In this document: positions 1-64,000 of the stretch, piece by piece
Layout: each line of letters starts with the position of its first letter
Position numbering within the stretch: position 1 is the stretch's first letter
Source: Blastocladiella emersonii ATCC 22665
Lineage: Eukaryota > Fungi > Blastocladiomycota
Assembly (NCBI GenBank): GCA_025594325.1
Contig: JANHCV010000006.1
Coordinates: 1,178,001-1,242,000, forward strand
DNA length: 64,000 nt
Reading direction: 5' to 3'
Notes under the pieces: model-generated
Databases searched by the model: none
What the model was told of the DNA's origin: nothing
The model's input: only the letters and a program-made list of their open reading frames with translations
Translations under genes and position numbers: made by a program

Positions 1-603
1 CCTTTGCTCGCCCTCGCAAACGATCGCCGCCCACGCGCTCGGGCACCCTCCGCGTACGCGCACGGCCGCCGACCACGCGACGCGACGCGGACCCGCTCGG
101 CGCCGATCGCTGTGCTTGTTGCCCACCTTGCTGTTCCCACCTCGCCCCGCCGCGGCTCGCGCGTTCTTCCGGCCCTGCGCTCGCACTCTCCTCTCGCCCT
201 CCCCAAGACGCCTGCTCCCCCGCCCCTTGCTCCCTTCCTGACGCGGCCCTGCGCCCTGAGGACCCGATTGCTTCGCGCACACCTCCCTCTCCCCTCCCAC
301 TCAGCCCGCTCGACCGCTGCTACCTCGCCGTCGCGGTCATCCTCTGCGCCTCTCTCCATCCGCTTGCGCTTGCGAACCCGGCCCGCGGACGCGCCGCGCG
401 TCCGACCGACCCTTGCGTCTCTTGCGCGTCTGCGTACCCTCCCTCCCCTCCTCGCCGCCCTCTCGTGTACGTACTTCTCGCTCGCACGCGTCCGATGCAT
501 CGCTCTGACTCGACGCGTCCCTCCACGTAGCCAAGACACCCATCGGCCACCGCGCGACCGGCCGTCGCGCGACCCCTCGACTCCCACCCACCTCGACGTA
601 GCC

Positions 604-3600
604 ATGGCCGCCTTCAACGCCAACGGCTTCGACCTCTCCGCCCACTGGGACCGGGGAACCGCGCCGCTGCCGCTTTCGGCCGGCACCGACCGCCGCACGC
701 CGTACCACCAGCACGCGGTCCCTCCCCCGATCCCCACGCCGGCCCCGACGCCCACCCTGCACCTCTCGCCCGCCGCCCCGCTCGCGTTCCACCACCGCCA
801 GCAGCAGCACCAGCACCAGCCGCCGCCGCCGCGCCTCCACGCCACGCCGCACCTGCGCCAGCTCCACCACATGGCCGCCGCCGCCATGGTCGCGCCGTAC
901 CCGATCCCGCTGCACGACGCGTCGCGCCCGATCCACCTGACCACGCCAGCGGCCATGGCGGCTCGCAGCCGCGCCCAGCAGGCCATTGCGGCCGCCATCA
1001 TCGCTGCAGCCGTCGACGCCGCCGCCGAGGCCGACTACATGCTGCCGATCCCGCTCCAGCTACAGCAGCCGCCGCCGCGCCAGTTCTTCGCGCCCGCCGA
1101 CCCGCACACTCTCGGCTGCGTCACCTCGGCACCCACCAACTTCCGGTTCCACATGTCGCCCGTGCCGACGTCCACCTTCGACGCGCTCCCCGACGCGTTC
1201 CAGCCCGCGCTCGCGCCACCGCCGCCTCCGCCGCCGCCGTCGCGGCAACCGAGCGGCGGCGGCATGATCTGGCCCGCGCTCCTGTCGCCGCCGATCCTGT
1301 CGCCCGACGCCACGACCATCGGGTCGCCGCTGTCGTCCCGGCTCGGCGTCGCGTGCGGGAACGGGAGCGGTGGCGGTGGGAGCTGTGCCGGCGACGGGTT
1401 CCTGTCCGACGCCATGGGCCTCCCGCTCAGCGCCGGCCCGTCGGCCGCCGACTCGGGCCTGCCGTGCTCGCCCAACGTGTGGCTGCCCCAGATCACCATC
1501 AACCCGAACGTGAACGTGTTCTCGAGCTCGGATCCCGCCAGCACCGCGTCGGCCATGCCCACCGCGCTCGACGCGTTCGATGCCGTGTCGAGCCCGATGC
1601 ACCACCTCCACCGCCGCCCGTCGTTCCTCCTCGACTCGGACCCGTGCTCGGTCGACGAGGACATGCCCGTCGATTTCGGGTCCGTGGTCGAGGACTGGCC
1701 GCCCGCTACGCTGCTCGGCATGTCGCCCGACCTTCGCAGTGGTGCGGCGCGTGGCGCGAGCGCAGTCGGCCTCGCTGCGCCCGCTGCGGACCCGGACCCC
1801 GACGTCGTCTCTCACCCGGCCGGGTTCGACCCGTCGGACGAGCCCGTCGGTCTCGGTATCATGTTTGGCGAGACCCGGTGCGAGGACGCGCCCCGCGATC
1901 CGCTCGGCCGGTGCTCGCCACGTCGACCTCGACTCGACGCGCCGCGGCACGAGCACGAGCACGACCACGACGACTCGGCCATGCACGTCGACGAGCCTAT
2001 TGCGCCGCCCGCCGATTGGTCGCACCCGCGGCTCGACGACGCGCCCGTCCCGCGACCCGTCGCTCGGCGCACCAAGCGCATCCGGCTGCGGATCGAGTCG
2101 GCGGCATCGGTACTGGGCTCGACGTCGCCCGCGGTGACTGCGCGCGGCATGGAGAACGGCAACGGCGAGGAGCGCGAACCCGAGCCTTTCGCGGCCCCGC
2201 CGAGCCCTCGTGCCGCCGCGGCAGCCGCTGACGACGACCTCGAGCTCACGCGCGAGATGGAGGCCGCGCTCACGGACTGCCCGTCGCCCATCTCGAGCGT
2301 CTCCGCCCCGCCGTCGCCCGCTGCTCCTGTCGTCGCCCTGCCCTCGCCCACCGCGCACGTCGCCCCACCTTCACCCGCTGTCCCGCCGTCGCCCGCCGTG
2401 CCCGTCGCCCCGCCGTCGCCTGTCCCAGCAGCCGCAGCGATACCATCGAGCCCGCTCCTCGGCCACCTGTTCGCGGCCGGCAACTTCCCGCCGTTTGCGC
2501 GGCGCCAGGCGGCCCGCGTCGCCGAGAACCGCATGCAGTCGCAGATGCGCGGCAAGGACGAGCCCAAGGTGACGCTTGGCCGCGCGTCGAAACCGTCGTC
2601 GTCTTCTGCTTCCTCATCGTCGTCGTCGTCGCGGCCTCGGAACCGCGACCGCGATCGGGACCGTAACCGGAACCGCAAGCGCGACCGTGAACGTGAGCGC
2701 GAGCGGAAACGCGACAGCAAGCGCTCCCGCAAGCCGAAGCGCGCGCGTTCGCGCGAGGTCGACGAGGTCGAGGACGCGTCCGGGCCCCCGCTTACGCTCC
2801 CCGCCGATGCTGCGGCGCCTCGCGTCCGCACCACGTCCAAGGCGCGCAAGCGCACGACGTCGACGGCGTCTGTCTCGGTCTCGGCGCTCGACGCGCTGTC
2901 GCTCATCGGCGCGCGCACGTCGCCATCAACCCCGCCACTTCCCACGCTTCTGCCATCCTCGCCGGCACCCGCCCCGCTCCTGTTCGCGCCACTCCCGCCC
3001 GAGCTGCCCGCCACTACTACGACGTACCACGCGCCGACGGGTCTCGACGGCGTACCCGTCCTCCCGGATCTGCGGCCCGCGACGCCCGAGCGCGGTCTGG
3101 CCGTGAGCCCGCCGCTCACGTCGCCACCCCCGTCGCCCTCGCTGAGCGACGACTCGGACGAGGATAACTCGGCCGACGGCGACTTTGCGCTCGCGGGTGA
3201 CGAGGCCGAGGAGAGCGACGACTTTGACGAGCTCGCCGCGTTCGGCCTCCCCATCTTCTCGTGGTCGCCGCCGCGGCGCCGCCGGCCGGTGCCGTCGGAC
3301 CACGGTCGTCGCCCGCGGCCTCGCGTCGAGCGGGATCCTGAACCTGTCGTCCAGGAGGCCGTCGTCAGCGCGACCGAGGCGGCTGCGGCACCACCGAGTC
3401 GGCGCTTGTCGGGCAGCAGCAGCTCGCGCCGCGACCGTGACCGCGAGCGGCGGAACCGCAACCGCAACCGCCGCGGGGCCACCGCCGACGGGTCGGCCCC
3501 CGCCGCGCCTGCGCCCCGGACCGTCGCCGTGCTCCGGTTCGCGCCGGACCACCGGCACTGCCACAACTGCGACACGCAGGCGTCGGCGACGTGGCGGCGG

Positions 3601-3981
3601 TCGACGCTGCACGGGCCGGACGTGTACCTGTGCAACCCGTGCGGCCTGTACGAGCGCATGCACGGGCGCGACCGGCCGACGGACCACGTTGTCGACGGCC
3701 AGATCCGCGTCGCCCGCCCGCGCCGCATGTACATGCGGTGCACCAACTGCGGCACCGAGGCGTCGCCCGCGTGGCGCCGCGGCGGCAACCAGGAGTCGCT
3801 GTGCAACGCGTGCGGGCTCTACGCGCGCACCCACGCCGCGCCCCGGCCGCGCGGGTACCAGATGGCTATGGCGGCAACCGGCGAGGGCGACGTGGACGCC
3901 GAAGCTGAGGCCGAGGCGAGAAGCAGTAGCTCCAGTAGCAGCGGGAGCGAGCTCGGTGCCGCCGCCGTCGCCGAGGAGTAG
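604..3981 (+). CDS. GATA-type zinc-finger transcription factor with two C-terminal fingers and a long low-complexity N-terminus
   Basis: Two GATA fingers near the C-terminus: CHNC-x20-CNPCGLY and CTNC-x17-CNACGLY, both with the WRR motif. Likely start is ATG 604 (gccATGg); the frame is open back to position 4. Pro/Ser/His-rich and RD/RE/RN-repeat tracts. Confidence 0.85.
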   Translation: MAAFNANGFDLSAHWDRGTAPLPLSAGTDRRTPYHQHAVPPPIPTPAPTPTLHLSPAAPLAFHHRQQQHQHQPPPPRLHATPHLRQLHHMAAAAMVAPYPIPLHDASRPIHLTTPAAMAARSRAQQAIAAAIIAAAVDAAAEADYMLPIPLQLQQPPPRQFFAPADPHTLGCVTSAPTNFRFHMSPVPTSTFDALPDAFQPALAPPPPPPPPSRQPSGGGMIWPALLSPPILSPDATTIGSPLSSRLGVACGNGSGGGGSCAGDGFLSDAMGLPLSAGPSAADSGLPCSPNVWLPQITINPNVNVFSSSDPASTASAMPTALDAFDAVSSPMHHLHRRPSFLLDSDPCSVDEDMPVDFGSVVEDWPPATLLGMSPDLRSGAARGASAVGLAAPAADPDPDVVSHPAGFDPSDEPVGLGIMFGETRCEDAPRDPLGRCSPRRPRLDAPRHEHEHDHDDSAMHVDEPIAPPADWSHPRLDDAPVPRPVARRTKRIRLRIESAASVLGSTSPAVTARGMENGNGEEREPEPFAAPPSPRAAAAAADDDLELTREMEAALTDCPSPISSVSAPPSPAAPVVALPSPTAHVAPPSPAVPPSPAVPVAPPSPVPAAAAIPSSPLLGHLFAAGNFPPFARRQAARVAENRMQSQMRGKDEPKVTLGRASKPSSSSASSSSSSSRPRNRDRDRDRNRNRKRDRERERERKRDSKRSRKPKRARSREVDEVEDASGPPLTLPADAAAPRVRTTSKARKRTTSTASVSVSALDALSLIGARTSPSTPPLPTLLPSSPAPAPLLFAPLPPELPATTTTYHAPTGLDGVPVLPDLRPATPERGLAVSPPLTSPPPSPSLSDDSDEDNSADGDFALAGDEAEESDDFDELAAFGLPIFSWSPPRRRRPVPSDHGRRPRPRVERDPEPVVQEAVVSATEAAAAPPSRRLSGSSSSRRDRDRERRNRNRNRRGATADGSAPAAPAPRTVAVLRFAPDHRHCHNCDTQASATWRRSTLHGPDVYLCNPCGLYERMHGRDRPTDHVVDGQIRVARPRRMYMRCTNCGTEASPAWRRGGNQESLCNACGLYARTHAAPRPRGYQMAMAATGEGDVDAEAEAEARSSSSSSSGSELGAAAVAEE

Positions 3982-4154
3982 GCGTGCCTCGAGCGCGGCC
4001 ATGGTCGTCGTCGTCGTCAGTCCTCGCGAGATGGTTTTTGACCCACCTCACCTCCCCAACCTGTTTTGTCTATCCCATCCATTCCCCTCCCATACCTCCT
4101 CCTGTCTTGCCATTGATTGAACACAAACACAATCGTCTATTGCGTGCCACGCCT

Positions 4155-7040
4155 TCAAACAACGACATCGCCGAGCTTCACTTCCGTGTACTGCTCGATG
4201 ACCATCTCGAACACGTCGCGGTGGCCCTCGATCACGCGGCGGCGCTCGACCCACGCCGTCTGCGTGGGGTCGAGCACCGCGTCGACGAACGCGTTCACGT
4301 CATGCACGATGCGTACCTCGGTGCGGCTCACGAGTTCGACCGCGACCGTGAACACGGCGTCGCCGCCGCGCTGCGCGACCGTCTTGCGCCCGCCGAGCTG
4401 CGCGGCGCGGAAATCGCCAACCGTCGCCGCGGCGATCCCGCCCACGAGGTCGCGCAGCTCGCGGTTGCGGAGCACCGACGCGAGGCTCCCATGGACCGTG
4501 GCCACGACCGCACCGACGCGCGTGGAGATCGACCGCGCGGCGCCCGCCTCGCGCGCGGTCCCGATCTCGTCGACCGCGGCGATATCGGGGGTATGGTTCT
4601 GCACCGCCTCGAGCATCACCTCGTGCTGGTCGCCGCGCACGGGGACGTGCATGCGGCGGCACCGGTGCAGCGCGGCGTGCGGCGTGCTGCCCATGCCGCT
4701 GACCTCGCCCGACGTGTCGACCACCATCACGCACTGGCCCGACTCGCTCAGCCGCGCGCACACGTCGCGCAGCGTGTGGGTCTTGCCGGTGCCGGGGCGG
4801 CCGACGATCAGGAGCGACGCGCCGCGCGCGACGAGGTCGCGCAGGAGAACGGATGCGAGACCGGTGCGGGGTGCAGCGGCGCGGCCGACGCGTAGGGTCG
4901 CGCCCACGCGCGTTTTGCCGTCGCGGTCCGCGATCCAGCTGATTCGGTGTAGCTGCCCGTCGATCCCGCCGCGCCGGTCCGACGAGAACTTGCGCCCGTC
5001 GAGGATGTGCGCGAGGTCCGCCGCTGTCACGCGGCCGAACGCGTCGAGGTCAATGAAGCGCGGCTCGTCGGTCGAAGGACTACTGGTGGTAAGAAACCGG
5101 AGACGAGGCACAGCACCGAGGTCGAGAATCAGCTCGTCGATCCGGTCCGCCGCGTTGTTCGGGAGCGAGTCGATGAGCGCGCAAAGCCGCGAAGGTAGCA
5201 GCGCGAGGAGATCGCGCAGCTCGCGGTACGACCGCGTGTGGAACTCGGCGTCAGCGATGCGCTCCTCGTTGGTCAGCGCGCTGTCGCGAAGGCGCGGGTG
5301 CGTCGAGGGCTCCACGGTCCAGTGGATCGCGCGCGGGTTGCCCGGAGCGAAGCGTGCACGAACCGTCTCGCCGCGATGGGGCGGCGACGAGTACCAAGTG
5401 ACGGGCGGCGCGGGCGGCTCGGCGGGTTTCGGCTTTGGTTTAGGCTTAGGCTTCGGTTTTGGCGCGGGTTCGGGCTCGGGAGTCGGTTTAGCGGTGAGGT
5501 GCGAAAAAGAGGGGATCAAGACGTTCGCGGTCGGCTGAGAAGTCGATGGCGCTGCGGGAAGCGAGAAGGAGGGGATCGAAACGGAAGTCGATGGCGCTGC
5601 GGGAGCGACGCTCGACGGCGTTTCTGCCGCGGAAGTAGTTGTGGGCGCGCGCAAAGGAACAGCAGAAGCAGCAGAAGCAGAAGGAGAAGCAGCAGAAGCA
5701 GATGCAGATGCAGATGCAGATGCAGACGAAGTTGCTGCTACTGCTGTTGTTGGCGTGGAAGGCGCGGCAGCTGCTGCTGTCGGCGCAGAAGACGCGGCAG
5801 GGGGGATTGCTGATGTCAGCGCTTGGGCGGGTGTTGCTGCAGCGACAGGGCGCAGCGAGATCGCATGTGAACTGCCCGCAGAAGGGTCGGTCGCAGAAGC
5901 AAGTGGAGGCGGCGGTAACATAAAATTGAAGGAAAACTGGCTCCCGAGTTTGCCAGTCACCGTAGTTTCCGAGACCGCGGGAGTCGAAGATGATGCTGGC
6001 TCGGTTACAGTGGCCGTCGTCTCCGAGACCGCAGGAGTCGAAGGCGATGGCTCCGTTGCAGCAGGGGCGACGACGCTGGACGTGGCCGAGGTGTCGAATC
6101 TGGGCATCATGAACGGCGGCAGCGTACGCTTCGGACTCGCGGTTGAAGCCGCACCAGTCGCAGCCGAACTGCTGGCGGAGGCGGCCGCGATGTTCGCCGT
6201 CGCCTCGGCCACGGCAAGCTTGACCCATTCGTTGATGGCGAGCGTGCTCGAATCGATAGCGCTGGCCGCGTCGAGGAGCAGAGCCGAGCAGCGGACGGCG
6301 AACTCGATTCCCTTTGGATCCGCTGAAAGAGCGGCAACGGACCCGGGCAAGAGCGCGTTGACAGCAGCGAAGCCTGCCTTCGAGTCAGCGGACGGGAGCT
6401 GGAGGGCACGGCGAAACACCTTGGCGAGCGTCACCGGGGTGGTGGTCCGTGTAAGCTTGGGAGGAAGGTAGTTGTTGGCAGCAAGAGCTTCGAATGAAGC
6501 TCGGAGGTTAGCGCTCCATGTGAGAGTGCCGAGATTACGATGGATTTCTGCAACACACGCTGCCGTCTTCCACTTGGTGAACAGCATTTTCGTGTCGATA
6601 AAGGTCGTGGCATTGTTGAAATGGACGCTAGCGCGTGACAAGGCGTCCACAGTCGCTTTTTGGTCATGGACGACCACGCAGCATGCCGCGTCGCGAAGCA
6701 CAGACTGCAAAGCGACTCGGTAGGCCTCTTTCACTTCTTCCGTATCAGCGGGCGCTCCAACGTCCCAAAGAACGACGACGGACGCAGTGCCAAGACGGTC
6801 CTTCAATCCGAACGCCATACTGAGAAGGAGAAGGGGTCCAGTTTGCGTCGACTGCTGAGCCCAAATCGCGAGGAGATTGTGGTCGGCTGCTTTGAGAAGC
6901 GCAAAGACCCGATCCGGAGAGGCGGCATCGTTCGGGATCGTGACGACGCGGGAGCCGGCGATAAGCGTTGCGCCGAGTCCGTGAAGCGGATCGCAGCACG
7001 CTGGCGCGCGGGTTTCGCCTTCTATGCATGAAGTTTCCAT
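4155..7040 (-). CDS. Ycf45/SpoIIIAA-like AAA+ ATPase with an N-terminal degenerate 3'-5' exonuclease-like domain and an S/T/A/P-rich linker
   Basis: Walker A GRPGTGKT, VVDTSGEVSG, and EAVQNHTPDIAAVDEIG (Walker B) are typical of the Ycf45/SpoIIIAA family. The N-terminal LQSVLRDAACCVVVHDQKATVDAL...FIDTK resembles the DnaQ-like 3'-5' exonuclease fold (recognised by eye). Confidence 0.8.
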   Translation of the reverse strand: METSCIEGETRAPACCDPLHGLGATLIAGSRVVTIPNDAASPDRVFALLKAADHNLLAIWAQQSTQTGPLLLLSMAFGLKDRLGTASVVVLWDVGAPADTEEVKEAYRVALQSVLRDAACCVVVHDQKATVDALSRASVHFNNATTFIDTKMLFTKWKTAACVAEIHRNLGTLTWSANLRASFEALAANNYLPPKLTRTTTPVTLAKVFRRALQLPSADSKAGFAAVNALLPGSVAALSADPKGIEFAVRCSALLLDAASAIDSSTLAINEWVKLAVAEATANIAAASASSSAATGAASTASPKRTLPPFMMPRFDTSATSSVVAPAATEPSPSTPAVSETTATVTEPASSSTPAVSETTVTGKLGSQFSFNFMLPPPPLASATDPSAGSSHAISLRPVAAATPAQALTSAIPPAASSAPTAAAAAPSTPTTAVAATSSASASASASASAASPSASAASAVPLRAPTTTSAAETPSSVAPAAPSTSVSIPSFSLPAAPSTSQPTANVLIPSFSHLTAKPTPEPEPAPKPKPKPKPKPKPAEPPAPPVTWYSSPPHRGETVRARFAPGNPRAIHWTVEPSTHPRLRDSALTNEERIADAEFHTRSYRELRDLLALLPSRLCALIDSLPNNAADRIDELILDLGAVPRLRFLTTSSPSTDEPRFIDLDAFGRVTAADLAHILDGRKFSSDRRGGIDGQLHRISWIADRDGKTRVGATLRVGRAAAPRTGLASVLLRDLVARGASLLIVGRPGTGKTHTLRDVCARLSESGQCVMVVDTSGEVSGMGSTPHAALHRCRRMHVPVRGDQHEVMLEAVQNHTPDIAAVDEIGTAREAGAARSISTRVGAVVATVHGSLASVLRNRELRDLVGGIAAATVGDFRAAQLGGRKTVAQRGGDAVFTVAVELVSRTEVRIVHDVNAFVDAVLDPTQTAWVERRRVIEGHRDVFEMVIEQYTEVKLGDVVV
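5662..5726. repeat. (GCAGAA/GCAGAT)n hexamer microsatellite encoding a poly-(Ala-Ser) tract
   Basis: gcagaagcagcagaagcag...gcagatgcagatgcagatgcagatgcag; translates as ASASASAS on the minus strand. Confidence 0.8.
5959..6061. repeat. Imperfect ~54-bp tandem duplication within the AAA gene linker
   Basis: tccgagaccgc(g/a)ggagtcgaag occurs twice, 54 bp apart; the peptide STPAVSETT occurs twice. Confidence 0.75.
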
Positions 7041-7194
7041 GGTTTTCGTCGTTTACATTGAGGTGTGGTCGGGAGCGAGAGTTGGAGTGGCGCAGCTGGC
7101 TGGCGACGAAAAGTTGATCCGCGCGCGTCCTTTGCCACGTGCTCCGTCTCCAGGCGCGATCCTCATGTAAATATCTCATGAACGACACGATCAG

Positions 7195-8340
7195 TTGAGC
7201 GACTTGCTGCCCTTGCCTTATCATATCGCTCTGAACATGGGACAGGAATCCGAGGCGCCACCCATGATCGCGCCGTTCAAGCAGTGGCACCCGGCCGCGC
7301 AAGCCGCCGCGGCGCTCGTCGGCGTCCCCGTGGCCGTCTACGCTTACAAGTGCGCCATGATGGTCGCGTTCCAGCACGAGCTGATCTACATGCGCCGGAT
7401 GCCGCCGGGCGCGCGCGGCCGGCCGTTTGAGAGCGCGAAGCCGCACGGCCTCGTTGCGGCGGACGTGATCCTGCCCCGCCTGGGCAAGGACCCGAGTCTC
7501 CACGGGCTCTATGTGAAGCGCAATACGCCGACAAAAGTGCCCGACGTGCTCGTCGTGTACCTCCAGGGCAACGGCGGCAACATCGCGCACCGGTTCCCCA
7601 AGTTCCGCTCGCTCCTTGACGCGGTCCCGCGCGACGTCAGTGCCGCGGTGCTTGCGGTCGGGTACCGCGGGTACGGGACCTCGCGCGGCGCGCCGTCGGA
7701 GCGCGGGCTGATCCGCGACGCGGCGCGGTTTCTCGAGCTGGCGCACGACCCACGCGCGCTGGCCGAGTACGTCCCGCAGCTCGAGCCGGCAGCGGTACCG
7801 CCCGCCGTAGTGCTGTACGGCCACTCGCTCGGCGGCGCTGTCGCGGTTGCTTCCGTGTACCACCACTATCACCACCGGCAACCTGCGTCCCCGAACCACC
7901 ACCGCCACATCCCGCGGGACCCGCTCGCCGGCCTCCCCGCTCTCGCCTCCCCAATCGCCGGCGCGGTCGTCCTCGAGAACACGTTCACGTCGCTGCGCGG
8001 CGTGGTGCAGCACCTGTACCCGTCGCACTCGCCGATCCACCACCTGCACCCGTTCCTGCGGAGCCGGTGGGAGTCGCTGCTGCGGCTGCAGCGGCTGCCG
8101 CGCGACGGCGATCCGACGCGGTGGACGTTCCTGTCGGGGACGCAGGACGAGATGGTCCCGCCGCGGATGATGGAAGAGCTCCGCGCGGCGGTGCCCGAAG
8201 AGCGGGCGACCTGGGTCGCGGTGCCCGGCGGGCTGCACAACTCGACGTGGGAGCACGCGGCGTGGCGCTTGGCATGGAGCGGGATCGTGCGGCGGGCGGT
8301 CGAGGCGAGGGATGCGCGGTGTAGGGGAGAGCTAGAATAG
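7195..8340 (+). CDS. Alpha/beta hydrolase, ABHD13/Bem46-like
   Basis: VVYLQGNGGN, YRGYGTSRGAPSERGL, nucleophile elbow GHSLGGAVA, ENTFTSL, GTQDEMVP, LHN. The start may instead be ATG 7237 or 7264. Confidence 0.85.
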   Translation: MSDLLPLPYHIALNMGQESEAPPMIAPFKQWHPAAQAAAALVGVPVAVYAYKCAMMVAFQHELIYMRRMPPGARGRPFESAKPHGLVAADVILPRLGKDPSLHGLYVKRNTPTKVPDVLVVYLQGNGGNIAHRFPKFRSLLDAVPRDVSAAVLAVGYRGYGTSRGAPSERGLIRDAARFLELAHDPRALAEYVPQLEPAAVPPAVVLYGHSLGGAVAVASVYHHYHHRQPASPNHHRHIPRDPLAGLPALASPIAGAVVLENTFTSLRGVVQHLYPSHSPIHHLHPFLRSRWESLLRLQRLPRDGDPTRWTFLSGTQDEMVPPRMMEELRAAVPEERATWVAVPGGLHNSTWEHAAWRLAWSGIVRRAVEARDARCRGELE

Positions 8341-8362
8341 ATGTAATGTACATGTATGAATC

Positions 8363-9463
8363 TCACGCTCTTGGCTCCGCTGCCGCCGCCACCGACTCGC
8401 CAACCTGCTCAGCAGGCACGTCCTCGTCCTTGACGGACCCGGGTGTTGGCTCGTCCATGAGATCGAGCGTGATCTTACCGAACCGTCCGGCGCGGAACGC
8501 CTGGACCATGAACGCAGCCGCACGGTCGCGGTTCGCGAGCCCGCCGCGCTCGAGTGCGCCAACGCGTTTCGCGACGTGGTCGAGGACCGCCGAGATGCGC
8601 ACGTTGGGTTTCATGAGCACGTTGGCGGGGATCTCGAACACGTCACTGATCCCCTGGACGGCGTGGCGGCACCGTAGCGCGTGGACGAGGTACTCGGCGA
8701 GGTTCTGGTGGCCCGCAATGTGGTCGCGGATGCCGCCCGTCAGAGCGATGCGGAACGACTGCTCCGGGTCGCGGATCGACGGGTCCATGATGCCGGGGCT
8801 GTCGAGGACGTAGATTTTTGGGTGCTCGACGACCGTGATGGGGGTGCCCGACAGCGCGCGGGTGACGCCGGGTTGGCCGCCCGTAATGGCGGCCTTGCGT
8901 TTCCCGGACCCGACGTTGCGCAGCGAGTTGAGCAGCGTTGACTTGCCCACGTTCGGCGTGCCCGCGACCATCATGGTCAGGGTCGGGTAGCGCAGCGGGT
9001 CGGCGAGCGCTTTTTCTACACATTTGACGGACAATGAGCTCGTGGACACGCACGACAGCGCAGAGCAGCAGGTACCCTTGATCCCGCGCAACAACGTCTT
9101 GAGCGCGCCACGATCCTCGACTGCGGTGAGGTACACGCGCGTCTTACCCGGCGACTGCGCCTCCTTGGCCGCCGCGTTCGCCTCGCGCTCAATCCGCCGT
9201 GCAAACGCGCGCGTCGTCTCGGCGTCGGCGAGGTCCGACTTGTTGAGCAGCACGACGCGGTCCTTGCCCGAGTAATGGACCATCTTCTCGAAGGCCAGGT
9301 TGACGGCGGACAGCGGGACGCGGGCGTCGCGGACCTCGATGATCAGGTCAACGTGCCGCATGCGCGCGCGCATCTCGCGCAGACCTTTCGTCATGTGGCC
9401 CGGGTACCAGTTGATGGCGCGCAGGTGCGGCGGTAGCGGCGCCAGGGCGGCGCGGGAGGCCAT
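8363..9463 (-). CDS. MTG1: Mitochondrial ribosome-associated GTPase MTG1 (RbgA/YlqF family), one intron
   Basis: WYPGHM, EVRDARVPLS, NKSDL, GTPNVGKS, DSPG motifs (circularly permuted GTPase). In-frame 60-nt intron 9016-9075 (GTACCT...TAG). Confidence 0.9.
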   Translation of the reverse strand: MASRAALAPLPPHLRAINWYPGHMTKGLREMRARMRHVDLIIEVRDARVPLSAVNLAFEKMVHYSGKDRVVLLNKSDLADAETTRAFARRIEREANAAAKEAQSPGKTRVYLTAVEDRGALKTLLRGIKGTCCSALSCVSTSSLSVKCVEKALADPLRYPTLTMMVAGTPNVGKSTLLNSLRNVGSGKRKAAITGGQPGVTRALSGTPITVVEHPKIYVLDSPGIMDPSIRDPEQSFRIALTGGIRDHIAGHQNLAEYLVHALRCRHAVQGISDVFEIPANVLMKPNVRISAVLDHVAKRVGALERGGLANRDRAAAFMVQAFRAGRFGKITLDLMDEPTPGSVKDEDVPAEQVGESVAAAAEPRA

Positions 9464-9802
9464 GGTGGTCAGGTTGCAAGAAGTCGGGTTTCGGGGCAGG
9501 TTACATGAGCCGGTTCGTTGGCGGCGAGGGAAGGAAGAGAAGGGATCGCCGGCGGTGCGAGACAAGCGAGACACTTCGGGCCGGCTGACGGGCGTGGCAG
9601 GGCATCACGTTTCGGCGCGAGACGCGTCGCACCACGCGTTCGCTCGCTCGCTTCTTCCCCCGCCCTTGTCATCGTGCAACCTGCTTCTGCAACCGCACCG
9701 AGTCCCGGCACGCCGCCGACGGGAACCCTACGCATCGACCCCTGCTTGCCATCGAGTGCACCCCCGACGGAGCTGCCCGAGCAAGGCCCGCCGACCGCCA
9801 CC

Positions 9803-12800
9803 ATGAGCAAAAACACGATCGCCTCGGCCGACATGAAGGGATTGCACACCTTCATCTCGGACATTCGCGCCTGTACGCGCTCTTGCTCGCTGATGATGTG
9901 AAAGTGGAGCCGCCGACGCGCGCTGACGGACGGACGTCGTGTGACTAGGCCGCTCGCGCGACGCCGAGGAGAAGCGCATCAATAAGGAGCTCGGCCACAT
10001 CCGCCAAAAGTTCAAGGGTACGCTCTACCCACCTCCGCACTCGCCACCGCCCAACCTAACCGCGCTCCCGACGTCCAGAGGGCGGCATGTCCGGCTACGA
10101 GCGCAAAAAGTACGTGTGCAAGCTCGTGTACATGTACATTCTCGGGTACCGCATCGACTTCGGACACGTCGAGGCGGCGAACCTGCTGGCGAGCCCAAAG
10201 TACAAGGAGAAGCAGATCGGGTACCTGGCCGTGACGCTGCTGTTCAACGAGAACAGCGACGCGGTGCACCTGGTCGTCAACTCGTTCAAAAAGGACCTGG
10301 ACGCCGACTCGGACGTGGTCAACTGCCTCGTCCTCAACGCCATTGCCAACATTGGCGGCACCCAGCTCGCCGAGACGCTCGGGCCCGACGTGGTCAAGAA
10401 GCTGACGAGCCCCGCTGGCTCGCCCTTCATCAAGAAGAAGGCCGCACTGTGCCTGCTCAAGCTGTACCGCAAGCACCCGTCGACGTTCGTCCCCTCGGAA
10501 TGGGCCGAGCGCGCCGTGGCGCTGCTGACGCACCACGACCTCGGCGTCGTGACGTCGGCGGCGTCGCTGCTCAACCACGTCGTCGCCGAGAACCCGTCGG
10601 CGTGGATCATGGCGCTGCCCAAGACGCTGGACCGGCTGCACCAGATCGTGGTGCAGCGGGCGTACGCGGCGACGGACCTGTACTACAAGATCCCGGTCCC
10701 ATGGCTGCAGATCAAGCTGCTGCGTCTGCTGCAGAACTACGAGCCGCCGCACGCGCCGAGCGAGCGGTCGACGGCGCTCGCGGTGCTGCACGCGATCCTG
10801 GCCGCGACCCAGGACCAGCCCAAGCACCAGCAGCAGCTCAACGCCCTCAACGCCGTCTTCTTCGAGGCCGTGCGCCTGATCCTGCACTGGCAGCTCGAGC
10901 CCCAGCACAACGCGCCGCTCGTCGCCGAGGTCGCCAAGATGCTGGCCCGGTTCATGGGCGCCAAGGACTCGAACGCTCGGTACCTCGCGCTCGAGGTGTA
11001 CGCCATGATGCTCAACGCGGGCGTCCCGATCCCGGGCCTGCACGCGCTCGAGGGCACCATCGTCGCCGCGTGCCGCGACCGCGACAACTCGGTGCGCCAG
11101 CAGGCCCTCGACGTGCTGTACCGCATGGCCGACGCGACCACGGGGCCCGGCATCGTGACAGAGCTGCTGCGGCTGCTGGGCACGACTGAGGCGTCGACGA
11201 AAGAGGTGCTGGTGCTGCGCATCGCGATCCTGGCCGAGAAGTTTGCGCCGTCGTTCGAGTGGTACTTCCACACGCTGTGCGAGGTGCTGCTCAAGGCACC
11301 CGAGTTCACGTCCGACGACGTGTGGCACCGCATCGTGCAGCGGTTTTCGGCGCTCCCCGCCGACAACGCCACCGCCGACATGCTGCGCATGCTGTACGAG
11401 CAGGTCCGGCTGCCGAGCTGCCCCGAGAAGCTCCTGTGCCTGACCATGTACCTGCTGGGCGAGCGCGCCGACGCGCTGTGCCCCGACGACTCGGCAAACG
11501 CGGTTCCTCCGACCGATATCTTCCACGCGCTCTACTACCACTACACGTACCTGGCGCCCGCCGCCAAGGCGCAGGCGCTCACGACGTTTGTCAAGCTCGT
11601 CAACCTGTTCCCGGAAATCAAGCCGCTCGTCGCGCAGGTCCTCTCCGAGCACGCTAACGACCTCGACCTCGAGCTCCAGGAGCGCGCGTGCGAGTACCTT
11701 GCCCTCCTCCGTGCACCCGATCACGTCCTCATCGCCATCTGCGAGCAGATGCCCGCGTACACGGACCGCCAGTCCGCGCTCGAGTCGCGGCTCGCCGAGA
11801 AGGAGGCCAAGAAGAAGGCCGGCGCCGCGGGGTCCACGACGACCGCGCCCCCGTCGCCGACCCACGCCGAGGCCAGCGGCCCGCCGCAGCTCCTCATGGA
11901 CACGATGGGGCAGAGCGCCAAGGCGACGATTCCGCGCGGTGGTGGTGGTGCGAGTCCGTACAGCGCGGGTAGCGGCGGCAGCGGTGGCGGGATCATGGAC
12001 GACCTCCTCGGCATGTCCGCGTCGCCCGGCTACGCGCCCGTGCCCGTCTCCCCGACGCCCGCTGCGCCCGCGGCGAACGCGGCCGAGGCGCAGCAACGCC
12101 TGTTCGCGCGCTTCTTCCACGCGCGCGAGGGCGTCGTGTACCAGGACGCGACGATCCAGATCGGCGCCGTGGTCGACGTCGGTCCCCACCTCGGCCCGGG
12201 CGTGGCCAACGTGGTGCTGTACCTCGGGAACAAGACGGGCGTAGCGCTCGACGCCGTCCAAGTCGACGTGGCGAGCTGCCCCGAAGTCAGCGTGCAGGTG
12301 AGCGACGCGCCGCGGTCGATTGCGCCCGGCACGCAGGAGCGCGTCGGCATCGCGTGCGCGTTCCGCGGCGGCGCGCCGTCGGGCCCCGTGCAGGCGCGCG
12401 TCCGGTTCGCGGCACCCGTCGCGACGCCGACCGAGCTCGTGTTCCGCCTCCCCGCGCTCCTCACGTACTTCTGCGACCCGATCGTCGCCACCGCCGACCA
12501 GTGGGCCGCGCAGTGGGCGAGGCTCGCGGCGGTCGCGCCCGACACGCCCGTCGTGCTGCGGCCCGCGGGCGTAGGCGCGCGGGTCCACCTCGCGTGGCTC
12601 CGCCAGACGCTCGAGGGGATGCGGTGGCAGGCGATCGAGGACCCCGCCGACCCGCGCGTCCTGCGCGCGTGCGCGAAGCTGGTCCTCCCGCCCGAGGCCG
12701 TGGCGGCGGGCGGCGGCGGCGGGCAGTTCTGTCTCCTCGAGGTCCGGTGCAGCGATACCTTCGCCGAGTGCCAGGTCACGGTCCGGTCCGCGCCCACGGC

Positions 12801-12915
12801 CAAGGCCAGCGCCGCGGTCAAGGAGGCGGTCGGGTACCTCGTCACGGTGTCGATGCCCGCCGTTGCCCCGGCCGCGGCTGCCGCGGCGGTGGCGCCGAAT
12901 CCGTTTGGGCTTTGA
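9803..12915 (+). CDS. APL3: AP-2 complex subunit alpha (alpha-adaptin), 3 exons
   Basis: MKGLHTFISDIR, EEKRINKELGHIRQKF, YERKKYVCKLVYMY, KYKEKQIGYLA, IPVPWLQIKLLRLLQ, ELQERACEY, plus a C-terminal ear domain. Introns 9873-9948 and 10018-10078 restore a 991-aa frame. Confidence 0.95.
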
Positions 12916-13129
12916 GAGGACGTCGTTGAAGACTTGCAATACATGGGTTTCCGTTTCCACAGCGACGAAAGAGTAGAGGAGGGTGGCGGAGCGCCGTGAC
13001 CGAGCCGACGGCGACGCGTCGTTCAAGTCTCTCGGCCGCCCAACTCTCCCGCCACACCCACAACATCACGACGTAACAACGAAGCTACTCCCCGCAACGC
13101 AACGCACCGACCTCCCGCACGACGATACG

Positions 13130-13931
13130 ATGATGGACTTCCTGTTCGGGCAGCGCAAGACGCCGGCCGAGATGCTGCGTCAGCACCAGCGGGCGCTGCA
13201 GCGGGCGATGCGCGACCTGGACCGCGAGCGGATGAAACTCGAGCAGCAGGAGAAGAAGCTCGTTGCCGACATCAAGAAGACGGCGCGGGCCGGGCAGATG
13301 GGCGCGTGCAAGGTCATGGCCAAGGACCTGGTGCGGACGCGGCGCTACGTGCAGAAGTTCTACAACATGCGCACGCAGCTGCAGGCGGTCTCTCTGCGGA
13401 TCCAGACGCTGCAGAGCAACACGGCCATGGCCGAGGCGATGCGCGGCGTCACCAAGGCGATGCGCGGCATGAACCGGCAGATCAACCTGCCGCAGATCAC
13501 CAAGATCATGATGGAGTTCGAGAAGGAGGCCGAGATGATGGACATGAAGGAGGAGATGATGAACGACGCCATCGACGACGTCATGGAGGACGCCGACGAC
13601 GAGGAGGAGGAGGAGGAGATCGTCATGAAGGTGCTCGACGAGATTGGCATCGACCTCGACCAGAAGGTACTCGCTCCAGCGGCTGCCGTTCCGTGCGCGA
13701 CACGACTGACCCGCCCCGCCCCGTGACTAGTTTGCCGAGGCGCCCAAGACGTCGCTCGGCGCCGCGTCCAAGGTGTCGGCGCCAGCAGGCCGTGTCGCGC
13801 TCGCCGAGGGTGCCGGCGGCGCGTCCTCGTCCTCAGGCGGCGGCGGTGGTGCCGGCGGGAGCAGCGGCGGGGCCATGGACGACGACGCGGCCCTGCAGGC
13901 GCGCCTCGAGCAGCTCCGGCGAGGCGACTGA
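13130..13931 (+). CDS. VPS2: ESCRT-III subunit Vps2/Did4 (CHMP2A), one intron
   Basis: MDFLFGQRKTPAEMLRQHQRAL...AKDLVRTR. Intron 13667-13730 (GTACTC...TAG) joins an exon ending DDDAALQARLEQLRRGD*, the MIM1 motif. Confidence 0.95.
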
Positions 13932-14411
13932 GCCTCCTCCCCTCCCGCTCCTCGTGTGATAACGCTGCGTAATACAATTTTCGCAAAGGACTTTTACCGC
14001 CGCGGCGCGAGAGCGAGCACGCAAGGCGCGCGCCCAAGTTCGCGACGGGGCGGCGCCGCGCCCGGTATCCGCGCCGTCGGGTCGCCCTGCGCCGCCCCGC
14101 CGCGTCACGGTCACGGCGCGCCCGACGCCGCGGACCCCGACGCGCCCGCAGATGCCACGCGCGGGAGACGCGCCGCGCGAAGTCTTGAAAGCTGGCGCGG
14201 CCCGTCTCCCTCTTGAGCTCTCCCACCTTTCACGTACGGAAACGCCATGGGAAACCCGCGCCGCTGGCCCGCCCCGCCCACCGACACCAAGAAGCGCCGC
14301 GCCCAGCGCGAGCAGGAGCGCAAGACCCGCCAGCGCGCCAACCGCCGCGAGGGGTCCTCGCTCTCGGCCTCGCCCGCATCATCATCGCCGACCACCGAAC
14401 ACGACGATACC

Positions 14412-17034
14412 ATGGCATCGAATGGAACTGCTGCGGCACCAGAATCTATCGCCGACTATGCGACGCACCCAGTCGGCGGTACGCTCCCCCACAAGCTCAG
14501 GGACCACCGCCGATGGAGACTGACGCGCACGCACACGTCTAGACGTCGAGGCGTACCTCGCCGACGCGCTGCGCAAGCGCATCCTGTTCCTCGACGGGGC
14601 CATGGGCACCGAGGTGCAGAAGCTCAAGCTGACCGAGTCGCACTTCCGCGGCACGCGGTTCACGGCGCACCCGAAGGACCTGCTCGGCAACAACGACGTG
14701 CTGGTGCTGACGCTGCCCGACGCCATCTACACGATCCACAAAAACTACCTGCTGGCCGGCTCCGACATGGTCGAGACCAACACCTTCTCGGGCACGTCCA
14801 TCGCGCAGGAGGACTACCTGCTGCAGGACCTGGCCTACGAGATCAACTACGAGGCGGCGCGCCTCGCCAAGCGCGCGGCGCTCGAGGTCACCGCGCTCGA
14901 GCCGCACAAGCCGCGGTTCGTGTGCGGCGCCATCGGGCCGACCAACCGCACCCTGTCCATCTCGCCGTCGGTCGAGAACCCGGCGTTCCGCAACGTGACC
15001 TTCGACCAGCTCGTCGCCGCGTACAAGGAGCAGTGCCGCGGCCTGCTCGACGGCGGCGCCGACATTTTGCTCGTCGAGACCATCTTCGACACGCTCAACG
15101 CCAAGGCCGCGCTGTACGCCATCGACGAGCTCGTGGTCCTCGACGGGTTCCGCCGCACGCCGGTCCTCATCTCGGGCACCATCGTCGACCAGTCGGGCCG
15201 CACGCTGTCGGGGCAGACGGGCGAGGCCTTCCTCGTCTCGACGCACCACGCCGACCCGCTCGCCGTCGGCCTCAACTGCGCGCTCGGCGCCGACCAGATG
15301 CGCCCCTTCATCGAGGCCATCAGCAACTTCACCCCACACTACACTATCTGCTACCCGAACGCGGGCCTGCCCAACACCTTCGGCGAGTACGACGAGACCC
15401 CCGAGGTCATGGCGAAAAACGTCGAGCCGTTCGCCCAGGCCGGCTTCCTCAACATCGTCGGTGGGTGCTGCGGCACCACGCCCGCGCACATTGCCGCGCT
15501 CGTCAAGCAGCTCGGCAAGTACCCGCCGCGCAAGCCGCCCAAGAGCGTCTTCGACGCCAAGCTCGTGCTGAGCGGGCTCGAGCCGCTCGCCGTCGACGAG
15601 CTCACCAACTTCGTGAACATTGGCGAGCGGTGCAACGTGGCCGGGTCGCGCCAGTTCGCGCGGCTGATCGCCGAGGACAAGTACGAGGACGCGCTGGCGA
15701 TCGCGCGCACGCAGGTCGAGAACGGCGCGCAGATCATCGACATCAACATGGACGACGGCCTGCTCGACGGCGTCGCCGCAATGACGCGGTTCGTCAACCT
15801 GCTGTCGACCGAGCCCGATGTCGCGCGCGTCCCGCTCATGATCGACAGCTCCAACTTCGACGTGCTGCTCGCCGGGCTCAAGTGCACGCAGGGCAAGTGC
15901 ATCGTCAACTCGATCTCGCTCAAGGAGGGCGAGGAAGAGTTCCTGCACAAGGCGCGCATCATCAAGCGGTTCGGCGCGGCCGTCGTCGTCATGGCGTTCG
16001 ACGAGGAGGGCCAGGCCGCCGAGGCCGACCACAAGTTCGCCATCTGCCAGCGGTCGTACCGCCTGCTCGTCGACCGCGTCGGGTTTAACCCGCAGGACAT
16101 CATCTTCGACCCCAACATCCTGACCATCTGCACGGGCATGGACGAGCACAACAACTACGCCGTCGAGTTCATCAACGCGGTCGCGCGCATCAAGAAGGAG
16201 CTCCCCGGCGCCAAGGTCTCGGGCGGCGTCTCCAACATCTCCTTCTCGTTCCGCGGCAAGGAGGCCCTGCGCCAGGCCATGCACGCCGTGTTCCTGTACC
16301 ACGCGATCAAGGCTGGGCTCGACATGGGCATCGTCAACGCCGGGTTCCTCACCGTCTACTCGGAGGTGCCCGCCGACCTCCTCGCCCTGTGCGAGGCCGC
16401 CGTCTGGAACACGGCGCCCGACACCACCGAGAAGCTGCTCGAGTACGCGGAGCGGCACGGTAAGGGCAAGACGGGTGGGAAGGCGGCCGAGGCCGACGCC
16501 GAGGCGTGGCGCGCGGAACCCGTCGAGTCGCGGCTGTCGCACGCGCTCGTCAAGGGGATCACCAAGTTCATCGACGACGACGTCGAGGAGGCCCGCAAGC
16601 AGTACGCGCGCCCGCTGCACATCATCGAGGGCCCGCTCATGGCCGGCATGTCGATTGTCGGCGAGCTGTTCGGCAGCGGCAAAATGTTCCTCCCGCAGGT
16701 CATCAAGTCGGCGCGCGTCATGAAGCGCGCCGTCGCGTACCTGATCCCGTTCATGGAGGAGGAGCGGCTCGCGGCGCTCGCCGCCGCCAAGGCCAACGGG
16801 ACCACGGCCGAGGACGAGGTCGAGGACCCCGACGCCGCATACAACGGCACCGTCATCATGGCGACCGTCAAGGGCGACGTGCACGATATCGGCAAGAACA
16901 TTGTCGCGGTCGTGCTCGGGTGCAACAACTACAAGGTGATTGATCTCGGCGTCATGGTGCCCTGCGAGAAGATCCTCGACGCGGCGATCCAGCACCGCGC
17001 CCACATCATCGGGCTGTCGGGGCTCATCACGCCG

Positions 17035-17067
<33 letters not shown>

Positions 17068-18312
17068 CTGCAGCGCCGCAACATGGCCGTCCCGCTCCTG
17101 ATCGGCGGCGCCACCACGTCGCGCATGCACACGGCCGTCAAGATCGCGCCGCGGTACCGGCACCCGGTCGTGCACGTGCTCGACGCGTCCAAGTCGGTGG
17201 TCGTGGTCAGCTCGCTGCTCGACGAGAAGCTGCGCGACGACTTCATCGACTCGATCGACGAGGAGTACGAGGAGCTGCGCGAGGACCACTACGACTCGCT
17301 CAAGGACAAGCAGTACGCGCCGCTTGCAACCGCGCGCGCCCAGGCGTTCCGCATCGACTGGTTCGCCAACCCGCCGCCGCCGCGCCCGCACGTGCTCTGC
17401 GTCAAGGTCGACCCGGACTACGACCTCGACCAGGTGCTCGGCAAGATCGACTGGAACCCCTTCTTCCAGACGTGGCAGCTGCGCGGCCGGTACCCGAACC
17501 GCGGGTTCCCCAAGATCTTCAACGACGAGCACGTCGGCGCCGAGGCCAAGCGCCTGTACGACGAGGCCCAGGCCATGCTCCGCGATGTCGTCGGCAACCG
17601 CAAGCTGCGCGCCGAGGCCGTGTACGGGTTCTGGCCCGCCAACAGCGTCGGCGACGACATCCACGTGTACGCCGACGAGACCCGGTCCGAGGTCGTCGCC
17701 ACGTTCCACGGGCTCCGCCAGCAGGCCATCAAGGAGGCCGATACCACCATGTGCCTGAGCGATTTCGTGGCGCCGCGCGACTCGGGTATCGCCGACTACA
17801 TTGGCGCGTTTGCCGTCGGCGTGTTCGGCGCCGAGGCGCTGTGCGCGGCGCACGAGGCCGAGCTCGACGACTTCGGGTCCATCATGGTCAAGGCGATCGC
17901 GGACCGGCTCGCCGAGGCCGTCGCCGAGGACCTCCACGCGCGCGTCCGCACCGACCACTGGGGGTACGTGCCCGACGAGCACCTGTCGACCGAGGAGATG
18001 CTCGCCGTCAAGTACCAGGGGATCCGGCCCGCACCGGGCTACCCGAGCCAGCCCGACCACACGGAGAAGATCACCATGTGGAAGCTCATGGGCGTCGCCG
18101 AAAAGTCGGGCATCGAGCTGACCGAGTCGCTCGCCATGACGCCCGCGTCCGCGGTCTCGGGACTCTACTTTGCCCACCCGAAGGCGAGCTACTTTGCTGT
18201 CGGCAAGATCGCCAAGGACCAGGTCGTCGACTACGCGGCGCGGAAGGCGATGCCCGTTGAGGAGATCGAGAAGTGGTTGACGCCGATCCTCAACTACGAT
18301 CTCGACAACTAG
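14412..18312 (+). CDS. metH: Cobalamin (B12)-dependent methionine synthase MetH/MTR, one intron
   Basis: [39 protein letters not shown], the B12-binding motif [11 protein letters not shown] and the activation domain [14 protein letters not shown]. Intron 14479-14542 gives 1278 aa. An in-frame upstream ATG lies at 14247. Confidence 0.97.
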
Positions 18313-19420
18313 GCGGTGAGTTTTGATGAGATATTAGAGTAATTAATCGATTTTGTATCACATCCTCGCGCGTAGCTTGAGTGATGGCCGCGAGAGAAAC
18401 CCAGCGAAGTTGCAGGAAACCGAGATCTATTGAACGTGCCCACGAGCTCCACAACCATCATCCATCAGGGCCACCCTCGCCATCGGACTAGAGCCCCACA
18501 CGGCCAGCCTGCTCCGCGGTGCGACGCGATAGTTCCAGAGGGCCGCACTCGCGCGGGCGCCGCGGCAATCTTTTCACGGCGCTCGCGCGAGTGCAGCCCA
18601 TCACCGCGGTGCAGGCGCGTCGGCGGGACCCGAGTCGAGTAGTAATGGAGTAGCGAGACAGGTTGCGCGTGGACGAGATGCAGAATAGCATGAAGGCAGG
18701 CAGACGAGAGCATACAGACTTGGAAGCGGTAATTCAGCTTTGTGTAATCGAGATTGTGTCCTGGAGAAAGCCGTGTTGCATTGAGCTGGCGAAGCCCCCA
18801 CAAAGTGCAGGCTCAGGATGAGCTAAACCTGGTTACGACGCGGGCCCCAACGAGTATCGGACCGCGGTCGCGGTAGCGTTGCCCGCGCGATATCGTCGGG
18901 GCAGCAGGGGTCATCAGCCGCTGAGTAGCTAGAAAAGCGGCCATGACGGGAGGTGCCAACAAAGAGCGAGAGTCGACGATAGCCGTCGGCAACGGTCAAA
19001 AGTGCATGGATCCTTGGTGCCCGTCTCGAAGCAGATCAGCTTGGTCGCGCTGGCTCCAGGCGCGCATGCGTGCGCGAGGCGATGGCGTTGACGGCTTCGT
19101 GTGTGCGAGCACGCAGCCTATAGTTTCATGGGATTACATGCTTGGGTCCATTTTGGTGAAGTGCGAGGGAGAGGAGGCTTTGGGCGGCCGCGCGCCGCGG
19201 TGCCGTGGGCGTGGAAAGTGCTATGAACGTCGCGTGACGCGTTGCTTACCGCGCTCGCGTGGCGCACGCGCGCTGCTCTACGCCCTTCGCTTCACGACCC
19301 CCGAGCTCTTCTCAGCAAATCACCATGGACGACTATATGCAATGAAGGCTGTCGTCGTCAAACTTGCTTTTGTGAAAGTCGTCCGCCGTGCGACGCGAGC
19401 ACTCGGCGGTTCCGCCGAGC

Positions 19421-19843
19421 TCTGAGAGCGAGAACGCGCCACTGCAGTTGTACGACATGTCGCGACTAGACTAGCTTCTTTGGATCTTGGCGGCAGTGGT
19501 TGTGGAAGCCGCAACGAGTACGAGAACGCGGACAGTGGCGACGGGCCGCATTGTCGCTGAAGTCGCGCCTAAGTACCGGCACCTACTGATCTTCGCTGAG
19601 TGCGAGATGTCCCGCCGGTCTGCCCGGATGTGCGATCGAGAGGCACCCGTGTGAAGTGTTGGGTCCGCTTTTTTAACCCAGGATCTGCGCGGCAGCGACG
19701 CGACGGCCATGATGAAGAAGCTGCGCGCCGAGCTCGCCAAGCTCGCCAAGCTCGCCGAGACTGCACCTGAGCTCGGGCTGTCGATTTTGTACTCAGACGT
19801 CGGGCCCAACTGCTGCGCTCCAAACTCGCGGAAAACTTTGTAA
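19421..19843 (+). pseudogene. Decayed GNAT acetyltransferase remnant (fungal LYC1-like)
   Basis: One frame reads ...LD*LLWILA...LIFAECEMSRR...*SVGSAFLTQDLRGSDATAMMKKL...SILYSDVGP, with in-frame stops at 19472 (TAG) and 19652 (TGA). The motif order matches WILV / ILSSCET / IGSVF..P..RG / SILYSDIG as recalled for fungal GNATs. Confidence 0.5.
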
Positions 19844-20435
19844 GTCGTGCGATGCCGACTTCATGCACCACGCGGAGTCGCATGTAAGAACTTCCCGTCA
19901 ACACTCGCATGTGAGCTGTGGTGCTTTGCTGCGGCGCCTTGGTCGTTTTGACGGGGGTGACGCTACTTTCGCGTGGCGAGATTGACACGCGCTTCATTCC
20001 TGGAGCTTCGAGTCGTAGTTTGGGCTCTTGGACGAATGTGGAAGGAGAAGAAGCGGGCGGACGCTCTCCCATGCGACGCGACGCACAGCGTTTGAAGACC
20101 ACACCACTCGCGCCTGAACCAACCACCACACTCTCGACCCGCGCGCGCTCCTCTCAACGTGATACTACGATGATCCAATTAGTCTGGCAATACCACGGGT
20201 AAGTTGTTCGCGGCCAGCATCGTGTCACTCGAACATCAGTCTGGCTCCGCGGCACTGAAACTGAACCGCGCCATGCCCTCAAGATAGTTGGACGCGACGC
20301 TCACTGAGATCGGGCAAGCGGGTCGTCAACGCCTCACTTTAGACACGAACATCTCGCATCGCACTGGTGTTTTGTATGGTGCGTCGACGAACAAACTTCC
20401 AAGGAAGGTGGCGACGCTACGCGTTCACTCGCGCC

Positions 20436-20797
20436 TCATTCGGCAGCAGCCGCGGGCGCGGGACCGTCTCCTTGCGACGCTTGCGGCGCGTCGGCCGCGG
20501 GGTCATCCGCGTAAGCTCCGGGCCACGTCACGGAAATACCCGAGGCGCTAGCGGCCAGCGTGATGAGCCCGAGCACAAACGACATCGGTGACGGCGACAG
20601 GAACGGGGTCACGACGGCCATGATGGCCGAGGCGGCGTAGATGGGCAGCACGACGGGACGGGCGGCGACCGGCTCCATCCAGAGAACCGCCTCGCAAAAC
20701 AGCCCGAGCGCCGACGCTGTGAGCGGCGGGAAAAAGTCAGATTCGCGGCTACGGCGGCGAGGATGTGGGCGGCCGAGAGCCACTGCTTCTTATTCAT
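20436..20797 (-). pseudogene. Small hydrophobic membrane protein, copy A (apparent 1-nt frameshift)
   Basis: MNKKQWLSAAHILAAVAANLT joins FFPPLTASALGLFC...YAASAIMAVVT if one T is added to the T5 run (plus-strand A5 at 20731-20735). Aligns without gaps to copy B. Confidence 0.5.
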
Positions 20798-21373
20798 AGT
20801 GTCGATGCGTAAAGTTACATGTGTTTTCGAGGCCACAAGGGAGTGTGAGAGGGAGAGGGCGACGGGAGGTCAGAAGCAGCGGACGCGTGCTCGCCCAACG
20901 CGTGGCGCGACGCGTCCAAGGGACTCATCGCTTGCGGATCAGCTCGCGGATCGCTGTTCCGCGCGCGGAACTCGGCCTGATACCATTAATCAATCGTCTC
21001 AGCGAATCGACGTACCAAACTCGATGGCGGCCGCCAAACTCGTTGATGCGACGGTGAGAGGACTCTCTGCTGCAACTCGAGTTCGGGCCGTGCGTTCCCG
21101 TCGGCCATGCGATCGAGGAGGCCGAGAAAGAAGTAGTTGTGGCAACTCCGGAATGGACCTGATGCAGCACATCACCTCGTCACGCGCCAAGTCACTGGGC
21201 GCTCGTGTACGGTTCATGGAGCGCGGCAATCCTGTCGGCAGCATCCTGCGCTGCTTTGCGCTCAAGTATCAGACGGAACTCATCCAGGTTTTGTATTGAG
21301 CACACTTATTGCGGGCGCATCCACGTCGTGACGACGCGCGCTCACTCGGCCTTCGGCTTCTCCGCGTTCAGAA

Positions 21374-21894
21374 TCACGGCAGCAGGTGGCGGGCCTCGCG
21401 CGGCTCCACGGAAGCGTCAGCAGCCGGACCGTCAGGCACTACCGTCTGGACCGCGACATCCACCGACTCCTGCGCAGTCGACAGCGCGACGCCGCCTGTG
21501 ATGCCGAGAAGCGCCGTCAGGGCGCCGTACAGGCAGGCGAGGAGCGTCGGCGCCATACCCGCGGAGACGATGGCCAGGACGGTCGAGGTCAGGTAACTCC
21601 ACCACGTGAGCGGGTGCACTTCGCGTCGAGGCACCGCGAGTGGTCGGTTACAGAGGAGCCCGAGACCTGTCGCAACAAACGCGACGAAGAACTGGTCGTA
21701 GGCGACGATCGCTCGCTCCCGGTGGTGAACAGCCGTTTCACGGGCGGCACGCTTAGGGCGTCGTCCAGCGCTCGGCGGCGCTTGATGGGCCCGAGAGCCA
21801 GCCTGTGGCGACGCGTCAAGTCGCGCACGGAAACAAACGGTACACGCTGGCCGGATGCTGGACCTGATGCATGATCTGATGTGTCGTTCGCCAT
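21374..21894 (-). pseudogene. Small hydrophobic membrane protein, copy B (apparent frameshift near 21720)
   Basis: The MANDT... frame switches near 21718-21722 into ERAIVAYDQFFVAFVATGLGLLC...YLTSTVLAIVS...DGPAADA; paralogous to copy A. Confidence 0.5.
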
Positions 21895-22098
21895 GAAGCG
21901 ATCAGCGCGACGCGTCGGCCATGTCAGCGCGGCAGGGCTTGGTGGGCCCGTGAGTCAAGCCGTGGCCGCGCCGAGCGAGCTCGAGCTCGCAGGAAACCCT
22001 CAGGGATCGGCGGCCAGCAGGTTCCCTCTCTCTCCCTTGCAACCTGCACCCTTTCATGAATCATCACTGCCGGTAGCCGAACAACCACATCAGCGACT

Positions 22099-23202
22099 AT
22101 GGGCGCCATCGAGATCCCCGGCCTGCCGCTGTGGGCGACGGTCCTGCTCTCGGCCGCGTTCGCCGCGACCGTGTGCATCCTGGTCGCCTTTGCGATTGAG
22201 CGGTTCGGCGGCGTCGTGGGCGGGCTGCTCGGGAGCATGCCAACCAACATCATCCCGCCGGCGACGGGCATCTGGCTGCAGTTCAACATGGCGGGTAGCG
22301 GCCGCGACGGCGGGCCCGCGTACCTCACGGCGGCCGGCGTGCAGGAGTACCAACGCGCCATGGTGTCGGTCGTGTTCGGCATGCTGCTCAATGTGCCGTA
22401 CTTGTTGTTGTGGCGGGTAAGTTCGGCTGTTTGGTGTGTGCCTGGCGGGCGCTGACGCAGCGAGCGAGTGTAGCACCTCCCAGGCCTGCTCCAGTCGCGC
22501 TTCCCGTCGCTCTCGCTGCGGCAACTCCTCGCGGCCGTCGTCGCGATCGCCATCTCGGCATGGCTCGCCGCCGCCGTTGCGCTCGTCGCGATCCTGAACG
22601 CCGTGAACCCGCGGCCCGTGCTCGACAAGTCGGGCGGGCCATGGACGCCGGATCTGCCCGCGATCCCCTCCTCGCTCGCCTCCTCGTACACCGCGGCCCT
22701 GCTCGTGACCGGCTTCATGCTCGCCGTCGGCGGATGGGCCGGGTGGACCTCCCCGCCCGCGCCGCGCGGCAAATCGCGCGTCCCATTGACGACAATGCTC
22801 TTCCGCGGCGCTTTGGCCGCGACCGCCGTCGCGACGGCCGTCCTGCTGGGCCAGGTGTCGAGCTACGCGGCAGGGATCGCGGCACCGTTCCCGGCCATCT
22901 TCATGTCGACGCTGGTCGGCGTGTGGCTGACGAGCGGTGCGGCGGTGAGCGGCGGGGCGATCGCACCGCTGTTGCTGGGAGCGAGCAGTAACGCGTTGTT
23001 TGCGCTCGTGTCGGCCGCGGTTGTTGGGCGGGTCCCGTTCGCGGGCGTGGCCGCGGCGTCGTTTGCGTGTGGACTCGTTGGGGTGAGTGCGCCGAGCTTC
23101 TTCTTCCTCCGCTGGCGCGCGGGGAAGGCGGCAGAGGAGACCGCGGCGGCGACGGCCAAGCTGGTCAGCGACGAGGCGGCGGAGAGCGGCGACCAGGTGT
23201 AA
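22099..23202 (+). CDS. Multi-pass membrane protein, DUF3147-like tandem architecture, one intron
   Basis: Intron 22417-22473 (GTAAGT...TAG, branch GCTGAC) gives 348 aa, mostly hydrophobic. AIERFGGVVGGLLGSMPT in the first half is echoed by AGIAAPFPAIF in the second. The family call is by eye. Confidence 0.7.
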
Positions 23203-23237
23203 TGTCAAGTATGTATAGATAGGAACGCGTTTTTGGC

Positions 23238-24773
23238 TCATGTTGATGGAGATGTCGCTGCTGGTCCGAGGACGGGTGCTGGTGGCGCGGCCAGCATCAC
23301 GACGTCGCCATCGCCGTCGTCGCCGTCGTCTGGTGTTGGTCTTGGGAAGGCGGGCGTTGTCGCGGACTTGCGAATGACGGGCGAGATGATGGTGCGGCAC
23401 GTTGCCAGGCGATCTTCGAGGCTCTAACCGAACGGGGGGAGAATGACATGAGTGATGTGAGCGTGCAAATTCGGATCTTTTCGAGACACACATGGCGGAT
23501 GAGGGGTGAGGGGACAAAAGCAGGGGAGCGAGCGGGTCGGACGCGGCCGAGCGGGGAATCGAGAGGGGAGGGAAACGGGTAGAGAGCGGGCAGCGCGCAC
23601 GCGTGACGCTCAGGCAGCGACGTGGGTGCGGCGTAGCCGGCGGCGAGTGCGGAACACCGAGTGGAAGCGCACCTTGACGCGCGTCATCATCTGGCGGACC
23701 AGGGCCGACATGTCGCTCGACTTCATTTCGGAGATGGGCGGCGGCGGTGGTCCCGGTGCGCCGCCCGGTGTGGCGGGGTTGCACCGCGCATCGTGCGTGG
23801 GCCAGTCGGACGACACGGTGGACAGCGCGGCGCCCGAGTCGGCGATCGAGGGCGGCGGCAGCGGCAGGGATGGCGTCGAGACCGACCCCGCGCGGCGCGG
23901 CACGGGGCTCGGCGTGTTGAGGATGCCCGGTGCCGACGCCATGGGTGTTGGTGGTGGCAGTGCGAGAGCGGCGGCGGGTGTGGAAGGGGTGAAAGCGTGC
24001 GCGGGAGGAGGAAGCGACGGGTCGTCGGCCTCGGCCATGACGACGTCGTTGTTGTCGTCGGAGCCGTCGGGCGAGGATGGGAGCGGGACGGCCTCGGCCT
24101 CGGCCATCTCGACGGAGACGGGGGCGAGGCACGGGTCGGGGAGCGCGGCGAACACGGTGCGCGACGGCGAGCGCGAGCGGGACGAGGCGCGGGACGCGGA
24201 CGAGCGGGGCGACGGCGGCATCATGCCGGAGCGCATGTGGTGGTCCTGGATGCGCTCGCGGACCTCGAGTTCCGTGTGCAGGTCGCGCAGCTCGTCGCGC
24301 AGGCGCTGCGCGTCGGCGTCGAGCGCGGCCTTGCCCTCGAGCTCGAGTTCGAGCGCGGCGTTGGTCTCGAGGGCGCGGTTGTACCGCGCCTCGTAGTCGC
24401 TCGCGGCGCACTCGGCCTCGCGGCGGCGGCGCGCGAGCTCGTCGTTCTCGTACTCGAGCTCGACGGTGCGCGAGCGCAGGGCGGCGATCTCGGCGGTCGC
24501 CGCGGCGAGCTCGGCCTGGGCCTTCTCGAGGGCGTCGTTGACGACGGCCAGGTTCGACTGCGCGCGCGCCTGCGACTCGCCGAGATCGTGCTGCAGCCGC
24601 GCGGCGCGCGACTTGAGCGTCCCGTTCTCGGCCGCCAGCCGCTCAATCTCGCGCTCCAGCTCGGCCTCGAGCTCCTTGGAGTCGATCTGGAACTCGAGCA
24701 GCTCGTCCTCCTTCTCGTTCAGCTGCCGCTCGAGCTCCTCGACGCGCGCGCGCAGCTCGTCGGCCTCGTCCAT
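23238..24773 (-). CDS. nudE: Nuclear distribution protein NudE/NDEL1 (dynein regulator), one intron
   Basis: ELLEFQIDSKELEAELE N-terminal coiled coil and YNRALETNAALELEL. A 249-nt intron (23424-23672) joins QMMTRVK to SLEDRLATCR (NUDE C-terminal motif). Confidence 0.9.
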
Positions 24774-25215
24774 GGCTCGGAGGTGGTGGTGATGATGATG
24801 CGCGCGGTGATGCGGTGGGGCGGTCGCCGGGTCACGGCAGCACGGTGGTCGATGCGTAGCAGTGGGCGAGGGATGATGACGGCGATGCGTGTCGATGCGT
24901 TGCAGCAAGTGGGGTACGCGGCGGGGCAGCAGCCGACGATCCGCCTCCCTCTGCTGGCGTTCCCGTTCGGAGAGTTGGGGCGGGAGGGCGCGGGCGGACG
25001 GCAGCAGCGGGCGGCGGCGGCGACGGTGGCGACGGTGGCGGTGCCTGGGAGATGCGTGCAAAGAGGTGCCACGCCGCAGAGAAAAGATCCAAGGTGCACG
25101 CGCGCTGCCTGCCACGTGCGTCGGGCCCCTGTGCGCCACTTTCCGCGCGGCTCGTCTGTCATCCGCCGCTGCTCTCCAGCTTGCACATGGCGCATACGCT
25201 GAGGCAACGGATACA

Positions 25216-27318
25216 ATGGATCAAATGGATCAACTACATGCATCGCGCTTGCTCCTGCCGCTCGACGTCCTCGACCGCATCGCCCCCTTCGTCCCGCGGA
25301 CGCGGCAGCACGGCCCGCTCGGCTCGTTTGACGCGCCCCGGCTCTCGCCCGGATCACGGCGCGCCTTGATCGAGCTTGGACTCGTGTCCCGCGAAGTGTG
25401 GAGACGCGTGAGCCCGCTCGTGTCGGCCTGCGCCTCGACCGCCGACCGCCCGTTGGACGCTATCACGCCAGCGTCCATTGCGAACCTGTCGTTCATTGCT
25501 CCGGTCCAGATGAATTTTGTCCGCACCCTGTCCCTGTGGTTCCCGCGGCTCTCGGCTTGGCCGAAAGAGCTCGGGATGTCGACCCAACTCGGCGACACAC
25601 TTCTCGCGCAGACTCTGAGCAACGCCCCGTATCTCGCGTCGCTTACGCTTGGCATCGGCATGTGGTGGACCGAAGCCGGTCTCGTCGCCGCTCTCAATGC
25701 TGCTCCGTGCCGTACTGGACTCCTGGAGCTCGTCATCGTTCAGCGCCAGTCCCTCAACGTGCCCTCGCTCGCGCTTGATATCGAGCTCCCGCGACTCCAA
25801 AGACTCGTCATTGACTTGCACGTCGACCCTCTGCATCCCATGATTCTGCTGGCGCTTCCCGTCGCACGCGCACTCCGGTCCCTCGAAATCGCATGCATCG
25901 AGATCCCCGAGTCCGTTCTGTACCACATTCAGGATTGCTACACACGGATACAGCGGTTGCATCTCACCAAGATTGACGGGAACGCTAAGATCGTCAACCG
26001 CTTTGTTTTCGACTGGAATCCGAGCGAGTTAAAGGAGTTCTCCTTTGATTTCATCTACATTCTCGGGCTTTTCACAAAGCGCCCCCGTCTTGACTCGCTC
26101 CGGTCGTTGCGAATCCTGCCGCTGCGCGGCATGCGGCGCGGTGGTAGCGATTTGGACGTGCACGCCCTTGCCGCACTTGACCGGTTCCTTGACGCGCGGT
26201 CCCTGCCCTTGCTAGATTCGCTCTACCTCGAGGAGCTACTTGTATCCCCCAATCGACTGCAAAGGATCGCCTCGCTTCCAAGACTCACATCGCTCACCAT
26301 GACACCAAGATGTTCGCTCGATCGCGCCTTCCTGACCGACGACACGGGCTATTTGGAGTTTCCCTCTCTCCGCGAACTCAATATCCCCTCCGACCTCGCG
26401 CGGCTCGCGTTCCGCAACATCGACGTGAGCCAGATTGACTCGATCACCATCGCTGACGGTGGTGGGCGGCTGCGCGCTCTTGAGCCCATTCGATTCCATC
26501 CATCGATGGAGGGGTTCCAGCCTGCTATCAGCCACCTGGATCTCAGCCGCTCGAGCGTCTCGCTTAGCGAACTCGATGCGCTTGGATCCGTGCGCTCGTT
26601 GGTGGTCGACCACGAGCACCTTACTGCCCTTCAAAGTCTTTCTCAGCCGTTGCCCTGGCTCGCAATGGTGAACACACTCCGTATCGTCTCAGCGAGCTCG
26701 CGGCTTGCATTGTCACACATCTGGCCGGCGTTTAGTCCGCGTAGTCTGACTCTCGCACCCCGTCCACTGGAAGCGCGATGCGACCGCGACGGATTGCTTG
26801 ACGGGCATGACCGCCCCACTGTCTGTCTTGCTCATCCCAAGCTGGCGATCCATCAGCTCACCGCGCTTCCCAAGCTTACGCGGCTCTCGGTCCACTTTGC
26901 GTCGATGCGTGTCCAGCTGAACTCGGCGCTTGTTCTCGACTGGCACTCGCCGGCGAGCGCGCGAATTTGGACAGAGCTTGCGACAAAGCTTGTTGTCGAA
27001 CAAGCAACTGCTGACTCGCTCTCGATCATCATTCGAGTCGCGCAAACGGGCCCTGCGCTGTCCGCGACCGCGGTAACTGACCTGATCCGCGCGCTGACCA
27101 GCCGCTCTACGGCGGCAAAAATCGTGTTTTGGATCGCGCACGGGTCGCTCGCGCCGCTCAATTCAGAGAAGACGCTGAACGAGCTCTCAGCCAAAGTTTT
27201 GCAGCGAACAGAGACACTTCAGCGCGATCCCGTCTCGCGTTCCGATCTTGACCAAGTGATTGCCGCCCTTGGAGCATTGCCCGCGCTCACGGTTGCTGTT
27301 GTGTCAGATCTAGTGTAG
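25216..27318 (+). CDS. F-box-like / leucine-rich-repeat protein, single exon
   Basis: N-terminal LLLPLDVLDRIAPFV (F-box-like) followed by LxxLxxLxL repeats (LPRLQRLVI, LRSLEI, LPRLTSLTM, LRELNI, ISHLDLS). Codon usage is more relaxed than in neighbouring genes. Confidence 0.7.
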   Translation: MDQMDQLHASRLLLPLDVLDRIAPFVPRTRQHGPLGSFDAPRLSPGSRRALIELGLVSREVWRRVSPLVSACASTADRPLDAITPASIANLSFIAPVQMNFVRTLSLWFPRLSAWPKELGMSTQLGDTLLAQTLSNAPYLASLTLGIGMWWTEAGLVAALNAAPCRTGLLELVIVQRQSLNVPSLALDIELPRLQRLVIDLHVDPLHPMILLALPVARALRSLEIACIEIPESVLYHIQDCYTRIQRLHLTKIDGNAKIVNRFVFDWNPSELKEFSFDFIYILGLFTKRPRLDSLRSLRILPLRGMRRGGSDLDVHALAALDRFLDARSLPLLDSLYLEELLVSPNRLQRIASLPRLTSLTMTPRCSLDRAFLTDDTGYLEFPSLRELNIPSDLARLAFRNIDVSQIDSITIADGGGRLRALEPIRFHPSMEGFQPAISHLDLSRSSVSLSELDALGSVRSLVVDHEHLTALQSLSQPLPWLAMVNTLRIVSASSRLALSHIWPAFSPRSLTLAPRPLEARCDRDGLLDGHDRPTVCLAHPKLAIHQLTALPKLTRLSVHFASMRVQLNSALVLDWHSPASARIWTELATKLVVEQATADSLSIIIRVAQTGPALSATAVTDLIRALTSRSTAAKIVFWIAHGSLAPLNSEKTLNELSAKVLQRTETLQRDPVSRSDLDQVIAALGALPALTVAVVSDLV

Positions 27319-30009
27319 TGACAAGCTCTCGCGTTTGGAAATATGGATCTCGGATACATTTTCTCCCTCAAACTCGGCCGGCGTGCGTTTCTTGCTGGGA
27401 AGAGCTGTAGGGGTGAACGCCAAATCGACGCGACGCGACGCGTTGCGCCACTCGACACCCCACTGGTCTTTGTGGTGCCGCACCCATTCGAAAATGATGG
27501 TGTCAACTTGTCAAGGCTCAGTGCTTTTTCTCAGCTGTAGCTTTAGCGAAGCTGAGTTTCTGTTTGAGCAATTGAAACCTATCAGAGACATCAACCTTCA
27601 CGTGAACCAACTTCGTCTGCAGTTCTGGCCCCCCGACCCCAACTCTCTTGGTCTAGCTCTCATTCCAAGTCCCCGACTCCCCGCATTGGCCTCAGCTCTG
27701 TGTAATAAAAATTCTGACACTGCTTTTTGACGAGGCGACCTACTTGAAAGTCTTCAAATGTGCGTCAACCTGGAGTGACAGTGGAGCGGTCGGTCGGTGC
27801 TGTCTCCCACTGCTGCGCCACCCGCTGAGCCACCCGCTGAGCCACCGCTCTCCGACCCCGCCTGCAGCTCCGTCGCCAACCGTTACGACCGCTTTCGAAC
27901 AACAATCACCGCAGCATCAAGGTCGCGCAAAGATCATTTTGAAACACCCGGCGCAAAATATAGGTCCTCTATTTCCGCTGATTCCCTTAACTGTCTTTAA
28001 TCTGGCCGCCCGAACTTCCGCGCTTCGATCCGCCTTTGTCTTTCTCTTTAGGCGCAAAAAAAGTCTAGAGTTCGTGAATCGCCTAGTTGCCGTGATAGTA
28101 CAAGGTCATGGATCTGGGTCATCGTTTGCAAGTAAATGATTTCATTGTTGGCGATGGGTAGCGTCTACATAGCGATTACTGAGGGGTAGCGATGACGTGA
28201 CGTACACATTGACTGGAGAAAGCTCAACATGCACGCAGCAAGGCGAGAACGGTGCGACGCGAGCCCAAAACATAGGTTTCAGGTGGCGAGAACGACCCCG
28301 AGGATCCACGACCACGACTGGATCACGCCAGCTAACCGAGTCTAGCCCGGCGATAAGGAAGAAGGCTCAGCAGCGTCAGGCGTGTACGCGCCCACTGCAT
28401 CATACTGAAAGTAGTCAGCCGCGCATCGTGGTCGACACCGCGTACCGCGTTGTGCGGGTCGACCTGCGCGACACAATTCTTTCTCGCTCCAACGCGTCGT
28501 TGACGAGGTTACGGGCGAGGCGCACATGCGCATCGTTGACGTGATCGACGTCAAGGACTGGCCCTGCGTCAAGATCCCCTTGGGCTCGATCCTGATCGCT
28601 GGTCAGACGTTGGCCGCGGGCGAAAGATCCTCACGGCGACGCTCGTTGCGTTCCGCTCAATAGCCATCGCCCAGAACGCGAGTCAGGGTGACGCCCATAC
28701 ACTGCGGCGCTTCACGACGTCGTCCAAATTATCCAAGTTTTTATTAACCTTCCCGCCCACTGCAACACACCGCGCTTGATCCGTCACGCGCCGATCAGCA
28801 ACCCAGCAACGGTCGCTGCCGCGGACCTGGCCTTGGCCTTCTCGTCAGTGGCTTCTTCACTCGCGAAGAGTGCCGCCGATGCAGCCTCGCACCAGTTCGG
28901 CGAGGTGGATCGCAAGCTTACGAACCGCAACACAGAAAGCACACGGCGGGAACAGGTGCGTGAGGTCGACTGGTTCATAGACTTCTTCTCATGGACCGGG
29001 ACCATGAGCAGGTGCTCGGGCGAATGTTCTCTCCAGCAAGGCTGCGGACGAACCGCGCTCAGGAACAAGGCGGCGTGGGCAGCCGCGACCCTTGCCACGA
29101 GGGCTTCTCCCGCTCCTCAACTTTGTTAACTCAGTTAACTTAACTGGCACGGACTTTCGGGCAGCCAGCGCGACATGATTGAGTCCAGCCTCAGTTCCGA
29201 CCATGAGCCACGGCTAGAGTGCGTGCTCAACCGAATAACGTGATTTTCTGCCGAGTGAGTTGTACCTGCGCTGCTGTTCTCATCATCAACACGTCAGACT
29301 AAAGCTACAGCTGAGACCCAAGTGTGTGCGCAGCACACACACCTAGTAGGAATATACCGTGAAATTGATCTTTATTGCGAGGTGCGGTCCAAAGACTGAT
29401 GCGGTTGGTATCGAACTAGTTGGACTCACCACGGGGCTCCAATCCATTACGCAGCGCCGGCGAGCGACACGAGATCCGCGTGGATGACCTCCTTGTTCAC
29501 GATACCAAGCTACGGCAAGCGGTAGCGCGGCGTTAGTGCAGGTCGTGGCGTTGTTCCATGGAGTGAGGAGCTTCGGGTCGCGAACCGCGTACGGCTTCGT
29601 GCTCAGGTGGTCGACCGCGAGCGCCACACACGGGCAGTGCTCTTGTAATAAGCCCCTGACTGTCTCACGCAGTGTCTCGCAATGCCACATCCGATACTTA
29701 AATGGGGAGGAGAGCGCCGACCGCTCTCGCGCTCGCTCAGACAGGTTTGCGTGGTTCATGCGGGCGGCGCCGCCGCAGCAGCTCAGGAGGCCTCGCCGCA
29801 GCACCTGCTGTTCGGAATGTGATCGCAGCAAGCTCCACGCGGCTCCGCGGACGCGTTGAGTTCCTTCTGGTGCAACTTGGGCCTCAGCTTTTAGCGACGA
29901 CGCGCTCGCACTGGAACGAAACTGTTTGTGGCCACTTCAGGAGCGTAAAAAGCTATATTTCAATACTAGAATCGACGCTGTTGGAACCCGAGACGGTTTT
30001 GACCCGAGC

Positions 30010-30651
30010 TCAGTTACGGCGGTTGAGCTTGATCTCGATGCCCGTAGAGTGGAGCAGGTTCTCGCTCGGCGTCGTGTCAGGGACACCGGCCAGCGCGGCC
30101 CTGTTGCCCGTGACGGTCCAGTCGTACCGGAGGAGGAGCATGGACAGTATGACGCGCTGCTCGATGATGGAAAACGACTGGCCGAGGCAGACGCGCTGGC
30201 CGCCGCCGAACGGCCCCCACTTGTAGTCGTGTGCGCTCGGGTTCATGGCCCTGACCTTGTCCTCGTTGGCGAGCCACCGCTCGGGCTTGAACTCGGCCGC
30301 GTCGTCACCCCAGTACTCCCGCGCCGTCTGCACCGCGTACACGTCAGATGCGACGATGCCGCCCTTGGGCAGGCGAAGGCCGTTTGACAGCATGACCGGC
30401 TCCATGAGCTCGCGCATCGGCATCGCGGGCACACTCGGGTACAGGCGCATGGTCTCCTTGATGATGGCCGTGACGTAAATCATCCGGGACTGCTCGTCGT
30501 TGGTCGGGAACGGGAACTCAGCGGTCGTCGTGCCCTTGTCCACGTCACCTATAATGTTGAGCATCTCGGCGCGCGCCTCGTGCTGGATCTCGGGGCGCAT
30601 GCCGAGCAGGTATTGCGCGAACGTGAGCGCGTTGACCGTCGTGTCGTGGCC
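30010..30651 (-). pseudogene. Cytochrome P450, 3' half only
   Basis: GHDTT (I-helix), ETMR (ExxR), PERW and the heme motif FGGGQRVCLG are all present. An in-frame TAG acceptor at 30652-30654 precedes them. No upstream P450 exon was found before the divergent WD40 gene. Confidence 0.8.
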
Positions 30652-30884
30652 CTATGCGCGCGCGCCAAGCATCGAAAAAACGTGCGTCCTCATCCGTCGG
30701 ACCACACTTGAACTCAAGCGGCGGGAGGCACGCGGCGGAGGTCGCCGGGAAGAACGCGCGTCGATCAGACGAACGTGAGCGACACGTCCCACGGCGCGGG
30801 ACGCGTTGCGCCACACGGAGCAAGGCAGGGATCCGCACTGCTTCGGACGCCTCTCCACCGTCTCTAACTGCATGCAACGACACC

Positions 30885-33515
30885 ATGGAATGCCTGCGCG
30901 TGCTCCAGGACCTCGAGGCCGCGGGGACCAAGCTGCGCACGCCGTTCCTCGACCACCTGTTCCGCGACTTCTCGCCGTCGCAGTCGGCCGCCGTGCACCA
31001 GGCGCTGCACGCGTTCCACACGCGCGACCGCACGGGCGAGGTGTTTGACTTCCGCGCCGCGTACCACCAGTTCGCCGACTGGCTGTTCGGGTGGAACGTG
31101 AGCGAGATCGCCGCGAGCGCCGCCGCGACGCCCGCGACCGCCGATGACGCGCCACGTCGGTTCACGGCAGCCTCGCGCGGGTTGGGCGATGGCGCGCTCG
31201 ACGACTCGAACCCGCTCATCAGCGATGGCGTCGGGCCCGACTCGACGTACTCGGTGCGCCGCGTCCCGCGCAACATCGACCTTCGTGAGGCGACCGAGCG
31301 CACCGAGTGCGCGCGCCTGCTCGAGACGTTCCAGACCCAGTACGCCATGGGCATGCGCCACCTGCGCCGCTCGAGTATCCTCATGGAGGAGCGGCTGCCG
31401 CTCATCGGCCGCAACATTGCCCAGCTCACGTTCGCGGACGACATGGCGGGCGAGCACGAGGACGAGCGCGCCGTGTGGGGGACCGGACCCAGCGACGGCG
31501 AAGCCCCGTCATCGGGCCCAATGGCTACTTCTGCCGCGAACCCGACCCGGCTCGTCAAGCCGCTCGCCGCGGGCGGCATGGCGTCGGCTGCTCCACCACC
31601 CGCGTTCGCCTCGGGCGTTGACATGGACCCGATCGACTCGAACATTGACGCAATCCTCAACTCGGTCAAGGAGACGCTCGAGGACCGCCCGCTCATGACG
31701 CCCGGTACCGACGGACTCGGTTCGTCGCTGATCGAGCCGGTGCAGCCGCGGCGCGGCGTCTCCCGCCGCAACTCGCTCGTCCATGGCAACGGCCCCGCGC
31801 CACCATCTCGCCGCGGCTCGATCCACGGTAAAGACGGTGCAGACGGCGCGCCTCACCCGCCCATGTCACGGCGCAACTCGGTCGCCAACGGCGGCAAGGC
31901 GCCGCTCCCGAACATCAACTCGTCGACCGCGTCGCCCACGAACCGGCGGGGTGGCGCTGCGAGCCGCGTGCCGACGCCCGGTAGCCGGCCCGAGACGCAG
32001 GGATCGCAGGGATCGCAGCACTCGTCTGCGCCCTCGTCCTCGGGCTCCAAGCCGACAACGGCGCCTGATGCTCCCGCCGAAGCCGCCGTCGACCGCGTCA
32101 TCTCGCCGCCGGGCAGCGCCGGCTCGACGCGCCTGGTCGCGCCCGTGCAGCTCACCGAGGCCGAGATTCTGCGGCAAGACCTGGACGCCGTGTTCCTCGA
32201 CGTGTCCATGACGCTCGACCTGCACATTGCGTGCGCCGTGTCGTGCGTCGTGGTGCTCGCGTTCGCCGAGCTCGTCAACGACCGCGCGCTCTACTCCAAG
32301 TTCCTCGCCGCGACGCACGCGCTCGGCGTGCAGCTCGTGTCGACGCCGCTCCGCGTCGTGTGGGACCTGACGCGGCGCGCGGCTGCTGCTGCGGGTAACG
32401 TGCCCGCGCCCCTCGCGGCGCAGCTGTGCGACCTATCGGCGTTCAAGGCCGTCATGACGGCGATCCTCAAGACGCGCGCGTACAAGCCGGGCGACCGGCA
32501 CTTTCTCGCCATGTCGCGGCTGCACGCCAAGCTTGCGGTGCTGCACCACCTGCTCGTCGGCGTCGACATGTTCCTGTTCCCGCCGCTCGTCGCCGCGCAC
32601 GTCGGCACGCTGCTCGGCGCGTCGGGCGTGGTTCTGGGGGTCGGGATGTCGGGCGTCAAGGCGCTGCGGCCGACGGCCTTCGACGGGAACATCTGGGTCA
32701 CGGGCGGGTACGACTGCAAGGTGCGGATCTGGGACCTGGCCGAGGCGACGTGCCTCGCGCAGTTCACGGGCCACAAGTCGATCGTCACGGACGTGCACTT
32801 CGTCAAGGCCGACGCGTACATTGTCAGCGCGAGCTTCGACAAGACCATCAAGGTGTGGAACGCGCAAACGGCGGCGTGCGAGCGCACGCTGCTCGGGCAC
32901 GCCGACAGCGTCACGACGTGCGACGTGTCGCCCGACGGCCGGTACATTCTGTCGGGCAGCCTCGACGCGACGCTGCGGCTGTGGGAGTTTGCGTCGGGCG
33001 ACTGCCTCGCGACGGTCAAGAAGCACACGCGGTACGTCAAGGCGGTCAAGTTCTCGCCCGACGGCCGGTACGCGGCGAGCGCGGGGCTCGACCGCCGCGT
33101 GTACATCTGGGACGTCAAGATCCTCGCCTACTCCAAGTCGATCACGCACGTCCGGTGCATCGAGGCCCACGACGACTACGTGCTGGCGCTCGACCTCGCG
33201 CGGCCGTCGCTGCTCGTCACGGTCGCCCGCGACATGACCGTCAAGCTGTGGGACTACATGACCGGCCACTGCATGTACGCCGTAACGCTGTCGCCCGCGT
33301 GGGCGTGCACGGTCGCGTTTGGCGCGGACGCCGAGCTGTTCGCGGTCGGGTGCTTTGACAACTCGGTCCACGTCTTCCGCACCAAGTCGGGCGAGCGCGT
33401 GCGCGTTCTCAAGGTCCTCAACGCCGGCGTGCTCGCGGTCCGGTTCCCGAAGCGCGGGTACGACGCGGTCATGTGCGGCACGTCCGAGGGGTTTGTCCAG
33501 AAGCTGGTTTTGTAA
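30885..33515 (+). CDS. WD40-repeat protein (C-terminal ~7-bladed propeller)
   Basis: TGGYDCKVRIWD, FTGHKSIVTDV, SASFDKTIKVWN, LLGHADSV, SGSLDATLRLWE, SAGLDRRVYIWD, DMTVKLWD. Strong start context caccATGg at 30885. Confidence 0.85.
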   Translation: MECLRVLQDLEAAGTKLRTPFLDHLFRDFSPSQSAAVHQALHAFHTRDRTGEVFDFRAAYHQFADWLFGWNVSEIAASAAATPATADDAPRRFTAASRGLGDGALDDSNPLISDGVGPDSTYSVRRVPRNIDLREATERTECARLLETFQTQYAMGMRHLRRSSILMEERLPLIGRNIAQLTFADDMAGEHEDERAVWGTGPSDGEAPSSGPMATSAANPTRLVKPLAAGGMASAAPPPAFASGVDMDPIDSNIDAILNSVKETLEDRPLMTPGTDGLGSSLIEPVQPRRGVSRRNSLVHGNGPAPPSRRGSIHGKDGADGAPHPPMSRRNSVANGGKAPLPNINSSTASPTNRRGGAASRVPTPGSRPETQGSQGSQHSSAPSSSGSKPTTAPDAPAEAAVDRVISPPGSAGSTRLVAPVQLTEAEILRQDLDAVFLDVSMTLDLHIACAVSCVVVLAFAELVNDRALYSKFLAATHALGVQLVSTPLRVVWDLTRRAAAAAGNVPAPLAAQLCDLSAFKAVMTAILKTRAYKPGDRHFLAMSRLHAKLAVLHHLLVGVDMFLFPPLVAAHVGTLLGASGVVLGVGMSGVKALRPTAFDGNIWVTGGYDCKVRIWDLAEATCLAQFTGHKSIVTDVHFVKADAYIVSASFDKTIKVWNAQTAACERTLLGHADSVTTCDVSPDGRYILSGSLDATLRLWEFASGDCLATVKKHTRYVKAVKFSPDGRYAASAGLDRRVYIWDVKILAYSKSITHVRCIEAHDDYVLALDLARPSLLVTVARDMTVKLWDYMTGHCMYAVTLSPAWACTVAFGADAELFAVGCFDNSVHVFRTKSGERVRVLKVLNAGVLAVRFPKRGYDAVMCGTSEGFVQKLVL

Positions 33516-33621
33516 CACGATATATCAGAAAGTTATACGTGTGCATGTGGTTCACTGAAGGCGCCATCACGCCTGTATCCGTCGGATCAGACGCGTATAT
33601 CAAACGTCATGCCGTGCTACA

Positions 33622-34023
33622 GTGATGCACGACACAGCGCCAAGGCGCGTGCTCACGATGCAGACGCTCGGGTCCCTCGACCGGATCCACGGCGTGATCA
33701 TGCAGTGCGCCGCGGTGTGTCCCGTTGTCAACGGCTTCTCGCTCGTGGCGCTCGAGATCAAGATGGCCATCACGGGCGACGTGGCTGATATCGCCGTGCA
33801 CAAGGACGCACAGCACCAGTGGGGTGTTTTCGGTGCCATGACCACGACTGACGCCGCCCTGGGCCTCCTCAAATCGTCGCCCAACACGCAGCACGCCGTG
33901 GTTGCGCTGGCCGCTGAGCAGTACCAGCGGTTCTCGCCCCCGGGTGGCGGCGTGCTGGCGGGATGGATGTGTTTCTTGTTCACGATATACCCAACCACGC
34001 ACTCAACCCACGGGGAATCGTGA
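33622..34023 (+). CDS. Short ORF, possible GNAT-like fragment
   Basis: C/G-ending codon bias. VVNGFSLV...GDVADIAVHKDAQHQWG...EQYQRF loosely follows GNAT beta3, motif A and motif B; weak. Confidence 0.35.
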   Translation: MMHDTAPRRVLTMQTLGSLDRIHGVIMQCAAVCPVVNGFSLVALEIKMAITGDVADIAVHKDAQHQWGVFGAMTTTDAALGLLKSSPNTQHAVVALAAEQYQRFSPPGGGVLAGWMCFLFTIYPTTHSTHGES

Positions 34024-34208
34024 CTGTCTCCAGCTATGTGCGGAGATCGCGCCATGATGGCATGGCCTGGCTGCGGTGTGGCCCTCGTCGCGGCTGCTGA
34101 ATCGAGGGCGCGCCACCAGTCGCGACGCGTCGCACGCGTCGCGTTTCGTCTCCCCTACTCCCCTCGTTCCGGCCGCGCCTTCAACCTACATGTAAACACT
34201 ACCATACA

Positions 34209-34866
34209 ATGCAAACAGGCTATCCGGTCAAACACTCGGGCCTGGACCGTGCTGGCGACAGCGTGTCGCCGGACCCGGACCCGCGCCCACTCAAACGACA
34301 GCGCCGGCCACGCGTGTCGCACGCCTGCCAGTCGTGTCAGCGCCGCAAGACCAAGTGCGACGGCCAAACGCCGTGCCGTTGCTGCAGCGAGAGCCTCCTC
34401 GAATGCCAGTACAGCGGCGCGAAGCCGGGCCAGGCAAGCAGCTCCGCGACGTGTCCCTGACGACGTGGTTGTTCGCCCTGAGTTCATGGTCGGCAGCTGG
34501 CACCTCGGTGCGCGTCTTTCCGTACGCGCGCTGCAGCGCGAGGCCGCGCTCTTCCCGACCAGGTCGATCATGCGGCGGCTCGTCGGGACGTACTTTGCGA
34601 CCATCCACTGCGGCGGCCCGTTTGTCGACCGGCGCAGCGTGGAGCGCGATCTCGCGCTCGACATGCCCTACTTCACGACACGCACCTACGCGATGATGGC
34701 CTGCGGCGCGATGCAGATCGAGGTGGCGAATCGCATCGTGCCGTCAACCGGGGGCCTCGTCCTGTCGCGCATCTTTGCCGAGCGCGCCAAGGCGGGCCTT
34801 CTGCGCAGCGACACGGCGCGCACGCACTTGCTCGAAGGCGTCCAGGCCGGGATTTGGCGGGGCTAG
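34209..34866 (+). CDS. Zn(II)2Cys6 transcription factor with a truncated fungal middle-homology region
   Basis: ACQSCQRRKTKCDGQTPCRCCSESLLEC = CX2CX6CX5CX2CX6C. A putative intron 34409-34496 (GTACAG...CAG) joins it to FPTRSIMRRLVGTYFATIH...PFVDRRS, which resembles the start of the Fungal_trans domain; 189 aa in total. Confidence 0.7.
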
Positions 34867-35136
34867 TGGACTGGTCGGCCTTGGACCTGTTGGCGATGCC
34901 CGCGGGGATCAGCGCGCTCGCGCACGTCGTTGCGTGGGGCGGCCGCGGCGGGTTGGCAGGGTAACGGAAAGGGAGGTTCGGGTGAATCGTATACTTAGCC
35001 AATAAACACGCACTATTTTGCATTGCAAAACGAGGAGAAGGGGAGTTTTCCCGTCGTAGCAATTGTGACATCCACCGTCACCCAACGCGGCCATGGTCAC
35101 AGTATAAGGCTCATGTATTCGCAACGACGGCCAAGA

Positions 35137-37654
35137 TCACCGTTGCCGTTTCTCCCCGTCCTCGGGCCCAAACACGCGCAGGACCTTGATCCAGGACATC
35201 ATGGAGATGACGAGCGACTTGCGTCGCATGAACCGTTCCGTGAGCGACTCGAGCCCCTCGTTGCGGAAGACGTGGGCGACGTCGGGGATCGGCGGGGTGC
35301 ACTCGGGGCACACGACGCGGTCGTAGTTTTCGGCGCGGATCTGCGCGATGCACTCGCGGCAGAAGGTGTGGCCGCACGGCACGAGCGACTGCGGCTGGCG
35401 GAAGAACTGCAGGCACTTGGAGCAGATGAGCGCCGTCTCGAGCGACTCCTCGGCCAGCATGTACTCCTCCATGCGCGACTTGAGGTCCCGCTCGATGGCC
35501 CGCAGGCGTTCCATGCGCGGCTCGTACTGCCGCGACTGCAGGTCTGAGATGTTTCGGTTGATGGCTACACAGTGGATCGCGGTGGTAAGTTGATGGGTCG
35601 TGGTGGCGGGGGAGGGAGAACGTACACGCGAGCTTGCCCTCGGCGTTCTTGAGCGCGATCTGGAGCGACTCGGTCTCCTCGCTGAACGCACGTGCTTGGG
35701 CTACACGGCGGGCATGGTCAGCGATCGATGACCATGGCCACGGCCACGCGGACGAGCAGCGTACCCTCGAGCTTGCGCTCCATCTCGAGCATCTTCTCGC
35801 GCTCGATGTTGCTCATCTGCAGCTTGGTCTGCGATGCCTCTACACGGTGCGCACTCGGCGATCAGTCCCGCCTCGCGAGCCGCAACGTGAAGCGAAACGA
35901 CGTACCCTCGTTGAGCTTCTCGGTCATGGCCCACATCTGCTCCTCCTTTTTCTCGAGCTTGTTCTCGTAGTCCTTGACCGTCTCGTTGACCTTGTCGAGG
36001 AGCTCGTTGATCTCGCGCTCCTTTTTGAGCAGCGTGGACTCGAGGTTGCGGTTCTTCTCGATGGCCTCGTTGCGCTGGCGGACCATGACGCCGAGCTCGG
36101 ACTGCAGCTGTTTTTTTTGCGACTGTGGATCGACGTGCGCGATGGATCAGTGGCGGTGCAAGGTCGGTACGGGAAAAGCGTACCATGAGCACGGCGTACA
36201 GGTTGCGCGCTTCTTCAATCTCTTGCGAGAGCTGAGCGAACTGCTCCTTTTTCGAGTCCATGTTGCGCTTGAGCTCCTCGAAGTTGGCGTGGATCTCCTC
36301 GGTGACCTTGATCATCTCGCTACGGCAGGGCGAAGTGTGTGAGTAGCCATCGATACGGGGCGAGGTGCGGAGGGAACAGCGTACGCGAGCTTCTCTCGCA
36401 GCTGCGTGTTCTCGTTCTTGGCCTGGCCCTCGGAGCCCTGGAGGCGGGTGACTTCTTCCCTCCACTCTCTACGCGCGGTTGCCGGAGGTTAGTGAGCCAT
36501 CGCGTCGAGCGCAAAGTGAGCAAGCGTACTCTTCCTTGGCGAGGGCGACCTTGACCTGCTTCTCCATCTTGACGTTGTGGACGCGGACCTGGTCGAGCTG
36601 GAACTCGAGCGTGCTGTAAACGCATCGCGCACGTCAGCTCGGATCACTCTCGTTCGAACAACGAGCGAGGGGACACGCACCGGATCTGCTCCTTATGAGC
36701 GACAATCTCCTCCTTGGCCTGGTCGTAGAGGTACTGCTGGTGCTGGATGATGTTGTCGCGCTCCTTGAGCGAGCTAGATGTACGAGTGTGAGCCATGATC
36801 GAAGCGATGGTGAGAGTGACGCGTACATGGTCTGCTCCTTGGCGTATGTCTCGAGGATCTGGATGCGCTGCTGGCAGGCGGCGATCTGGTCCTTGAGGGC
36901 GAGGTTGCCGTTGATTTCGCGCTGCATCATGAAGAGCATCTCGGTTCTACACACGAAGCGAGTGAGACGTCGTCGAGGGAGATAGGGGGTCGCGTAACGT
37001 ACTGTCGCTCCTGGTCGATGGAGGGCAGCTTGTCGCGGTCGGGCGAGAGGATGTTGGCGACGTGGGTAGCCTGGCGCTGGACCTCCTCTGCAGTGTCGCG
37101 CACGGGTCAGTTGGGTGTGAAGTCGCGTCGAGAATGAAGCGTACTCTGGATCTCGGCTTTCTCCTCGCGCACGACGGTGAGCTGTAGCTTGAGGCTTTCG
37201 ATCTGGCGGGCGAGCTCTACGCGTAGTGGCGGTGGGTGGGTGGCGCAGCACCGCGAGGTGAGACACGGCGCGCATCGAGCGAGACACGCGCGAGCGTACC
37301 GGCTTTCTCGGCCGCAAGTCGCTCGTTCTGCCGCTTGAAGTCGTTGATGGCGTTGATGTATCCTATGAACCACCGATGTCAGTCCTCGCGTCCGCACACG
37401 GTAACGAGCGGTGGTCGAGTACCAAAGCTCCCCTCATCCTTACCCGCGCCCCCAACCGCCGCAGCATCGGGCGGCGAGCGCAGTGCCGACTTGAGCTTCC
37501 CGCGGGCATCGAGGTTGCGCTCGGGCTTCCACAGGAGCACCGTGGACCCGGTCGGGGTGTGGAAGGCGACGCGCGGGCCGGTGGCGGTCGGGGCGTGCGA
37601 GTAGAGGTGGTCGACGAGGGCCGACTCGGAGCGCGTGCGGCGGTGGCGGTGCAT
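35137..37654 (-). CDS. Coiled-coil protein with a C-terminal C3HC4 RING finger (putative E3 ligase), about 13 exons
   Basis: About 12 short introns, mostly with GTACG donors (first is 37363-37422), link heptad-rich exons. The last exon reads CSKC-x12-CGHTFCREC-x13-CPEC. Confidence 0.8.
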
Positions 37655-38367
37655 GGTGTGTTCATGGGGTTTGCATTGCATATAGAGAGAGGCGGAGGAG
37701 AAGCTGACGCGTGTCTCAGATCGGCACGGGATAACGTTGTCGCGACGCAGCGCAGCGACGTCGTCGTCGTCTCCCGCGACTCCGCGCGCCGACGCGTTCG
37801 CGCAGCGACACACGGCGATCGAATTCGCCCCGCGACCTGGTGCACCCGCTCGACTGAGGCAGCCCCGACCGGAGCGTGCCGCCGATCCCCCAGTATTTGC
37901 GCCGAGTTGTCTTTGGGTGGGTACGCTCCTCCAGCGCGCTGCTGGCTTGCGAGCTGTGAGCTGACACGCGCGTGTTGCAGCAGGACGCGTCGACCGACCG
38001 CGAAACGCGTGCTTTCCGCTGCCGCACCGCCTGCCGAGTTTCCTCGCAGGAGAGAAGAAGCGCCACGATTCCGCCCTCGCTGCTGCCGCCCATCGCGGTG
38101 CTGCCGGCCCTCGCTCCCGCGCGCCGCCGCCGGGGCTCGTGGCGCGACGTGGACCTCGCTGCCGCCGACTTCTCACCTACGCCGTGCCGCCAGCACGCTC
38201 CCGCCCCCGCGGATCGCCGCCGCGCTCCCGTGCCCGACCACGCGCAGTCCGACGGATCCCGCTCCGCCTCTCCCTCCCCCACCCACCATCACCGCGGGAA
38301 CCCTTCTCCCGGCGCCCGCCGCCCTCGATCCGCCAAGCACCCGCCCTCATCCGTCAGCACCAGCATC

Positions 38368-41300
38368 ATGGACGACCTGCTCCCGCCCTTCGTCCCGGCG
38401 GTCCCATCGCCGCGGCCCGCGAGCCCTCCTCCCGCGCCGCCGCCGCTCGCGCCCGTACCGCCCTCGTCGCTGTCCATCGCCACCACCACCACCACCTCGA
38501 GTGCGACGCTGCCGCCGACCACGATCCCGTCGCCCAGCATGCCGTCGTCGTTCGCGTCGGCCATTGCCGCGACCGCCATGTCGCCCGCCAACGCGCTGCT
38601 CGCGCTCTTCTCGTCATCCGCCACTACGCCGTCGAGCGCGGCCGACTCGAAGCACGCGTCGCCGCGCGCGTCCGCCGACTCGCTCGCCCACTCCGCCTCG
38701 GCCTCGTCGCGCGCGAGCCGCCCGCCGTCGGCCCCCGCGTCGGCCACGTCGTCGTCGCCCAACCTGCTGCTCGCGTCCACGTCATCGCTCCCGACCGCCG
38801 CGTCAGCGACTGGCGACGCTGCCGCGGGTCACGCGCCCGTGGCGGCCCCCGTGGCCAGCGGCGCCAGCGTGGCGGCGGCCGAGGCGGCCCCGAGTGGTCC
38901 CGCCGGTGCTGTGGCGCCTCCGCCGCCGCCCTCGCTGCATGTCGCGACTTCCGCCACGCTGCCAAGATCGCCGTCGCCAAGACCGGGACGCCCGCTCCCG
39001 CCCGTACCGAATGTATCTACCGCCGAGTCGAACGAGTCGACGCTCGCACTTCCCGCAACTGCTTCACCAACGGCGCCCGACACCGCTGCCTCGCCCGCGT
39101 CCATTGTCGTGACCCCGGCGACCCCGCTCGACGCTTCCGCCACTTCCACCACTGCCGCCTCGGGCCTCTCGCGCTGGGCCCGCGCCATGGTCCAGCCCAT
39201 CGGCGCCATGGTCGGTCTCGCCTCGCCGACATCCCCCGCGCTCGGCACCGTCCCGCCGTCGTCGTCGCCCGCCGAGGGCGGGGGTGGTGAGCCGCCCGTT
39301 GCCGAGTCGGCCGAACCACCACTACCTCCGCCACCGCCCGCCGCCGAACTGCCGATGCTGTCGCCGCCCGAGCCCACCGCCGCGCCCGAGCCCACCAGCG
39401 TGCGCGGCCGGTCGCGCAGCCTCAACGATACCGCGTCGGCCGCGTCGCTGTCGCCGACCGACGCCACCGCCGCCGTGCCCGAGGACGCAGCGGTGGCGGG
39501 GGCGAGCTCGCTGACGGTCCCGCGCGGTCGCGCGACCACGATCGCGGCGCCGGGCCGCGCTCCCACCACAACGACGAGCAGCACGACGCTGGTGCCGAGC
39601 GTCGACGCCGCGCCCACGCCACCCTCGACGCCCGCGACGGGTCCGCCGGACATCCCGCTCGTCGCGAAACACAGCAAGAACGCGGCGTTCCACGGCATCT
39701 TCAAGTCGCTGCCGCTCGACGAGTTTCTGATCGAGGACTTTTCGTGCGCGCTGCAGAAGGAGATTCTGGTGCAGGGCCGCCTGTACCTGACGGAGCGGCA
39801 CCTGGCGTTCCACGCCGTCATCTTCGGCTGGGTCACCAGCGTGCTGATCCCGCTGTCCGAGGTGACGCTGATTGAGAAGAAGGTGACGGCCCTCATCTTC
39901 CCGAACGCCATCGAGGTCCACACGCGCCACCAGCGCTACTTCTTCGCCTCGTTCATCTTCCGCGAGCTCGCGTTCAACCTCATGTGCAGCCTCTGGCGCA
40001 AGGCCAACCGGTCCGTCGCCGCGTCGCCGTACCACCCGGACCGGCCCAACGGTGCCGCCGACGCCGTCGATGCGCGGAACTCGGGGAACGCGTCGCCCGC
40101 CGCGTCCGGACGCAGTAACCGGTCCCGCTCGCGCCGGCGGCTGTTCGGGCTCGTCCCCGGTGGGAGCAAGAACAGCTCGACCGCGGCCTCGTCGTCGTCC
40201 TCGTACAGCAACCCCGGCATGCCGACCGGCAGCACCGAGTGCGCCGCCGCGACCACGCCGACCCCCGCCGACCCCGCCGGCCACCGCGCGCGGCACCCGT
40301 CGGGCCTCTCGCGCTGCGCTGACGACGAGGACCCGGAGCACTCGTGCGACGACGGGAGCGGCAGCGACGCCGACGCCGCGAGCGGATACTCGGGCAGCGC
40401 GCGCGGCCGGTCGCGCCGGTCCACGCACCACCACGACGACGACTCGGATAGCGCGTGGGACCTCGCCTCGTCATCGGACGACGACGACGACGAGCGCGAC
40501 CCGGCGTCCCCGTCGCGCGCGCGCCCGCGCGTCGTCACCGTGTCGGGCTCGGCGCTCGAGACCACCCCCGGCGGGTCGGGGTCGGGGTTGCGGCACCGCC
40601 ACCCGCGCCGCGCTGGTGGGCGGTCCGGGCTTGCGGCGGTGGGTAGCGGCGGGAGCGGGAGCGATATCGCCGCCGCCTCGCCCGCGACCGGCGCCGCGGC
40701 AGACGTCGAGGACCCGGGCGACCTGCGTCCCATGGACGGCGTGCACCCCCGCTCTCTGTCGGACTCGTCGCTGCACCCGGCGAGCGACGGCGTGGTCGCC
40801 GCACAGTCCCTGCGCAACGCTGCGTCGACGGACCTGTTCCCGTCGTCGTCGGCCGCGGTTTCCGAGGTCCGTGCCGCCGGGCGGTCCATGGGGATCATCG
40901 CTACGCCGTCACCGCAACCCCCCGCCGCGGCTTCGCCGAAACCCGACCACCTCCCCGGCGTCCCGTGCACGTGCGAGCACCACGCCGAGGTCGTCTTCGA
41001 CACGCCGGTGCCGCACGTCGACCCGGAGACGCTGTTCGCGTACCTGTACAGCGACGCGTCGGCGGCGCCGCTCGAGGATCCCGATGCCGCGGACCCGCTC
41101 GCCGTGCCCGGGTTCGGGTGGCGCATCCTCGCCGTCGCCATGAAGTGCACGGGGATCGACACCTCGCCGTGGTCCCCGCCCGGTACCCCGCCGCAACCGG
41201 GCGCGACCCGCGCCCTCAACTACGTGATGCCGCTCAATATCCCGATCCCAGGCGCCCCAAAGCAGACGGGCGTCAAGACGCGCGAGGAAGTCGTGGCCGC

Positions 41301-42045
41301 GGCCCCCGGCAAGCTCGCGGTCGCGGTGACGACCGAGACCCCGGACGTGATGAACGGCAACTGTTTCGCGGTCCACGCGCTCGTCTGCATGTCCCGCCTC
41401 CCCGGGGGCCAGGGTACGCAGCTCAAGGTCTCGGTCGCCGTCAAGTGGTCGAAATCCGTCTGGATGATGAAGGGCGCGATCGAGGGCGGCGCCGTCGATG
41501 GACAGCGCAAGTTCTGGGCGCTCGTCAACGACACGCTCGCGCCCGTGTGCGCTGCGCGCGCGCAGACCGCGTCGCCGGCGGCGGCCGTTGGGGAGCTGAC
41601 GGCGGCGCCGGATAGCAGAAAGGCCGCGGCCGTCCTCGGCGTCGCGCCCGCCGCCGCCGAACCCCGGCCCCGCCGCCCGCACAAGACGAAGCGCAAGGAC
41701 TCGGCTGCGTCGTCGCCCGCCACGCCCGCCGGCCGCGCGACCCCGCCCTCGTCGTCCTCGCGCCGCGCTGCGCGCCGCGCATCGGCCGCCAAGACCGCGC
41801 AACCCGCGGCGCCGCCGCGGTCCAAGCTCATCGACCGCGTGCACATCGGCCTGCTCGTCGCGCTCATCGTACTCAACCTCGTCCTGTTCTGGCAGCTGCG
41901 CCGGATCCATGTCGCCACATCTGGCGCGGTGTGGGATACGGTGGGAAGCGACGCGGTCGTGGTGCCGGCTGCCGAGTGGGCTGCGTTGACGGCGCGCGCG
42001 GCCGCGGCGGCTGGGATGGCGGGGATTGGTGAGAGCACTGTATAG
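38368..42045 (+). CDS. GRAM + VASt (StART-like) sterol-transfer protein with a C-terminal TM helix (LAM/Ltc/GRAMD1 family)
   Basis: GRAM domain FHGIFKSLPLDEFLIEDFSCALQKEILVQGRLY...FPNAIEV...FFASF; VASt segment TETPDVMNGNCF...VKWSKSVWMMKGAIE; TM helix IGLLVALIVLNLVLFW. Start ATG 38368 is inferred. Confidence 0.9.
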   Translation: MDDLLPPFVPAVPSPRPASPPPAPPPLAPVPPSSLSIATTTTTSSATLPPTTIPSPSMPSSFASAIAATAMSPANALLALFSSSATTPSSAADSKHASPRASADSLAHSASASSRASRPPSAPASATSSSPNLLLASTSSLPTAASATGDAAAGHAPVAAPVASGASVAAAEAAPSGPAGAVAPPPPPSLHVATSATLPRSPSPRPGRPLPPVPNVSTAESNESTLALPATASPTAPDTAASPASIVVTPATPLDASATSTTAASGLSRWARAMVQPIGAMVGLASPTSPALGTVPPSSSPAEGGGGEPPVAESAEPPLPPPPPAAELPMLSPPEPTAAPEPTSVRGRSRSLNDTASAASLSPTDATAAVPEDAAVAGASSLTVPRGRATTIAAPGRAPTTTTSSTTLVPSVDAAPTPPSTPATGPPDIPLVAKHSKNAAFHGIFKSLPLDEFLIEDFSCALQKEILVQGRLYLTERHLAFHAVIFGWVTSVLIPLSEVTLIEKKVTALIFPNAIEVHTRHQRYFFASFIFRELAFNLMCSLWRKANRSVAASPYHPDRPNGAADAVDARNSGNASPAASGRSNRSRSRRRLFGLVPGGSKNSSTAASSSSSYSNPGMPTGSTECAAATTPTPADPAGHRARHPSGLSRCADDEDPEHSCDDGSGSDADAASGYSGSARGRSRRSTHHHDDDSDSAWDLASSSDDDDDERDPASPSRARPRVVTVSGSALETTPGGSGSGLRHRHPRRAGGRSGLAAVGSGGSGSDIAAASPATGAAADVEDPGDLRPMDGVHPRSLSDSSLHPASDGVVAAQSLRNAASTDLFPSSSAAVSEVRAAGRSMGIIATPSPQPPAAASPKPDHLPGVPCTCEHHAEVVFDTPVPHVDPETLFAYLYSDASAAPLEDPDAADPLAVPGFGWRILAVAMKCTGIDTSPWSPPGTPPQPGATRALNYVMPLNIPIPGAPKQTGVKTREEVVAAAPGKLAVAVTTETPDVMNGNCFAVHALVCMSRLPGGQGTQLKVSVAVKWSKSVWMMKGAIEGGAVDGQRKFWALVNDTLAPVCAARAQTASPAAAVGELTAAPDSRKAAAVLGVAPAAAEPRPRRPHKTKRKDSAASSPATPAGRATPPSSSSRRAARRASAAKTAQPAAPPRSKLIDRVHIGLLVALIVLNLVLFWQLRRIHVATSGAVWDTVGSDAVVVPAAEWAALTARAAAAAGMAGIGESTV

Positions 42046-42122
42046 GAGGCGCTTTGTGTTCGTTGTTTGTTTGATACAGCTCTATTGCAATGCACACACA
42101 CGCACGATTCATGTCACATCCT

Positions 42123-44036
42123 CTACTCGCGGCGGCTCACCGACCCCGAACCCGTCTCCGCGCCGCGCTCGGCTGCGTACGCAAAGTGCTGGTCACGTCG
42201 ACTCGTCGCGCCCGCGCCCGCGGGCTGCTGCGGCGGGAGCAGGTCGCCCGGGAGGTACAGCGTCGTGTCGCGGTCGCCCGGCGTCCCGCCCGTCCCCGCC
42301 GCCGGCGGCAGGAACACCGGGTCCACGTCCTCCTCGGCCGCGGCCTGCGGGAGGTACATGAACGACTCGCGCGGCGCGGTGCCGGACTTGACGGCGGTGG
42401 GGTCGTTGGTCGCGTACCCTGGGAGCGACGTCGCGGTCGACTGCAGCGTGTCGGCGCCAGCGACGGGCTTGGTCAGCGCGATCGAGCTGCCGTTGCCGCC
42501 GGCGTGCATCGTCGACTCGAGGTCGACGGGCGCGGTCGCGGATGCAGCGGGGCTGTGGTTGCGGCGCACGACGAACACGGCCACGAGGCCGACCACGACC
42601 ACGCCGCCGCCGACCGCACCGAGGATCATGGGCATCGCTGACCCGCCGCTGCCGCTTGCGGGGACCTCGGTACCCAGCGCACCACCCGCGCCGCCGCCCG
42701 ACTCGCCCGACCGCGCAGCGCCTGCGAGCGACGCGGATGCGGCGGGGTCGAACTCCTTGATCCAGCGGAACTTGATCGCGTTGCCTCCGGCAACTGTATC
42801 CTTGGCGACCGCGAGGAGGCTGACGGGCGGCGGCGGTGTGCCCGCGATCCACCCCTTCCCGTCGGGCGCGACGTACGCGCCGCCGGCGAGGACGATCTGG
42901 TCGCCGACGCAGTGCGCGACGGCGGCCGTCAGGTTCGTCACGGGGCTCGCGGCCGGGTTCTCGATGGCGCCGCGGCTCCAGGTCCCCGTGGGCAGGTGCA
43001 GGTACTCGAGGAAGACATAGGAGGCGGTGTTGGGGGAGAGGCCGCCGATCACGATCAGGTAGTCGGACTTCCACACGACGGCCGCGTGGTTGTGCCGCGC
43101 CATGGCCATGGATTTCAGCGCGCGCCAGGTTTTTGCGCCGGAATTGTACTCCCACGCGTCCGACAGCGGGCCTTGCCCGTTGCCGCCGCCCGTCAGCAGC
43201 GTGATGGTGTCCGAGATGGTGGTGAGGGTCGCGATCTCGCGCCGCGACGGGCCGGTGCCCGAGGACGAGGTGTTGGTTGACTGGACGGTCTGCAATCACG
43301 AAGAGGTCAGTGACGGCCGTCACCCTCGACACAGCCCCTGCGAACGTACCCCGCCGTTAACGCTGAGCCGGACCCAATCCGTCTTATACCCGCGGTCAAA
43401 GTCGTGTCCGCCAAACACCCACCCTCCGCTACCCGCCGCGGTTGCCGGAACACTGACCGCGGCCGATGCGTACGAGTGCGAGCTGGAGATGGGGCTGCTG
43501 CCCGCGGCCATGGGCCGGCGCGCCCACTCGCGCTTCTCGGTGTTGAACACGAGCGTCGTGTTCGGGTTCACCTCGCTGGTCCCGAACGGCACGCCGGTGC
43601 CCGGGTACCCGCCGACGAGCACGAGTTCGTGCGCGGTAGAAGCGGCGACGGGGACCGCGAAGGCGATCTTGTCGCCCGGCAGGTCCGGCAGACCCACGAC
43701 CGCAGACACATCGTCGGTCGTCCACTTGCGCGTCAGGTCGAGCGCCGTGATGCCGCGCTCGTTGTACCGCACGCGCTTCGAGTCGACGTCTGGTTGGGGC
43801 GCGGGGTGAGTCCCTGGGCAGGTCGCTCATCGAGAGGACAGCGTACTCGAGTCGTAGCCGCCGACAATGTACAGCGTGCCCTTGTCGACGAACCCGGCGG
43901 CGCCGAACGGAATCATGTCAATGGCGCCGGCGACGCCGGGCGTCGTGGTGGCGAGGAGCAGCACGGTGACGGCCGCGACCGCGACGGCCAGCGCGGCGGC
44001 ACCGGGTTGGGTATGATGCATGTGGTAGTTCTTCAT
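42123..44036 (-). CDS. Kelch-repeat type-I membrane protein (signal peptide, beta-propeller, TM, cytoplasmic tail), 2 introns
   Basis: Hydrophobic leader; Kelch GG motifs LYIVGG, LVLVGG, WVFGG, LLTGG, LIVIGG, VLAGG; TM helix ILGAVGGGVVVVGLVAVFVV followed by RR. Introns 43790-43846 and 43290-43349. Confidence 0.8.
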
Positions 44037-44281
44037 TGCAGCGAGTCTAGGTTGGGCGCGGACTCTATCGTTACCGCTGCCCTTGCATTGCTGAAGAGAG
44101 AGGGGGGAGGGCGGGTTGGGGGAAGATGATTGCGTCGGTGGCTTCGAGTCCCTCGAGCTCCGACCTTTTTCCGCGACCACGTCGAATCGGCCACATGTTT
44201 GACGCTTGCCCTCGATCTGGAACACGAGAACTGTGGCACAGTCGTTTGACGAGCTAGGAAAACTGAGGTGCGCTATATCTA

Positions 44282-45430
44282 CTACTCGGCGGCCTTGACC
44301 AGCATCTCGCGCAGCGCGACGATCCCGGCGCCCGACTTGGACGACACCATGACCACGTCGTCGGGCTTGACGCCGAACCTGGCCACGTCCTCGCACACGA
44401 GACGGTGTCTGCGCGCGAGGATCTCGGGCTGGACGAGGTCGCACTTGGTCATGACGACGGTGACGCCGACGTGCGGGACCGCCGCGAGGTGCTTCTCGAG
44501 GAACTCGGCGTCGTTGACCTTGACGCCGTGGCGCGCGTCGACGAGGACCAGCACGCGGTGCACGGACGGCCGCGCGAGGAACTCGCCGATCAGGGCGTCC
44601 CACGACTCGGCCTTCTCCTGCTTGGCGTACGCGAACCCGTACCCGGGCATGTCGACGATCAGCGCGCGCAGCGGTGGGGCGGCGCGGAACCAGTTGATGG
44701 ACTGCGTGAGTCCCGGCTTGTTCTTGACGCGGACCACCGTCGACGCGAACACCGCGTTGAGCAGGCGCGACTTGCCGACGTTCGACCGCCCGATCACACC
44801 GAGCTCCGGCAGCTTCTCGGTGTTGGGCCAGAACGACTCGGCCTTGGTCGCGGCCGCCACGAACGTGAGCGGCGCGCTGCGCGCGGACCCGATGAACTCA
44901 AAGTCCTCGGGCTTCTCGCGCGGCCACTTGCCCTCGCCCAGTCCGAGGTCGCGGATCCGCTGCATCGTCGACGGGTAGAAGCGCACCGCCATGAACTGCT
45001 TGCGCTTCGACAGCGGTTCCGCGGGTTGTTTGGGTTTCGCGACGGCGGCGACGGCGGGCGGGAGCTTGAACTGCGGCTTGCTACTTCTGCGGGCGGCGGC
45101 GGGGCGGAGCGGCTCGATGATCGGGTCGCGCGAGACGGGCGTCGGGTCGACTGCCTCGACGACGGGCTCCGCCTTGCGCGCCGACTCGTCGCCCTTGGCG
45201 CGCAGCGTGAGCCGCTGTCGGCGCTGCGAGAACAGGCTCAGACTATCATCCGAGTCGCGGGAACGGGTTGCTGAGTCGCGAGGACGGGCTGCCTCACGGG
45301 AAGCGTTCGGCGAGCTCCGCGGCGATCGGCTGCTGCCCTTGCCAGCCTGCGTCGCCATGGTGCGGACCGCGGCCGATTCCGCAGCCGGACGCGCCAGGCG
45401 GGCGCCCAGGGCCCAGGGTAGTCTTTGCAT
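44282..45430 (-). CDS. EngB/YihA (YsxC)-family GTP-binding protein, probably mitochondrial
   Basis: GRSNVGKS (G1), KPGLTQSIN (G2), DMPGYG (G3), TKCD (G4), SSKSGAG. Arg-rich presequence-like N-terminus. Confidence 0.88.
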   Translation of the reverse strand: MQRLPWALGARLARPAAESAAVRTMATQAGKGSSRSPRSSPNASREAARPRDSATRSRDSDDSLSLFSQRRQRLTLRAKGDESARKAEPVVEAVDPTPVSRDPIIEPLRPAAARRSSKPQFKLPPAVAAVAKPKQPAEPLSKRKQFMAVRFYPSTMQRIRDLGLGEGKWPREKPEDFEFIGSARSAPLTFVAAATKAESFWPNTEKLPELGVIGRSNVGKSRLLNAVFASTVVRVKNKPGLTQSINWFRAAPPLRALIVDMPGYGFAYAKQEKAESWDALIGEFLARPSVHRVLVLVDARHGVKVNDAEFLEKHLAAVPHVGVTVVMTKCDLVQPEILARRHRLVCEDVARFGVKPDDVVMVSSKSGAGIVALREMLVKAAE

Positions 45431-45633
45431 GGAGTTACGTGGGCAGGCAGTGCCTGGTGTCGTGGTGCAGGGGAAAGAGCGGAAAGCGGCCTCGAGTGTC
45501 TCACAGCGCCGTTGAGACAACAACGCTCGCTCGCTTCTCGCGCGTGGCAGAGTTGAAGACAGGTCATATATAGATTGATACGCGTCGAGTCCAACTAGAG
45601 TTGCTGCCGCCGCGGTGTGGGCGCCTGGCCGGT

Positions 45634-46330
45634 TTACACGGGGAACCGCGTCCCGGCGAGTCGGTCGACGACCTACACACGACGCGGCAAGGGCGGGTCA
45701 GTCGTCCGCACGAGTCGAGTTGACACCATCGGAGAGAACGTACGTGCGTGACGCCTGGCGCCGAGAGGAGCGGGCCGATGAGCGGCATTCGCCGCAGGAA
45801 CGCGACCACGACGGGGAAGAAGTCGCTACACGCACACGGACGGACGCGTCAGTACCCGAGCAACCACAGCTGCGCGCGGAGAGCGGCGTACCCGAACAGG
45901 TTGATGAAGCCAAACACCTCGACGATCATGCCGAGCAGCGGCATGCGCAGGAACACCATCAGCACGCCGGCAAAGAAGCAGATGGTCCCTCGCAACTTGT
46001 TCTTTCGCGCAAAGAAGGCCACCGTCTTGGACAGCCCGATCAGCATCGTCACGCCGCCGAGGAACAGGATCTGGTACGGGGTCGAGACGTCAGCTCGGTG
46101 GATGGCAGCGCAGGTCGGACGCGAACGCGACGCACGTTTCCGATGGCGAGCAGCCCGCCGTCAAAGAACAGCAGCACGCCGAGCAGCAGGAACAACGACC
46201 CGAACGCCGTCAGGCCCACGCCAATCTCTGGAAGCGCGGCAACGCGGCGCGGTTAGCGGTCGATCGCGCGCCGGCGAGTCGTGAAGGCCGCGAGCGCACT
46301 TTGCGAGTCGGATAGCCACTGAGAACTCAT
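45634..46330 (-). CDS. GOT1: Golgi transport protein Got1/GOLT1, 5 exons
   Basis: Spliced product MSSQWLSDSQ.IGVGLTAFG...FFDGGLLAIGNILFLGG...GFINLFGDFFPVVVAFLRRMP; four GT-AG introns. Confidence 0.92.
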
Positions 46331-46623
46331 GATGGCTCGTCGCTCGGTCCGTTGCGTGTAGTCGATCCGTAGCGTCAAGTGAAGATTTTGGTGCTGGGCC
46401 CGTCTAAGGAGAGAGCGGGGAAGAAAGTCGCGTCCGCGACGCCCAGGCGCCAGCGCCCCAGGGGGCTGAGCCTCCGCTCCCTGACGTCACGCGATGTCTC
46501 TCGCCTTCCTCCGCGTCGCGACCACGCGTGTCGTTTGACGTGGCTCAGTCAGTTGAGGGAGAAAGGCTATCGTGAACGCTATAAATTGTTCCGGACAAGG
46601 GTTGGGGGAGGATCCCGGGACCG

Positions 46624-47573
46624 CTACGCGTTGCGCTTGATCTTGAGCGAGTAGTCGATGAACGGCACGCCCTGGGTGAGGCTGCCCATGCTGAGCACGT
46701 CGACGTCGGGCGAAAAGTAGCTGACGACCGTGTCCTCGGTGATGCCGCCGCTGCCCTCGATCAGGACGTGCGGGTGGCGCGCCTTGAGCGACGCGGCCGC
46801 GGTGCGCAGCGGCGCCGGGTCAAAGTTGTCGAGCATCACAATGTCGGCGCCCGCCGCGATCGCCTCCTCGGCGTCCTCGATGGTCTGGCATTCGACCTCG
46901 ATCTTGATGGCAAACCCACCCACGCTGCGCGCCTCCTTGACCGCGCGCGTGATCGAGCCCGTCGACCACACGTGGTTGTCCTTGAGCATGATCATCGACG
47001 ACAGGTCCATGCGGTGCTGGTCCACGCCGCCCACGAGCATGCCGTACTTTTCCACGATGCGGAAGCCTACATGCATGCGGTGAGCGGTCAGTGCGCTGTG
47101 CGCTGCACCCGAGCACGACGCGATCGACACGCACCCGGCGTCGTCTTGCGGGTACCCGCGATCGCGCCCTTGAACCCGTGCTTCTCCTTGAGCTGCGCGA
47201 GCTTGCGTGCGCGCGTCGCGATACCAGCGCACCGCGCCATGAGGTTGAGCGCGGTGCGCTCGCCGAGCAGGAGGTGGCGCGCCTGGCCGAACACGCGCGC
47301 GACGGCCACCTTGCCGTTGGGCGCCGCCGACACGTCCACAAACTCGCCCTCGGCCACGAGCCACTCGACGCGGCACTCGACCTGGCGGAAGATCTCGTCG
47401 ACAAACGGCACGCCGGCCAGCACGCCCGACGCCTTGCACCACAGCGTCGCCTCGTCCTGCTTGTCGCCCACGACGAAGCCGCCGTAGTCGAACGACGGAA
47501 TGTCCTCCTGCAGCCACGCCGTCACCGACGTCTTCCACGACGGCGGGAGCAGGTGCGCGTAGTTGGATGGCAT
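46624..47573 (-). CDS. BNA6: Quinolinate phosphoribosyltransferase (nicotinate-nucleotide pyrophosphorylase), one intron
   Basis: [63 protein letters not shown]. Intron 47067-47134. Confidence 0.95.
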
Positions 47574-47895
47574 GGTTGTTATGTTTTACGTTGCAGAGGT
47601 GCGGGTTGGGGAGCGGGGATCGGCTGCGAAGGGGCGCGGCGCTCAACACGCGCTGGCGCTGATCAAGCCCCCGCTCTGACCTCACATGATACCGCGACGC
47701 GTGATACATTCGCGTCTCCCACGCCGCACTCTTGGCTTGGCGGATGGACGCGTCCGAGCTTCTCGACGCGCGACACCAGGCACCCTCCACCCCCTAATAC
47801 CTCCCAAACGCGCTCAAGCTCCCCGCTCTCCACGCATGCAAGACTGATAGAACATAGACGTAAAGCAACTCACCAAACCCCGCATACACGCAACC

Positions 47896-50311
47896 ATGGG
47901 CAAGTCAAAAGACGCCGCCGGCGAGTCCGCCGCCGCGGCTGCGCCCGTCGCCGTCGAGAAGACGGCCAAGGTGGCCGACCCCAAGGTCGCCGAGCAGTAC
48001 AAGAAGCCGCCGGGCCCCGTCACATCGCGCAAGTGCCGCGACGTCCTCTTCATGGTCCTGTTCATCCTGTTTTGGTTCGGCATGGCTGTCATTGCCGGGA
48101 TCGCGTTCCAGAAGGGCGACCTGAACCGGTACGCGTGAACCCGCTCGCGCACGAACGAGTCCGACTCACCGCTTGCAAACGTATAGACTCAAGTACGGCA
48201 CCGACTCGCTCGGCAACACGTGCGGTGTCTACAACCCCGCGGTCGGCAACATCTCGGCCTTCGACGCGACCAACAAGACGTACCTACACTACCTCAACCT
48301 CGGCTTCTCGGACAACCCCGTCAAGGTGTGCGTCAACGCGTGCCCCGCGCAGGGCGAGTTCGTGTGCCAGTACAACGTGACGCTGGCCAGCGACAACCAG
48401 GCCCGCGCCCAGCAGGTCCAGAACGGGACGTGCTTCCCCGTCGCGTTCCCGCTGCAGAGCCGTACGTTCTTCGAGCGCGCGAGGCGTGGGGATGAGATGC
48501 TCACGTCGCGACTGTGTGTGTGTAGTCGTGTGGCGCTGCATCCCGCTCAACCTCATGGCCACGGCGTACAACGCGACCGTGTCGCAGAACACGACGCTGT
48601 CCAAGGTGGCCAACGTCGTCGCCACAGACCTCAACGCGCAGGAGACGGCGACCAAGATCTCGCAGGCTCTTATTGACTCGTGGGAAGTCATTCTCGGGTA
48701 CGTTCTTTTCGCGCTCCCGTGAGTTCCACCAACTCTCTGACACGCATACTACCCGTTCAGAATGGCCTTCGCGTCGGTCGGCATCTCGTTCATCTGGCTG
48801 TTCCTGCTCAACTGGTTCTCGGGCGTCATGGTCTGGATCACGGTCGTCGTGGCCAACGCGTCGCTCGGCGGCCTCACGGCGTTCTTGTGGTACAACTGGC
48901 ACATGATCAAGACCCAGGGCAAGCTCATCATGACCGGCAACCCGACCATTGACCTACAGGTCTACAATGAGCAGACGCTGCTCGTGCTCGGTACGCAGAC
49001 CACCAGACGGTCGCCGTTGATCGTTGGTGACGCTCGTGCGAGTAGGGATCATTTCGGCCGTCGTGTTCGGCGTCGTGTTCTTTATTTCGGTCGCTGCGCG
49101 CCAGCGGATCAAGCTCGCCATCGTGATCATCAAGGAGACAAGCCGGTACGCATCCCGCTCCTCTCCCTCCACGCTCCCGCGCTAACCCTTGCGCTCAACT
49201 AGTGCTATCCGCGCCATGCCCATGATCGTCTTCTTCCCCGTGTTCAAGTACGCCATCATGGCCGCGCTGTTCGCCTACTTTGTCATCGTGTTCGCGCTTC
49301 TGGCCAGCTCGGGCACGGCCATCGCGCAGGAGGCCACGACCCAGATCACAACGCAGCTCCAGGGCACGACCGCGGTCCGGCAAGTGACACCCGAACGCGT
49401 GCTGCAGTTCCTTCAGATCTACCACGTCTTCGGGTTCTTCTGGGCCTGGAGCTTCATCCTGTACGTGTTCATCGCGTAGCGACCTGCGAAGCTTGGCTGA
49501 CGCTCCACTGCCCGTCACGTAGCGGCGTGTGGCAGACGACCATCGCGGGCAGCGTGGCGACGTGGTACTGGTGCCGCGACAAGTCGAACCTGCCTCGGTT
49601 TGCCGTCGCTAAGTCCCTGTGGCGGTGCTTCCGGTACCACCTTGGGTCAATCGCGCTGGGCGCCATGATCATCGCGATCGTGCAGCTGATCCGCGTGTTC
49701 CTGTTCGAGGCGCAGCGGCGGCTCAAGGGGTCCAACAACAAGGCGGCGCAGTACACGCTGGCGTGCCTGCAGTGCTGCTTCGCGTGCCTCGAGAAGTTCC
49801 TCAAGTTCATCAACAAGAACGCGTACATTTTGATCGCCGTCGAGGGCTACGGGTTCTGCGAGGCCGCCAGCACCGCGTTCCAGCTCCTGTTCCGCAACGC
49901 GTTCCGTGTCGCCGTCATCGACCGCGTCGCCAACTTCCTCCTGTTCCTCGGCAAGCTGCTCATCGTCGCCGTGACGTGCCTCATCTCGCTCGGCATCCTG
50001 TGGTCCAACTACGCGCAGCTCGGGAGCTATTACGCGGTCCCGCTCATCGTACGTCGCCTTCCCTCTCTCCCGCCGTGATCGTGGGCACGGACTAACCGAA
50101 CCGCGCGATGTAGTTCATCTTCGTCATCTCGTGGATCGTCGCGTCCTTCTTCACGTCGGTCGTCGACATGGGCATCGACACGCTGTTCCTGTGCTTCTGC
50201 GAGGACTGCGAGCGCCACGACGGGTCGGCGCAGAACCCGTACTACATGAGCAACGAGCTCAAGGCCTTCACCGACAAGCACAAGGGCACGGTGCCGGACA
50301 TTGCGTCCTGA
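47896..50311 (+). CDS. Choline transporter-like protein (CTL/SLC44/PNS1 family), 8 exons
   Basis: RKCRDVLF, YGTDSLGNTCG, CVNACP, RYHLGSIALG, KFINKNAYI, IDTLFLCFCED. Seven GTACG...AG introns from 48129 to 50113. Confidence 0.92.
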
Positions 50312-50495
50312 TTGCGGGTTGGTGTGGATGATACAGTTGCCGTTTGCTCGCCATCGCGGATCCGGTTGAGTTCGAGGACGCAACGCAAGCGGATAGAGAA
50401 GCTGGATCCCACGGCTACGTTCGAAGAGGATCAACAAATACTGCTTTTTCATTAGATATTACATCTCCGGTATCACACACTCGATCAAAAACCAC

Positions 50496-52983
50496 TTAAA
50501 CACGCGTGGTCGAGGTAGCCGACACCGCGCCCGTCGCCGCGGCCGCCTTCACCGGGACCTTGGCCGCCGCGGCCTTGGTGGTCTCGGGGACCGTGTCGCG
50601 GAGGAAGCGGGCGAGGGCGACCATGTTGCTGAGGGCGCCGCGGACCTCGGGCCAGTTACGGGTCTTGAGGCCGCAGTCGGGGTTGATCCAGAGCTGGTCG
50701 GCGGGGAGGCGGCTCAAGATATCGGCGGCGCGGGCCTGGAACTCGGCGAGCGAGGGGACGCGGGGCGAGTGGATGTCGTAGACGCCGGGACCAATGTGGT
50801 TGGTGTAGGCGCCGGGCGTCGAGAAGGCGGCGAGCAGCTTGAGGTCCGACTTGGAGCTCTCGACCGACAGCACGTCCACGTCCATGCGCACGATGGCCTC
50901 GAAGATGTCGTTGAAGTCCGAGTAGCACATGTGCGAGTGGATCTGCGTGTCGTTGACGACGCCCGACGTCGACAGCTTGAAGGCGTCGACCGACCACGTC
51001 AGGTACGCGGCCCAGTCGGCGTGGCGCAGCGGGAGGCCCTCGCGGATCGCGGGCTCGTCGATCTGGATCACCTTGATCCCGGCTTGCTCGAGGTCGACCA
51101 CCTCGTCGCGGATCGCGAGCGCGAGCTGGTACGCCGTGACCTGGCGCGGCTGGTCGTCGCGCACAAACGACCACTGCAGCATGGTGATGGGGCCCGTCAG
51201 CATACCCTTGAGCGGCTTGGCCGTCATGGCCTGCGCCTTGGTGATCACGTCGACCGTCATGGCCGTGGGCCGGTGCACGTCGCCGTAGATGATGGGCGGC
51301 TTGACGCAGCGGGACCCGTACGACTGGACCCACCCGTGCTGCGTGAAGGCGTACCCGGCGAGCAGCTCGCCGAACGCCTCGACCATGTCGTTGCGCTCAA
51401 ACTCGCCGTGCGAGATGATGTCGAGCCCGATCTCCTCCTGGATGCGGATGCACCGCTCCGTCTCGGCGAAGATGAAGTCCCAGTACGCGGCCTCGGAGAT
51501 GGCGCCGCGCTTGAACTGCGCGCGCACCTTACGGACCTCGGCCGTCTGCGGGAACGACCCGACCGTGTGCGTGGTGAAGCGCGGCAGGCCGAGGCGCGCC
51601 TGCTGCGCGGCCCACCGGTCGGCAAAGGGCGCGGGGCGGCGGAAGTCGGCCTCGGTCAGCGCGGCCACGCGCGCCTTGACGGCGGGGTTGTGGATGCGCG
51701 CCGAGGTACGGCGGGCCTCGATGGCGCGCTGGTTGGCGTCGAGCTCGGCGGCGACGGCCGCGGGGCCCTCGGCGAGCGCGCGCTGCAGGACGCGCACCTC
51801 GTCGAGCTTCTCGGTTGCAAACGCGAGCCACGAGCGCAGGTCGTCGTCGAGCTTGGTCTCCTGGGCGAGCGCGACGGGCGAGTGCAGCAGCGAGCACGAC
51901 GGCGCGACCACGAGGCGGTCGAGCTTGTTGCCGAACACGGCCACGGCGTGGCGCGCCAGCGTCAGCGCGTGGTGCAGGTCGGTGCGCCAGACGTTGCGGC
52001 CGTTGACGAGGCCGAGCGAGAGCACCTTGGTCGTGGGCGCAAGGGCCTCGGCGACGGCGGCGAGCTGCGCGGGCGCGCGCACCAGGTCGACGTGCACGGC
52101 GTGCACGGGCAGCTTGGCGATGGCGGCGATCTGGTGCTCGATGCCGCCAAAGTAGGTGGCGAGCGTGACCTTGAGCTGCGGCGCGGCCGCGGCGATGGCG
52201 GCGTACGCCGTCTCGAGGTCGGCGTGGATCGTGGCCGGCAGGTCCAGGACCAGCGCCGGTTCGTCGAGCTGCACGTCCGTGGCGCCGGCGTCCTGGAGCT
52301 GGCGCAGCAGGTCCGTGTAGGCGCGCAGCAGCTTGGGGAGGAGCGTGATGGGCGAGAAGCCCGTGGTGGCGGGGCGGCTGAGCAGCAGGAACGAGATGGG
52401 GCCCAGCAGCACGGGGCGGGTCTGGATGCCGAGGGCCTTGGCCTCGAGGAACTCGGCGAGGGGCTTGATGGCGGCCGCGTCGGCGGGCAGGCGGAACTCG
52501 GTGTCGACGCCGAGACGGGGGACAATGTAGTGATCTATGTTGAGGGGAGAGGGGGTACGAGTGAGTGACTGTGGCTTCGCGACAACGAGCATGAAGCGGC
52601 GAAAGCGTACAGTTCGTGTCGAACCACTTCTTCATCTCCATGGCGGGCACGTCGACGCCGCGGGCCGGGTCCTGGAGGCCGCGGCCCATGGCAAAGTAGC
52701 GGTCGACGGGGTCGGCGATCGAGCGGTAGATGGCAGGGACGGCGTCGAACAGGGCAATCACGTCGAGCACCTGGTCGTAGAGGGCAAAGTCGTTGGACGG
52801 GATCAGGTCGATGCCGGCGGCCTTCTGCAGCTGCCAGTGCTTGGCGCGCAGGTCGGCGGTGCCCGCGGCGAGCGCGGCGCCCGACGTCTTGCCGGCCCAG
52901 TACGACTCGACGAGCTTCTTGAGCTCGCGCTGCGCGCCGATGCGCGGGAACCCGAGGTTGGCGGACTTGACGGTGGTGACCAT
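50496..52983 (-). CDS. MET6: Cobalamin-independent methionine synthase MetE/Met6, one intron
   Basis: NLGFPRIG, MKKWFDTNYHY (across intron 52535-52610), GSFPQT, HGEFERNDMVE, YGSRCVKPP, IHSHMCYS, GPGVYDIHSPR, WINPDCGLKTR; 803 aa. Confidence 0.97.
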
Positions 52984-53046
52984 GGTGTGTGCGTAGTGGG
53001 TCCAAAGGGATGGAGAGCGCAGGACGGGGGCGGGGACGCGGCCGGG

Positions 53047-53053
53047 TTTTATA
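53047..53053 (-). promoter_or_regulatory. TATA box upstream of MetE
   Basis: TATAAAA on the minus strand, about 65 nt upstream of the ATG, in otherwise very GC-rich DNA. Confidence 0.6.
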
Positions 53054-53213
53054 CCCGCGACGGCGGCATAGCGGAGGACGGCGGCGAGCAGCTGCATCGT
53101 GCCCGGTGCGGATCAACTCTGGCGGAAGCGGGACGGCGACCGGGCGAGCACGGAATCGCCACGTCGGCGAACGCGCGCCGATCGCCCTGAGCGACGCGTG
53201 GTGCGGCCGGGCC

Positions 53214-53221
53214 CACGTGAC
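53214..53221 (-). promoter_or_regulatory. GTCACGTG E-box (Cbf1/CDEI-type) upstream of MetE
   Basis: Plus strand CACGTGAC; matches RTCACGTG about 160 nt upstream of the TATA box. Confidence 0.4.
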
Positions 53222-53602
53222 GCGCGCAGGCGATGGCGCGACCCGGCGGCCCGGGCGCGTGTGGCGCCAAGGGAACTGGTGGCGCCCCGTTCCCACCGCG
53301 CGGATCTCGCGCCGGGCGGGCGGACCGCGGCGCTTGAACCCGCCCGGCGACGCGGACCGCACGCAAGTGGGACCCGCGCGCTCGGGTCACCTGCGCTTGG
53401 GCGCCGCCGCGTCGGGCCCGCTTTCAGCGCCGCGCACGCCACCTGGTCGCTCGTCCCTGCCGCTTTCGTCGCCCTCGCCGTGCCCGTGGGAGTCGCCACG
53501 TTGCCCGGTGCGTCACACTTGATCCACTCGCCAAATGCCACCTTTTATCTCTCCCCACTCGCGGTTGGGTGTCCCACAACTGTGTGTATGCCATCACTGC
53601 CA

Positions 53603-54599
53603 TCACTGCCCCGCTGCCGCCGCCGCCGCCGCCTTGGCCGCGAGTGCCGCCAGCACGCCGTCGCGGACCTGCGCAAAGTCCTTGGCCATGGCCGACGCCG
53701 GGTACACGTCGGCGAGGTTACCCGGCCGCGTCGTGCCGTCCTCGCCGACGGGCACCGTCTGGGTGGGCGCCGAGTCGACCATCTGCGCAAACGCCGGATC
53801 AATGGGCAGCGCGCCGAGGAACCGCAGCTGGAACTGCTCGGCGAGCTTGGCGCCGCCGCCCGACGCGAATATGTCGGTGCAGTCGGCGCAGTGCGGGCAC
53901 CGGAACCCGCTCATGTTCTCGACCACGCCGAGCATCGGCAGCTTCACCTTTTGGCAGAAGTTGATTTCCTTGCGCACGTCCGAGATGGCCACCGCCTACA
54001 AATCGGGGATGAGTGAGTTTGAGGCGTCTTTCTGCACGGAACGAAAGGCAACGGACCTGAGGCGTCGTCACGATCACCGCCGACTTGCTCTCGTACCCGC
54101 GCAGCGCCTCCATGATCGCGAGGTGCTCGTCCGACGTGCCCGGCGGCGTGTCAATCACGAGGTAGTCGAGGTCGCCCCAGCACACGTCCGCGATGAACTG
54201 CTGGATCATGGCCGACTTTTTCGGCCCGCGCCACACTACCGCGTCGTCCTTGTTGGTCATGAGGAGCCCGATCGACATAACCTTGAGCCGCCCACCGGTC
54301 CCGGGCACCGCGTACGGCACCCACCCTTGGCTCGACGTGAGCACGTGCGCGCCCGCGTCGTCGACGCCCAGCATCCGCGGGATCGACGGCCCGCACAGGT
54401 CAATGTCCAGCACCCCGACCGTCGGCCGCGCCGCGCTCGTCGCCAGCGACACGGCCAGCTGCGTCGAGCAGCTGCTCTTCCCCACGCCGCCCTTCCCAGA
54501 GAGAACGAGCACCACGTTCTTGACCCCAGCCAGGCCCGTCGTCAGCGGGGCGGTCGTCACGGACACGGGCGCGCTCGCTTGTGAGTTTGCGGTCGTCAT
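53603..54599 (-). CDS. CFD1: Cytosolic Fe-S cluster assembly P-loop NTPase Cfd1/NUBP2, one intron
   Basis: [55 protein letters not shown]. It lacks the N-terminal Cys ferredoxin motif of Nbp35. Intron 53996-54056. Confidence 0.92.
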
Positions 54600-55405
54600 G
54601 ATTGCAACAAGTTACTCGGCTCGATTCGTTGCAGGTAGTGCGGAAGCGCTTACATGAGCGGGGAGCGAGTAATGAGCGGCCTTGGTCGCTGACTTGGTCG
54701 CTGACGAAGCCGGCCTGACTCAGCCAGCCACGTGCGCCCATCCTCGCCATTCGCGACGCGCGCCGCGATACCTCAAATGTCTCCACGAACATCCGAATTC
54801 ACAACTGGACGCGTCAAATGTCTTTTAGTCACATGTTACGCCATTCGCGCCTTTCGCGCGACCATCGTCACTGTGCTCAGCGATCCGACACGGGCAACAC
54901 GCCCCGCACGTAAGCGCCAAGGATCCGTATCCGCCGTGAACCAGCTTCGCCCTCTATCGATGCCGCCCTCTCAACCTGGTTTTGCCTTGAAGCGAGGCGA
55001 GGCGGCAAACGTGACGGAGAAGCGGTGGTCGGCGTTGGGAGACAGCACCCCGCGCGAGACGTTTTCACTCGGCGCCCTCCTCCCCTGTCGGTCATTTCCC
55101 GCGCCACAAACTGTGGGAGAAAACGCGGCGCCTTCACGACCTGGCCGCACACAGCGGGTTCACCCGAGTCGATGCAATGTGCCTTGGAACCAACGGACCG
55201 CCTTGTGCGGCCGAAAAGGCTTGGCGGGAGACACTTGCGCGCCAGGACACGGCTCTCTCGCGCCCCCTGCCCCCATTTTGTGCGACCGCGGCCGAGACGT
55301 CCTTCCTCTCTCTCTACAAGAATATACAACGTAGCTGCTACCCCCGCCCGGATCCCCGCCTGACTACGCATCAAGAACCAATCGACCTACCCAAGACCTC
55401 CGATC

Positions 55406-56551
55406 ATGCCGCGCGTAACACAAGGTGCGCTCGGCTCGCATCCGCCCCCGCTCGGATCCGCCCCGCTCGGATCCGCGCCACCCGGGTCTCGACTCACATC
55501 CCCGTCTCGTCTCGCGTAGATATAACCGACGTGTTCCACGGGGTGCTGCTCGGCATCACAAGCGCGTATTTCGTGTGGGCGTGGCTCAACCGCCACACGT
55601 ACGGCGCGTCGCGCCTCGGCAAGATGTCGCTGCTCGTCACGGTCCTCGTCTGCCTCCGCCTGCTCTCGTCGATCCGCCTCGAGTCCTCGTCGCCCTCGGC
55701 GTGCTACTTCTGGATTCTGATGCGGTCCACGATCTCGCTGTTCGGGATCTTCTCGGTCAACATCTTCTTCCAGACCGAACTATTTATCAACCTGGCCATC
55801 AAGACCACCTCGCACGCGTCCAAGATGCGCTGGCGCTACCTGATCCACGGCGTCACGCAGCTCATCAACGTGGTCAACGTCATCCAGTACGTCTCCGCTC
55901 GCGAGTGGGTCCTCGTGAGTCATCTCGCTGACTCGCGGGACGAGCCCGAGACCATCGTCGGCCATCTCACTCACTTTTCCTTCGCCCACAACGTGTAGGT
56001 ACCTCACCATCATGTCGGCCTTCACGAACGGCAAGGGCTTCTGCGGTCTCGACGAGCGCGACGTGGTCCCGCTGACAGTCCTGACGATCCTGAGCTTCGG
56101 CATCTGCCTGATCCAGAACGTGGCTGTCCTGCTCTCGAACTCGACCTTCACGGCCATGACCCAAGTCGCGCGTCTCTTCCGCATCACAACCATCTCGACG
56201 GTCCTGCTCTGCGTCTGGGTGGTCTATATCCACCTTGACAGCCTGTACCTGGAGTGGGCCGACTGGAAAAGTGTGTACTTCACCGTCATGCTGGTCTGGA
56301 TGTCGTGCAACTCGCTTTTGGCGTCGAATTTCCTCGTTTCTCTCCGCATCAAGTCGCAGCGGGACACGACGCAGGTATCCGCGGTGTCGACGGCGTCGCG
56401 CACGGCCACGGGCGTGCCCAACCATCGCGCCTCGGTCGTCTCGGCCAAGGGCGCGCAGTCCGAGAACGGCAGCAACTCGTCGGCCGCGCCCATCAAGGCC
56501 AGCGCCATGGTCCACTCTTCGAGCATGAAGAATTTCCCGCCGACCGAGTAG
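55406..56551 (+). CDS. Orphan seven-transmembrane (GPCR-like) receptor, 3 exons, 312 aa
   Basis: Introns 55425-55519 (GTGCGC...TAG) and 55887-55998 (GTACGT...TAG) give one open frame. Seven hydrophobic segments by inspection, a Cys before TM3 (SACYF), a Cys in the TM4-TM5 loop (GFCGL) and a Ser/Thr-rich C-tail. Confidence 0.75.
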
Positions 56552-57833
56552 TGGGTCGGGTCCCGCAACGGGCGCGGGCGATACCAAGGCGTGTGAGTCA
56601 TCGTGTATGATTGATTGAATTGAACCCTCCCTCGTTGCTCTCCTGTGCCTACTCGTGTGAATGCATCAAGTAGTGGGGCGGCGTCGGCGATATGGTGGAG
56701 GAGTGGGAGCTCGGCTCGCGTCTCGCGGCGCGGCGTGAGACATCACCTGACCCGTCACGTGGTTTTTCGACGCGTCTCGATCAACCCCGTTTCGCGGCCC
56801 CCTCGCTCTTGCTCCAAGGGTGCCAACCTGTTGCGACCGCCGTTCTCGCTCCTCGCATCCCACTCTGGCGCGCAAACGAGTGCTGGGAACACCGGTCCCG
56901 CGATGAACCGCGCCCGGCCCCATCGCGCTCACGGTCACTCCACATCACTCCACACACGCTGCAACGCGCGCAAATGAGAATGAGATGAGCAGCGACCACG
57001 ATGAAGGGTCACACTGGAGCAGTCGTCCGGTCAAACGAGTCGCGCCGACGCGCCGTCACGGTGACTGATGCGAGCTGCGGAACGCGGCAATCTTGCGAGA
57101 CCTCATTCGCATAACGAAAGGTGAGGAATCATGCAACCCGGTGCTGTTAGCTTGATGCGAGCGCGAGGCGAGTCTCATGCGGAATTGCAGACATTTGAGG
57201 TCACAGGGCCGATCCAATAGATTCAACCGGGGATCTTGACCCATCCGCCGTCGCGTGGTCGCGCGCTTGACCTCGTGCCCGCAAGCATGAATGATGGGAT
57301 TTATTGCAATGAATCTCATCACACCCGGCCCTGCGGCCACTAGAACAGTACTTCGTGCTCGGCCCAACTTCGCGTTGCAAGCCGAACTTGTCGCCGTGCC
57401 CAGTGCGGGGATCTCATCCGGATTCTGAGAGTCTCAGCGTGTTTGAAGCTTGTAAGTTTCTTCAACTACGGCTGCACACACAGTGGAGAACCGCAGCGCG
57501 CAACTTTGCGCGCTCCAATGCGGACACAATCCAAGGCCGATTGTGATGGGCCGGTGATGGGCGAGCGGGTCACACGGTCGATCGGATTTCCGCGCAGCTG
57601 GGGACGCGCCGCTGCTGCCGCCAACTCTCTCGGCGGCGCTCAAAACGTGCGGTAAATAAGCTGTCTCCCACAGGCCTGTTATGGAGTTTCATAGTCGGGT
57701 GAAGCGCTCCATAATGCATCTCAAGTCGGTCATGCGTTGCCACGGCGGCTGAACCCGCATCACGCGCGCGCGTTGCGGGCTTCCGAAATGAGGACCGCGT
57801 CGAGCTTGACGAACGCGCGGGCCAGACGCAGAG

Positions 57834-57839
57834 TATAAA
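57834..57839 (+). promoter_or_regulatory. TATA box of the secreted peptide gene
   Basis: GTATAAAG about 95 nt upstream of ATG 57932. Confidence 0.6.
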
Positions 57840-57898
57840 GAGCGGCCGCGCCCCGCGGCGTCCAAGAGTGATCCGCCAGCAAGTCCCTAAGCGACCTA

Positions 57899-57920
57899 CC
57901 CCACCCCACCCCACCCCACC
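57899..57920. repeat. (CCCCA)n tract; G4-forming on the minus strand
   Basis: cccc-a-cccc-a-cccc-a-cccc-a-cc; the complement is GGGGT x4. Confidence 0.7.
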
Positions 57921-57931
57921 AACTAGACAAG

Positions 57932-58235
57932 ATGCGCGCCTCCAAGATCGTCCTCGCCCTCGCCGTCGTCCTCGGATTCGCCATGAACGGCGTCGCTGCC
58001 GCCGAGGCCTCGACCGAGTCGGCTTCGGTCACTGGTACAGTTCTGGATCCTCGGCTCTCGACCCCAAAGCGTCGCTGACCCTCTTTGCACTCGTTTCCCC
58101 TCAGGTACCGACTACGGTTGCTGGCTCAAGTGCGTGAAGCGCTGCGACGTCAAGTGCGGCAACAACAACAGCTGCTCCAACTCGTGCTACAACGACTGCG
58201 ACCGCATCTGCCAGCGCGACCCCATCCGCCCGTGA
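57932..58235 (+). CDS. Small secreted 8-cysteine peptide (77-aa precursor), one intron
   Basis: Exon 1 encodes the signal peptide MRASKIVLALAVVLGFAMNGVAA. Intron 58035-58104 (GTACAG, branch GCTGAC, CAG). Exon 2 encodes GTDYGCWLKCVKRCDVKCGNNNSCSNSCYNDCDRICQRDPIRP*, with strongly C/G-ending codons. Confidence 0.9.
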
Positions 58236-58439
58236 GCACGCGATGTCAAGCAACAAGGGCCGGAGACTCTGGAGGGTCGAGAAGTTTTGAATACACACGG
58301 TCCTTGTATATTTTGAACCTAATTGGCGTACATGATGAGCGACCTGAAACGCGGCGCTCATTTGCATGTGCTGTGGCGCACGCGTCGCCGAGCCACTCTG
58401 TTGAAACCAGCGATGAGGTAGGTTAGAAGATCTATTGAA

Positions 58440-60019
58440 TCACACCGACTCCTTCTTGAGGTCAACCTGCTCGTCGCCCACATCCACAAACGTCTCGGCA
58501 TTCACGCGCGCGAGGGCCGCATCGACCTCGGCGTGCCAGTCAATGTAGCGCGTCATGTAAATCACCTCGCAGACAAAACACGTCGTGAGCCCGGCCGCGA
58601 GCCCCCACCACATGCCCGACAACCCCACCTTGGCGACGAACGTGAGAATCAGCCCGAGCGGGATGCCGAGCAGGTAGTAGGCGCCGAGGTTGAACATGGC
58701 GCCGACCTTCTGCTTGCCGCACCCGCGGATCGCGCCGCCGATGATGCACACGGACGCGTCGGCGAACTGGAACAGCGTGAGGATCGGGATGACGGAGGCG
58801 GCGAGCGCGATCACGTCCGCGTCCGACGTGAAGATGTAGGGCACCTGGTACCGGAACGAGAACAGGAGGACCGAGATGACGAGGCTCGCGGCGAGCCCGA
58901 CCACGATGGACGTGGCCATGGTGTGGCTCGCGGCCTTGGCGTTGCCGGCGCCCAGGAAATTGCCGACACGCGCGCTCGAGACCATGCCGAACCCGTAGAA
59001 GACCGTGATGAGCAGCGACGACGTGTTGATCAGGATCGCCTGCGCCGCGAGCGGCAGCGGGCCCAGGATGCCCGCCATGAGCGCCACGAACTCGAACAAC
59101 CACCATTCCGAACACACCTGGAGCATTCCCGGGACGCCGAGCGCGATGAACGGCTTCCACCCGCGCAGCGCGTCGAGCGACCACGGCGCCCAGAACTGGT
59201 GGCCGTCGACGCGCCACACGTACAGGATCAGCAGGCACATGCCGATCCACTCGCTGACCGTGTTCGCGGCGGCGGTCCCAAAGAACCCGAGCTTGAGCGG
59301 CGAGTCGACAAAGGTGAGAAAGTAGCCGAGCCCGCCGTTGATGGGGATTGTGATGAGCGACACGAATAGCTGCGCGTTCACGACGCCCTGCGCGACCAGG
59401 AACTTGGCTGTACAGTCGCTCACGATCATGGGAAACAGACCGAGCCACAACACGCGAATGTACTGGCCCGCCATGCGCGCGAGGTCGTGGTCCTGGCCCG
59501 CGAGACGGAGCAGCGGCTCGGCGAACCACCAGAGAAACGTGAGCGGGATCGCGATGGTGAAGTTGATGAGGATGGCGCGCTGCAGGTAGATGCCCGGTTG
59601 CCGCGGGTTCTTGGCGCCCGTCACGGCCTGCGACGCGAGCGTGTCGAGCGAGCTCGAGAGACCGAAACAGATCGAGAAGCCGAGGATGTTGGAGAACTAG
59701 CATGGCGGGACAGGTCAGTTGCTGGTCTCCATCGCGCGAGTGCGTGTGAAGCGCGTACCATGACGGCGAGCGTGGCGGCTGCGAGTTCTGTTGCTCCAAG
59801 GTGGCCGATCATGAGCGTAGGCAGCACATTGTTGGCAAACGACAGCGACGAGCCCGCGATGCATGGTATGGACGTGGTGACGAGCGTTTTTGCCTCGGTC
59901 CACGCTTCCTGCGCGGTCGGCAGCGGGATTCGGCCGTGCGAGGGCGTTGGTGCGCGAGGAGCAGCGGCCTCGGCGGCGGGCTCGGAGGTCGAGTGGGTGA
60001 TGGCGTCGCTGGAGGTCAT
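58440..60019 (-). CDS. MATE-family efflux transporter, one intron
   Basis: GHLGATELAAATLA, LDTLASQA, EWWLFE, SARVGNFLGAGN, GAIRGCGKQ, YYLLGIPLG. Intron 59697-59758. TATAAA near 60078-60083 on the minus strand. Confidence 0.93.
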
Positions 60020-60616
60020 CGCTTGAGGGAGGAACTGGTGATGAAGGACACTGGGGTTAGGCGGGGACGCCTTGGCTTTATACCGCGAACCCTGGCCGCG
60101 TACAACGGTTCAACTCTCGGAAATCGTAAGAACGAACCGCGGCTCCGCGTCCCGGGTTGAGTCGGCGGCCGCGCGACGGCGCGACGCGAAAATTCTCCCG
60201 CCCCCGCCTGGCTGGCGGCGCCCCCGGGAGAACCGGGTGAGGTTCAACCGGACCTTGACTCAACGGATTGTTTCAGTTGTCGGGAGCGCTACGCCTTCCG
60301 CCGCTGCCGATCAGCGGTCCGATCACGGCGTGCTGCGCCACCATCGACATGTCGGCCATCGTGTCGTCATCGCCGCTCCTCGTCTTGACTCATTTTAAGG
60401 TTCAGTTAGGCCGAGCGCGTCGCCGTGACGAACTTCAGCAGGTCCTGAGATCACGTCGTTCCACGCCATCGCGGAATTTGGCCGCGGAGGCCGCGTTTTT
60501 GTCGAGGTTGCTTCAGCGACCATCATCAAGCGGGAGACAAGCAGTTGATATGAAGTGCTCTGGTATTACATTGCCATCAACAAGGGGGTAAGGGTAACAC
60601 GAAAAGGAATCGAGAA

Positions 60617-63600
60617 TCACTCGGCACGACCAGCCGCCGCCGCGGCACCCGAACTCGACCCCGCCGCGGCGCCGGCGCCCGTCGCGTACTGCGCCTCGTA
60701 CACGGCCTGGCGCTCCTGGATCTGGCGCTCGAGCTTCTCCTGCGACTGGTAGTACGAGCTCATGCGGTTGTAGAACTTCTGCTTGGCGAGGTCGTCGCCG
60801 TTGAGCCCGAGGTTGCCCGGCGGGATGAAGGGCGGGAAGAAGGGCACGCCGCCGGTCCCGCCCGACGGCGCCACGTGCATGCTGCCCGTGGGCATCGACA
60901 TGGGCCGACTCGAGCTGCCGCTGAACGTCGGCGTGCGCCGCTGCAGGGGCCGGTTCGGCGACGGGGACCCGTCGCGCGCGCCCGTGCCGCCGCGGGACGA
61001 GAGGACGGACGTGTCGCCGGCCGCCGAGGCGGCGCCGCGGCTCGTGGTCCCGCTACGGCGCGGGGCGGGGCCGGGGCGGCCGCGCGTGGCACCCGCATTC
61101 GGCGGCGAGCGGACGGCGGACGCGGGCGGGCCGGTGACGGTGCGCGTGGGCGGGGTCGAGGGGACGCCGCCGCGGCCGACGGACCGTGACGCGCCGGTGC
61201 TGCCCGAAGTCGGCGTGTTGCGGCGCGAGGAGACCGTGATATCGCTGTCTGAGACGTTCCACGCGGCGTTGTTGCGGGACCCGACGCGGGCCGAGGCGGG
61301 CGGGGCGCGGGTCTGGCGGGGCGGGCGCTGCGCGGCGGTCGACGCCGGGTTGGGCGCGGGCCGCTGGCGGCCGGACGCGGTGCTGACGACGGACGTGTTG
61401 GCGGCGACAGCCGCGCGGCCGCCGCGGATCACCTTGCTGCGCGGAGGCTCGGGCTCGTTGAGCTGCGACCGGTTGAGGTACACTTCGTCGCTCTCGTCGA
61501 GCTCCTCGCTGTGCGAGTGGTACCCGTCCTCGTCGTCGTCGTCCCCGACGTCGGACGCGCCGCGCAGCCCGTCGTCGTCCTCCTCCTCGGCCAGATCGCC
61601 GAGCAGCTCGTGGTGATGGTGGTGGTGCTGATACTCGTCGTCGTAGTCGCCGTACGTCGTCTCGTCAAAGTCATCGCCGTCGTCCTCGCCGGCGGCGAAC
61701 ACGGCGTCGTCGCTCCACTGGGGGCGGCGGTTGCGCTGCGACGAGCGATCGACGCTCTTGGCGCCACCGGCGCCGCGAGCCCGCTTCTGCTGTGCGGCAC
61801 CGCCGCCGAGGTTGCCGATCGACGGCACGCGCGTGAGCTTCGGGATGCGCGAAGGGAGCGACGCCGCGGCCGCCGCGGGCGCAGCCGCCGAGAGGTTGGG
61901 CATCGAGACCGAGTGCTGCGGCATGCCGTACACCGCCGCCGCCGCCGACGCGTACGGCGCGGCCGCGTACATGTGCGGGACGGGCGGCGCGTTCGCGGCC
62001 GCGACCGCTGAGAGCGGGCGCGAGGGGACCACGGGCGGCGGGGGCGGCATCTGCATCGGCGGTCCCGCGTACTGCTGCTGCGGCCCTTGGGGGTTGCCGC
62101 CAAACGCCATGACCTGCTGCGTGGCGTTCTGCGACGTCGAGACGTACATGTTCCACAGCACGTCTTCGAGGCGCGCGCGGTACCGCTCGAGGTCGAAGGT
62201 GGTGCGCACGAGGTCGCGCTCGGCCGCGTACCGCGCGAGCACGTGCGACGCGGCCACGTCCATGGTGTCGAGCAGCGAACGCAGGCGCAGGTCCGACCGC
62301 AGCTGCACCTCGTGGTGCGTCATGCGCTCGCGCAGGTAGTTGGCCGTTGACAGGTCCGGCTGTGCGGGCGGCGCCGGCGCGGTGGCGGGTGCGGTGGCGG
62401 GCGTGGTGATGGTGGTTGTGGTAGGGGCGGCGACGGCCGTGGGGCCCGAAATGGCGACCTGGTTGTGCTCGGTGGCCGTCGGACCAGCGGTCTCAGCCTC
62501 GCTCGCGGGCGGCGCGATCGACGGCGCGGGCGACTTGATGGACGCGGGCATCGGCGACGCCGACATATGGCGGTCGCGCAGCAGCGCGTGGATGCTGGCG
62601 TTGGAGGGCGTGGTGGCGGGCTCGGCGGGCTCGGGGGCGGCCTCGGCCTCGGTCTCGACGGTGGCGTGGGCGGCGGGCTCGTCGACGACGTCGTGGTCCG
62701 AGAGGATCATGGACCCCGAGTGCGCATCATCATCGACCACAGCCGCCTCCTCGGTGCGCGGAGCAGCGGCAGCAGCAACGGCGGCAGCGCTGTCCGACGC
62801 AGCCGACTCGGACGCAGGCTCGGGCTCCGACTCGGCAGCGGGCGCGACGATCATGGTGTCGCCGACGATGGCGCCGTCGGCGTGCAACGGGAGCGCCTTG
62901 GCCCAGTCGGAGAAGGAGATGGGGTGCTCGTCGTCCTCGGCGTTGGCGTCGTCTTGGGCGGGTTCAGCAGCAGCGGCCGCGCCGTCATCGTCCTTGACGA
63001 GCGTCACCACCTGCTCGTCGGCCGTCTCGGACGCAGCCGCCGCCGCGATCTGGCGCTGCTCCGATTCGTCACGATGAACGGTCGTCCCCCAAATCACGCC
63101 GCCGTCCTGCATCTGGTGCGCGGCGACGCGCGCGCGGTGGGACTCGACCGCGAGCTCCTCGGCGCGCCGCGCGGCCTCGCGGTGCTCGTCGACGAGCGCG
63201 CGGTGCCGGCGACACCGAGCCTCGATGACCGCGACATCCCGGCGCGCGCGGTCCGCGACCTTGCGCACGTCGCCCTCGAAGACGGCCGAGAAGCTCTCCC
63301 ACGGCTCGGCGCGGTACTTGCCCGTGCGCATGCCGAAGTCGCCGACACTCCAGGCGGCGAGCGTCGCGACGAGCGCGTGGCGCAGGTGCGCGGCCTGCGT
63401 CGCGTACACGGGCAGGTCGTGCGGCACGTCGGCGGCCGACTCGACGGCGTGCAGCGCGATCACTGCGTCGGTCAGCGGGCGCAGCGGCTCGGAGAAGTAC
63501 GGGTGCAGGTCGTGTGTCGTCGCTGAGTGCAGGATCAGCGGGCCGGCGGCGGCGGCGGATGCGTCGTCGTCGGCGACGCGCATCGTGGTGGTGGTGTTGG

Positions 63601-63820
63601 GGTCGGCGGAGCCGGAACCGGCGGCTCGCGGGTCGGAGAGCGACATACCGGCGGCGGAAGAAGACAGGCGCGGGCCGGGGACGGCGATCGAGGCGAGCGA
63701 GGCGCGGCGGGCGCGCGGGCGGAACGGCGGCAGCGGCGGCGGCGGGAGGTGCTTGATGGTGTGCGGGTCGGGGCGGGCGGGCAGCGGCTGGTACAGTCCG
63801 TACGGCGGACGGTAGTCCAT
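60617..63820 (-). CDS. Large low-complexity protein with helical/coiled-coil segments, function unknown
   Basis: 1067-aa frame with strong C/G-ending codon bias. Helical segments FEGDVRKVADRARRD...EELA and ERMTHHEVQL...VLWNMY, plus acidic and poly-His tracts. A probable 5' intron (GCTGAC...TAG acceptor near 63847) lies upstream. Confidence 0.75.
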   Translation of the reverse strand: MDYRPPYGLYQPLPARPDPHTIKHLPPPPLPPFRPRARRASLASIAVPGPRLSSSAAGMSLSDPRAAGSGSADPNTTTTMRVADDDASAAAAGPLILHSATTHDLHPYFSEPLRPLTDAVIALHAVESAADVPHDLPVYATQAAHLRHALVATLAAWSVGDFGMRTGKYRAEPWESFSAVFEGDVRKVADRARRDVAVIEARCRRHRALVDEHREAARRAEELAVESHRARVAAHQMQDGGVIWGTTVHRDESEQRQIAAAAASETADEQVVTLVKDDDGAAAAAEPAQDDANAEDDEHPISFSDWAKALPLHADGAIVGDTMIVAPAAESEPEPASESAASDSAAAVAAAAAPRTEEAAVVDDDAHSGSMILSDHDVVDEPAAHATVETEAEAAPEPAEPATTPSNASIHALLRDRHMSASPMPASIKSPAPSIAPPASEAETAGPTATEHNQVAISGPTAVAAPTTTTITTPATAPATAPAPPAQPDLSTANYLRERMTHHEVQLRSDLRLRSLLDTMDVAASHVLARYAAERDLVRTTFDLERYRARLEDVLWNMYVSTSQNATQQVMAFGGNPQGPQQQYAGPPMQMPPPPPVVPSRPLSAVAAANAPPVPHMYAAAPYASAAAAVYGMPQHSVSMPNLSAAAPAAAAASLPSRIPKLTRVPSIGNLGGGAAQQKRARGAGGAKSVDRSSQRNRRPQWSDDAVFAAGEDDGDDFDETTYGDYDDEYQHHHHHHELLGDLAEEEDDDGLRGASDVGDDDDEDGYHSHSEELDESDEVYLNRSQLNEPEPPRSKVIRGGRAAVAANTSVVSTASGRQRPAPNPASTAAQRPPRQTRAPPASARVGSRNNAAWNVSDSDITVSSRRNTPTSGSTGASRSVGRGGVPSTPPTRTVTGPPASAVRSPPNAGATRGRPGPAPRRSGTTSRGAASAAGDTSVLSSRGGTGARDGSPSPNRPLQRRTPTFSGSSSRPMSMPTGSMHVAPSGGTGGVPFFPPFIPPGNLGLNGDDLAKQKFYNRMSSYYQSQEKLERQIQERQAVYEAQYATGAGAAAGSSSGAAAAAGRAE

Positions 63821-64000
63821 GCGGAGGGTGGGGGCGCGGTCGGGGGCTACATCGGCAGGGATCGGTCAGCGCAAGGTCGCTGCGGGGGGCGGCGAGTGCG
63901 TTGCGAGCATACATGGACTCCCGCAGGAGAGGAAGCGTGTGAAAGAGGCAGATCACACTCTCAGTCGCCGAAGTCACCGCGCGCTGTCGCAAGCACACGG

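Follow-up and report, generated by a model that had tools for sequence, protein, structure and literature searches.

Helical hairpins stapled by symmetric CX3C pairs are known from the plant alpha-hairpinins, which include EcAMP1, Luffin P1, the vicilin-buried peptides, nigellin-1.1 and BWI-2c. These peptides are secreted, and their precursors contain one or several modules that are cut at basic sites. Two cysteine patterns, a 4C motif (C-x3-C-xn-C-x3-C) and a 6C motif (C-x3-C-x3-C-xn-C-x3-C-x3-C), have been described and are common in plants (PMC11591084). An initial reading of the locus considered here, made from the DNA letters alone (hereafter the sequence-only reading), took alpha-hairpinins to have two disulfides; this is correct for the 4C form and incomplete for the group, as 6-Cys alpha-hairpinins with three disulfides and the pollen allergen Ole e 6 have also been described (PMC11591084, PMC8198727). 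Ole e 6 (PF09253; PDB 1ss3), whose function is unknown (PMC8198727), is an acidic, pollen-specific plant protein of two antiparallel helices, a loop of 10 residues and an unstructured tail, with C-x3-C-x3-C on each helix and six cysteines in total. A helical hairpin pinned by CX3C/CX3C disulfides is also found in the small Tim twin-CX3C (PF02953) and CHCH proteins of the mitochondrial intermembrane space, which are chaperones with two disulfides that lack a signal peptide and are oxidised by Mia40. Among microbes, the oomycete PcF/SCR toxins are secreted helix-loop-helix cysteine peptides (PcF has six cysteines in another spacing), and sactipeptide hairpins such as thurincin H, which are bacterial RiPPs, carry four thioether rungs.

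We analysed a gene in a 64-kb stretch of the genome of the water mould Blastocladiella emersonii ATCC 22665 (the window, by which we mean the whole stretch of DNA examined) that encodes a predicted secreted peptide with a longer array of the same kind. The features of the gene and the positions of its homologs are listed in Table 1. The ATG is the earliest start codon of its frame, and exon 1 encodes MRASK, an 11-residue hydrophobic core, the segment AMNGVAAA with small residues at positions -3 and -1, and an acidic, Ser/Thr-rich spacer that begins EASTESASVT. Splicing yields a product of 77 aa with cysteines at residues 40, 44, 48, 52, 58, 62, 66 and 70. The TATA box, signal peptide, acidic spacer and 70-nt intron that had been proposed can all be read directly in the window sequence, the mirror spacing of the eight cysteines in a CX3C array holds in the spliced product, and the two halves differ in charge as had been pointed out, with a net charge of +3 for helix 1 vs -1 for helix 2. 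The loop between the predicted helices is GNNNS, and no dibasic site was found in the 77-aa precursor.

Table 1. Positions of the features of the peptide gene (numbered within the window), of its paralogs in the B. emersonii genome (contig:position) and of the homologous gene pair in Catenaria anguillulae.
Feature	Position	Strand	Details
TATA box	57834..57840	+	TATAAAG; 98 nt 5' of the ATG at 57932
Exon 1	57932..58034	+	103 nt; start codon, signal peptide, first part of acidic spacer
Signal peptide	57932-58003	+	residues 1-24; within exon 1
Intron	58035..58104	+	70 nt, phase 1; GTACAG donor, CAG acceptor
Branch site	58075-58079	+	CTGAC; 26 nt 5' of the CAG acceptor of the intron
Exon 2	58105..58235	+	spacer end, eight-Cys hairpin domain, DPIRP tail, stop
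Predicted helix 1	58113-58157	+	AlphaFold2 model
Cys array (C40...C70)	58119..58211	+	(C-x3)3-C-x5-(C-x3)3-C
Predicted loop	58158-58166	+	AlphaFold2 model
Predicted helix 2	58167-58211	+	AlphaFold2 model
Stop codon	58233-58235	+	TGA; end of exon 2
Subfamily A	window gene; C18:1583569; C7:441486, 442910, 445484, 447305, 448276, 490089; C2:671936, 790796, 792014		
Subfamily B	cluster at C7:328-339 kb		extra intron inside first turn; last gap x2
Subfamily C	C18:1581751, C1:5047213		CSWGDC...CxC
Catenaria gene 1	7510-7934 of the examined MCFL01000012.1 stretch	-	one of a gene pair
Catenaria gene 2	10001-10485 of the examined MCFL01000012.1 stretch	+	one of a gene pair

Several lines of evidence indicate that the gene is coding. 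Its splice signals are canonical, and its architecture recurs in the homologs described below. The whole protein is missing from the list of open reading frames, as the sequence-only reading had stated, and only two fragments of it appear there, one of 48 aa that reads through from exon 1 and one of 33 aa that starts at an internal GTG. When the window is translated in six frames, a single 8-Cys motif is found, and none of 100 shuffles contains one; even the 4-Cys half-motif has a mean of 0.08 occurrences per shuffle. Read in the predicted frame, both exons have a GC content of 0.91 at third codon positions (GC3), compared with 0.51 and 0.53 at the first and second positions; the intron has a GC content of 0.59, and the adjoining MatE gene has a GC3 of 0.93. 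Between the window gene and its nearest paralog, nucleotide identity is 92% in exon 1 and 81% in exon 2 vs 55% in the intron and 60% in the flanks. Because the exons are conserved and the intron and flanks are not, selection appears to have acted on the spliced coding sequence. On this comparative evidence, we conclude that this is a genuine protein-coding gene of B. emersonii with a predicted secreted peptide as its product.

The peptide belongs to a family. When the genome was searched with the exon-2 peptide, and then with its matches, we found at least 20 homologous modules in approximately 18 genes. The best match of the exon-2 peptide in its own genome had E=7.9e-15 (C18:1583569), and eight more matches had E<1e-3. 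Subfamily A is marked by CW, CG, CY, DCD and a DP tail and by the cysteine spacing of the window gene, which carries all of these marks. In subfamily B, the gene at C7:338618-339356 (-) encodes a three-module precursor, in which the modules are joined by DPIRR-EF linkers and each is split by an intron after GCSYQ; dibasic sites are present in this gene and in the genes of Catenaria described below. One of the two subfamily C genes (C18:1581751) stands head-to-head with a subfamily A gene (C18:1583569), and the other (C1:5047213) corresponds to GenBank H9P43_001904, the family membership of which was confirmed in the correct frame. All modelled members have a TATA box, a GACAAG-type start context, a signal exon and a phase-1 intron of 62-91 nt in the same codon. 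The first exons of the paralogs, like that of the window gene, encode MRxxK, a hydrophobic core and VAAA. The eight cysteines are invariant in an alignment of 14 sequences that spans the three subfamilies, and the more basic of the two helices is helix 1 in 10 of 10 members, so that the charge asymmetry is a trait of the family. Aligned paralog promoters, in DNA that is otherwise GC-rich, have a TATAAA-type box at the equivalent position in 10 of 10 cases. The 5' leader of the window gene also contains a (CCCCA)4 tract at 57899-57920, between the TATA box and the ATG; it is not a feature of the family, because the aligned leaders of nine other paralogs do not have it.

The gene apparently is unannotated, as had been claimed: its exact product is absent from a collection of 15 billion proteins, and none of the proteins of 42-135 aa returned by the homology searches contained it. 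Of the proteins in the databases, KAI9179183 ('hypothetical protein H9P43_005845') is the closest, with 78% identity over the full length. It is one of five family genes that have been deposited in GenBank as hypothetical proteins, together with KAI9168360, KAI9151049, H9P43_007685 and H9P43_001904. The GenBank models of these five paralogs match the architecture modelled here except for an N-terminal extension of 22 residues in H9P43_007685. This protein (C2:671936) was deposited with 99 aa and begins 22 residues upstream of the conserved MxxxK start of the family; its start codon was likely mis-called. The published genome annotation was produced ab initio (funannotate), with no mention of RNA-seq (Leonard et al. 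2022, PMC9730499), and therefore the deposited family models are not transcript evidence. A search of sequencing runs with a 3.5-kb stretch around the gene listed no RNA run, which does not mean that none exists.

These circumstances could suit a silent or decaying copy, one that is intact through recent duplication and is not expressed. The family does include such a case: the gene at C7:442910 has its ATG changed to ATA and has lost the splice donor, while its exon 2 frame with all eight cysteines is still open, and by these sequence changes it is a young pseudogene. The window gene, in addition, was not called in the published annotation. However, missing annotation is the rule in this family and not a sign of decay, because only five of the approximately 18 genes are annotated. 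The window gene has kept its start codon, its splice donor, branch site and acceptor, its TATA box and all eight cysteines, its dS of 0.25 to the nearest paralog amounts to long independent survival, and omega in the signal exon is 0.17. It is therefore very improbable that the gene is silent.

To determine how far the family extends, we compared a HMMER profile of eleven subfamily A peptides with 1.84 billion representative proteins. The profile matched B. emersonii paralogs and two proteins made of repeated 6-Cys hairpins, and nothing else. One of the two, from the green alga Botryococcus braunii, is a polyprotein with six near-identical tandem repeats of a 6-Cys hairpin; the other, encoded on an ENA metagenome contig, contains five C-x3-C-x3-C-G-x4-C-x3-C-x3-C units behind an N-terminus that resembles those of bacterial lipoproteins. 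The two proteins look unrelated to each other, and repeated disulfide hairpins seem to have arisen several times. A broader alignment search added a single clear relative from another genus, the Catenaria anguillulae protein BCR44DRAFT_71192 (E=1.1e-7), and the corresponding locus (MCFL01000012.1) carries a head-to-head pair of homologous genes, in which the TATA box, signal exon and intron are again present. Each Catenaria precursor consists of a signal peptide, a 4-Cys module, a Lys-Arg site and then a 6-Cys module. The 4-Cys module starts with VDYRC, like subfamily A, and the 6-Cys module can be aligned with subfamily B, of which it lacks the first and the last cysteine.

As far as databases show, then, the family is apparently confined to the Blastocladiomycota. 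Missing matches in other fungi say little about their true gene content, because even in B. emersonii the majority of the members lack annotation. A search of metagenome contigs with the 8-Cys pattern at the DNA level returned at least 120 loci; those listed all proved after translation and filtering to be (TG)n-type microsatellites (CVCVCV etc.), so that this search is uninformative on absence. The peptide of the window gene has no match in Pfam-A at E<=1, and the full-length paralogs gave none either. The suggestion that it might represent a new fungal peptide family can thus be retained in the sense that no Pfam model covers it and that it is seen, as databases show, in the Blastocladiomycota only; it had not gone entirely unrecorded, however, as five paralogs had already been deposited.

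AlphaFold2, run on the family alignment, predicts a helix-loop-helix with a mean pLDDT of 83, in agreement with the helical hairpin proposed at the outset. The helices comprise residues 3-17 and 21-35 of the exon-2 peptide and are joined by a turn of 3 residues and followed by a floppy tail. Counted in this peptide, the cysteines mirror each other about the turn, so that the positions of each pair sum to 40 (5+35, 9+31, 13+27 and 17+23). Natural variants point to the same pairs. The paralog at C7:441486, an intact gene for 72 aa, has six cysteines and lacks C4 and C5 together with a deletion of 4 residues; the innermost rung of the predicted ladder is thereby lost, which gives the Ole e 6-like pattern C-x3-C-x3-C-x9-C-x3-C-x3-C. 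The second Catenaria module lacks exactly C1 and C8, and the first keeps the two outer pairs only. As natural variants lose cysteines in symmetric pairs only, they fit a nested ladder with the connectivity C1-C8/C2-C7/C3-C6/C4-C5. The four-disulfide arrangement suggested by the sequence-only reading is thereby backed as a predicted one, with its connectivity deduced from paired cysteine loss.

Structural searches with the model placed it among known helical hairpins. The small peptides that match best are alpha-hairpinins, namely the leader peptide of Jug r 2 (Z 5.8, rmsd 1.9 A over 38 residues), VBP-8, Luffin P1, VBP-10, nigellin-1.1 and BWI-2c (Z 4.2); all Z-scores are below 6, and a helical hairpin is a common, generic shape. 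A shape search of the ESM Atlas likewise returned generic helical hairpins only, a Tim10 cluster among them, and a feature search of the Atlas produced no usable match. On the modelled fold, these matches identify the class of the peptide, not its ancestor.

The presence of BWI-2c among the matches raises the question of whether the peptide could be a protease inhibitor of the alpha-hairpinin type, comparable to the trypsin inhibitors VhTI and BWI-2c, with the inter-helix loop closed by C4-C5 as its reactive site. A rigid scaffold would suit a canonical inhibitor, and a Lys or Arg occurs in 6 of 11 subfamily A loops. The loop of the window gene, however, offers neither a basic nor a large hydrophobic candidate for P1, its five residues make it shorter than the loops of known inhibitors, and the structural match is weak and generic. 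An inhibitory function is accordingly quite unlikely.

The cysteine content itself, 8 of approximately 40 residues, could instead be read as the mark of a structural or surface component (of the cell wall or cyst coat, or an adhesive) or of an extracellular metal or redox buffer that uses the eight thiols. In favor of such a function, the acidic helix 2 is conserved, and the metal-binding vanabins also have helices with a regular ladder of cysteines; the Pfam model Vanabin-2 gave a faint match for the Botryococcus braunii protein only. Secreted cysteines at i/i+4 on facing helices, however, are expected to be oxidised rather than available as thiols for binding metals. The peptide also does not have the repeats, the Ser/Thr-rich or GPI signals or the hydrophobic patch that are typical of wall and surface proteins, and its non-Cys residues are poorly conserved. 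We assign a low probability to a structural or metal-binding function.

With plant alpha-hairpinins, the window gene and its relatives share the predicted helix-loop-helix with its symmetric CX3C pairs, predicted secretion, and precursors with one or several modules, presumably cut at basic sites. The 4C and 6C motifs are nested inside the 8C array of the window gene, and the Catenaria relative contains literal 4C and 6C modules. The peptide differs from alpha-hairpinins in having four rungs instead of two or three, a very short loop of 5 residues, a fungal (Blastocladiomycota) origin with no vicilin context, and many acidic family members. No plant alpha-hairpinin was returned by the family profile from the 1.84 billion proteins, and a sequence search of the PDB with the same profile returned none either, apart from a marginal match to Ole e 6. 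Because these searches looked for homology to the plant families without finding any, we do not file the peptide as a member of the alpha-hairpinins.

Ole e 6 also resembles the peptide: it shares the predicted two antiparallel helices, the short loop, the unstructured tail, the C-x3-C-x3-C on each helix and the acidic character, and 1ss3 is both the best PDB sequence match of the family profile (E=0.0057) and the top Foldseek match. It nevertheless has fewer cysteines and a longer loop, and it comes from plant pollen; against the PF09253 threshold of 27.7 bits, the window gene gave no match and one paralog reached 10 bits (E=0.92). The likeness to alpha-hairpinins and to Ole e 6 therefore appears to be structural, as judged from the model, and is not demonstrable homology. 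Small Tim and CHCH proteins resemble the peptide in the pinned hairpin, whereas the window gene has an ER signal peptide, four predicted disulfides and no Pfam match. The PcF/SCR toxins and thurincin H, which are used against other organisms, resemble its predicted form as microbe-secreted pairs of helices that are cross-linked by three to four rungs; no match to the Pfam model PcF was found for the peptide of the window gene or for its paralogs. Neither a survey of alpha-hairpinins (PMC11591084) nor our full-text literature searches turned up the symmetric 8C form. It appears, then, that this is a four-rung, fungal, apparently lineage-specific disulfide-ladder hairpin, with an 8C ladder that we did not find described.

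The genomic neighborhood was examined for possible functional partners. A MatE transporter gene (58440-60000, -) lies tail-to-tail with the peptide gene, 200 nt downstream of it. The closest paralogs of this MatE gene (61-63% identity) are two tandem MatE genes at C18:1577674-1580686, beside the other contig-18 peptide genes. MatE genes adjoin family members only at the two contig-18 loci, where they are each other's closest paralogs, and the C7, C2 and C1 loci have no MatE neighbor. This distribution suggests that a block holding peptide and MatE genes was duplicated long ago. A gene for a 7TM-like protein is located approximately 1.4 kb upstream of the peptide gene. We considered a receptor-peptide-exporter cassette and rejected it, as the 7TM paralogs are far from other family members and the MatE adjacency is limited to contig 18. 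The 7TM/peptide/MatE trio is not read as a functional cassette because the old block duplication explains the repeated MatE adjacency; moreover, a MATE exporter would be superfluous for a product that carries a signal peptide.

The 7TM neighbor also bears on the possibility that the peptide is an endogenous signal, i.e. a developmental cue, a zoospore attractant or repellent, or a pheromone-like ligand that is read by a surface receptor, with paralogs providing specificity. A small, secreted, multi-copy peptide with a predicted disulfide-stabilised fold would suit this role, and the GPCR and cyclase repertoire of B. emersonii is rich (PMC9730499). However, the 7TM paralogs (C7:930 kb, C4:1201 kb) adjoin no other family member, so that the pairing is not recurrent, and approximately 18 fast-diverging genes with a pseudogene are more typical of defence repertoires. 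To our knowledge, no sexual cycle is known in B. emersonii, which also argues against this possibility. We regard a signalling role as unlikely, though it deserves some weight.

The evolution of the family, judged from its sequences, is consistent with tandem expansion by birth and death, with 4-, 6- and 8-Cys versions in single- and multi-module precursors. In the closest pair, omega is 0.17 in the signal/pro region vs approximately 1.0 at the non-Cys positions of the mature part; the value near 1 rests on approximately 26 substitutions in one pair, and a second pair shows approximately 0.4 throughout. A constant leader combined with a variable toxin is a pattern known from defence and venom peptides. 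Because of the tandem clusters, the gene death and the constant leader with a variable mature part, we rate defence or competition as the most likely role. It is our best guess, drawn from this evolutionary pattern and from structural analogy to the alpha-hairpinins. The ecology gives no clear pointer, because the species that carry the family include a saprotroph as well as a nematode parasite. The idea of a cationic peptide, which the basic first half had prompted, does not generalise: net charge across the family ranges from -4 to +3, and a generic cationic, membrane-active antimicrobial mechanism is thereby ruled out for the family as a whole.

According to the mechanism we propose, the 77-aa precursor would enter the secretory pathway via its cleavable signal peptide. 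[quoted passage not shown] The hairpin in this oxidised form would be a mini-protein of very high stability that is set free in the medium, and a variable helical surface on the constant scaffold would bind its target, possibly to defend against other microbes or grazers or to compete with them. Taken as a whole, the reading that the gene encodes a secreted ladder-hairpin peptide of a Blastocladiomycota-specific birth-and-death family, acting as an extracellular ligand in defence or competition, is one that we favor with modest confidence, as somewhat better than an even proposition. A broader reading is that the Blastocladiomycota independently evolved a modular ladder hairpin with two, three or four rungs, the 8C form of which is undescribed in any organism, and that it is diversifying as an extracellular repertoire of defence or offence, a fungal counterpart of the plant alpha-hairpinins and of animal toxin scaffolds. 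We put this forward tentatively, as a plausible view that falls a little short of even.

The secreted peptides of early-diverging zoosporic fungi have hardly been explored, and as two-thirds of this family of approximately 18 genes are missing from the deposited annotation, the small secretomes of these fungi are evidently under-called. A four-rung helical hairpin of approximately 35 residues would rank among the most densely cross-linked helical mini-proteins known, and the predicted structure would appeal to peptide engineers who need a hyperstable scaffold. In its naturally occurring 4C, 6C and 8C forms, with rungs added at either end, the family offers a system for studying how a disulfide framework grows. 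Should its members prove to be antimicrobial, they would open a new source of peptides of this type and would represent a convergence with the plant alpha-hairpinins.
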